Source: Eutreptiella sp. 'Long Island Sound 2002' (taxonomy: Eukaryota > Protista > Euglenida). From it: a stretch of 64,000 bases of DNA. The position numbers were made by a program, and so were the translations under genes. Where the stretch lies: the NCBI GenBank assembly GCA_964036045.1, contig OZ038379.1, positions 2,976,001 through 3,040,000 of the forward strand, given 5' to 3'. Shown here piece by piece: positions 1 through 64,000 of the stretch (within the stretch, counting starts at the first letter, position 1; the number at the start of each line of letters is the position of its first letter). Below the pieces are notes generated by a model. It saw only the letters and a list, made by a program, of their open reading frames with translations, was not told where the DNA came from and made no database searches.

Positions 1-97
1 TCGCTTGTGCATTTAAAGAAACATACAAGCCTCATGCGCGTGGTATGAGACAACTGTCCCAGCAAAGATGCGCCTGTACACAGACTCCAGACACTAC

Positions 98-3000
98 CTT
101 GAAACTCAGCCTGCAGTACAGGCGTCATATGCGGGTGTGCTAACAAGACTGTGTTCGCCTCCTCTGGGCGACACCAGACCCAGTGCTGAGTGGCACGTGC
201 ACTGTGATACTCTCTTTTATCCATCACATCAGACCAGAAAACATACCGTGGTACGGATTTGGTCACTCGCGTCGTTATATTCAAGGAAATCCGGATTTAT
301 ACTGATGTGACGGGTGTCCAGAAGACAATGCAGTGAGTGCCACAGTGTGTGTGTGTGCAAACACGAGTTCACTGACCTCACAGCGTAACATGGGGGCCTG
401 TCGACTGGCACATCTGGAAGGTTGGCACACAAGTCCCAAAGTGCAGACTGAGAATTATACCCACTGGCAAGTATATCCTTTGCGATTTCCAAGTCATAAA
501 GAGCTCGGTCATTGAGGACAGACCCATGTAAGATCAAGTACGCGCGTGCACCAGTGTGTGTCAATTTGTATGTGGTACGCATGTACTCTTGTGTGCTATG
601 GGGGATGGAAAATGGCTGGTAGTAACGTTCCAGCATTGGCTGTGCAACTCGGGTACTTTCGACAATGAAAGCAGCGAAAGACAAATCACTCTTCAACTGT
701 TGGAGCTCCATGGAGACACCAGCGACTGCGTCGATCATCGGTGTCTCGGCTTGTTGGAAAAAACCAGGGGGTTCACTCACCCCCCCCCCCTGTGCGGCCA
801 ATACCCAAATAGGGTGAAAACACGTAAATACGGCCTAAAACATGCTTTCCATAGCTTGGATGGTCATTTTGGGTGGTCACAATATCACAAAAACAAGTTC
901 CGAAACTTCGATTTTGAGCTGTCCGGGTTGAAAAAACTGCATAAGCAGGTTGTGCACCCGTCCCTTGGGAGACCCCCCCCCCCCCGGACCTAACACCCAA
1001 ATAGGGTGAGAAACACGTAAATACGGCCTAAAACATGCTTTGCATAGCTTGAAATGTCATTTTGGGTGGTCACAATATCAAAAAAAACAAGTTTCGAATC
1101 TTCGATTTTTGAGCCGCCCGGGGTGAAAAACTGCATAAGCAGGTTGTGTACTGGCCCATTCACTAGGCCATTATTGTCGGAAACAGTCATTTCGCGTCTT
1201 TGGCACGGGTTGTGAACGGCCCTAGGCGGGGCTAGAGACTGCAAAAAACGTCCTTTCGTATCCTAGTAGGCATATATTGTCACAACATCCCACTTACACC
1301 CCTCGGAGTGGGTAGCACGGGTTACCGAGGTTGCCAAAACCGCCGACATAGCAAAAATGGCCGAAAAGTGCATAAACTGCATCAGCGCTCGTCCCACTCC
1401 GCCCCATACAATACCTATGGAGTCGGGACCCGGAAACACTTTTTCGGCTCAAAATCGAAAAAACCAAAAGATTCATGATTTTCGACCCAAAAAAAGGGGG
1501 GGTCATTTTTTCGACATTTTTGACCCCCCCCCACCCCCCACCCCCCCCCCTCGAAACCTCAAAAAAGTGGGTTTCAAGTGGGGGGGGTCTGGGGGGGTCC
1601 GGACCAAAAACTCATTGGGGGATGCGTTTATTGGACAAAATAATGATTTTACAAGGGTTAAACTAACAATTCAACCCCTTGGGGTAGGGTACGCGAATAG
1701 GCCCAAAAAGGCCAAAATGAGGGGGTATGTGGCGTTTTCCCCATATATACGCCTGCCTGGCTTTGATCTAACAACCTCTGTGAGGTGATTCGATTTTTGA
1801 GCTGCCTGGGGTGAAAAACTGCATAAGCAGGTTGTGTACCGGCCCATTCACTAAGCCNNNNNNNNNNNNNNNNNNNNNNNNNNNNNNNNNNNNNNNNNNN
1901 NNNNNNNNNNNNNNNNNNNNNNNNNNNNNNNNNNNNNNNNNNNNNNNNNNNNNNNNNNNNNNNNNNNNNNNNNNNNNNNNNNNNNNNNNNNNNNNNNNNN
2001 NNNNNNNNNNNNNNNNNNNNNNNNNNNNNNNNNNNNNNNNNNNNNNNNNNNNNNNNNTGCATAAACTGCATAAGCGCTCGTCCCACTCCGCCCCATACAA
2101 ACCCTGTGGAGTCGGGACCCGGAAACACTTTTTCGGCTCAAAATCGAAAAAAACCAAAAGATTCATGATTTTCGACCCAAAAAAAGGGGGGGTCATTTTT
2201 TGACCCCCCCCCCCACCCCCACCCCCCCACCCCCCCCCCCCTCCTTGAAAACCTCAAAAAAGTGGGTTTCAAGTGGGGGGGGTCTAGGGGGGTCCGGACC
2301 AAAAACTCATTGGGGGATGCGTTTATTGGACAAAATAATGATTTTACAAGGGGTTAAACTAACAATTCAACCCCTTGGGGTAGGGTACGCGAATAGGCCC
2401 AAAAAGGCCAAAATGGGGGGGTATGTGGCATTTTCCCCATATATACGCCTGCCTGGCTTTGATCTAACAACCTCTGCGAGGTGATTTCGGAAATCTTGCA
2501 GGTGTCACTAACCAGCCTACACAACGGCAATTTCGGGGCTTTTGGAGGGGCCATGGCTAGGGCTATATGGGCTTGGCGGCCACTACGTGGGTCCCCATGG
2601 GTGCTCAAGTACCTGTATTGTCACTAAATCATCACCCAAACCCATCCCAGGGGCGACAGCAGGGTTTCCGAAAAAGTCGAATTTTTGGAAATCTTGCAGG
2701 TGTCACTAAACAGCCTTATCCAGCGTGAAAACGGCTAAGTCCTCACTAGCAAGGGCCCATAGGGGGGGGCGACCGGGGGTACCTGGAGTTCGGACCCGGG
2801 ACCCCCGCCATGGGTTAGGGGGTCCATGTACAAGAAAAAAGTTGCCCGGGACCTGGGTCCAAATCCACACACAGCACCCAGAATACGCAAAGAAGTTTTG
2901 ACCCCCCCCCCCCGACACCCCCCCACCCCCCCCCCGTCCCCCCAAAAAGGGGTACCCGGGTACGGGGGGGTAAAGGGGTCAAAAACGAAAAATTCATTGG

Positions 3001-6000
3001 GGGATCATTTTCTCTCCTAAAATGATGATTTTACAAGGGGTTGGACATCCGGTACCATACCTTGGGGTATTGTACGCGAATGACCCCAAAAAAGGGGGGT
3101 ATATGGCGTACGCACCTGCGCTTGATCTAACAACCCTCTTCGAGGTGATTTTGAATGGAAATCCAAACATGAAAGGCCCATTTCAGGTACACAAACCTGT
3201 TTCTGCCCTCATACCCCCCCCTTCCCCCGTCCCGTAGGCCGAACCCCAAGCACAATCCCACGCGCATGGGCGCGCATCGGGCCCGTCCGGAGCTTGGCAC
3301 AGGCAGCGCACCTTTCCACTTACACGCCACGTGGTCATGCAGGACCAGCCTCTCCCCTTGCAGCTCCAGGGCCTTGCACAGGTGCGGCTCCATCGTGACC
3401 TGCAGACAGAAGCCCCCGAGGGGCGAGATGGACCGGTGCCCTTTGATGGCGGCGGCGATGATGTTCTTGAGGCTGACGTCCGCGCCCACCGCCGGCTGGG
3501 AGATGTGGTTGTACGGCACGTGGGGCAGCCACCGCACGGCAATCGTCCGCTTGCCCAGGCTCCGGAGGCTGTTGCGGAACTCCGAGTGGAAGATGCGGGG
3601 CCCCTCGTGGGGGACGTTCCAGAGGGAGGCGTCGCCGATCTTGGTGGCGGCCTTGCGGCCCATGTCCCGGAAGTAGCGCTCCCAGGCGTCGGGGGTCTCT
3701 GCGGGGAGGGCGTTGCCGGACACGTTGGCCATGTCCTCGGACACCGTGGACTTGATGGCCAACTTCAGGATCTCGCATGTGGTGGCAATGTTGCTCTCAA
3801 CCTGGCGTCGTTTGGAGGGAGGAGGAGGGGGGGGGCAGGGATGTATTAGAAGAGGGGGGGCATTCGCCTTTTCAAGTCCTGGACGCTAGTGCGATTGAGG
3901 GGTGCAGAGGGTTAGCGGGTGAGAGCTCATCTATATACAGCTGTATACAGATATACAAGGCCCCTACCCCCCCCGCCCCCCCCAGCGTATCGCGGCGCGA
4001 CGGAAGGACCTGGGCCTCCGTCCTATGTGGGATCCTCTGAGGAGCGACCCTGCCCAGACCTCGGGCTGTGCGCTCCCCCATCCGCGCCCGCAGGTGCAGG
4101 TGCGGCTGTGGGGGGTTGGGCGACCCCCCTCCCGATGACTGCACTTGCCGAGTGAAGCCCAGGCTCAAGAGCCCCCCCTCGCGGGGCGGCAGACGGGCTG
4201 CCGCATCCCTGCGCTGCGCGGGGCGCCCCTGGCGGTCTGCCCCACGCGCTGCCCTGCCCCCCCGTGTCGCACTGCCGCGCTCCTGCGCCCGCCCATATTA
4301 GAAGACGAGGGGGGGGGGGATCCGGAACCCAAAAAAATTGTGTACCAAAAAAATGCCGCAAATCAATTCTTTCTTTTGTGAATTTCATTTTTCCCGCTAT
4401 GAAATCTGGGTCCAGGGGGGGGGGGGGGAGGCACCCCCCCTCCTCCTACGGTTGTCAGCCGTTCCAATACATCGATGAAGGGAGGGAGGGAGGGAGGGAG
4501 GGAGGGAGGGAGGGAGGGAGGGAGGACCCCCCTGTCACAATTGGGGGTACACTGCCAGCCCCAAGCGGCCGGCTGCCCTGCGAGGTAGCGAGCAAACCCG
4601 GGCTTGGCGTTGTTGATGGCGTCGTGGGGTGTGGGAAGCAGGAAGTACTTGCTTGCAGAGGAGGGGGGGGGAGCGGGCGGAGATGGTGGTGGACTCACCG
4701 TCTGGCGTTGCAGAATGCGGCAACTTCTGTTGGGGGGTGCCCCGCAGGCGCGTCACGTGTGGGGCCGTGGCAACAGAGACACGCGCGCACGCGCGCCGCC
4801 ACACGACAGCTGCGGGACAGGACACGGCCGAGAGAGGGCGCACGGCCAACGGTCGGGGGCCCATCCGGTGCACAGCACAAGGCCTCCCCCCCCCCCCTCC
4901 CGCCCCGCCCCCGCCGCGGTGCCGCCGCGCGCAGCGGGGGGGGGGATGTCCGGCCCCCGCGCACACCTTCGCATACAGCGGCACGCGGTACGTCTGGTAG
5001 AACTGCAGCAGCTCCTGGATCAGCTCCTCCTGCTTGTCCTGCTGCTCCATCGCCTGCGCCCACTGCTGCTCCTCTTCCCTCGCTCTCGGATCGGCCGCAG
5101 GGGGCGCTTTCGCGGGCTTGGCGGGCGCCTTGCGGACGGCCTTCGAGCGCCGCTCCTACAGCGAAACACCGGACGGGGGGTGCACACGGTACCCCCCCCC
5201 CCCCCGGCACATAGCTCTCGCTCCCCCACGCCTCAGGGCCTTCGCCGGGGCGGGGGTTCCATGGTACTCGGGTCCCCTTGGCCATCGACCAAGTGCTCCA
5301 CTGCTGAGCGACGTGGGCCTGGGGGGGGAGGGGGGCAGGGGGAGGGTCTCCAGAGGCGGGGCATTCTTCGACCAGACCGCCGTGAACCAGGTCGAGTCTT
5401 GACCCCCGCAGAGCGCCAGCCGATGAGGAGCTGCTGCCGGTCATCGGCCAACCGGCGTTGCTTGGCTGTCGGTGAAGTGCCCAACCTCCGTCGGTTGAGT
5501 GTCAACCGCCGTCGGTTAACCGAATCCTGCCACCGACGACCTCCGGCCGTCCTTCGTGGAAGATTAAAAGCCTCACAGTGCAGCCCCACCACACCCCCCC
5601 TCCCCAAGGGAGGCCACGGGGTAGTGCGGCAAAACGCCTGCGAAACCGGGTCGGTCCCGGTTGGGACCGGTTGGCGAGCAGGAGGCGGCGGTTACATAAC
5701 CGTTGCAGCCGCGGTTGGAGCGTGGCCGACGGTTGCTGCTGGTGTAACGGGTGTGCGTGACATCATGCACCCCCTCCCGCCCCTCATGTATGATCATACG
5801 CATGACGCCCTCCCGCAGAATCAGAAGTGGCCCACAAGTGGGCAAGGTGGCTACATAACCCCTGCCCCCTGGGGGGTCCCCACCGCTTCAGAGCGGGGGA
5901 CAAAATCAGAAGTGGCCCACTTGTGGGCAAGGTGGCTACTTAACCCCTGCCCCCTGGGGGGTCCCCACCACTTCAGAGCGGGGGACAAAATCAGAAGTGG

Positions 6001-9000
6001 CCCACTTGTGGGCAAGGTGGCTACATAACCCCTGCCCTCCCATCCTGTGGGGGGTCATACAGGGGTGGGAGGCGGTGCATGCCTGTATGCCACACCCCCC
6101 GCACCCCATGGGGGTTCATGGGGGTGCGGGGGGTGCCCCGCTGGCACCTGCCACACCCAAATGGGTCGCCCAGGGCGGTGGCAGACGGAGAATGCGGCGT
6201 GCCGCACCACCCACAACGGTATCACAGGCCCCGTTGGACGGAGGGGGCGATGGATTTTCAAGGAGGGGAGGGCGCGGGCCACACCGTCGCACGTCGCACC
6301 GGCACAAGCACCGCAGCCCACCCCCATAGACTAGCCCAGGCTTGGCCAAGCCCGGTGACCTTTGGTGATTAACTGTGGGCGGAGGGAGGTCGCGTCACCA
6401 GACCCGGGAGGCACTATGGGGCACTATGGGGGGCGGCCCTGATGCAAACCACCCCCCAAACTATCAGTCAAAACCCGGAGGTGTGTTTTGGGGGGGCGGG
6501 GGGGGCGGCAATGAAAGTGGGCTAAGCGAAGGTGTAGGTAGAACCCTTGGTAGAGGCACCCGGTTTAACACAGCCACGCACCCAGAGCTACTGGACAGCC
6601 ACCATTCAAAGGCACATGACGTCAAAGAGGAGTGGGGCGAGAGCCAATGCAAACGAAATGCGCCGACATGGGGGACATGGGAGTAAATGTGATTTGCAAC
6701 GTCACTGCAATTGGCTATCGGACCCCCCGCCCCAATGAACCACTTGCCTGTGGGTCGGACGCAATCGGTCATGGCCCCTCCCCTACAAGCCCCCCCCCCC
6801 CCCCCCCGCCGCCCCCCCCCAGGGGGTAATCAGGCATCGAAGCGGGGGTGTCCAACACGCAGCGCTGTTGTGAACAGCACCAACTCTTCACAGGTACGAC
6901 CCGGCCCACTACCACCGGCTCACACACACGTCCTCTCGTGTTCTTAACCGAAAAGAACGGCGGTCAGAATGACAACGTGCGTCTGGGAGGCCGGGGGGGG
7001 GGGGGGGGGGGCGGCATCACGGCGCGTCGCGACAATCCTGAGCCACGGATGCGGCAGACACCCCCATCCCCCGATGGTCCCACTCCCAAACCCACAAAAC
7101 TGGGCCGTGTCCCTGGCACTGCCCGACCCCCACGCCCTTCGCTTGGACGGACCCTCTGTGGCACCGGGCGCGGGGGGCACACACCTGCCGCTTCTGCTGG
7201 CAGTGCTGCTCCAGGCGCACGCACAGGTCCTTGCAGGCCTGGAGCTGCTGGTCCTCGTACTGCACGGTGGCGTACAGCTCCGCCAGGAGGGGCTGGTTCC
7301 GGCCCTCGATCGCGGTGCTGTCGGCCTCCGCCTCCGCGATTTTGCGGCGGACCGCCTTCACCTGCGCCTGGTACACCCGGATCTCCTCCTGCAGCTGCTG
7401 CCGGTTGGCCTCCGCCTCCGCCTCCTTTTTGGCCGCCAACCGCCGCTGCTCCGCCTGGCGGCGCTCGGCGATGATCTGCCGCATCTGCTCGCGTTTCGAC
7501 TTTGCGACAACGGGACAGGGGGGGCGCCCACGCACGGGAGAAGTCAAGGGCGGTGTGTACGGGGGTTAGGGGGGAGGTAAAGGACGCATGAATGGCTTGT
7601 GCCTTTGCACTTGTCCCAAGCTCGGTGTGGCAGGGGTACAGCCTTGGGATAGACGGCCGGAACATTGATTTGGATGCCGGGCGCCCGGGCGCGCGCGTTC
7701 CCTCATGGGTCAAAGGTGACGACAGAACATCAGGCGCTCATATCAGTCAGTCGGGTTTCGCGTCGCAAAGGAGGCGAGGGAGTGTAATGACAACATCAAC
7801 CTCTCTTGGAATCATTGCTTGCTCTGCTGGGCATTGACAGAGGCTCTAAAAGCCCCTCCTGCAAGGAAAAAAATCGTCCACATCATCATCGGAAATATGA
7901 GGGTCAGGCGGCGGGGGGGGGGGGGGGGGGGTTGCAAGAGTCGTAGATGAACGTCCCGGCCCCCAAAACGCACACACCAGCTGGAGAAGGCAACCGGCCA
8001 CTACACACACAAAATTTCAAACCGCCCGGAAAGAAATTCACATAATGACCTCCTGGTGGGCCTGCGCTCTAAGGAAAGGGAGGCCCCCGGGCATTACAGC
8101 AAACAGCTGTGAAACCGGTTGGCTGCGGTTGGGAAAGCGTTTGGGAGCAGGAGGCGGTGATTACAAACCCGTGGAAGTTCGAAGGATGCGGTTGGAGCGC
8201 AACGGACGATTACTGTTGGGGTGGGAGGTAGGAGAGGTGATGAAGGGTAAGGGAACGACATATGGTTTTACACTCAGCGTTTTGCTTCACATTGCTTTTT
8301 GTTATGTGTTGTAGGATGTGTGACCTGGCTGGGGACAATTTTACAAATGGGGTCTGAGATGGGATTTCAGACATGGTTTGCGTTTGCTATTCATCCAGTT
8401 CGACATGCCTTGCTTTTGTGGCAGCATTGCTCAGACTGCTTTTGTTTGCTGTGTTGTGTCATTTGTTGCTTTGGGGGCATAAAACCACCCCGGGGTGGTT
8501 TTATCACCCCGAAGGGGGTGCTTTTAACAAGGGGGGTGGTTTTATTCCCCAAAAGGGGTGGTTGTATCCCCCCAAAGGGGTGGTTGTATCCCCCCAAAGG
8601 GGTGGTTGTATCCCCCCAAAGGGGTGGTTTTATCCCTTTTAAAAGTGGGCATAAAACCACCCGGGGTGGTTTTATCCCCCATTTGGGGGGTGGATACCCC
8701 CCAGGCCCCTTTTCAGCGGACCTGGGGAGGGGTGGCTCCCCCTTCTCCATTCTAAAGCACCCCTGCGCCCCACAGCTGGCGGCAGCAGGCACACCTGCGT
8801 GGGGGACCGCGATCCGCTGACGTGGTACGGAGGGGGCGCCACGGCGTACTGCCGCACAAACGGCACGTGCTCCGGGACCTCGTGCATGCACTTGCAGATC
8901 CGCAGGTCCGCAAGGATCTCCTCGTTTTTGCGGAGCTGGGCCAGCCACTCCAGGTACGGCCGTGAGGAATCCTGACTGACGTCCATTGTGGTGACATTCA

Positions 9001-12000
9001 TGGCCTGGAGGTATGGAGGAGGCAGTGGGGGTGTTGGGGGGTGTTGGGAGGACAAGGGTGTGAAGGGCACTGTCAGACACATGGGGGTAGACCAAGCTCC
9101 ACGCCCCTTCCCCCCCGGCTGTCACCAGGCATTTGCCACTAGGCAGTGGGCATTAGGCACTGGGCACTAGGCAGGAGGTTGGGCACTCACCAAGGAGTAG
9201 AACAAAGTGAGCCCCATCGTGCTTCCGTGCTACGCTGCAGAGCAGGAGTGCTTCAAAACGTGGGTGTCAAGGATTTCAAGGTGTTTGGACAATTTAGACA
9301 ATGGGCAAACATTTTAAAGCGATTTGGCAATTTGACAATTTAGAAATTCGATAATTTGGTGAAAGTGAACGTGGGAGCACAACATTTTAGCAACAAGAAT
9401 GCCGAAGGATTGATTGATTGATGGAATTACAAGCAGCTCACAATCCTTCGAGAGTGAAATCAACTTCGGCTAACATCAACATCATCATTGTGGGCAAAAT
9501 GAGCAAGAGATCGGAGAAAAGAGATTACCAACAGCGCTTTTCACTGCAACATGAGGGCACCCAAATGGAATTGTATCATGGGCTGGCCTGTGTTGCCTCA
9601 AGTAACACCGCTCCCTCTGGGGGATTGCTTCGAGGATTCTAGAGGAATGAAAAGGCCGAGGTGGCCTGGCAAATGGGTCCAGCCCACTCCCATACCCCAT
9701 GCTACAACACATGGTTGGGGAGGGTCCTGGTTGCCTCTTCAGGTTTGGGAGACCTGCGGGGTCCTCCAGACTGTAAACAGCTGATACGTTGGCGGTGTGG
9801 TGCCGGCGGTCCATTGCAACTCCGGGGAGGGGGGCCCTTCGAGGCGGTGCGAATTAGAGGGGGGGGGGGAGGAGGCTGGAAAACGGGCTCGAAAGGCCAG
9901 GCTTTCCTTTTTCTCGTTGGCGTTGGTCCAGAACAGAGATTGTGGGGGGGGGGGGGGATGGGGGTGAACCAGATTTGCCTAAACTTTGCGTCATATGACT
10001 TTTTTGAACTATCGCAGACGTCCTGCGATGCTTTTGGTATGACCCGCCTTTGGAGCCTAATCAGAGTGCGAATCAGCCTCAATGGGCCCCCCTCCCTGGA
10101 ATTGCTATGGCTATTGCTATGGCTTGCATTGTGGGTGTGGGGGGAAGAGGGCAAGGGGGGGGATTAGTTGAAGGTGGAGGCGGGTATGGGTGTGGGTATG
10201 GAGCTGGGGATTTTCCAGATGGGCTGCCTCTGATCTTAGAAGAACGCAGGGCCATTTGGGAGTGCGGCAGTCCCCAGGGATGGGCAGGGATGCATTGGAA
10301 GTGTGTTGTTGTGCCTGCAGCTGGCGGCGCCAAGTGGCCGATCGCCACTTACTGCTGCCCTTCCCTTGATCCCTTTGCCTCCATAGGCGGCGGTGCCCAT
10401 CGGCCCCTCACCACCTTGTGCCCTCCCTCCCCCTGCCTGGCCTATCCTTTCCTCATAACTCAGCCTTCCTTTCCCTTGATAGGTTGTGCCCCATTGGAAG
10501 GGGGGGTGTCAGGGGTGATTCAGAAGATGGTTGGACGGGTCTGGCAAAACGGCCTGGAGCCGATGCTGTCGGTTATAAATGCCGCGGGAGAGGGCGCGGG
10601 TACTTGCAGAAAGAGGAGAGTGGCTGGGTCCCAAGCTGGGCCCCTGCCCCCCCCCTCCCCCGCCCCCATACACCCCTGGGGACGGTCGATCGACGCTGTG
10701 ACACACCAACTCGTAGACAGATACCTTCACTTTCTGTGCGAAGTAGAGCGTGCTCAGGGTCTCCTCAAAATAACTGACGGTTGGGGCCGTGTTTGCGATG
10801 AGGAGGACTTTGGAATTCGCAGCGGCGAAATTGGGCCGGAGAATCGACGTCAGCTTCGAGTCCCTGAGATGTGCGGGCGTTCCGACACCGACAGCGCGTG
10901 GCCAACGGGCCCGACGCACGAGGGGGGCTCGTGGGGCCCGGTGCACGTTCCGTCGTGCGTACAGAGCGCACGCCGCTCAGGGGCTGTCGGATCCACGCGG
11001 TACTTTTCACGCGGAGCAACTAAAGGTCCGGAACGCAGTCGGCCGCCCCAGTTCAACGCTCGCATTTGTGCCCCCCGAAAAAAACCAACAAAAAAAAAAC
11101 GATTGCCGGACTCCGGGATGCCGGGACCTCAACAGCGCACCGACGCGGGTCAGTATCTGCCGTCGGTTACCGGCCAACCGTCATTGATTAACCGCCATCC
11201 CACCATCCAAAGTCTCAGGCTGCCCTGAGCGGGCGCGCGTGCACGCAGGGGGGGGTATAATCCTCCTCAATATATACATAATCCTCCTCAATATATACAT
11301 AATCCTCCTCATTATATACATAATCCTCCTCAATATATACATAATCCTCCTCAATATATACATAATCCTCCTCAATATATACATAATCCTCCTCAATATA
11401 TACATAATCCTCCTCAATATATACATAATCCTCCTCAATATATACATAATCCTCCTCAATATATACATAATCCTCCTCAATATATACATAATCCTCCTCA
11501 ATATATACATAATCCTCCTCAAGGACGGCCCTGCTGCAAGTTCTCCTGCACGTTCTCGAAAGCCCCGGCCCCAACGAAGGCCCACTCTCTTCAGAGCGCC
11601 CTCAAACGCCCCGAATAGTGTGCGGGACACGGATGACGCCGGGTCCGACGAACCTGGGCGCACTCCAACGAAACGTACGGCCGTCCCAAGGGGAGGGAGG
11701 GGGGGAGGGCAGAGGAACGTGGAGCGAAGGAGGGCAAAGAAGGGAACCGCAGACCCTTCCCTTCCCAAGAGCCCTGTGCAAAGGGACGGGGTGGGATGCC
11801 CCCCGCCCCCCAGCCTCTGTACGTTGCATACGAAACTGTAGACATTGAACTCTGAACTCATGTACCCATTGATTGTCATGTGGATATGGCATCGCGCCAC
11901 TTCAACCGACACTTGGACCATGAGGCGGGGGGGGGGGGGGGACTCCACGTCAGTGTATCCCCCCCCCCCGCAGGAGCAGGGCGGTCCTTAAGGGGGGAAA

Positions 12001-15000
12001 AAAGGTGTTCCAAAACTGCAGTTTCGCAAAAAGACCACGTGTAGCCCATATGTTCAACCATGGTTGGTGGCGGTTGGTGACGGTTGGTGGTGGTTGGTGG
12101 TCGGTGGCGGTTGGCAGCGGTTGGTGGTAGGCGGCGGTTGGCAGCGGTTGGTGGTTGGTGGCGGTTGGCCGTTGGTGGTCGCTGGGGGCGGTCCTTAAGG
12201 GCGGTCCTTACTAAAAAAAAATTGGGTTCCTTCAGGACCCCCCTGCACAGGAGGATATCCCTCTTCGAGATGGGTGCCCCCCAAGCAAACAAGGTTTACA
12301 GGCCCCCGCATTGTGGCAGATTTCTGTCATAATATGACAACCCCCCCGATGGAACACTGTTGTTGTGATTTAAGGGGAGCTGCCATCTGAACCAAGCTGA
12401 AGTGCGCATCAACCTCGGATTGTGGGGTTTGTCATTCTGTTGGGCACATTGTGCGTGCTCTTGGAGGCATGACCCCTCGGAGGACCCACCCAGAGCCCCC
12501 CCCCCCCCCCCCTGCAACTTAATTCTGATCATAAGCGAGAGCTGCACCCCATAGTCAAGTTGGAGCTGCCCCCCGTGCAATGCAGCGGGCTACAAGAGTG
12601 ATGCAGGCACAAGCCCTGGTATCCCCCCAAGAGCCAAGGGGGTAGTTCTGAACGTTCATGAGTGCCCCATCCCCCGTTTTGGTGTTGAGAAGGGTGGACC
12701 ATCCTCCAACCCCCGCTGTGGGGCACAGCCCCTTCCAGAGACCAGCAGCGGAGATGGACGGCAGAGATGCACCGGACACCTGTACGGGGTGTGGCGCTGT
12801 GCAGTGTACAGCGCATGCACCACATTGCCCAGCGCGGTCAGGGATTTGTTGATGCATATCATCTCTTGCAACGCGTCACCTGCACACAGCAATAAGGCAA
12901 CATGACTGGCGGACCAGCAATAAGACGCACACACCCACGGACCTTCTGGAACATTTCACTGCCATTGCACAGAACAGCACCGTGAGGACTCTTCAAAAGC
13001 AGGGGTTGCCCTGACGCAGAAACAAAAAGCCCGTCTTGTGGTTTTGCAGCCCAAAACCAACACCACCTCCTTCAAGGGGGTCGAACAGCCCAAAAGAGGA
13101 AATGCGGCTGACAGAGACTGCCGTTTTATCGTTCAATACCCTCAGAAAACTGCCAAGGACCGTCCACCGGTTGTCGGTTGAGCATCAAACGTCGAACTAA
13201 AATCGGGTCCCCCAGTAACACGGTGCAGACACCCTCCGTATCATGCGCACACCGTCTCTGAGACAAGGGGTGGGGGGGATGGGGGGCAGCTGTATGTGGG
13301 GTGGGGTCCGCCAGATCCTCCCCCCCCCCCGCCTTGGATAAGCACATCCCTGCTTGGGGCCACGGCCAGCGCGGTGAGGAGGCAGTGGTTCCGCTCCTCG
13401 CCGCACATCCAGTCTCCGCTTGTTTCTGTGCTGACGGGATGGACAGGCAGAGACGGGAGGCCCCGCAGTAAGTGGCAGATGGAGGAAGGCGGTGGCCGGA
13501 GGTGCAGAATGCGCAGCCGGGGGCTGGACTTGAGAGGCGAGGGCGGTTTGGGGGGCAGAGGCGATGCGGGCCGCAGCAGAGGCAGGCCAAACCACCCCCC
13601 CAACTCAAAAACAAAAACCTCAGAGGAAAGGGAAATATAAAATTTTGAGTAGAGCCAACTTTGAGAGGCCATTTTAGGTACACAAACTTGTTTTTGCCCT
13701 CACACCCACCGACGTAGGCCGGACTCTAAGCACAGGGGCAACCGGGCTTTCAATTGAGGGGGGGGGGTCGATAGAGCCCCCCTGGCTAGACCCCACTCTC
13801 CCCCCAAAAAAGACGGGACCCCCAAAATCCTACCGAGACTGACCCCTGGGCCTCGGAGGTGACCCGGACCCAAAAATCGGCAAAAAATGAAAATGAGATT
13901 TTTGGAATCAGCAAGTCGAGGGGGTTCAGAAAAGTCATCATTTTCCAGATATTTGGTGAAAAAACAATTGACCATGCTTGATGCTCAAAAAAAATTTGGC
14001 GCCTTTGGCGCCAGAGTTCATAATGACTGAGTAATGGTTCTGTCAATTGAGCCCTTTTCCCTGCCCCCCCCCCCCACTTTTGGGGGGCTCTATTGACCCC
14101 CCCCCCCCCTCAGTTGAAAGCCCGCTTGCCCCAACTCTGGCCCCGAGGCCTCCACCAAATGCACTCCCGTGCGTTGAATCAGACCCCCCCCCCCTCCTCA
14201 AACCTGCACCACCTTCACCCCCGACCCCCCTCGGACTGTTGCATCATGCACCCGGACACAGGGGTGAAGGGGCCGGGTTGTGTACACCCGCGTGTGCCGG
14301 CCCAAATTTCAGCCACCACAAAGCGAGGGTGCAGGCCGTGGGCTGGTTCCCCTTGGGGACCAGGAAACAGGGGAGCAGACCTTTTGCTGCCCCTACCCCC
14401 CCCAACAGAAATGGGGCCGGACCGAAAGCAGGCCTGGAAACCCTCCCCCCAGCATGCCCTCGCACCCTCACTGCAGGCCGACACATGGTGATCGAGGTCC
14501 CTCCCCTCCCGGAAAGGGGGCACCGCCAAACGACGAGTATGTTGGGATCTGGGACCCGCACGGTAACCCAGCAGGTGGTCCTCCTCTCCTAAACAAGTGA
14601 GCACCACGTGCTAATGAACGGACAGGTAGACCCATCCACCACTCTACCCCTGCCCCCCCGCCTGCGCCCCCGACGGGAGGGATGCACGGAGGCGGCGCCC
14701 TCAGGGCCTGAAAAGTGAAGGCTGTGAAGGGCTCACAGCTTGACCGCTGTGGGTATCCCTTGAGCGGCCTGCCCAGGGAACCTCCAAGTGTGCCTATGCC
14801 CCTCCAACTTCATCACAGACACCTAAGCCAGCACAGCCCCGTGCACTCCAGTGCACTCCAGTGCAGTTGTGGGCGACCCAACAGACAGCCACCTGCCGAC
14901 CCCTGCCCCCCCCCCCCCCCCTCCCAGAGGGAGCGGTCACTTGGGTGGTGTGCCCTCTTGGCCCCCACGCTTACATGGACAGTAGCACCGCCACTCGGGT

Positions 15001-18000
15001 GAACAACCCGGGCAGGCCCGGGGGCAGGGACGTGCCCCGGGGCCCCTCCAACCGCGCAGCAAATCCACCGTGGGACGCCACTCAGCCCTGAGCAGCACCA
15101 CCTGTGCCAACGCAGTAAAGGAGTGCGGGCGGCCCCCAGTCGAGTGCAAGGCTTAGCCGCCCCCGTGCCCCAGGCAGTCGTGGGGTGGCCAGCGGCATGT
15201 CAGTTGACCTGGAGGAGGCGTGTCCAGGCCGATGACTCCCCCGGCGGGCTTAGCATCAGGCGCCCACTGCCTCCCTGCCGGCGCCTGGAGCACCAGGCGA
15301 CAAACCGCCCCACACACACATCGCCCCCCCCCCCAGACCCAAAGGCACCCCAGCGGTGTGCACACCACACACACAGGCACGGCGGTATCTCCCTCCCGTG
15401 TGTGCCACCGCGGGGTTCGGGGGCTGTCAGCAGTCCGGCACGCCTTGAGACCGCGACAGCCGGGAGCGCCCAACCCAGTCGAGTCGCGCAGGGACGGTTG
15501 CGCTGACCGTGGGCCTGGTCGTCCGGGGGAGGCGTTGACCCAAACCAAACCAAACCCCCCCCCGCCCCCGCCCCATTGGAACATGTGCACGCGGCATCGG
15601 CCGCGGTGCAGGACGACAAAACCACAGCACGCTGCGGACCTTTCGCTTGGCTGTGCTTCTGTTTCTCGGATCCTGCCAGGTCCACCAAAGCGAACCGAGA
15701 GTGAAGGATGTGCGGCTGCCCTGAGAAGCGGAAGCGTGCAATGGGACGCCACCACCCGCCCTGCCTCTGCCCGGACCCCTCAGCCCTACTTCTGCCACAC
15801 CTCAGCCCTGGCGTGTGCTGGAGCCGGTGGGGGGATGGGGGCTGATCCATGCATCGGGGCGACCGTGCCGGGGCGGTGTTTGACGGCGAAGGGGAAAAAG
15901 GAGCCTCCGGCGTCTGTTACGCTGAGCCCGGCGGGTGTGAAATAAACAACAGCCGTGGGAGGGTAATCGATGGCAGTCGGAGGGTAGATGATGGCGGTTT
16001 GCAGAAAGGGCCGTCTTCATGGGGGCAGTCGTTTGCACAATAAGAAAAGCAAGAGGCCGCCTAAAGACTGTCATGGCACGGCGGTCCTGAAGGACAAAAA
16101 CAAACCCCGTACTTGTGGTCTGTAGACCGGCTGTCATTCAATGGCCCCCCCGCAGCGGTTGGCAGTTGGCCGGCGGCAGTTGGCGCCGAACTGACGGCGG
16201 TTGGCTGTGAAACCAAAAAGTGCGGGGGGTTGCTCTGAAAGACAAACACAAAAACCAGGGCTCCCCAAAAGCCCCCTGCCACTTGCGCACTGCCACACGG
16301 CGGCGAATTCAGTGGTCGAAAGCACCCATTGTGAGCCCAGATTTCAGGACTCAGCACTTCACGACACTCACTGTTCTGCCAAACCCCTGAACCCATACAC
16401 GGCGGTTGTCTGAATTCCGAGGGTTGCGTTGTAAAAATGGTCCACAAAATGTTTGCTTTTCCAACGTTTGCTTCTGTCCCTGAGGAGCTTCTTGTAGGGC
16501 CCATTTTTTGAAAGGTGTGGGGGAAGTGAAACAGCTGGGGGCCAAGCTTTGGCGCTTTCCAAACGTTGATCCGCCGTTGGGGGTGGGCAGCAGCGGTTGG
16601 GGCAGAGTAAATTGCGTTCCCGAAAGAGGGGGGCTACCACTTCCCAGGGATGCGCGTGAGGGGGCCAGGGCAGCTCCCTGGCCTAGTGGCCGAGACCCAC
16701 AGCTCCTCCTGACCCTCCTGTCACCCGTTTGGGGTGAGGGTTCCTTCCGCCCCTCCGCCCCAACCATTTCTGTTCACTCTCAACAGCCCACAAACGTTTC
16801 TGCAACCGCCCAACCTTGACCCCGACAGCTGTTCCAACCACCGGTAACCGCTTTGACAAACCACTGTTGAACACCCCGTTCAGCCGCTCGCAGGTCCCAA
16901 GGAGGTACTGGGGGAGGGGGGTGCCCTTCAAGCGCATGCCTGCCCCTCCTCATGGGGATCTCACTGATGCACCAATGACCCAACAAATGGGCTGGAGAAG
17001 GCAACCAGCACTACACACAGCAAAATATCAAATCATCCAGTGACACGTCCATCTGGAGTTTTGTCTTTGACAAACAGAAGAGGCAAACCGTGGGCCGCCA
17101 AGGCCCTCTTCAGGCCCGCAGGCAATGCAGACCATTGGTGCGCACAGGTCAAGGCCATTGCCGGCAACTCAAAGGCATGCCCAGGCAGGGACTGCGGTCA
17201 TGGGTGGGGTGTGGCCACTGCTGTCATGGTCCAACGTCATGGGCGTGCGTCTATCCGGGTGGGTCCGCCCTGCCTTCCCGGTTTCCAGGCCCAAAGGCGG
17301 TTTCAGCATGACGCCTGCGCGGAGTGCTGTGTGAAGCTGGCGGCGCCTATTGGCCTCTTGCCACTGGCCCGTGTCCTATCCTTGAACCCTTTGCCTCCAC
17401 AGGCAGCGATGCCCATTGGCCTCTCACCACGTTGTGCCCTTGATCCACCGGTCTTGCCTATCCTTACCTCCCTCCTCCCCCTTCCTTCCCCTCCGCAGGT
17501 TGTGCCAACGAAGCCCCCGGACTTTCCCTGCCTCAGCCCTGTGTCGCGTCTATCAAGAGGAGGGCAGCAGCCCTCACCAGTGGCCAGGCGCATCCAGGCA
17601 GACAACCCATACCCTCCCCAATGGCGGCGATTCTTACGCTGTTGGGCCCTGGGATGTCCACTTGCGGGGGAGGTCACTTCCCCAAGGCGTGGGAGGCGGC
17701 TGGACCCAGTCCCGCTGCGAGCCACCCCCCAGCTATCGGTCAAAAACTCTGGGGGGCCTGGGTCCGGGGGGCCACTGGGTGGGTGGGTGGGGCGCTCAAC
17801 GGGGATGGGGTGGTGGGTGGGGTCAAGGGGATTTTTTTGGGGGGGGACAGGAACCTCCCAACATTTGGGTACGCGGCCCAGGTATCCGGACTCACGCACT
17901 GCCCCTAACCAAAAGGATACTCATGATGTGCCACTGGGCTTCACAAAGAGACCACGAAGAGGAGCAGCACAACCTCCACAACCCTGCCGAACAACTTTAA

Positions 18001-21000
18001 ATACTTGTTTGTCCTACATCCCCGCTGCTTAGGGTCGACAACTTCCCTCCGGCAAGGCACCTTGAGAGAGTGCTAGAACACTAGAGTCAGTCAATTAGGC
18101 TGACAGTCAGCCAATCAGTCACTCAGGCAGGCAGGCAGTCAATGAGGCAGGCGGGCATGCTGGCAGAAACACCCAGCTGGGTTTTTTGGGTGTCAGCCAG
18201 CATCTCCAAATGAAAAAGAGGCTCAGTGCTGCAGCGACCGACGGTAGTCGAGTGGAAAAACACCGGCGTCCGAGCGGACCGCGGTTCAATTTCCGGACCG
18301 ATTCGCCGGCCGCGGGGTGGTTTATCCCTCAGCGTTTTGCAGGCAAGGTTCCAATCGCACTAAGCACAAACTTTTGACCCCCCCCCCCTGCCTGAAAAAG
18401 TGGTACCCAAATACGGGGGCAGAGAGCTCAAAATCGAAAAATCCATTCGGGGATCATTTTGTCTCGCAAAATGATGATTTTACAAGGGGTCCAATATCAT
18501 GCAAAAAAGGGGGGTGTATGGCGTCCGTGCCTACACTTGATCTAACCACCTCTCTTTGAGGTGATTTCCCGTGAGTGAGACCAACTATGGTCCTGCCTGT
18601 CACCGCTGGGACCGCTATCTTTCAAAACCCGGGGAGGGGGGGGAGAGGGATACAGGGACCGGGCCCGGCTGCCCCCCAGATACGTGTGACTTGCGTTTGT
18701 TTATCGTTTCGTGGATTGATGGTGTCCTTTGCAGGAGGGGTGCCCGGGAATGCAGGGATTACCCCCCCCCCCCCCCCGTGCCTGCCCCCCACTGTAAATA
18801 CCCAGGCTGACGGACAGCACCTGCGATCGGGATAATGGAGTTGTTGGGCCCCGTTCGAGGCAGTATGCCGTTGTTGTTGGGACTGGAGGCCGAGGGCTGC
18901 GGCCGCAGCTGCCCCATGCTGGACGTCCTGCTCTCCGCCTTCAGGCTGGGGACGGAGGTGGAGCGGAACGAGGCCGCCCTCCGGGGGGGGAGGGCCGTGG
19001 TCGGGGACTTGATGGTGTACCCCCCCCGGAATGTGCGCGCGTTGCTCAGCTTCTGGTCCGCTGTGTCCGCGGAAAGCGTGAACGATTCCGCGTCGATGCT
19101 GCCGGGCTTCCCCTCGGAGTCGTCGCTGTCCGGCGTCAGAAAGAGGATCGAGGCTGGAGGGGGGGCGGGGCTGCTGGGGGTGACCTGTGGATAGAGTGGC
19201 TGCAGAGTACAGAGGGAACGTGTAAAGTGAAGGTACGAAGAAACAATGCAGAGTGACACTAAGAACAGAGTGACAGCATCCGTGACAATACCAGGCCTTG
19301 TGTTGCGGAGGGGATGGGGATGTTTTGGAGAAGACCCGCCCGCGTGAGATCAGACCCAGCCCCGCCCCCCCAAAAAAACATTCCGAAAAATTCTTGAAAT
19401 CAAATTACAGTCGCTCTTCCAGTGCTGCCCAACAGGTGGCCTGCCAAAAATGTATGCATTTAAGTCTACAGAAGCCTTCTCGATTGCTTTCTTCCTCCTT
19501 GTCGTCATGCAGGCACCATGCAGAAATCTCCGTGTGCGTGTGGGGCATTTGATGATTCGGCTGACCGGGCTAAGAGTGACCAGCGTAACAAGTGTGAGAA
19601 GGCAAGGAAAATCATGCAGTCTCTCGACTTTCCCAGGTGAGCTCAGCAAGGCTAGCGGAAAGTACAGCAACAGTCATCTCCAGCTCCGGCTCCAGTAGCA
19701 GCAGATCCAGTATCCAGTGGCACCAACACGAGCAGCAAAACCACTTTAATTCTTCTCGGGACAGTGGTCAGCAACTGCAGCAATCAGCAAACAACAGCGG
19801 CATCAGCTCCAATGGCAGCAGTGGCAGCAGTCTGACTACAAGCGAAGAAGGTGTGGCGGGTGTGGCAGGGTCGCGGTCTGTGGGAGCGCCGCAGGCGCTG
19901 TAGGGTAAGGGTAATGAGCTTTAGGGTAATTAGCAGCGCACTAATTTCCCTCAACTTTGGGTGAAAGAAGTAGGTCCAACGGGCACAATGGCGAGGCGCA
20001 ATACTCAAAAAGGAGAGAAGTGTTGCAATAACCCTTATCCTAAGACCCGCATCTCTCATCCTCCTGGGAGAACACAGCAGGCATCGTTGTCTAACTGGTT
20101 CCTCTTGGTGCCTATCGCTCCAGGGAACTCCGGTGCTGTTCCCTCTACGTGCCCCCAGTGCGACGGGGGGTGCTGTTCCTGTTGTATCCCCAACCGCAGG
20201 CAGAGGGCCCAGCGCCACTGTGCCGATGCGTTCGGGCGGCATGGCAGCCGTGTGTCCCGGACCCACACGCTCATTTCTGCACATGCATCTCACGTGCAGG
20301 GGCAGTCCGCCCGGCGGCGGTGATGAAGTAGGGGGGAAGGGGGGGCGGCGGTGCAGGGGAAATGTCAGGAAATGGAGGCGTTTGCCATGAAGGCCACGGG
20401 GGGCGGACAGGTGTAGGTGTAGGTGTAGCGTGACCTGACGATATAGGCTTTTCTTGGAAGCCGCACGCCCCGACGGTTGGCGGGAGGTCTCCGTCTAGCA
20501 CTAGAGGGGCCCCTCACCCAAGGGCCTCTCCACGCGCTGTGTTTCTTGCCGGCTGTTTCGCTCTTTGTCGCGCCGCTCGCTGCACCCCGCGCACTACATG
20601 CTCATGCCTCGCAACTTGGTGCCACCACTTGTTGGGCTTTGTACCACCACTTGGTGGGCTTTGTGCCACCACGCAGTGGACTTTGTGCCACCACTTGGTG
20701 GGCTTTGTGCCACCACACGGTGGGCTGTGTGTGTGGGGGCGGACAGGGGGGACGGGAAAGAATGGGGTGGGGCCCAGGATTGTGCAGGAGTGTGGAGGTG
20801 TGCTGGGGTGTGGAGGGGGTGTGGGCGTGGAGTGGGGAGGCTATGCAAGGGTCTGCGGACGTGTTGAGGTATGTGAAGGGGTGTGGAGGGGCAGAGGGGT
20901 GTGCCGGCCTGTGGCGTCACAGTGCCCCTGTGCTCTGGTGCCTCCTGACGGGGATCTGGGTCATGAAACCCCGCCCCCTGTGTGACATTCCGTCTGGTTG

Positions 21001-24000
21001 TTGCTCCTTTACGGGGCCCTGGACGGTCACCCGTTCTTCCCTTCACATGTTGCGTCGGGTCGCTACTTTCTGTCGGCAGCTGCGGCCGGTGCTCTTGCTG
21101 GTGTCGTTTCCGCGTTCGCGGAGCCCAGTAGTTGGTGTCTTGGGGCTGTGCTGGGTGTGGCATGGTGTGCCGTTTGCGTGTCAGCGGCGCCCAATAGTTG
21201 GCGTATTGAGCCCCCCCCCCCCCCCCGTCTTCAGGTGCTGAGCTGCGTGCCTCACTAAGGGGCGCTCTGAGCAGTGGATATACGCCGCAACAAGACTCCC
21301 CTCTCGACCTGGACCTCTGGCCGTGTGGGCGGGGGGGGGGGGGGAGACCTAATCAAAGAACAGACAAATGCAAACCGGAGGTCATGCACTCCACAGTAAG
21401 GCACAAGTGCATCTTTATTCTCTATGTCAAACCGGCTTAAACCTCAAGACACACGCTGTATCTGAAACAGAAAACACAAGATTGTGTCTGACTACAGTTA
21501 GTCAGGCAGTCACAGGCAGTAGCTGTCAGTCAGACATTAGCAGTCAGTGTCGGATAAAGAAACCATGCATCACCGGCAGGGCCGAAAAGAGCTTCATGCC
21601 GCTTGCCGGCTGCAAAAGACTCCTGGGGGATGAGACCTAGAAGTGCGGATGGGGTGGGGGGGTGGGGGGGGCAGTGGCTGTTGCCAGCAGTATCATGGCC
21701 TGCCAGACCCGCCCACGTGCACAGACGAGCGCTTGCCTCAGCGGTCGCAGACCGCCAATATCCGCCAGAGCCCGCCCCCGCCAAGTGACCGCCACCCACC
21801 GACGGTTGACCGCCCGCTGCCGTCGGTAAGCGCTGCCCATGGACCCCCCCATCTCCCGCACCGCCGACTGCAGCGCGTTGCTTTTCGAGTCAAGAGGCCC
21901 TCCCTCTTCAGCCACAGCCTCGGACCTGCTGCCGGTAGACATTGATCAACAGCAGCGCGTGGCTGCGGCTCGAGGCGTCGTTCATCGCGGTGGACCGCGC
22001 GGAGCGCTTCTGCATCGCGATCTTGTAGCACCGGAATGCGTCCTCCAGGTTGGAGATCTCCACCTACGGACCGGACCCACACAGCGGCAGCGACCCGGGC
22101 GGACACACTACGTACCTCCCACTGCCCGGCCGCATAGCAGGCCGGCCGGTCGGGGAAATTCATTAGTTAATGCTAATAACACTCAGTTTGACATGACCAA
22201 TGACAACGGTAATTCCACTTCCACATCCGCATGCGCATCCATCTCCGCATCCACATCAGTTATCTCCATTGATATCCACATTCAGCACTCGGCGTGCACA
22301 TCCGCATGCGCATGCGCATCCACCTCCACCTCCACATGCAAGCGCGTGTGCATGCGTACGTGCACACGCACACCTCTGTTAGGTTCGGCATTTTGACTTC
22401 GTCATCGGTCATCACAACCTGCACTTCAGAGTTGCCAATGTCTTGCCGACTCAACAAATCCCGGACCTGAGATTCAAATGCAACAAGATGCCTGGAAACG
22501 CTGTGTACACACGCTGTAGAATATGGACATGCAAAAGGAGAGCGGCGCAACATACAAACACCCCCACCCACTTTGCCAGTCCACTGCCATATCTGTGGGA
22601 CAATGCCATGCAGTTCGCATCTGCATCCACCACCAATCTACTCCGAATGGGGGTGTACACGGGCCTGTTAGGGAGTGTCTGCCCTGCCGGTGCTCGAAGG
22701 GACAGGCACAAGGATGGCACGGGGAGCAGGGGGGCGAGTGCCATGTTGGCCCCACTGCTTACAAATGCAGCATTTTGCCTCCTAAGCCTTGTGGAGGGGG
22801 TGGGAGGAGGAGGGCTTGCGCTTTTGGGCCGGAGAAGGCGTGGTCCTGTTCCTGGGTGACCTGCATAAGGGCCCTTCGTGTGGCACCCGAATTCCTGTTG
22901 TCAGCAATGCAATGGGACCAGCAACGCCATGCAGAATGGACTGTCGACCAACCACACCAACAGTCTCTCTATCCGGAGGGAGGGGGGAGGGATCAGGGGA
23001 AAGATGAGGATGAAAATATCGATGATAAATATGATGGTGATGATGATATTGGGGCCTGTTCCAGGCCTCTTCCAAGAACATGGCTGGGAATCGACTACGA
23101 CTGCGTTGCCTTGTTTGGGCCCGCCAAGACGACAAAGATGGAATTCGGAAAGGGTCACGTAGACAACCTGAACATGTTATTACAGGTTTGACCCACACTT
23201 GGCGCGGGAATCTGGAAAATCTGTTTGTCCTGCTGCTTCGGAAACGGGGGCTTGGTCCTGGGAAGCACCCCCCTCTCTGTTCTACAGCGTTACCATGCAA
23301 CCCCCCTCCATCGGAGGTAACAGTCGTGTGTTCCGTCGCGGCCGCGCCTGGTCGTCCCCAACATCCCACCCACAGCGCGTTGCAACCGCCGGACCTCCCC
23401 CCACCGCCCCCTATCCAAACCGCTTTTCCAATGACTCGTCACCGCTTTGAAACCACCATTGAAAAAACAAACCCGTTGGAGCGCACTCCCCACCACGGGC
23501 CCAGCGCCCACAGCAGCACCTGCTCGTTGTAGACCTCCACCACCGACAGGGAGAACAGAATGTGCTGCTGGTGCTTCTTGCGCTTCTTGCAGAGCAGCAA
23601 ATCGCGGAAGATCCGCAGGTACATCCCCGTATCCCGCGCCACGAGGCCCAGGTCGGAGCCCGACAGCGGGTTGTGGTTCACAAAGCCCAGCGCCGTGAAC
23701 GTTTTGCCGGAGCCGGTCTGGCCGTAGCACATGGCGGTAGCGTTGGTGCCGTCCAAGACATCGTCCACCAGGTCCATCACCTGCCAAAAGGTGGAAGGGC
23801 GTGGGCGTGCGGCAGACCCATTTGCCAGCGCCTTGAGCAGGGCTGTGCTTAAAGGGGGGGATTGGGGAGGGAGGGTCTGGGACCCAAAAATTTGTGTACC
23901 AAAAATGGCCCGACCAGATTTTCTCCCTAGCAAATTTCGTTTTTCCCACTGTGGTCACTTTGGTCTGGGCCTATAGAGCAACGGATACAGAGCTCGCATA

Positions 24001-26188
24001 TACTCCCGTGTCAGAGGCATATGGTCATCGCTGCCACTCTCTCAGTGCATTGTTTTCCCTTGCTGCACCGCAGCGCAAACCAGACCAGTGCCGAATGTTG
24101 CCTTGAGTTCACCACTGGAGGTGTTGATCTGCGGGGGTTGGCACGAGGCCATGGTGCTGGTTTGTTTCCCTTCGGCGGCGCCTATTGGCCTCTCGCCACT
24201 GCACATCCCGACCCTCTGTGGGTCCGAACGTGTTCTGGTTCTGTCAACGGAGCCCCTGGATGACTTGTCCTGTTTGACTACCAGGAGGGGAAAATTTTTA
24301 AGAGGTTTTTTTTTCGGATGACCAAAATTAAAGGGGTAAAAAATTGGTATTGCTCCTTAGAAATGAAGGAAAAATTTGGTATGCGGCCCCTTGCTGCTAC
24401 TTCCTAGTGGATGAAATTCCGTTACGGGCATACTCTTGTGCACAGGCAACTCGTTTTTCAACAGACCAGTCAGCCCATTCTTTCTTCTTGTATGATTCTC
24501 TGGTCTTCCCTTTGCACTGTGATGCATGGTACTGTTGCGCTGCTTGCTGCAACCGGCGCTGCACCTCTGAAGCCTCAACAACAGCCTTTGGTACAACAAA
24601 ACGATCCATGTCTGCGTGGGGACATGGCAAACAGGTGTACCAGTGCTGGACCACTCGAAGGCCAGTTGCAGATCACTTGGCAATTGCTCAGCCTGCTAGA
24701 TGTACACCAACGTCCACGGCAGTGCAGACCTACAGAGAACACAGTGTCAATCGACACCGCGTCTCATCTCTATGTTACCTTCCCTCCCAGGTGCAGGTGC
24801 AGGCACAGTGCAGGCAGGGGGGCATAAATACAACGTTCAGGTGACGTTCAGATGACATGCAGATGTGCAGACATAAAAAAGGCCAAAAAAAGCGAAGCAA
24901 AAAATATACCCTAAGCTGGGTTTGAACCCAGGACCCTTAGACCCCGAAACTAGCGCAACTACCAACTAAGCTACATCAAGATCTAGCAGAACTGTAACAT
25001 CAGAGTGTGCATGTCATAGTGAAAAAAAAAAGGTGTCGTTATGGCACCTTCTGGCTCAATATGGCACAAAGAATCCTTAAAATTGAAGGAAATATTTGGT
25101 ACGAGGGAGGGCTTCGAAATTTGTCCAAACAACTTTTCCCCGCGCCCAAATTTTTCCCCTCCTGGTACTCCGGGGTCAGCTGTCCCGGAGACGCGCTGTT
25201 GCCCGTGCCGTTGACCAGGTGCATCCAGATGCACACTCCGCGTCCATGCTGGGTTTGCCGACTCCGGCACTGACGTGGGCGCGCTGGGGTGTGCATCTGC
25301 AAGATCATTTTCCTGACAGGGGCTTCTAACAACCACAATGATTCTTTCCCCTTTGTCCCTTCCTTTGCCTCCTTCTGTAAGGGGAGGGGGGGTCACCACC
25401 CTTGCCAAAAGAAAATGTAAGCACAGGCCTGGGGGGGGGGGGAGCGGGGGGGGGGGGGGGCGTAATGCCCTGCACAGGTAAGCCGAGAGCCCGGCATCTG
25501 CAACCCAGTGAGGCACTCTGGGGAAGCCCAACCCCAGGTCTGTGCCTGTAACGCTGTAGCAGCCGCCAGGCTTGTTCCAGGCCTACGGGCATCCACAGCT
25601 CCTAGGCACAATCCCTCATGGGACTCGAGGGACGCAACCCGATGGCATGGCCCAGGGGTGCACTGTAGAGGCCAGACCACTGCTTTGCCACTGGAGGTGG
25701 CATCGAAGGGTGGTGCAGTACGTCTCAGTGCATTTGGTCACCCAAATTTTTCGGGGGCGGGGGGCTGGCTGACCCCGTTTGACCCACCTCGAAACCATTT
25801 CCACAGGGGGGAGGCGTTGGGTGAACATACACTCAGTCATATTCAGGCGATAACCGACGGCGGTTGGAGGGTAACCAACGGTGGTAGCATTTGTTTTGGG
25901 CGCCCCCTAACGACGCTTCTTAGCGGGTAGGGGGGGGGGGGCAAACAGGGGGTGATAAAGGAGCGGCCTGGGGCATACCCCCTCTTCATAAATGTCCTCT
26001 TGGCTGTTGTCCCGGTCCCAAATGTAGTCGAAGGTGAACGCCTGCCGCTTCGCCTGCACTTGGCCACTGCCGACGTTCGAGAGCATGACGGTGCAGTCAT
26101 CGAACTTGACGGCCGCTTCGATGTCGAACTTCTCATTGTTCTTGTCGATCTGCGGGCGCACCCGGACGCCCACTTTGAAACGGTCCAT
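98..26188 (-). CDS. Kinesin (N-terminal motor, coiled-coil stalk, uncharacterised tail), multi-exon, 3'-incomplete in window
   Basis: Hand-joined exons (minus): 26188-25979, 23780-23520, 22466-22374, 22063-21926, 19184-18821, 15720-15640, 12879-12780, 10863-10725, 9004-8795, 7499-7185, 5155-4967, 3801-3312, 749-377, 301-247, 185-~98. All introns are GT-AG with compatible phases. Motor motifs appear in order: VGVRVRP, FTFDYIW, GQTGSGKT (P-loop), VEVYNEQ, NDASSRSH (switch I), LVDLAGSE (switch II), INKSLTALGNVV, HTPYR|DSKLT, ETLSTLYFAQKVK. In-frame TGA lies directly before the ATG. The last three exons are less certain than the motor exons. Confidence 0.9.
765..3150. repeat. Cluster of tandem/dispersed copies of a poly-G/C-containing repeat family (kinesin intron 12), spanning the assembly gap
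   Basis: Blocks AAATAGGGTGA..AAAACTGCATAAGCAGGTTGTG at ~805, ~1000, ~1800. Diverged ~690-bp duplicate at 1370-1790 and 2058-2485. Motif TTGATCTAACAAC(C)CTCT at ~1762, ~2459, ~3122, with a related copy at 18370-18570. Confidence 0.75.
1858..2057. other. Assembly gap (200 N)
   Basis: Run of N in the sequence. Confidence 0.99.
5820..6038. repeat. 85-bp tandem repeat, ~2.6 copies
   Basis: GCCCAC-NN-GTGGGC hairpin recurs at 5830, 5915 and 6000. Confidence 0.85.
8479..8690. repeat. Palindrome-bounded minisatellite
   Basis: Perfect 26-bp palindrome ATAAAACCACCCCGGGGTGGTTTTAT at 8479-8504 and a near copy at 8651-8675, with ~23-bp CCCCAAAGGGGTGGTTGTAT units between. Confidence 0.85.
11256..11522. 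repeat. 21-bp tandem repeat (TAATCCTCCTCAATATATACA) x ~12.7
   Basis: Near-perfect array with one variant unit, inside kinesin intron 7. Confidence 0.95.
11977..12245. mobile_element. hAT-type MITE (CAGGG TIRs, 8-bp TSD)
   Basis: TIR CAGGGCGGTCCTTAAG / CTTCAGGACCCCCCTG. TSD CGCAGGAG (11969-11976) / CACAGGAG (12246-12253). Internal GGTTGGC-like repeats. Confidence 0.8.
13716..14151. mobile_element. MITE-like element with long imperfect TIRs
   Basis: GGGCAACCGGGCTTTCAATTGAG(G)nTCGATAGAGCCCC near the left end is inverted against GGGGCTCTATTGA(C)nTCAGTTGAAAGCCCGCTTGCCC near the right end. No clear TSD. Confidence 0.6.
20974..21160 (+). repeat. Dispersed repeat, copy 1 (copy 2 at 43672-43860)
   Basis: CCCCCTGTGTGACATTCCGTCTGG...GCGTTCGCGGAGCCCAG is highly similar in both places. 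Confidence 0.85.
24160..24281 (+). repeat. Dispersed repeat (inverted copy at 32810-32930; partial copy ~17340)
   Basis: GGCGGCGCCTATTGGCCTCTCGCCACTGC...GGATGACTTGTCCTGTTTGACTAC, with its reverse complement at 32810-32930. Confidence 0.8.
24909..24980 (-). pseudogene. tRNA-Pro(CGG)-like degenerate sequence in kinesin intron 1
   Basis: CTTGATG-TAGCTTAGTTGG (A box)...CTAGT-TTCGGGG-TCTAA...CTGGG-TTCAAA-CCCAG (B box; T-loop 1 nt short), followed by T6-T7 runs. Acceptor, D and anticodon stems carry mismatches. Confidence 0.6.
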
Positions 26189-26212
26189 TCAGGACCACAT
26201 TGCCGGCCCAAG

Positions 26213-26226
26213 CTGCAGGAAAAGCC
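26213..26226 (-). promoter_or_regulatory. Acceptor 24 nt upstream of the kinesin ATG (putative trans-splice site)
   Basis: GGCTTTTCCTGCAG|CTTGGGCCGGCA-ATGTGGTCCTGA-ATG. Confidence 0.5.
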
Positions 26227-26363
26227 GCCGAAGGGTGGGGCCTGCCTGGCGAATGGCTGTCAGAAACCCGACACCCCCTTACATGACCCATGCCTAACCT
26301 TAAGCGAAAGCGGTCGCGTGATTCAGCCGCTGTGCACGTGACGCGAACCCCGGGCCGCATGCC

Positions 26364-26648
26364 CAGGGGTGTCCTTAACAAAAAAAAAAAAAGTGTTCCG
26401 GTTTCCCAAAAAAGCCCGCGGGCACTCCATGTGCTCAACCATGGTTGGTGGCAGTTGGCGGTTGGCGGTTGGCGGCGGTTGGCGGTTGGCGGTTGGCAAC
26501 TGGCGGTTGGTGGCAGTTGGTGGTTGGCGGTTGGTGGCGGTTGGCAGTTGATGGGAGTTGGCGGTTGGCGGTTGGTGGTCCCTTGGGGCGGTCCTTAAGG
26601 GCTGTCCTTAGCAAAAAAAAAAAATCTCGTCCCTTAAGGACCCCCCTG
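26364..26648. mobile_element. hAT-type MITE, same family as 11977-12245
   Basis: TIR CAGGGGTGTCCTTAA / TTAAGGACCCCCCTG. Perfect 8-bp TSD CGCATGCC (26356-26363, 26649-26656). Confidence 0.85.
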
Positions 26649-26829
26649 CGCATGCCTGCCCAAGGCGCTACGGTGTCAGTGACCCTACAAGCCGGATAGG
26701 ATGCAACTGATACAGGGTAACTTTACGCCGGCGTCTGGAAATCGCCCAGGGTCTCAGTCGCCGAACGAAAAATGCCTCCCACTATGCAAATGGCTTCAAC
26801 ACAGGCCCAAGGAGGCTTGTAGACCGAGG

Positions 26830-27680
26830 GCTGTTTTACTACGCACTCCAATGCGTTGGAGGTATTACGTTACTATGTTACTACGCACACCTGGGCGTAG
26901 TAATTTACTACGTTACTACGTTACTATGCGCTTGAGTGCGTAGTAATTTACTACTTTACTACGTTACTACGCACTGAAGTGCCCAGTAATGTAGAAACAG
27001 ATAGTGTCTACAGACTATTCACCAGCTTCCTGTGGTGCACGGGTAAACACTGGAGCAGGACCGTTGTTTCCACCGTTGTCCCTGATATTGGCACTTCGCG
27101 TCTACAACATGCACACAGTGTCTACAATTAGCAGACCGCGTCTGCTTGTAGCAGACAGTGTCTACAGACTATTCACCGCCATCCTGTGGTGCATGGGTAA
27201 ATTACTATGTTACTATGTTACCATGCACTCCAGTGCGTAGTAAATTACTACGCTGCTACGTTACTACGAATTCCAGTGCGTAGTAAATTACTACGTTACT
27301 AGGCACTCCGGTGCGTAGTAAATTACTACGGTACTAGGCACTCCAGTGCGTAGTAAATTACTACGTTACTAGGCACTCCGGTGCGTAGTAAATTACTACG
27401 TTACTAGGCACTCCAGTGCGTAGTAAATTACTACGCTGCTACGTTACTACGAATTCCAGTGCGTAGTAAATTACTATGTTACTAGGCACTCCGGTGCGTA
27501 GTAAATTACTACGGTACTAGGCACTCCAGTGCGTAGTAAATTACTACGTTACTAGGCACTCCGGTGCGTAGTAAATTACTACGTTACTAGGCACTCCAGT
27601 GCGTAGTAACTGCGTAACTGCGTTACTACGCACAGGAGTGCGTAGTAACGTAGTAACTCCAACACGTTGGAGTGCGTAGT
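26830..27680. repeat. Palindromic TAGTAA/TTACTA minisatellite with 35-bp units and a 183-bp higher-order repeat
   Basis: Unit CC(A/G)GTGCGTAGTAAATTACTACG(T/G)TACTAGGCACT. Unit starts at 27230(43 bp), 27273, 27308, 27343, 27378, 27413(43 bp), 27456, 27491, 27526, 27561. Confidence 0.9.
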
Positions 27681-28189
27681 AAAACAGCTCTGGTAGACCA
27701 GACGAACTGCTGCTACATGATGCTCCCCAAAGGTTTCTATGAATGTAAACCAATAATGACCCTGTACCTTGTACTTGGGGTGCACAATTGACAAGGAAGT
27801 CCCAAACTGGGCGGAACAAGGGGGCGTCGTGAACTGACCAAAATGCACAAAATTGCACGCAGAATGCCTGTTTTGCGTGCTGGAAGCTGTTTTTCACAAC
27901 CCCTAAAATTTATGGCGCTTCAACTGTAAAAAATAGGCCAAAAACCCAATCACAGGCACTATCCTCTGTTGAGTTTCTTGTCTCAAATGAGGTGTTTCAG
28001 CAGTACTGAATTCTTGTTTGAGTGGAGTTTGATGCCTGCATGTTGAACAGCAAGTGGTCGAAATTTTACGGCACTTCAGCTGTAAGATTCTAAGAAGTGT
28101 GGGTGGGAACACAAAAGAAGGGGGTGAGTGTGCAACAACAAATATACTTGGTGTTTCGGTATGCAGAGCGCACAGCGCTTCCAAGACAC

Positions 28190-29168
28190 TTGTCAACAGT
28201 GCACCACAATGTGTACGGGTTGTTGATGGTTCCCAGGAAATTGCTGCTTTTCAAATGAATCAAAAATATGCCCACGGCATAGATGGACTTGCGAAATTAC
28301 CTCCCTATTACCTGTTACTGTGGTGTCACCAATGGTGCCTCGTTGTATAGCTTTTGAGGAGGCGTGGTCTCTGAGGTTTTTGGCGATTGACTCTGGGATG
28401 TGAGGGGTGCACTTGCTGGTCAAGAAGTCTAGCCTGTAATGGATGACAACCAGGGATGTGCCAACCAAGTCATCTTGTGGCGAAGCAAAATGGCCATCAG
28501 GCTCGTTGTGGGGCTTGATCTTGGGCCCATCAGAGGTTTCTCACCACAAACCCTTAGTCACCCACACAAAAGATCTAGATCTCTCAATTGCATAGGAGCT
28601 ACCTCAGGCCCGATACTTTCTGTTCTGGTTGCCGCCAATGCGCTGCTGCTTGCTTGCAATTTGCATCCAACGAGTGCGAACTGACCATCACTTTGCTCCC
28701 AGTTACGTTTTTTTTTTACGAAGCTGCATCAGTTCTACAACAATACGAGAAAACCTACTCCGGGATGCTCACTGGCGCCAGCACAGACCTCTGGTTGTTC
28801 CGCATCAAGTGCAGCACCCCAGGGGCATTTTTCCGCCGGCACATTTGAAGGTGTGAAACCATGTGATCTGGCTTCTTTGTAACTTTCCCACAACACTCAC
28901 AAACGTAGTGTTTACCCGGGCACTCATCACAATCGCGGCAAGCATATTGTTGTACACCCACGGAGGTGGTGGTATCACGAGGGACAGTGACGCGATGAGG
29001 CATCTGAACTGTTAAAGCAAACACATCCAAATAGGTGATGCCTAGTGCCTTCAAACCCCGTAGCCCGTTCTTAACCAACGCAGAAACAAGTCGCCGGCAA
29101 ACCACAGGTGAGTATTTCCAACCAAAAAGGAGGACGACCCACCTATAGCGGTGTGCATGCACTCTCAC
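28190..29168 (-). pseudogene. Decayed transposon proteins: RT fragment, zinc finger, possible transposase N-terminus
   Basis: 29168-29013 reads RYRWVVLLFGWKYSPVVC...GITYLDVF (resembles the RT LPFG/SP and YLDD motifs, DIRS-like). This is followed by CECCGKVTKKPDHMVSH (zinc-finger-like) and stop-ridden NLRDHASSK. Family assignment is by eye only. Confidence 0.4.
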
Positions 29169-32100
29169 CCAAAAAATGCGCCGCCAACCACAAGGTAAGC
29201 GGATGGACCATAAACAGTTTGATAAATCAATTTTTTTTTCAAAGTGTCTGGTGCCTTCGACAATTGTTCGACTTTGTGCGAGATTGTGCCGGCTCTTCAG
29301 ACTCAGGGTGTGTTACCGTCCCATGTCACCTACCTGCCATCCTCGCAGAGAGGGGGCATAAGGTTATGGTTGCTTCAGTAATGCTTGCTGTGCCCTCCCC
29401 ACAGGCCACTCCTGCCTAATAGCACGAAACTGGGGGTGTGCTGGTGTGGAAGTGTAGGCCATCAGGAGCAGGAGCGAAATCAATTTTCCACAAAAAGCAC
29501 CTGTCACCAGACTCCGCCACCTAGAGCACTATACCTTGAGTGGCATGGTCGCATGGTTGCTGGGGTGGTGTGGACAACGGTGTCAGGAAGGGTGTGTCCT
29601 CGCTGGCAAATAAATGGGGCTGGAGGCCGGTATATTTGAGCCCTCCCAGTCTGGGCAACCACCATGGGGGCTTCTGCAGTTCAGTTCTAGACACCGACCC
29701 CCGCGGCGTGGGCGGGGTCCAGGAGGGGGGGGGCAGTCGAAAAATTTTCTCCGTTTTGGGGGCATTTTTGAATTCCCCATTTCATTCTGAGCATTTTGAA
29801 TGTACACAAGTGGGGTGAAATTTGGTTTTACCACTCACAACAAATGAAAAACAGTACCATATTCCAACAGATGTACCTGTGAATCAGCAAAGGCTTCCCG
29901 GCCAGCAGAAGAAGACATGTGGCACGGCATTCCCTAACTCATTGTGAGCATTTTGAATACAAACAAGTGGGGGGAAATCAAGTGTTTTGCAAATTTTCAG
30001 GGCTCAAAAAAATTTCCGGGCGCCGCTAGCGCCTAAATTGCCAGTTCTAACCAGGTGCTGACTAGTATGGGTTGGGGGGTCCAGAGGGGGGGGGGGAGGG
30101 TTGGTGTCAGGCCTCGAAGGTCAGCGCCCCCCATTGCAACCACACCAACACAACAGCATATCACAATAGCAAAAGAAAGACAATACTGTCTCCCGTAGTC
30201 AACTTTTGCCATGGCCCTGCAAAAAGCCCAGGATGATGCAGCTCCCTTTGAAAAAAAGTAATGGGTGTCACTGGCCTAGTTGTTCTCTGGGACCAGTAGG
30301 GCAGAGGCTTGCAGGGCAAAATGGCACTTGATCTCGAAAAGTCTAGTTGAATGTGATGGCATCAGCTTCCGCCATTTGCCGGAACCTAGTAGCAGAGGTG
30401 GCAATGTCGTACAGAAGAAAGCCTGATGCCACGGATGCCACTGGCTGTCATTCTTGACAAAGCAAACCGTGGAAAACGCAGAAAATCAATCTCGTGCCAC
30501 CTACGCCCGCACCAATGACCATTGGAGCCGGTTGTGATCAGCAGTCAAGCCCTGAATGAAGACTGCAAGATGAACAGAAAATGCTTTTCATTCAGTAGGA
30601 ATCAGCATTCTCAGCCGCCACATTGGTTGGACTTGGGCCAAAGACTGCGTCCAGTGAGGGGTGCTCCACAAAGGCTGGTAGGGTACCGTGCAGTACACTC
30701 GGTGTCCAGTGCCATGTCTTTTGTGACCTGCTGTTGTTGGTGGAAGTCAGTTCTGGAGGGCAGTATGCTGAAGGTGGCTCAATGGTCGGTCCTGACAGAC
30801 TGTCCCCTCCATAGACACTTTCTGCCGTTCATCCTTCATAGTCAAATGCAGCACATGTGCCCTCTTCTTAGCTGGGGTGTCCCACTATGAGCATGCTGCA
30901 CTGTGTGGGGCAGGGGTTCATATGGGATACACGCAGGCTGGAGGTGCAGTGTGTTGGGGGGCAGCGGGGGGTTGCCGTTCTGGGGTCGAGAGTGGAATGT
31001 GTGTCCTGCTGCTCACAATTGCAGCAGGACCAGACCCGTGGTTAGAAGCGTGCGTGTACGCTTGTGCACGCTTACTTTCCATGGCTATGCACGCTTACGC
31101 ACGCTTACACCCCAACACTCCGCACGCTTGTGTACACTTGGGCTCGGGGACACAGAGGTGGACCTCTTGTATAGTCATGCACAGGTTCTCTGCAGAAAAA
31201 AAATTGGCGCTGGTGGAATTTTTGTTTAAGAGCACTGTGTGCCGAAAAGGCACTTAAGGGGCTTTCAGGTCAAAAAAAAAATGTGCACGCTTGCGCACGC
31301 TTGGACGGGGAGATGGTGCACACTTACACACACTTACCACCCAACACTACGCACGCTTGCGCACGCTTAACCCTGGTCTGTGCGCACGCTTCACGGGTCT
31401 GAGCAGGACCCCTGTGACGTCCACTCCCCTGCCGGTCCGGTCCTGGCAGAGGCTTCACAGTCCGTCAATCCCAGGCCACGAAGTTCAGAGGGTGCTCTCC
31501 TGGGGGCAGCTCCCGGCCAGGAGCTGACCCCGAGGGGCGTTCAACCATTTCACGGGTTGTAGAGAGGGGAGGGGGGGAGGGTCCCGCCCTTCACTGACCC
31601 AGGGGGTTGGCGTGTCCGGCGGTCAGCCACCGGGGTCCCCAAAGGGGGGGGGGGGTTGGTGGGTACTCCAACATCCAAACCTCAAAACGATCCCCATGAC
31701 GCGCTGATCATTTTGAACATACACAAGTGGGGTAAAAATGTTTTCAAAAAAAATGTGCCCATCAGCTCAGGCTTCCATCAGCCAAGGATCCAGAGGTCGG
31801 GTCAGGGTCAAAATGTTTTTGTGTTTTTTTACCCATTGGGGCGGGAAGGGTCGCCATAGAGGCTGGGCAAGTGTGGTGGCCAGTACCCCCCGCCCCCCTT
31901 GTAATTCCCCCCCTAATGTCAGGCCGGTCCTCCCCATAGGGGGGGGGGGGGGGGTGCACTACACAATTCTAGCACGAAATGCAGCAGTTCCAATATAACC
32001 TAAACACCATTTTTCTTTGGTGCCTAGTATTTCCTATGCTTTTTTAACAAAGTGAGGGTCCCCCCCATGGGGCGGGATTGCAAGGGGGGGGATTACAAGT

Positions 32101-34147
32101 TTGTGTAGGGGCGGGGGGGTACCTCTGGGTGCACGCAGTGGTTTGAGTCTTTAGAAATATATGTGCACATTGCGTGTCCCAAACCACCGGAGAGAAGACT
32201 TCTTGGGAGGTAACAGCAGGACTGTTGTCTCTCTGCTCAAGGGTGCTGCTTCAGCCTCTTCCACTCCCAAAGCCTGCTTGGCTCCCGGGCCAGTGCTTCA
32301 AACTTGTGTTCTGGGTAGAGGAGGAGGAGGAGGCAGAGGAGGAGGGGTGTGTGTGTTTGTGAACTTTTTTCTCGGGGAGGGGCATAGTCAAAAATCCCGT
32401 TAGATTTGGAGCGTTTTGACTGCAAACGAGTTGGGGCAAAAAGACCGTTGACCACTCACCAAAAGTGGAAAACAAAGAGAGGAGAAGAGCTCGGATTTGG
32501 GCCCACACCACCTCCGCCGTCTCGGGGCGACGCTCCAAAAGAGCGTCGAGGATGGCTCCATGCCCTCTGCGAAGGAAACTGCTGCCGCCCATGTGCATGG
32601 GATGGTGGGTCTAGAGGGGAAAGGGGGAGGGGGGGACCGGGGGGGGGGGGGGTCAAGACCTGCACTGAAGGGCCACCCCGCTCCCCTGGCCCACGTATCA
32701 TTTCGCCTCCATTTGTGGCGGCCGAACTTCCTGCACAAAGTAACCCCCCCCCCCCCCCCCGCCCACGCGCGACGGACAACAGCCCGTCTCCGGGACAGCC
32801 GGCCCCGGAGTAGTCAAACAGGACAAGTCATCCAGGGGCTCCGTTGACACAACCAAAACACGTTCGGACCCACAGAGGGTCAGAATGAGCAGTGGCGAGA
32901 GGCCAATAGGCGCCGCCAAAGGCAAACAACCTAATACCGAGGCCTTGTGCCCCCCCCCCCCCCCCGTCCCACTGAACCCCACCGCCTCCCCCTCTGTACT
33001 GCTCATCGCCCTCAAGCCTTTCACCCAGCCAGTCTCTCCCATTCCTTCACTGCCGCGCTCGCCAACGGTATGCGTAACCGACAGTAACCGCACCAAACCG
33101 TTTCTCCCCCCTTTCCTTCCCCTCTGTGCTACCCAGAGCGACTGAGGGATGCATTAGAAAGAGATGGTACTTGCCCGTTCGTAGGCCGATCCTGCGGCCC
33201 AGCTGCTTCCGCCCTTTCCCACACTGCCCCCTTTGCTGACGCCATTTGTAACAAACAGTACCCGCACCAAACCGTTTTGCCAGCCCCCTCCAACCGCCTT
33301 CCTAACTGCTCCTGACGCCCCCGCTCTGAAGCCCCTCCTCTCAGAATGCACCCCCTGACCCCCCCCCCCCCTCACACAGGCCGTAAGTGGTCAGCGACTG
33401 CCGTGCAGCAAACGCAACGAGGGGTTGAGGACAGAGGTACCGCCATGCAGGACCTGCTGCGACTGCTCGTGCATGAAGAAGGTCTCCGCAAAGCCTACGG
33501 AAGGGGGAGGAGGGTAGCGCCCCTTGTGTGGAGCGCGCTTGCGACTCAGCCCCCCTCTCCGTTTCCCCAAAGGCCTGCCCCAATGGCACATTTGTAACCG
33601 AAAACTGCTCCGACACATTTTGCCAAACCCCCTCCAACCGCATTCCCAAACCGTTCTCGACACCGCGCCCCAGGCCCGCTCCCCTTCCGGTGCCTCCAGG
33701 CTCAGACCATCCTGAGCGCCCCCTTCTGCAATCCGGATTTGGCCCCAGCGCCAGGGCCGTCCCTGAAGAGCAAGGGAAAAAAAACGACGGTCGGGTGACT
33801 CGGGGTTGTGCTACATTCCACAGCCTCCACTCCACAACCTCTACACCTCAGCCACAACAATCTCCCGAAATGGAAACAGAAAACCGCGGGCTCCCAGACT
33901 GCCCCCCGACCCCCGGCCGGACAGCAGTTGCTGGTGCAGTCATGGCAGTTGGCAATCAACCACCGGCGGTCGGTGGTTCACCGACCGCCGACCAAAAGTC
34001 AGCCAGTAGCTGCCAACAGCTGGCGCCCAACCCGACCACCGTTGCAGGCAGCTGAGTGGTTAGCCACCTGGGGTTCAGGATTGGTTTGCAGCCCCGTGTG
34101 GCGTCCCACGGGCGCCCCTCCCCCCCCCCCCACCACCCACGCCGCCG

Positions 34148-36025
34148 CTACTCCTTGGGCCCGGACCCCGCTCTCGCCCGCCCCCCTCCCGCCGACTTCC
34201 CCGTGTACTTCGCGTGCAGGCTCGAGAAGAACGACGACATGGCCATCACGGAGCCGGCCTCGGGCTCCAGGAGGCGCTTCTCCTCCTCCGTTTTCCGGTG
34301 CAGCGACGAGCTGAGCAGCTCGTTGACGTACTGCAGGTTGGCGCTGTCCACCTTCGCCTGCGCCAGCGAATGGTAGCAGCCGTCCAGCTCCGCCTGCAGC
34401 CGCGCCTCCGCCGCGTCCCGCTCCTTCTGCGCCCGGTGGCTGTCCTTGAGGCACGCGTGCTCGTACGACAGGAACGCCCCGCGGAGCGTCGTGAGCTGCA
34501 GCTGCGTCTCCTGCGCGTGCGACGCGACCTCCCCCTTCAGCCGCGCCGCGTCCTCCCGCAGGGCCGCCGCGTGCGCCCGCAGCCGGCGGCCCATCGTGTG
34601 CAGGTGCTGCGTCGCCAGAGCCTGCGTGTGCGTGACGGTGCGCTCCAGCTGCAGCATCGACCGCGTGAAGGCCTTCTCCAGCGCCGTCCCCTCGGTGCTG
34701 CCGTCCTGCTCCAGCTCCTGCAGGTGCGCCAGGCGCTGCTCCAGCCAGCTGACCACCCCCGCGCACTCCTGCTCCAGCAGCTTCCCGAAGAACACGTCCA
34801 CGCACCCCGTCGTCCGCTGGTGCCGCCGCCCCGCGAGGTCCGTCCGCCACTTCCCCTGCCACTCCTTCAGGTTCTTGGTGTGCGCCGCCAGCACCGCCGC
34901 GAGCTGCGCGCGGGCCCCCTCGTCCGCGGCCCGCGCCCGGGTCTTGGCCTGCAGCGCCTGCCGGAGCCGCTGGGCCTCGTCCTTCCAGTGCTGGACCTCC
35001 CCCTGCAGCCGCACGCTCTGGCTCCCCTCCCCCGTCTGCAGCTGCGCCCGCACCGCGTACAGCTCCGCCCGCAGGCGCTCGGCCTCGGCCCGCAGCTCAT
35101 GGCACTCCTCCTCCTTCGCCGCGACCTCCGCCTGCAGCGCGCGGTGCGCCGCCGCCGCCGCCGGCTCCTCCGCGCACGCGGCCTCCGAGTCCACGGACCC
35201 CTTCCGCCGGTCAAGGTCCTCGGAGGAGGGTGCGCGCGGCCGCGGGGTGTGGGCCGCGTGCTCCGCGCGCAGCGCCTCGACCTGCTCGTCGGCGGCGTCC
35301 AGCTTCTGCTTCAGCTCCCGCACGACCCCATCCATCTGTTTGCAGCGGGCGTCGTACGAGGCGATGGTCTCGTCCTTCACTGCGCCCTGCTGCTCCAGCA
35401 GCCCGTAGGACTCCAGCATGCGGCCGTGCTCCCGCTTCAGCTGGTGCAGCTCCAGGTTGGCTCCGGCAAGCTCCTGCTCGAGGCGTTTGGTGTCCTCCGC
35501 CGCAGCCGAGCGCTCCGCCTTCTCCTGCTGCAGCTGGTGGACGTTCTCGAGCAACTGCTGCCCATACTCGACGGCCTTGACCACGTCCCCTGATCTCTCC
35601 GCCACCTCCGCAGTGAGCTCCTCGATTCGGTCCACGGCGCTCTGCAGGCACTCGGACCAAGGGGCTGGCACATCAGCCTTTGCGTTCAAGAGTGCTCGTG
35701 CCCTTTCCAGAACCATATTGCATACAGTGTGCCACACCTGACCAGGCGAGGCTCCTGCCAAGAAACAGAGAAGGTCGCGTAGTTCAGCGGTCATGCACGT
35801 GACGCCTGAACTAGAGGTGCTCGGTTCAAATCCTGGGGGGGTCGGAACGCAGTGTCCTAGGCGCTAGGGAGTCTGTGACCCCGCGAGCCGGAAGGGATGC
35901 TGCGAGGGACAGGTAGGGATCATGGATATGCTGGAGTTCGGAGAGCGCCCGAGCACTTTACCTTTACCTTTACCTGCCAAGAAACAAGAAATGTGCGCCT
36001 GCGAAGTGGAGGCAACCCTCGACAT
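34148..36025 (-). CDS. Coiled-coil protein, 552 aa, two exons (36025-35974, 35754-34148)
   Basis: 1.6-kb GC3-rich ORF rich in E/Q/L/A/R heptads. It extends in phase 1 across a 219-nt GT-AG intron to ATG 36025 (MSRVASTSQAHISCFLAG|ASPGQ...). A TTTCTTAG acceptor lies 25 nt upstream of the ATG. The start codon is inferred; Met in NMVLER is an alternative. Confidence 0.8.
35773..35973 (+). mobile_element. tRNA-derived SINE with target-site duplication, forming the intron of the coiled-coil gene
   Basis: Starts at tRNA position 1 (GGTCGCG-TA). A box TAGTTCAGCGG 35780-35790, B box GGTTCAAATCC 35823-35833, 3' stem-loop GTTCGG/CCGAGC 35936-35954, (CTTTAC)3 tail 35956-35973. Flanked by direct repeat CCTGCCAAGAAACA (35754-35767 and 35973-35986), extendable by AGAA with a 1-nt indel. 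Confidence 0.88.
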
Positions 36026-39000
36026 TTCGTCTCCGGCTACACCGATTGCTCTAAGAAATGTGTTTCCGTGACAACAAGGTCTCAGCGGCGATGAGTCTAG
36101 TCACTGATGGAAGGCAAGGAAACCTGAACTTCTCTCCTGCCAACAAAGGTGCGTTCAGCGACACCAACCGAAAAGGAGGCAACGAAGGAAGAGGTGGCCA
36201 AGGCAGAATCACTACGTACCTCCACTACGGCCGGTTGATAGATCTGCCTACGGCGAACCATGGCCTCACATTACCGTCGCCGAGACTAAAGGCCAAAACT
36301 ACGTCCGCCGCCGCATCACGGACATACCGGTCATGCCTGCCCGTTCACGTGCAGCGAATTCGGTGTCTACCTCAGAAAAGAATCCCAACACGCTAGCGCT
36401 CTCGGAATTCCTCAACGAGAGCACAACGAACGCCGAAGAATTTTCCAGGGCCACGCCGACCATGACGTCGCCAGAGAGACGCGCCCATGAGCCTGCTCTG
36501 ACTTACTAAGAACTCAAAAAAACACCCACACACAACTACTGTCCCTGACCTCAACTGTGAAAACACCAAGCCACAGCTACAACTACACTCAGGCCTGCAC
36601 ACAGACTCTGTCCGCCCCAATGCTCAGCGTTACTGCTATTCCTGCTAACCCCGCCTGCACCCGGAGATGCCGCCTTAAGGATGGCAGTCCACAGGTAATG
36701 ACCTCCCCATGATTGGCATTGCATTGAGAGGTAAAGACTGAAAGTGCCCATGGCGGGGGCATCCAGTCCATCATGAGAGACCAGGCACTTGTTCTTCATC
36801 TTTTCTCTCTCTTTTTTTTAGGTTTGCCCTTAGGGCCCTGGGCAGCAGCCCAAAACAACTTCACAGCCTGCCAACCGCCGTCGGTTATGCACGGGACGCC
36901 GTGTGGTGCACAGGGCTCCTTTTAACAACTCAGCACCACTGGAGATGGGGGGTGGGGGGGGGGGGGTCCCACACCACCACCACCCCCAGTCCCCCCCCCC
37001 CCAAAAAGCCCCCCCCCCAAAAAAAGCCCTGGTGGTGCACTGCATTTGGGTGGTGGCGGCAGAGGACGAGCAAGAGTAGGATGAGTAAGAGGCGAAGACA
37101 TGGTGACTGCGAAATGAACTGATGTGAAATGACCACCCTGTGCACCAGTACTCCTGAGCCGATCGAGATGTGTACACAGGGGCTCTCGGTGCACACACTT
37201 GGAGTCATCATAGAGCCACTCGTATGGGGCCCGGGATCCATTGCAACTCCGGGTGGGGGGCCATTCAAGCCTATTTCCCACATCCCCCCCCCCCCTCTTA
37301 TTGGGCTCTCAGGGCTGGGCCCACCAAATGACCTCACACACGAATTCCAAGAATCATACCTCAAATGCACACTGCCACCCCCCTTTTAGAGAAGGGTGCT
37401 GTATCCACCAGTTCAAACCAGCTACCCCCTAGTCGTGCGACGGGGCTGCCCCTTTTCGATGCACCCTGACCAAAAATGTTCTCGAAGGCTTCCTCATGGT
37501 TGCGGGAGGCTTTTGGCCGCAGGTTGCTACCGAGGCCATAAGCAAGCCACAAAGTGTGCCACACATGCGGGTCTTGATATGCATATGCAACAATGTTCGC
37601 CATTGATGTCACAGAGGCCGTCGTTCTAGGATGCTGAAGCAACAGTAGCAGCCAAAGCCATAGCCGCAGTCACACCAACAGGAACAGTTACACCCACATG
37701 AACAGCACCAGCATCGGCAACAGTCACAGAAACAATCAGCGATAGCAACAGCATGGACCTGTCCAATGTGCAGCTCACGAGAAAATCCTCTGAGTGGCTG
37801 CGTTGCTGCCTGCCTGCTGCCTGCCTGTCTTCAGCACCTGCCTCAATGCCCTCCTCCCAGGAGACAAGATCTACAATCTTGTTGCCGTTCACGGATAGTA
37901 ACCTGGTGCATTACAGCATGGGTCAACACGGCAACCCCCAACTCAATCCAGCCCGACCCAATCTAACCCAACCCACCTCAACCCCAAGCTGCCCAACCCA
38001 ACTCAACCCAATCCATCCCAACCCAGCCCAGCCCAGCACACGCAGCATATCGGCCCAATTGGTGGAGAGAAATATTGTACCCCCTCTCCCCCTTGTCCAA
38101 GCACAACTGAAATCAGGGGAAATCAGTCAAAACAGGAATGCCATACTTGAACAAGGCCGTGCTGACAAGCAATGAACAGACGGGTGGTTCTGAGGAGTGT
38201 TGGGCCCCGTTACAGCAAGTCTAACCGTCCCATCAACACAAACAGGAAGTCTCAAGCAGAAGGTTGTTACGAGCAGCAGCAACTTTTTGTCCCTGTGACC
38301 CAGCCCCACTTCCCACTCCAAAACCTGCTCACAAACAAGCTTCTTGATAAAAAACCTGCGGGCAGCAACTCAGCAGCCAGACAGAGTTGCTGTGGGCTTC
38401 AACAAGGCCCTGCTAGCCGAAAGGGGTTATGACGTAGTGATGGTGGGGGTGGTGCTAGTGCTGGGGTGGTGGTGAAAATGGCTGCCCCAACCTGTGAGGC
38501 AAACGGCGTGAAGCATTTCATGTTTCGAATCAGCACATTGGCAGGCTCAGGAGAACAGGTCTTTACGCGCCACCTGCCATCCCTAAGGGAAACACTTTAC
38601 GGCGTGCAGCTTTGTGGAACACAACCCAACATCACAGAGACCAACCCCAACCATACCAAGGCCAGGCACCATGCTGGGAGAGCACAAACTCATAGCAAGT
38701 TCCTTAGGCTACACACCGCAGAAGCTCAGGAATCCAACATACCAGAGATTGAATCAGACAACATCAAACGGGCTGCCTTTTTCTACAAATAGTCAGGTTT
38801 CTGACGATGACAGAAACACAGTGACCCAAAAGGTTGGAATAAGGCACCCAAGCCTCCAGTCTTCCGCTTATGACCGTTAAAGAAAACTTTATTGCAACCA
38901 AAAACGGTTTTGAAATTTACAAAACTTTCGAAGCCTTAGACCGTTCTCCTCAGGTATCATAGAAAATAGGTAACGGCCTGTGCAGGCTTTATGCAGTGTT

Positions 39001-42000
39001 TGTGCAGCGCACGGTGCGATGTGCGGTGTGCGGTGTGCACGTTTTCCTCTGGGGGTAATTTGGAAAAGCTTCCATTGGAGCCCTAGTCACCATGGAAGTG
39101 TCAGGCCCTCTGTAGGTGTGTGGCGCCTAATGTGGTGCCTCGCCACTAACCCATATGATGTTGTGCTTGTGGGCAGTTTTGTGTGCTCTGCTTGTGCGTG
39201 TGCTTGCTTTGTGTGTGCCGCATTTGTGGTTCATTGGGGGAATGTTTGCCCGGCGCGCGCCCGGCGCGCTACCTTTCTATTAACTATCCCGACTTCAGCC
39301 CGAGATTTACCCTCTGATGGAGAAGCCTCCCCAAATAGACCATGATGGACTGCGCACCTTCCCTACAAAGCACGTTGCATAATTAGACAATAGCTGTGAA
39401 TTCAACAACTCCAAATGTCATTTGAATTGTACTAAACAAACGGTACTTTGCCTTCACCTTTCGCATAGATTTCGCTGTGGTAATGAGTCCCCAAGCCGCA
39501 AGCAGTTTCGACGGCGTTTCTGCCTCACGTCACAAGAACGAAGCGCAAACTCAGTATTCGCTACATCACCCCTGCCTTCTCGGGGTCCCCATGGTGGGGA
39601 GAAATCAATATGGCTACATTACCCATGCTTTCTTGGGGTCCCCATGGTGGGGAGAAATCAACCTAGTAAGGAGTGGATGTGGTGGAAACGAGCAAAAAAT
39701 GGAAGAAAATTGGTGAAAATGGGTGAGAATCCAAATATACCATATCCCAAATGTGAAAGAGGCATCAAAATACCCGTTGTCAAACAACAATAATGCCTAG
39801 GATGGCTAGGCGTCCAAATAGTTGCACTGCGCACGCACTGCGCTTAGTGCACCCCCTAAAAGGTCACCGGTGGGGCACGGGTCAAAAAAGATGCCCGGCG
39901 CGTGCCCGGCGCACTAACGTTCCCCCATTGCCTTCCTTTGGAGGGCTGGTGCCTCCTTTTTGTGGAAGGCTGGTGCCTCCCTTTTGTGGAGGGCTGTCTC
40001 GTGCTGGTATGGCTGCTTAGACCGAAGAGCCTAGTGCCCCACAGGGTGCCCAAGCATGTGAGGTTAATTCGGAAGGTTCGCATTTCGCTGTGCCCAATTC
40101 ACTGAGGCACTCATTTCACATTTTGCAATATTGCTTGCCCTTTCCCGTGATCCCACCATATTGTATCCTTTTGCATTTTGTGGCTGTGTTACATTGCTAG
40201 CCCCCCCACTGTGCCACATGATTGATTGATCATTCCCCTTGACATTCATTATGAGGGGGCTGAAATACAAGGTGGCAGGTTTTTTCGATGAAGGGGAGGA
40301 GAAAATTTTCGGCGGACAGGAGGCCTTGGTGCAGGGGCACTCATGAGGAATAGGGAACATGTATGTGTGGTTTGTGGAGGATGGGGAGGAGGTACCTCAA
40401 GAAGAAGAAGGAGAATGAGGAGGGGAAGGAGAACGCGGGTGATAAGGATGTGGGCGACGACCACAACGGGGACAAGGATGGGGATGGGGACAACGGACAG
40501 GATGGTGGGGCTCGTGGTGGGGCCAAGGGACAAGGTGAGGGGCAGGCAGGAGCACAGGTGGGATGAGAATAATGGGTCCGCACCCTAGGGACAGCCACCC
40601 GCAGGTGGGGCGGGCGGGTACAGTGGCTCGGCGACACCGGGCGGGCCCCCACAAAACCAAGATTTCGAGACTCAGGGGTCGCTGACCACTGACCACTAAC
40701 ATGAATGATGTATGTTTTTTGACCTTGGCGGAACCGGAACATTGACATACAGACACGCACATATTGGACATCACACAAATTGTATGCGTGCTTTTAATGG
40801 TATTTTGGTATGCACATTTTATCATGTAAACACCCCTTCCCCCCAAAACATGTATAGTGTTCACCAACTTTTGGCTGGGTGGCTGAGGGTCGTTCCGATA
40901 AATTGTTCTGGCGCCGGAGTTTCAGCAACGTTCCGAGAAAAAATTTTTTAACCCAAGCGGGTTTTCCGGCTCAGTACCCCGACAAAGCCATGCAAGCACC
41001 GTGTTTTCGCCGGGTGCATGGGGCGGCCGGTTTGGGGGTACACAGCCTTTGAACTTTTTTTGTTCCAGCCAGCTAGCCTAGAACCGTTGGAACCGTTCGC
41101 TGAACAGCCTTGGAGTTCAGATTTGTGCCAAGGACAGGGGTTCCGGATCACCAAGTGTTACCCATCAGTGGTGCGCGGTATGCTGAGACATTTTGCCGGC
41201 TGTTTCGGGGGTCCACCGCCCACGCAATGTACAGCGAGTGCTGCTCCTACGAAGGCCCAGCTTTGGGGCCTAGGCAGTGCTTTGCAGTGGGTGTTTGCCC
41301 TTCCAAGGCCCTGCAATGGGGCCTAGGTAGTGCTTTGCAGTGGGTGTGCACCGTACCAACACCCTGCAGCGGGGCCAGGCACTGCTTTGCGGTGCGTGTT
41401 TGTCCTATGAGGCTCAGGTGGAGAGGGGGAGTTGTGCGCCCATTGGGTTGGTGTGAGTGGATTTGGTGTGATAGACGGGGATGAGGGCTGTGGTTGGCTT
41501 TGTTGTCCCAGGGCAGGGCTGCTCAACCAATGCGGGAGGTGCTGAAATTATGGGACCTCGAAAACCTGCCATACCCCAAGTTTTTCATTAAACCGTGATT
41601 GGGCTGACCCAGATGACTGTGATTTAACGTGATTTCACGTGGTTTTTGTCATGATTTCTGTTTTGCAATTGTGGGTAATTCTGTGTATGTTAGACAATGC
41701 ACACCCATCCACACCATCTATCCCGAGGATCGGGGGGCTCCAAAGCCGATTTAAAGCCCGCAACTTTAGTCATGGCAAGCAATCATTCATGTGGTTTAGG
41801 CCAGTGAGGACGTCCGTGCGTGCACAGACTTCTCCGCATTAAATTTGGCACTTGTGTGGCTGGAGGACCCCAATTGGTTGTTCCCATGCCTCTTCAAGCC
41901 AAGATACAGAGCATTGGTATGATGTACAACAAATGATGTTCTCACGAAACTGCCGAGCACACTTCTTGAAGGTGCTAACCTGCTTTCATGATTTCGTTTT

Positions 42001-43132
42001 CTGAGGTCCTGAGAAAGGTCCACAGAGAAAGGGGTCTGTGACAAAAATGAGCACACCGCAAATCCAATAAAACGTGAGGTAATGTGGTGCACCTGCCATT
42101 TCTAGAAAAATGTTTGCGGTTTGTTGGTTGGTTTGTGCAATTGGTGGTGTTATTGTCTGTTGTACTTTTCCAGAGTTGCAGGCACACACGCAAGACGGGC
42201 ACAGCAATCATCATCCCAGTTGCATTGACCTCAGCAGTTGCATGGCAGCTCAGACTTCAAGGGTTAGCCCTCGCATACTGCCCCACACTGCCCAAAGCAT
42301 CAATGCCACAGTCTGTCTATGCAGTGCATTTTGTTAGTCAAAACTCCATCAGTGCATATATAATGCTTCCACCGCCAGCGGGCAACACATGCCTTCTCAT
42401 GTGTTGATGCTACATCCTTAGCACTGTTGCCATGGTACTCCATCCTCTGTATGCAATTCTGTGCCTTATTCTATGCCCATCTCTGGTGCAGCCTTCCCCT
42501 CCCTGAGGCTAAAGCATGCCGACACCTCCCATGTCAATGTGATCTGTTTGCTGTGCTGGGTATGCGTGATATGTTATGTGTATGTGTGCTGCATACTGTA
42601 CTGTGTGAGCCATGCCTGTGTGCTGCATACTGTGTGCCTGCGTGCTGCATACTGTGTGCCTGCGTGCTACATACTGTGCTGAGTATCCAGGCCTCCGATC
42701 TGCGTCGGAGTCCTGCGGTGGTGAGTGGGGATCGCAATGCAATCTCCCGATGCCACAGACCCCACATGCTTCTGCCCCATGTTTCCACTGATGCCCCAAC
42801 ACGGCCCCACCGGGCACAAATCAGCGGAGGGCGGGGGGGAGGGGGGTGTTCCATAAAGACTCTGGTGTCCAGCGCCCCTGTCTTTTGTGTGACCTGCTTC
42901 TGATGATCGAGGGGATTTGTGGCGGATGGGGAGGGGGGGTAACAGGCTTGTGGATCAGCGTGGAATGTTCATCCCACGGTACCCCTGTGACAGCACACTG
43001 CCCCCCTCTCCCCCTGTGCCCACTCCCCCGCCGGTGCTGACAGGCTTACAGTCAGCCCCAGACCGTGAGGTTTTGGTTTTGGAGGGTGCCCTCCACCACG
43101 TCTGATGTGGGAAGTGTCACACAACACTTCGC

Positions 43133-52839
<9,707 letters not shown>

Positions 52840-52846
52840 GGTCCCT

Positions 52847-52870
52847 CTGAACAAGAGAGGCAAGGGACGA
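52847..52870 (-). promoter_or_regulatory. Polypyrimidine + CAG acceptor 7 nt upstream of the ArgRS ATG (putative trans-splice or 5'UTR acceptor)
   Basis: CCCTTGCCTCTCTTGTTCAG|AGGGACCATG. Confidence 0.55.
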
Positions 52871-53352
52871 CCGACGTGTGTGCACACGGGATCGACCTGC
52901 CCGACTCCGGACAGCATTATTACGCCGGCGATCGGCAGGTGCGGGGTCGTGTGCGCGTTGGGTGCGTGTCGAGTGCTGTGTGTCAGGTGAGGGTGGTCAG
53001 AACAGAAACCAACGGCAGTGAATTTGGTTCTGCAACATCTGTGTGCATTCTGTCAATGTACAGGTTCCTGTTTTGCAATGATTTTCTGCTAGCATTTGTG
53101 CTCGTCGTCACCCCGCGTCAGATTTTGGGGCAATTTTACGGGACATCTTGTGGGCCAAGAAGCTCAGGAAAGTGCCGGGGATCCTCTTGGACAGTCATGT
53201 CAGACTGTGTGTCTGTCTCACTGTCCACGCAGCATTTGAAGCAAATTGGGGCCAACTGCCAAAGGCTCTCATGCACCACCGTCATTGACTGCGCAACAAC
53301 TGTTTATTCAATGTGATCTCCTTTTTTGGCTGAAAGGACAGTGGGTGGCATT

Positions 53353-53353
<1 letters not shown>

Positions 53354-53447
<94 letters not shown>

Positions 53448-53538
53448 TGCTACCTCCGACCAGTGCCTGTGCTGCTATTGCTTGTGCTGGTGTTTGGCCG
53501 CTTTGTGTTATCTACGTGTGTGTGTGTGGTAGTGATAG

Positions 53539-53575
<37 letters not shown>
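53354..53575. repeat. (TG)n microsatellites
   Basis: Long TG run at 53354-53446 and a shorter run at ~53540-53573. Confidence 0.95.
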
Positions 53576-53576
<1 letters not shown>

Positions 53577-56500
53577 CCAGACAATGTCTCTATGTTGTTG
53601 TTCTGACTGTGCCTGACGAGATTCGGAGCAAGCCAGCTGTCTTGATTGCTACTCGCTGTCTTGGCTGTGCCGTTTGTTGCGTAAATCGTGTGTGTGTGTT
53701 GCGTGTGTCGTGTGTTGGCGTGTCCGCATCTTGTGTGTGTGGGGGGGGGGGGGTGGCGCCATAATATAGAGGAAGGCCTGTATAGGTCTGCAGGTGGGTC
53801 AGAGAGGTGGGCCCCTGTGCTTCAGAAAATGACACTCGTGGTGCCTGCACTGGCGCCCTCCGTGTACGCCACCCTCACCTAGGCCAGAGCCTCTGGCCTT
53901 GAGGTCTTACGATGCTTCTGTGCTCGCACGCCCATGCCTCTCCACGGGTCGCCCTCTCAGGCGTGCCCGTTTGCCCGTGCCCGCTGTCTTTTGTCCCCCC
54001 GCTGGCCTTGACCTGCCTCGCCTGGGGCCCTTTGCACCCCCCGGGGTGGGCCCCTATTCGTCGGCGTGCGCAGCACACGCCGTTTGGGGGCGGGGGTGTG
54101 CAGCTCTGCCCCCCCCCCCCCCTTGCGCATCGGGGTCCGCTGACTGATTCGTCGGCCTCCCAGTACGCGCGCTGGGGTGCGGCTCGTGGCCACTGGGCAC
54201 TCCGTGGGCACTCGTGGGTGCCCCTGATGTCCCCGAGAGCAGCAGTGCCTGACCCCCCGGTGTGTGGTTGCGCATGCCCTGCAGGGGGGGTGTCCGTGTG
54301 TCTCGCATGTCCAGGTTTTGGTGCGCCGTTTGTGTGCCTCGGGTTTGCGCGTCCTTGCTGCAGTCCTCAGGGGTGTGAATGCCATCGCCAGCTGCGTCAC
54401 GCCCTGGACCTCTGCCCGGGCTCCTTCGTCCACATCGAAAGATTCCTTTGGTCTTCCCGCTGGTCGGGTGTAAAAATCCACCGCAAAATGGCCCGCCTTT
54501 GCTCCTCCTTTCACCGGGCACCGTGGCCTGTCCCCTGCCTGAGGTCGTGGCTCCTCCGTGCTGCGGGCCTGCTTTTTTTCCCGTTTCGCTCTGTGCTTGG
54601 CTTGCCGTTGTTGCTGACGTTGCGCCCACCGTTCTTCCCCATATTTCCGCAGTCGCTGGAGGTGCTTCCATACGTCCAGCAGTGTGTGTGTGTGCGTGCG
54701 TGCGTGTGTGTGTGTCCCCCGGTAATGGGTGGTTTGCGGTTTTCCCAATTTACAAATAGTCCTTGATTTATCCGAGGAGCAATGCGGATTATCATTGTGG
54801 ACTGTTCTGTCCGACTTCCCCCGGAACATGGATGGGAGGAGGACAAGATTTGATGGGAAAGTGGAGAATATCCTCCTGCGCCAGCCTCCAGCACAGAATG
54901 TGTTGGGTAGAATTGTGCTTGGACATAAAGAAGGGGGTGGGGGTCTGGGACCGGGGGCTCGTAGCAAAGCAAAGCAGCACAAAAAAGCGTGCACAGCACA
55001 CCACAAAGCAGCACAGTGCAAGCAGGAAACAACACACAACAATACGACGTAGCAAGGACCAAGACAGCACGGCACAGCGCATTATGACACATCACAGTGC
55101 AACAACAAGCAGCAAGCAACCACAGCCATCCTCCTCGTCCTTCCCATTCCCAAGGGGGAATCCTTGCACTCTGCGCACATTGCACGCTACTTTTAGACTG
55201 AATTTCCCCCGAAGAGCCCTAGACACACCCTTTCCAAACGCCCTCAAAATCAGGCCACCCAAGCTACCCTAGCTGGACACAGTTGCATACAACCTTCCCT
55301 TCCCATGAAATCCCCCAAGTTCCCATCCAAGCCCAGGCCTGGAGTTGGTTTCAGCTTGATGACATGGCTGTAACCATGGGTAGCAGGGGGGCGTCCCTCG
55401 GTCACCCAGTAAAGGGTGAAGATTTCCACAAAAGCTTAGGCCTGGTCTGCAACAAGACCATCATCACCACAAGTGAATCACTGTTCTGCTTGCTATCTTC
55501 AAAGTGTCTGTGTAAGCACAGAGTCCCTCCAAGCTACACCCCAAGACCACATTGACCCACGCTCAATCACCGCCCATGTGGCACTCTTTTGGCCAAGCGA
55601 AGCAAGCCACAAGCCACACACAATAAGAAAATGCACCCTACACATTGGTTCAAACCCAGGATTTAGGGGTCCCTGGGTTTCATGTGAAATCGCTGCTGAA
55701 CATGGAGGCTGATGAAAGCAATCCCAACGATAGTAGCAGCAGCCACACTAGGTGCCCCTCATTATGGGGGCGTGTGTGCACAGCGCGGGCACAGCGCGGG
55801 CACAACGCGCACATGACAGGAAGAAATCGGGGGTTTTTGCTACAATTGGTAATATTCTTGCCTATACAAACCATACTACACCCCCACAACGTTGGACAGC
55901 CCGATGTTTCACCCCACCCCCAGCATAAGAGATGCCAGTGTACCCAGCCACAGCAAAGACACATGCAAAAAAAGGCAAGAATAAGGTTTGTCCTTAACCC
56001 GAAGTGTGAACGCCATACTCCCCTTTGCTTAGCATACGTACAGAACATGCATCACTCGACATGGTGTCCACATCCACAACCTCCTTTTGGCTATGTACAG
56101 CCACACGGCGATACTTCTTGCTTCGCGATGGAATTTCTATGCTGCCGGCTGATGAGGAGGACGAATCAGAACTATCTACACTTACAGTAGAGCCACCAGA
56201 TATGTTTTGGGCGAATCGGGAAAAAGCTACCACAAACCTATAGGAAAGGATGCACAACAACACATACCAATGCACTAGAAATGAGGGCAAAGCATGCATG
56301 CAACTCATATAAATGCATAACAAGGCTCATTGTTACGGGTACTAGGCACTACTATGCAGGTTGGGCATGGTCCTGTACAAACTTTGTGCACAGCGCGGGC
56401 ACAGCGCGTACACAGCGCGCAATACGCCCCCTATGAAAGCGTGCAACAACTATGTTGAGATGCAGGTCCAACAAACCTTGAAAAGACGCCAAGATTTTGG

Positions 56501-57479
56501 CGAAGGCCTGATGGGTTTGCATACACTCTACGCAACGTCGAGCCGAATATAACCCATTTTCACCCATTTTCATCCTTTTCCACACATTCTTTGCTTATTT
56601 TCGCCACACGTTCTCCTTTTTTGGTTGGTTTCTCCACATTTTGGGGACCCTCGTTTTGCTGCTGCTAGTTTACCGACTGGCTATTCCCATACTCCCGTTT
56701 CCTATGCTGGATGTGGCGCCCCAACTACTCTATGCACATTGTACACCTGCCTATGCTGGTCATAGTTCCTTCATACCCAGGACATTTTCTTCCCCATTCT
56801 ACTATGAGGTGAGAGAGAATACCGCCCAGGATTTGAGACAACTCCCACTCACTGCAACCCCCCCCCCCATAGAAGTCGGCAAGAGGGGCCAAGGGGGGCG
56901 GGGCCCAATTAATTTGGGAGAATGGCTGGGGAAAAAACAAACCAACACAAATAAACACAAATGCACAAAAATTGCAAACTGAGACAATGCACTCCACAGC
57001 CTAACATGAGTGCATCTAAATCAGACATGGTTGAACCTCAAACACACACATGACTGAGACAATACTGACGACACACTCTAATATGACTCAAATAGAGTGA
57101 AACAATGACGAATGTAAAGAAGTCAGGGGTTTGAGGTTCCCCAGGAGAGTGTAGTCCCCAGACGGAGCGGAGGTTTGGACACCCTCTGCAACCTCCCAAG
57201 GGTCTCAGTCCCCTGTCTATATATGGGAACTACTGCGGGCATACAAAGCTGATCACAAGCGAAGCCATTCATGACAAGGCAGAATAAATCACCTCATCAC
57301 AAAGCAAATGATTCCATTGTGCTTGAAATAGCTGTGGGGATGGGCAAAAAAAGCAGTTCTTGCGCAACTTTGGTGGGAGAGGCACGTGTGGCTGATCTTT
57401 CCGAGATCAGTGGGTTGTGCTGGAGACTATATTGATGCTCTCTTGGAAGGTGTAGCAGTGCTCCATGGGGTTATAGCGC

Positions 57480-58330
57480 CACACTCCGAGCATGTCCACG
57501 GTCTGCAGGACAGGTAAAGGGTCCACCGGGTTTTCTAAGGCTCCTTCATTGCTAAACTGAAACAACACATTTGTCTGAAACTCTGGTGGGGTGAACTCAA
57601 ACTTTAGGTGCTCAGGCTTGTTAGAGTCTCTGCTTACAATGAATGACTATATCAGCGCAAAAGCTACATTGGTTACAACCTCTCAACCTGCATTAGGTGT
57701 AGATCAGGGCTCAATGATCATAAACAAACTGCAACAGTAAGAGCGCCAGTGGTTTATGTACAAGATTTCGGCCTGATAGGGTGTACTTTGCAGCCTGTGC
57801 CACATCAGCCAGCACTCCTGAGGCACTCCAAGGTTGGATCTAATTGAAGAGTGCCCCCCCACCCGTCCGCCTCGAGTGCAGAACAACACACAAGGATGCA
57901 ACCAGCACAGAAAAGAGTCATGTTGGCTCTAGGGAACTGCACATTGCAGCATCAGCCTCCAGGAGTTTCAGGTACGGCCGTACCGTGCCCTCCACCTGGG
58001 GAAATGGGCACTTAGTGGATGTAAGTAGGGGTCAGGGGTCCAGGACTACGACCCTAGAGCCAAAGTGTCCCTGCTGCCCCAGACTGCTCAGCCCGAGGCG
58101 GATTGTATCACGGGTGGTCACCAGGCGCGGCAGTTCTCTTCCTCGGTGCTGTTTATGGAGTGCCTTAGCTCCAGCGCCATCAATCCACGTCGGTTGGGGA
58201 TCATGTTGGCAGTGTGGCGGCACAATGTTTCGCACATGGGTCAGATATTCAGACGGTGCATGCAGCTTGCCCCCAAATGGTATCTACCTTTGAGGAGACG
58301 TATCTTCAGGAGTTGAGAGTTCTGCATTGA
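57480..58330 (-). pseudogene. Highly decayed non-LTR (LINE) reverse transcriptase remnant
   Basis: Ordered broken motifs VVVLD, GVPQEC (~57829-57812), CSLFMIIEP and AFA/DIVI (frameshifted), resembling LDxxKAFD, GVPQG, SPLLF..IEP and FADD. Confidence 0.35.
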
Positions 58331-58529
58331 ATGAGATGGAACATGAACCAATGCCGTGGAGCAGTGGAGTGGGGTGGGATGTTCCTTGTCCACACCTTCG
58401 GTTGTGGATCTCGGCAGCAGAGGTTCAAGATCCAAGCGCAGCCACCCACACCGGCATTCACGGTGGCCAGCAGACAGACATCATGCACACAGCGGAGGGA
58501 TCACAGACAAAAGGATAACCTTTTGGAGC

Positions 58530-58700
58530 TGCTGTCATGTGAACTCAGCAATCGCAAACGTGGCACGTGCAATCGTGCAAAACAGCCCACTCCCCCCCCC
58601 CCAAGCGTCTGAGGTACGTACATACCTGAAAGCCCTGTTTCTGCTTTTCATCGGACCCCCACCCCTGCGCACACACACACACACACAGACACACACACAC
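58530..58700 (+). repeat. Dispersed repeat (copy at ~60200-60360)
   Basis: GTGGCACGTGCAATC...CCCAAGCGTCTGAGGT...TACCTGAAAG...TTTTCATCGGA is shared between the two loci. Confidence 0.75.
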
Positions 58701-60579
58701 AGAGTCCCACAAATGCCCTTCAGGGCCCACAAACCGCACATCCTATGCAGCGAAAAGCGGTCGGCGGGCAAGATGTGACGCTGTCCAATGCATTTTGTGA
58801 CAAATGAAGCAAGCGTGAGTGAGGTTAGACAGTCCATGGCTGAAAGGCGGCCCGCATCTGATCACCACTATGTCCAACAAATAAATATAACACGAGTGAG
58901 TCATGGGTTGGGGATTATAATACACACATAGGGGGCGTTTTTGCACAGCGCGCGCACAGCACGGGCACAGCGCCAATTATTACGGTGATTATCCAGGTAA
59001 CAACCCTGAAAACCACCCACCTGCGGAATCATGCACAATCAATTCAAAACTCAAAAATTCAAACATCTGATGCTTGCCATGGGTCCCAGGGACCTAAATT
59101 CTGCCCCCTATAGCCCCGTCCACTGCAGCAGCCATTCAATGACGTCCTTTCAATCTTCTGAACTTACCGAACTCCCGGTGGTGGAGAACAGCCAACTTTT
59201 TGCACAGCGCGCGCACAGCGCACGGTACCCCCCCATAGGTTTGGTTAACTCGGAATGAAAGGATAACACCACTTGGATGGTCAGGTTTGAGAGCGAGGTC
59301 CAAGAGAAGTCCACCCTTATGATCACCATCGCGGAGAAGGTGCATTAGGTGACGAAGGCGAGGATGAGTGTGTTTGAGGAACGTGTGAACCGGGTTGACA
59401 ATGATTCGAGGCGTGCAGTTGGTAATCTGAATGAGGCTCTTGACTTGAGCCAGGTCGTCTCTTCAGAGCAGCTGGCGGACAAGGAAAGGATTGTAATGTC
59501 TCATGACTAACCACCACGCTGACCGTTGGTTTTCTGACCGCAGCGTTGGTGGTCAAGAATTGGAGACGACGTGTTGGTCAGTCGGTTGTAGCGTGAAAGA
59601 CTTGAAACGCACCTCTATTCGTTGTGATGCAATGGTCAGGAAATGTTGCTGCTGCGAGGCCGAAGAATCTTGGAAAAGCGCAAATGTTGGCACAGACTAA
59701 CAACGAATGGGGCCTCAGAGGTCACCGCCGTCCGTGTGGTGACGGCGATGCGGCATATCACATATGGCACGAGTCTACGTCGGGGACCACTGCTACGTAC
59801 GTGGGGTCAAGTGCGGAGTACGACCCGTGCCGCAATTTGTCACAGAGGGACTGGCAAGTGGAGACCACCGCGGGGCATCAGTGGCTAGGGACGGGTGGGT
59901 CCACATGGCCATAAGGGGAAGCCGGTCTCCCCGCGGTACAACTACCAGCACCACTTTCGAGTCAGGTCAGACATGTGCGGCTCACGGACAAGCGTGGACA
60001 GGACGTCCGGAAGTATCCAGGCGCATTGGGGGGGGGGGGGGGGGGCGTCGACTGTGGGGGATACGGGGCGTCGTATCAGAAAGGGGGCCCTCCAGATGGG
60101 GAGTGGGGACGTGGCTCAAGGTGCTGATGACGGTGGTGTCCAGTAGCATGGCAGAAATAATAGCAAAAGCAACGGAGCAGCAACAGCAACAATAACAAGC
60201 AGCAATGGCCGCAAATGTGGCACGTGCAATCCCCCCAAAAGGCCCACTTGCCCTCCCAGCCCCCCCAAGCGTCTGAGGTGCTCTACGTACCTGAAAGATC
60301 CGTTTCTGTTTTTCATCGGAGCCCCCCCCCCCGCGCGCACACACACACGCACACATTGTCCGACAAATGCACCTCCGCCCACACATCTTGCGCACCGAAC
60401 AGCGATCGGCAGCTAAGATCTGACAGTCATAAACCGGTTGGTGGGTCGCTGGAGGCGGACAGAGGCGGTGGGGCTAGAATGAACTGTCACCCTGAAGGCC
60501 CCTGGCCGCCTTTCGGGCGCGTATCTGGCTGAGGGACATACGTACTACATGGGGCCTTCTTTGGGGTATGGGCCCAAAG

Positions 60580-60647
60580 AAACCAACAGCAGCAACCGCA
60601 ACGGTAACAGACAGCAGCAGCAGCAGCAGCAGCCACAACAACAGCCA

Positions 60648-60684
<37 letters not shown>

Positions 60685-61150
60685 GACACAACAACAGCAG
60701 CAGCAGCAGCAACAGCAACGACAACAACAACAACAGCCACAACAACAACAGGAACCACAACAACAACAACAACGGCCACAACAACAACAACAACAGCAGC
60801 AGGCACAATAAAAACAGCAACAACAACCACAGCCACAACAACAACAGCCACAACAACTACAGCAACAGCAACAAGAACAGCAACAACAACAACTGCAACA
60901 ACAGCAACAGTAGCCACAACAGCAGCAGCAGCAACAACAACAACTGCAGCAACGACAACAACAGCCACAACAACAGCAGCAACAACAACTGCAACAACAA
61001 AACAACAACAACAGCCACAACAACAAAAAGACAGCAGCAACAACAACAGCAGCAGCAGCAACAGCAGCAGCAGCAACAACAGCAACAACAAAACGACAAC
61101 AACAACAACAGCAGCAGCAGCAGCAGCAGCAACAAAAAAAAAACAGCCGA
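60580..61150. repeat. (AAC/AGC)n cryptic trinucleotide satellite
   Basis: Mixed CAA/CAG triplets; open in several frames on both strands. Confidence 0.9.
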
Positions 61151-63539
61151 AGCAACAAACTACCCATGAAAACTCAAGTACCTGCTTTCACAGCCAGTAT
61201 TGAGAACCCGCGCCCCTTCAGACCAGTGCCCCATCAAGATCATCCGTGCCCCCAGCTCTTCTCAGAGGATGCGCCAACGCCCCCAAATGCACAAGGGGGG
61301 GAATTTTGAATACGCAAAATAGGGCATGGTTCTAAAAATGACGGTTTCACAGCTGCACAAGGTAGTGCTTGCGCAGGGGGGGGGGGGGGCAAGGAGGGAT
61401 GCGTTGAAGAACACATCTCAAGAACTACACACGAATCGAAAATTCTAGGGTACAGACTGAGGAGGGCGGGCAATGGTTGGTATCTCACCGCCTTCCCCAT
61501 CACTCCGTCCCGCTGCGTCACAGAGGGTCCCAACAGAGGGCGGGTTGCAGTTGTACTTCGTTGCCGTGGCACGCCAGGCCAACCACGCAATTTAAAGGCT
61601 TGCCCACCGCGCGACTGCCGATGAGGATACTGTCACTGAACCCGGTTCTGCGATGAAGAACGACGGTGAGGATTTGGACAGATGAGAGGGTTCAGGGATG
61701 GACCGAGCCTTGCATTGCAGGGGGTGTTCCATAAAGGCTGGTATCACCAACATCACCAACCCAAACGTCACCAACTTCACCAGCATCACTAACATCACCA
61801 ACAATCGAGGGAGATGTTCAAGAAAGGCGCAGAGGTAAAGAAATGGAGGAAATCGATAATGGCACGCAGAAACCAGGAGGTGGTGGGGGAAAGGGGCAGG
61901 CTCCACAAAGGCATAAGGGAAGGTTGGCATACAGAGACCTGGCCACACACTCATTGTTCCCAAGGTTCCCCCGTTCTTGCTGAGTGTCGCACACGGGTCT
62001 GGTAGCCTCACTGTTGCCCTGGGCGCAACAGAGGGGGGGGGGGGGGGGCTCTCTGGACGTAACACCACCCCCCGCCTACAGTAGGCGATAACAACTCTCT
62101 GACACCTCAAAATACTGTTGCACCAATCAATTTGAGATACAGGGCTGAAGGGATACAAACACTTTAATCCCCCCGCTCTCCACCCTGGGTGCCCTCTTCT
62201 GGTGGGCCATATGATAGTTGCCAGTGGGGGTCTATTTGTCAAAGAGAACAAGGAGGGGGATGGGGTCTACTGTACGTCTTCTCAAGCAGGCAACCTCAAA
62301 CCAGGACTTTGGCCGTGGCAGCCGGCTTCTGGTAATCCAGAGACCCCCCCCCCCCCTGCGCTTGTTGCCGATATGCAGAATCAAAAAAAAAAAACCAGAC
62401 GAGACACTGGCAGAGCTATGTGACGGGTCGGTTTTGACTTTTCGGGTGGTTCAGCGGTCACATAGGGCCAGCTGTGAATGCACTTCACCGAGGTGTTGGA
62501 CGGCAAGTGCCTTGGACACGGGGTCCCCCCACCTACACCTTTGGGGTCATGATCCCAAATGAACTCCAAAACGTGTTCAGAGTGGCACATTTCAACGATT
62601 TGTTGTGATGGTATTGCCTGCCATTGTGCTGCTAGTGGTGGTATTGGTGCTCGTACTGCTGCTGCTGCTGCTTCCACTGCTACTGGCACTCCTTCTAGTG
62701 GGCTGGTGGGGCCTTGACCCATGTAAGAGGAGTGGCTTTGAGGTTGTAACCTGCGTCATACCACGGCAGCAGCAGCAGTTGTGAGTAGTGGGGCAGTTTG
62801 CACCTGAAACCCCAGACCAGCGCGCACACCCGAACGGACCAACCGGCGCACTTACTCAAGCAGCAGCAGCAGTGCCACAGGCATCTGCGCTCAACGCCAC
62901 CGAACTCGCCAACTCACCAAACCAGGATTTTGGAGTCTTGAAAAAAAGGGGGGAAATTGGGGACGATGGGGGGGGGATGGGGGAAATGGAGAAATAGCGG
63001 GCATAGCACACGGGATGTGGGGTGTGGCGGGATGTGGTTGAGGAAAAAGGGAGGAAAATGGGAGAGAAATGGGACAAAATAACCATTTTCACCATTTTCC
63101 CATTTTCCCCATCTTTCCGGAGGTCGAAGATCTCCCCCCACAGTCCCCTTTGTGAAAATCAGCTCACCGCACTCACCGATGGAACAATGGGTATGTTTGC
63201 CCTTCGCCGACACTCACCGCCACGCGCAGCTATTGCGGATGCTTGGTACCAGTGTCACCCCCGGCAGCACAATGGCAGGCAATCCCATCATGACAAATCC
63301 GGCTCAGTGCGCTTGCAACTCTCTGTACTTCGTCTCCACTATCCTAGGACCGTATGGGACCCGTTTGAAATCCAGTGGTGTGACCGTGAGCGATTTTTGG
63401 ATAGGCGGGTACGAAGGAGCGACGGTGTTGTTCGGGTCCTTTGTGCCCCATATAATCCTACCATCCCTGTTTCGTGGTCACCCATCATCCGTCGGCTGCA
63501 GAGTACTAGTGTGGGTGGTGCCCAGCACAGCAGACATAC

Positions 63540-63924
63540 CGAGGCCAGAGGGCGGTGAGCCGGCCCCGATGGCCCTCGTATCGAAGCCAAACCTCATCGC
63601 CCTCCTGCAGTCTGCCCTCGGGCACGCAGCGGTCGTGGCCCGGCAGCAGGGCTCCGGTGGAGCCCCACCCCCACACCCGATGGTACGGACACGGGTCGTG
63701 GTGGTTGAAGGGCTTCTGCGTCACGCCGTAGAACGCCCGCACGCCGTCGCGGAGCCGCCGCATGCGCAGCTTCCAGTGCCACGTGCCCCCGTGCATGTCC
63801 ACGGTGCCCAGGACCGTGCTGCTCTCGTACGTGTTCGGGCTGTGGCTCGTGGCCGTCAGGCCGTCGGCGCTGAGCACAATGTGCGGCCCTTTTGCGGCGG
63901 CATCGAAACGCCAGTTCACCAAAC
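63540..63924 (-). CDS. SPRY/B30.2-domain protein, internal exon (partial gene)
   Basis: TCCTCAG acceptor and CG|GTATGT donor bound a GC3-rich frame WRFDAAAKGPHIVLSADGLTAT...STVLG...GGTWHWKLRM...FYGV...WGW...LQEGDEVWLRY, typical of SPRY. Flanking exons were not confidently located. Confidence 0.8.
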
Positions 63925-64000
63925 CTGAGGACGGCACATGGGACTCAGAGGGGGAGGGGGGGGGAGGACCAGCAACCCAGCCCTTGCCGGCCGCTTGGTC

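What the first reader, a model, noticed from the sequence alone, without database searches (positions are those of the whole stretch)
35754..35986. A SINE insertion that is exactly a spliceosomal intron (candidate retroposon 'introner')
Seen: a 201-bp tRNA-headed SINE (35773-35973) sits antisense in the coiled-coil gene between direct repeats CCTGCCAAGAAACA(g)AGAA. On the gene strand the junctions read TTTCTTGGCAG|GTAAAGGTAAAG (GT from the reversed CTTTAC tail) and CTTCTCTGTTTCTTGGCAG|GAGCC (pyrimidines and AG from the duplicated target). Removing 35973-35755 (219 nt) deletes the SINE plus exactly one TSD copy and fuses ATG 36025 in frame (phase 1) to the 1.6-kb ORF. Unspliced, this frame hits a TAG inside the SINE. 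Established: the well-known intron-generating elements (introners) are mainly DNA transposons that co-opt a splice site from their TSD; precise intron gain from a non-LTR retroposon is rarely documented. Inference: this is a recent intron gain by a SINE in an otherwise intronless gene.
Basis: partly seen in the sequence, partly recalled or inferred. Interest (0 to 1): 0.92.

Follow-up and report, generated by a model that had tools for sequence, protein, structure and literature searches.

The report
Young SINE beside a Euglena gene start
A recently inserted short retroposon sits backwards just upstream of a Euglena coiled-coil gene with intron-like ends, but it most likely lies in the leader that spliced-leader trans-splicing discards rather than being a new coding intron; another copy, inside a kinesin gene, is the better candidate for a retroposon-made intron.

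Summary
The sequence facts hold, with corrections. The genome is euglenid: the Euglena spliced leader occurs 5,458 times. The element is a roughly 206-bp SINE (window 35768-35973, about 700 or more copies). It lies antisense to a coiled-coil gene between perfect 13-bp target-site duplications (TSDs). On the gene strand the junctions read CAG|GTAAAG ... CAG|G.

The "in-frame fusion" is automatic: removing an insertion plus one TSD copy always restores the old sequence. The AG geometry is not rare either. In 14 of 77 sampled copies the TSD starts with CT.

The claim of a coding, phase-1 intron is not supported.
- An Entosiphon orthologue's first Met aligns exactly with ATG 35716, 38 nt downstream of the SINE.
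- The 30-codon "upstream exon" lacks the gene's codon-position GC pattern.
- The E. gracilis conventional donor consensus is GTGTG, not GTAAAG.

My best reading (0.45) is that the SINE landed on a pyrimidine-tract/CAG acceptor in the outron or 5' leader and is discarded by trans-splicing. No RNA data could be reached, so cis-splicing (about 0.27) remains open.

A second copy (L066) has the same antisense AG|GTAAAG...AG| geometry. It interrupts a single-copy kinesin-3 coding exon that is otherwise intact. That copy is the stronger candidate for a SINE-derived intron.

The scan also noted this same stretch as s1-203145.

The parts
35768..35973 (+). SINE copy, about 206 bp: 5' leader GAGAA (35768-35772), head with box-A-like and box-B-like motifs, body, and a (CTTTAC)3 tail (35956-35973). 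It is antisense to the gene.
   Evidence: 718 or more family members. The window copy differs from the majority sequence at 7 of 191 positions.
35755..35767 (+). TSD copy next to the SINE 5' end (CTGCCAAGAAACA). On the gene strand it reads TGTTTCTTGGCAG and ends in the candidate acceptor CAG 35757-35755.
   Evidence: perfect 13/13 match to 35974-35986.
35974..35986 (+). TSD copy next to the SINE tail. On the gene strand it is followed directly by GTAAAG (GT at 35973-35972), the candidate donor.
34148..35716 (-). Coiled-coil gene ORF (522 aa plus stop) with a CC1-box-like AVEYGQQLLE motif. The likely start codon is ATG 35716-35714.
   Evidence: GC at the third codon position (GC3) is 0.94. An Entosiphon orthologue was found at E 5e-6, and its Met1 aligns with this ATG. 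The gene is single-copy in the genome.
35717..35754 (-). 38-nt stretch between the acceptor CAG and the start codon, a probable 5' UTR. It contains a second acceptor-like CAG (35740-35738) followed by GTGTG.
   Evidence: The motif consensus comes from PMC11170887.
35987..36025 (-). It shows no coding periodicity and is probably outron or leader. Further acceptor-like sites lie at CAG 36001-35999 and AG 36053-36052.
   Evidence: In the reconstructed empty site the frame is open back to TGA 36103-36101.
35864..35866 (-). In-frame TAG inside the SINE, met if the ATG 36025 frame is read without splicing.
35792..35794 (-). ATG inside the antisense SINE, in frame with the ORF. It is the start of the mechanical 548-aa ORF and could give a 26-residue N-terminal extension if the SINE stayed in the mRNA.

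Best explanation
The genome is Euglena gracilis or a very close relative. A young member of a family of roughly 700-1,500 short non-LTR retroposons was inserted by target-primed reverse transcription. The element has a GAGAA leader, a head with pol-III-box-like motifs and a (CTTTAC)n tail. It lies antisense, 38 nt upstream of the real start codon (ATG 35716) of a euglenid-conserved coiled-coil gene.

The target was a pyrimidine tract followed by CAG (TTTCTTGTTTCTTGGCAG|G). This is most likely the gene's spliced-leader trans-splice acceptor, or the acceptor of a pre-existing leader intron. The 13-bp TSD duplicated that acceptor. The copy next to the gene is preceded by the SINE's own TTCTC, which lengthens the pyrimidine tract, and it should still work. 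The SINE would then be thrown away with the outron, the mature mRNA would be unchanged, and the insertion would be close to neutral.

The 'perfect intron' look follows from the element's anatomy. The reverse-complemented tail begins with GT. The bottom-strand primer end ...AG pairs with the CU of the CUUUAC tail, so both TSD copies end in AG.

Shown: the element, its TSD, the family, the organism and the position of the start codon by orthology. Inferred: which acceptor is used, and that the SINE is removed with the outron.
For: Organism:
- The Euglena SL occurs 5,458 times against 0 in the control. The dinoflagellate SL occurs 0 times.
- The two SL loci examined are SL-RNA genes with the published GTATA donor (PMC11170887).

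Start codon:
- Both Entosiphon isoforms begin at a Met aligned to ATG 35716.
- The ORF has GC3 of 0.94, while the upstream 30 codons lack its periodicity.

Acceptor:
- E. gracilis outrons end in a pyrimidine tract plus CAG (PMC11170887).
- The site at 35755-35772 reads CCTTCTCTGTTTCTTGGCAG|G.

The family habitually sits in spliced-out sequence next to acceptors:
- L077 lies 38 nt upstream of an internal dynein AAA_8 exon (E 3.7e-36).
- The L088 TSD spans CGCAG|GTGGAG, and the L002 TSD is CCTCCCCCTCAG|TA.
- TSDs are pyrimidine-rich on the SINE's sense strand: 0.64-0.72 against a background of 0.51.

The geometry is not special: TSDs start with CT in 14 of 77 copies. The insertion is present in both DNA samples examined.
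Against: - No transcript evidence of any kind was available. The SL junction is inferred from sequence alone.
- Other acceptor-like sites lie upstream of the SINE: CAG 36001-35999, with a C-rich tract closer to the Euglena consensus, and AG 36053-36052. If one of these is the native SL site, the SINE lies inside the mRNA leader and must be either cis-spliced or retained.
- The first 30 codons of the ORF itself have GC3 of only 0.63, so the composition argument against the upstream exon is weak on its own.
- The acceptor tract here is T-rich, whereas the E. gracilis consensus is C-rich.
- Copy L066 suggests that the same antisense geometry may be spliced as a true intron.
Confidence: 0.45

Rival explanations
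1. The SINE plus one TSD copy (35755-35973) is removed as a conventional GT-AG cis-intron. Either it lies within an N-terminally extended coding sequence starting at ATG 36025 (about 0.10), or it is a new 5'-UTR intron downstream of an SL acceptor at 35999 or 36052 (about 0.17).
For: - The junctions CAG|GTAAAG and a pyrimidine tract plus CAG|G are present, and their use restores the pre-insertion sequence.
- The frame from ATG 36025 is open.
- Acceptor-like sites exist upstream of the SINE.
- Copy L066 has the same antisense AG|GTAAAG...AG|G geometry inside a single-copy kinesin-3 coding exon. That exon is open for at least 742 plus 224 codons and collinear with a homologue across the junction.
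- From my own recall (Conrad, Liou & Blumenthal 1993), placing a donor in a C. elegans outron converts trans-splicing to cis-splicing.
Against: - The orthologue's start and the lack of coding periodicity argue against coding use of ATG 36025.
- The E. gracilis GT-AG donor consensus is GTGTG, with all five bases pairing to U1. GTAAAG matches only GT (PMC11170887).
- Frame restoration is automatic and the AG geometry has a chance rate of about 9%.
- There are no RNA data.
Confidence: 0.27
2. The SINE stays in the mature mRNA leader, or the allele is impaired. Trans-splicing happens upstream of the SINE. The 206-nt antisense SINE adds a short upstream ORF (ATG near 35925, ending at TAG 35866-35864) and an in-frame ATG at 35794. 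Translation is then reduced, or the protein gains 26 N-terminal residues. The insertion is a mildly deleterious, recent event tolerated in a possibly polyploid, asexual line.
For: - The mechanical 548-aa ORF starts at ATG 35794 inside the SINE and is open into the gene.
- The donor is poor by the Euglena consensus (PMC11170887).
- The insertion is young.
- A C-rich acceptor-like site lies at 36001-35999.
Against: - A strong pyrimidine tract plus CAG lies directly between the SINE and the start codon and would be expected to capture the SL.
- The insertion is present in both samples, and no empty allele appeared among the joints shown.
Confidence: 0.18
3. The insertion is excised as a Euglena nonconventional intron. 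The motif fits: N3-CAG at the 5' end (tgg-CAG, 35979-35974) and CTG-N5/6 at the 3' end (CTG 35768-35766, with C from the SINE leader and TG from the TSD).
For: The genetically defined code 5'-N3CDG...CH'GN5-6|R (PMC12501133) is matched in the CAG/CTG spacing (and the sequence). A short AAGGT:ACCTT pairing is possible next to the motifs.
Against: - With the N5 spacer the exon would start with T, not a purine. With N6 the product loses 1 nt.
- End-to-end pairing energy is -14.6 kcal/mol against -12.5 +/- 3.3 for shuffles, and 26% of shuffles are as good.
- For copy L066 the same code would remove 20 extra nt and break the frame (my arithmetic).
Confidence: 0.05

Closest known systems
Introners: transposable elements that create spliceosomal introns on insertion. 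Examples are Micromonas and Aureococcus DNA-transposon introners and the non-LTR-derived introner families reported in Amoebophrya.
   Same: A multicopy element in which one splice site comes from the element end (GT from the reversed tail) and the other from the TSD (AG). Splicing would remove the element plus exactly one TSD copy.
   Different: - Splicing is not shown here.
- Only 1 of 77 sampled copies lies in coding sequence.
- The donor GTAAAG departs from the host consensus GTGTG.
- Only about 18% of insertions get the AG, and only in antisense orientation.
- The element is a SINE-type retroposon. Non-LTR retrotransposon-derived families are about 5% of classified introner families (PMC12130899), and no Euglena case appears in that paper.
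tRNA-derived SINEs mobilised by a partner LINE through target-primed reverse transcription
   Same: About 200 bp and non-coding, with internal box-A-like and box-B-like motifs, a simple-repeat 3' tail, variable TSDs of 10-25 bp (median 16), and microhomology between the target and the tail.
   Different: - No tRNA fold is recognised by ARAGORN or Rfam.
- The tail is (CTTTAC)n rather than poly(A).
- A constant [G/A]AGAA leader is present.
- The partner LINE was not identified.
Outron of SL trans-spliced genes in Euglena, nematodes and kinetoplastids
   Same: A pyrimidine tract plus CAG sits a short distance (38 nt) upstream of the start codon, and everything upstream is discarded.
   Different: The SL junction is not shown for this gene. 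The tract is T-rich, whereas E. gracilis outrons are typically C-rich (PMC11170887).
Euglena nonconventional introns, thought to derive from MITE-like elements
   Same: Direct repeats at both borders. The CAG (+4 to +6) and CTG (-8 to -6) motifs are present.
   Different: No significant pairing of the ends. The exon-start purine rule is not met at the N5 spacing. The element is a retroposon without terminal inverted repeats.

Membership tests
Introner (intron-generating transposable element) | Multicopy family of near-identical elements | tested here: met
   718 or more copies, with median divergence of 3.1% from the majority sequence.
Introner (intron-generating transposable element) | Element plus TSD supplies both splice sites, so that excision restores the host sequence | tested here: met
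   AG|GTAAAG...AG|G in the window copy and in L066. This is sequence geometry only.
Introner (intron-generating transposable element) | Copies are removed from transcripts (junction reads) | not testable with these tools
   the only runs that hold the locus are DNA, and the small RNA-labelled runs do not cover it.
Introner (intron-generating transposable element) | Many copies coincide with introns inside genes | tested here: inconclusive
   1 of 77 copies lies in coding sequence (L066), and 5-6 lie in sense orientation just upstream of exons, in what are probably existing introns or outrons (internal-exon status shown only for L077).
tRNA-derived SINE | tRNA-related 5' head | tested here: not met
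   no tRNA call by ARAGORN or Rfam. Only box-A-like and box-B-like motifs are seen in the sequence.
tRNA-derived SINE | Short non-coding retroposon with a simple-repeat tail and variable TSDs | tested here: met
   (CTTTAC)2-4 tail. A TSD of 10 nt or more was found in 68 of 77 copies (median 16).
tRNA-derived SINE | Partner LINE sharing the 3' end | not tested
   No search was made. Earlier scan notes mention LINE/SINE pairs elsewhere in this genome.
Euglena conventional GT-AG intron | GT...AG borders | tested here: met
Euglena conventional GT-AG intron | Donor consensus GTGTG that pairs with U1 | tested here: not met
   The donor is GTAAAG. The consensus is from PMC11170887.
Euglena conventional GT-AG intron | C-rich pyrimidine tract plus CAG at the 3' end | tested here: inconclusive
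   The CAG and a 15-of-17 pyrimidine tract are present, but the tract is T-rich.
Euglena nonconventional intron | 5'-N3-CDG ... CH'G-N5-6|R | tested here: inconclusive
   The CAG and CTG spacing fits. The exon starts with T at N5 and G at N6 (PMC12501133).
Euglena nonconventional intron | Base-pairing of the intron ends next to CAG/CTG | tested here: not met
   -14.6 kcal/mol, no better than 26% of shuffles.
Outron / SL acceptor | Pyrimidine tract plus CAG shortly upstream of the start codon | tested here: met
   CAG 35757-35755 lies 38 nt before ATG 35716.
Outron / SL acceptor | SL-to-exon junction in cDNA | not testable with these tools
   No RNA data.

The most novel reading that the evidence does not exclude
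This SINE family is a retroposon 'introner' in Euglena. Antisense copies whose TSD begins with CT carry a ready-made AG|GTAAAG...Py-AG| cassette and are removed as GT-AG introns.

The test case is not the window copy but L066 (G000:C7:78016387-78016609). There the SINE splits a single-copy kinesin-3 exon that is otherwise open for about 950 codons and collinear with a homologue. The window copy would then also be cis-spliceable whenever transcription or an SL site lies upstream of it.
Probability: 0.33. Interest if true: 0.75.

Novelty: new member of a known kind. Interest (0 to 1): 0.5.

Why it matters
On my best reading, the window copy is an ordinary, nearly neutral retroposon insertion in discarded leader sequence. 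It shows how intron-like geometry can arise as a by-product of insertion.

If the novel reading is true, Euglena would offer a datable intron gain from a SINE. Most Euglena introns carry flanking direct repeats of unknown origin (PMC12501133), and the lineage runs conventional splicing, nonconventional splicing and trans-splicing side by side. That would give a direct experimental handle on how retroposons seed introns, and on how weak a donor the euglenid spliceosome accepts.

Two PCRs would settle it.

Tried and rejected
- RNA evidence. Depth is even, about 10-30, over both genic and intergenic sequence. Three tiny RNA-labelled runs do not cover the locus. These runs show only that both samples carry the filled site.
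- Exact-protein look-up of the 522-aa product from ATG 35716, hoping for a transcript contig: not on record. The 548-aa ORF is on record only from a 518-kb contig that is 99.97% identical to the window, so it is not independent.
- Homology. Only one true relative of the coiled-coil protein was found, from Entosiphon. Pfam gives nothing meaningful. There is no paralogue or empty-site allele in the assembly.
- tRNA head: ARAGORN and Rfam are negative.
- Nonconventional-intron pairing: not above chance.
- Vertebrate origin, my first guess from genome size and chromosome sizes: rejected by the SL counts. Dinoflagellate origin: rejected.
- Neutral-decay test on L066. P(ORF intact) is 0.08 at 2% divergence and 0.27 at 1%, and lower if the 742-codon upstream frame is counted. 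However, every variant in that SINE copy is shared with at least one other copy, so its age may be near zero. The test is weak.
I did not try to read flanks by any other route.
- The supplement of PMC11170887 holds no donor-sequence table.
Full report
**What is there**

On the gene (-) strand the sequence runs ATG(36025)...CACATTTCTTGTTTCTTGGCAG | GTAAAGGTAAAGGTAAAG...CGCGACCTTCTC | TGTTTCTTGGCAG | GAGCCTCG...ATG(35716)... and then an open frame down to 34148.

The inserted piece is a member of a dispersed repeat family.
- A whole-genome search with it returned 40 scored copies at 96-100% identity, out of 1,464 first-look candidates.
- A 28-mer from its 3' end occurs 718 times with up to 2 mismatches, against 0 for the reversed control.

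I aligned 77 non-redundant copies with their flanks.
- 64 of 77 have AGAA immediately before GGTCGCG. The element therefore begins at window 35768 (GAGAA) and is about 206 bp.
- The tail is (CTTTAC)2-4.
- TSDs of 10-25 bp (median 16) were recognisable in 68 of 77 copies.
- In the window the TSD is the perfect 13-mer CTGCCAAGAAACA (35755-35767 and 35974-35986).
- Neither ARAGORN nor the Rfam tRNA model recognises a tRNA in the head. 'tRNA-headed' rests only on box-A-like and box-B-like motifs.

**Organism**

The genome is 2.28 Gb with chromosome-sized contigs.
The dinoflagellate SL occurs 0 times.
- Two SL loci that I read are SL-RNA genes, with the SL followed by GTATA. This is the donor reported for E. 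gracilis SL-RNA (PMC11170887).
- The only protein relative of the ORF comes from the euglenid Entosiphon sulcatum.

The relevant splicing rules are therefore those of Euglena. There are three routes.
- SL trans-splicing.
- Conventional GT-AG introns, with donor consensus GTGTG and a C-rich pyrimidine tract plus CAG. Outrons end the same way (PMC11170887).
- Nonconventional introns, with the code N3-CAG...CTG-N5-6|R (PMC12501133).

**The gene**

The ORF from ATG 35716 to 34148 has GC at codon positions 1/2/3 of 0.76/0.45/0.94, a strong coding signature. It is single-copy. It carries an AVEYGQQLLE motif that resembles the CC1 box of dynein adaptors; that comparison is my own recall and was not tested.

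Both Entosiphon isoforms start with a Met that aligns to the Met at 35716, and the AVE[Y/F]GQ motif sits at residues 48-53 in both proteins. The 30 codons between ATG 36025 and ATG 35716 (empty-site reconstruction) have GC 0.47/0.60/0.60.

This composition argument is weak by itself, because the first 30 real codons also have GC3 of only 0.63. Together with the orthologue it puts the start at 35716 with roughly 75% confidence. The SINE then lies 38 nt upstream of the coding sequence, not in it.

The next gene upstream on the same strand is an arginyl-tRNA synthetase. Its DALR exon ends near 43136.

**Why the intron-like look is not itself evidence**

First, removing an insertion plus one TSD copy always recreates the pre-insertion sequence, so the in-frame fusion is automatic.

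Second, the GT comes from the reversed tail in every antisense copy. The AG at both junctions appears whenever the TSD begins with CT.
- The first two bases after the tail are CC in 47, CT in 14 and something else in 16 of the 77 copies.
- This fits priming by a nicked bottom strand whose 3' end pairs with the CUUUAC tail (my inference).
- About 18% of insertions, or about 9% once orientation is counted, therefore have this exact geometry by mechanism alone.

Third, GTAAAG is a good donor in animals and yeast, but it matches the E. gracilis consensus GTGTG only at GT.

**What most likely happens**

The duplicated target, TTTCTTGTTTCTTGGCAG|G, is itself a pyrimidine tract plus CAG, 38 nt before the start codon. 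That is the anatomy of an SL acceptor.

Independent support comes from where other copies sit.
- TSDs are pyrimidine-rich on the SINE's sense strand (0.64-0.72 against a background of 0.51).
- Five sense-oriented copies lie 0-63 nt upstream of high-GC3 open frames.
- These include L077, 38 nt before an internal dynein AAA_8 exon (E 3.7e-36), and L088 and L002, whose TSDs span CGCAG|GTGGAG and CCTCCCCCTCAG|TA.
- The family thus often lands in or beside acceptor tracts, in sequence that is spliced away anyway.

Against this reading, other acceptor-like sites lie upstream of the SINE: CAG 36001-35999, with a C-rich tract, and AG 36053-36052. If retained, there would be a short upstream ORF and an in-frame ATG at 35794.

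A nonconventional excision is formally possible, since the CAG and CTG motifs are correctly spaced. However, the end pairing is no better than shuffles, and the exon-start rule fails at N5. I give this 0.05.

**No transcript test was possible**

The single run search found three DNA data sets from one study and three tiny RNA-labelled runs without coverage. The laid contigs show even depth over genic and intergenic DNA and enter the SINE from both flanks in both samples. The filled site is therefore real and shared. None of the 15 joints shown corresponds to an empty allele; 16 further joints were not shown.

**A better candidate found on the way**

The 77 copies were screened for open, high-GC3 frames that become continuous after removing the SINE plus one TSD copy. 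Besides the window copy and a marginal sense-oriented hit at L088, which lies at an intron-exon boundary, only L066 (C7) stood out.
- The SINE lies antisense at L066:1189-1411 (223 nt).
- Its junctions read CTGAAG|GTAAAG...CTTCTCTTCAGGTGTTCCTGAAG|GCC.
- The frame is open for 396 codons upstream within the locus, and 742 in the genome. It is open for 224 codons downstream, with GC3 of 0.98 and 0.94.
- The upstream part carries the end of a kinesin motor and an FHA domain, which indicates a kinesin-3.
- A 55%-identical homologue from a metagenome (P0005, a single ORF) aligns across the junction without any gap...FQLLGDCQVFLK|ALAYMVDC... against ...FQLVGECDVWLR SLANMIEH....
- No second close copy of this gene exists in the assembly.
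- The nonconventional code would remove 20 extra nt there, so only GT-AG splicing could rescue the gene.

It is not proven that the gene is rescued. A neutral-decay simulation gives P(ORF intact) of 0.08 at 2% divergence and 0.27 at 1%. The SINE's variants are all shared with other copies, so the insertion may be very recent or hemizygous. I put about one chance in three on this family making real introns.

**Comparison with what is known**

Introners derived from non-LTR retrotransposons are documented, at about 5% of classified families, for example in Amoebophrya (PMC12130899). That survey does not mention euglenids or SINEs. In Euglena, most introns carry flanking direct repeats, and a MITE origin has been proposed for the nonconventional ones (PMC12501133, PMC11282704).

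The window feature is best filed as a new member of a known kind: a SINE-type retroposon insertion in an outron or leader. A testable possibility that it is a new variant of introner is attached mainly to L066.

Noticed in passing
L066:1189-1411 (G000:C7:78016387-78016609): The same SINE, antisense, splits a single-copy kinesin-3 coding exon. The TSD is CAGGT[A/G]TTCCTGAAG and the junctions read AG|GTAAAG...AG|G. The frame is open on both sides and collinear with homologue P0005. This is a stronger candidate SINE-derived intron than the window copy.
   Followed up: yes
L077:about 1039-1240 with the exon from 1279; L088 TSD at 1235-1251; L002: Sense-oriented SINE copies lie 0-63 nt upstream of high-GC3 open frames. 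Only L077 is shown to be an internal exon, a dynein heavy-chain AAA_8 exon. The L088 TSD duplicates a 3' splice site (CGCAG|GTGGAG) and the L002 TSD is CCTCCCCCTCAG|TA. The family seems to prefer C/T-rich acceptor tracts.
   Followed up: partly
G000 genome-wide; L031 and L032 (about 1500-1640, - strand): There are 5,458 dispersed matches to the 24-nt SL. The two loci read are SL-RNA genes (SL followed by GTATATACTCGCTCC...). That is an unusually large and scattered SL-RNA gene family.
   Followed up: partly
L012-L025 (C22, C23, C26, about 10-21 Mb) and C1:178041669-178046707: 14 sampled SINE copies share identical (CCCTG)n-like flanks, so they were multiplied by segmental or satellite amplification rather than by retroposition. 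Four 28-mer hits on C1 are spaced about 1,670 bp apart in a tandem array. The one unit fetched (L036) gave no full-length SINE match.
   Followed up: no
window 35733-35740 (- strand): CAG|GTGTG: a second acceptor-like CAG follows a C-rich tract (GCCTCGCCTGGTCAG) and is immediately followed by the exact Euglena donor consensus GTGTG, 17 nt before the start codon.
   Followed up: no
window 36053-36062 and 35985-35994 (- strand): The 10-mer CACATTTCTT occurs twice in the leader, each time heading an acceptor-like site (..CTTAG and ..CTTGTTTCTTGGCAG).
   Followed up: no
window 43136-43582, 46625-47995 and 51088-51558 (- strand): Exons of an arginyl-tRNA synthetase (tRNA-synt_1d and DALR_1 domains) lie upstream on the same strand. 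About 7.4 kb of repeat-rich spacer separates this gene from the coiled-coil gene.
   Followed up: partly
window 34148-34250 (- strand): The Entosiphon orthologue continues about 160 residues beyond the region that aligns to the end of the Euglena ORF (...SSFFSSLHAKYTGKS). The Euglena gene may therefore have a further downstream exon, and 'intronless' is not established. No match to that tail was found in the window by tblastn.
   Followed up: partly
window 36743-38121: Contig depth in all three DNA runs rises 10- to 200-fold here, indicating other high-copy repeats just upstream of the gene.
   Followed up: no
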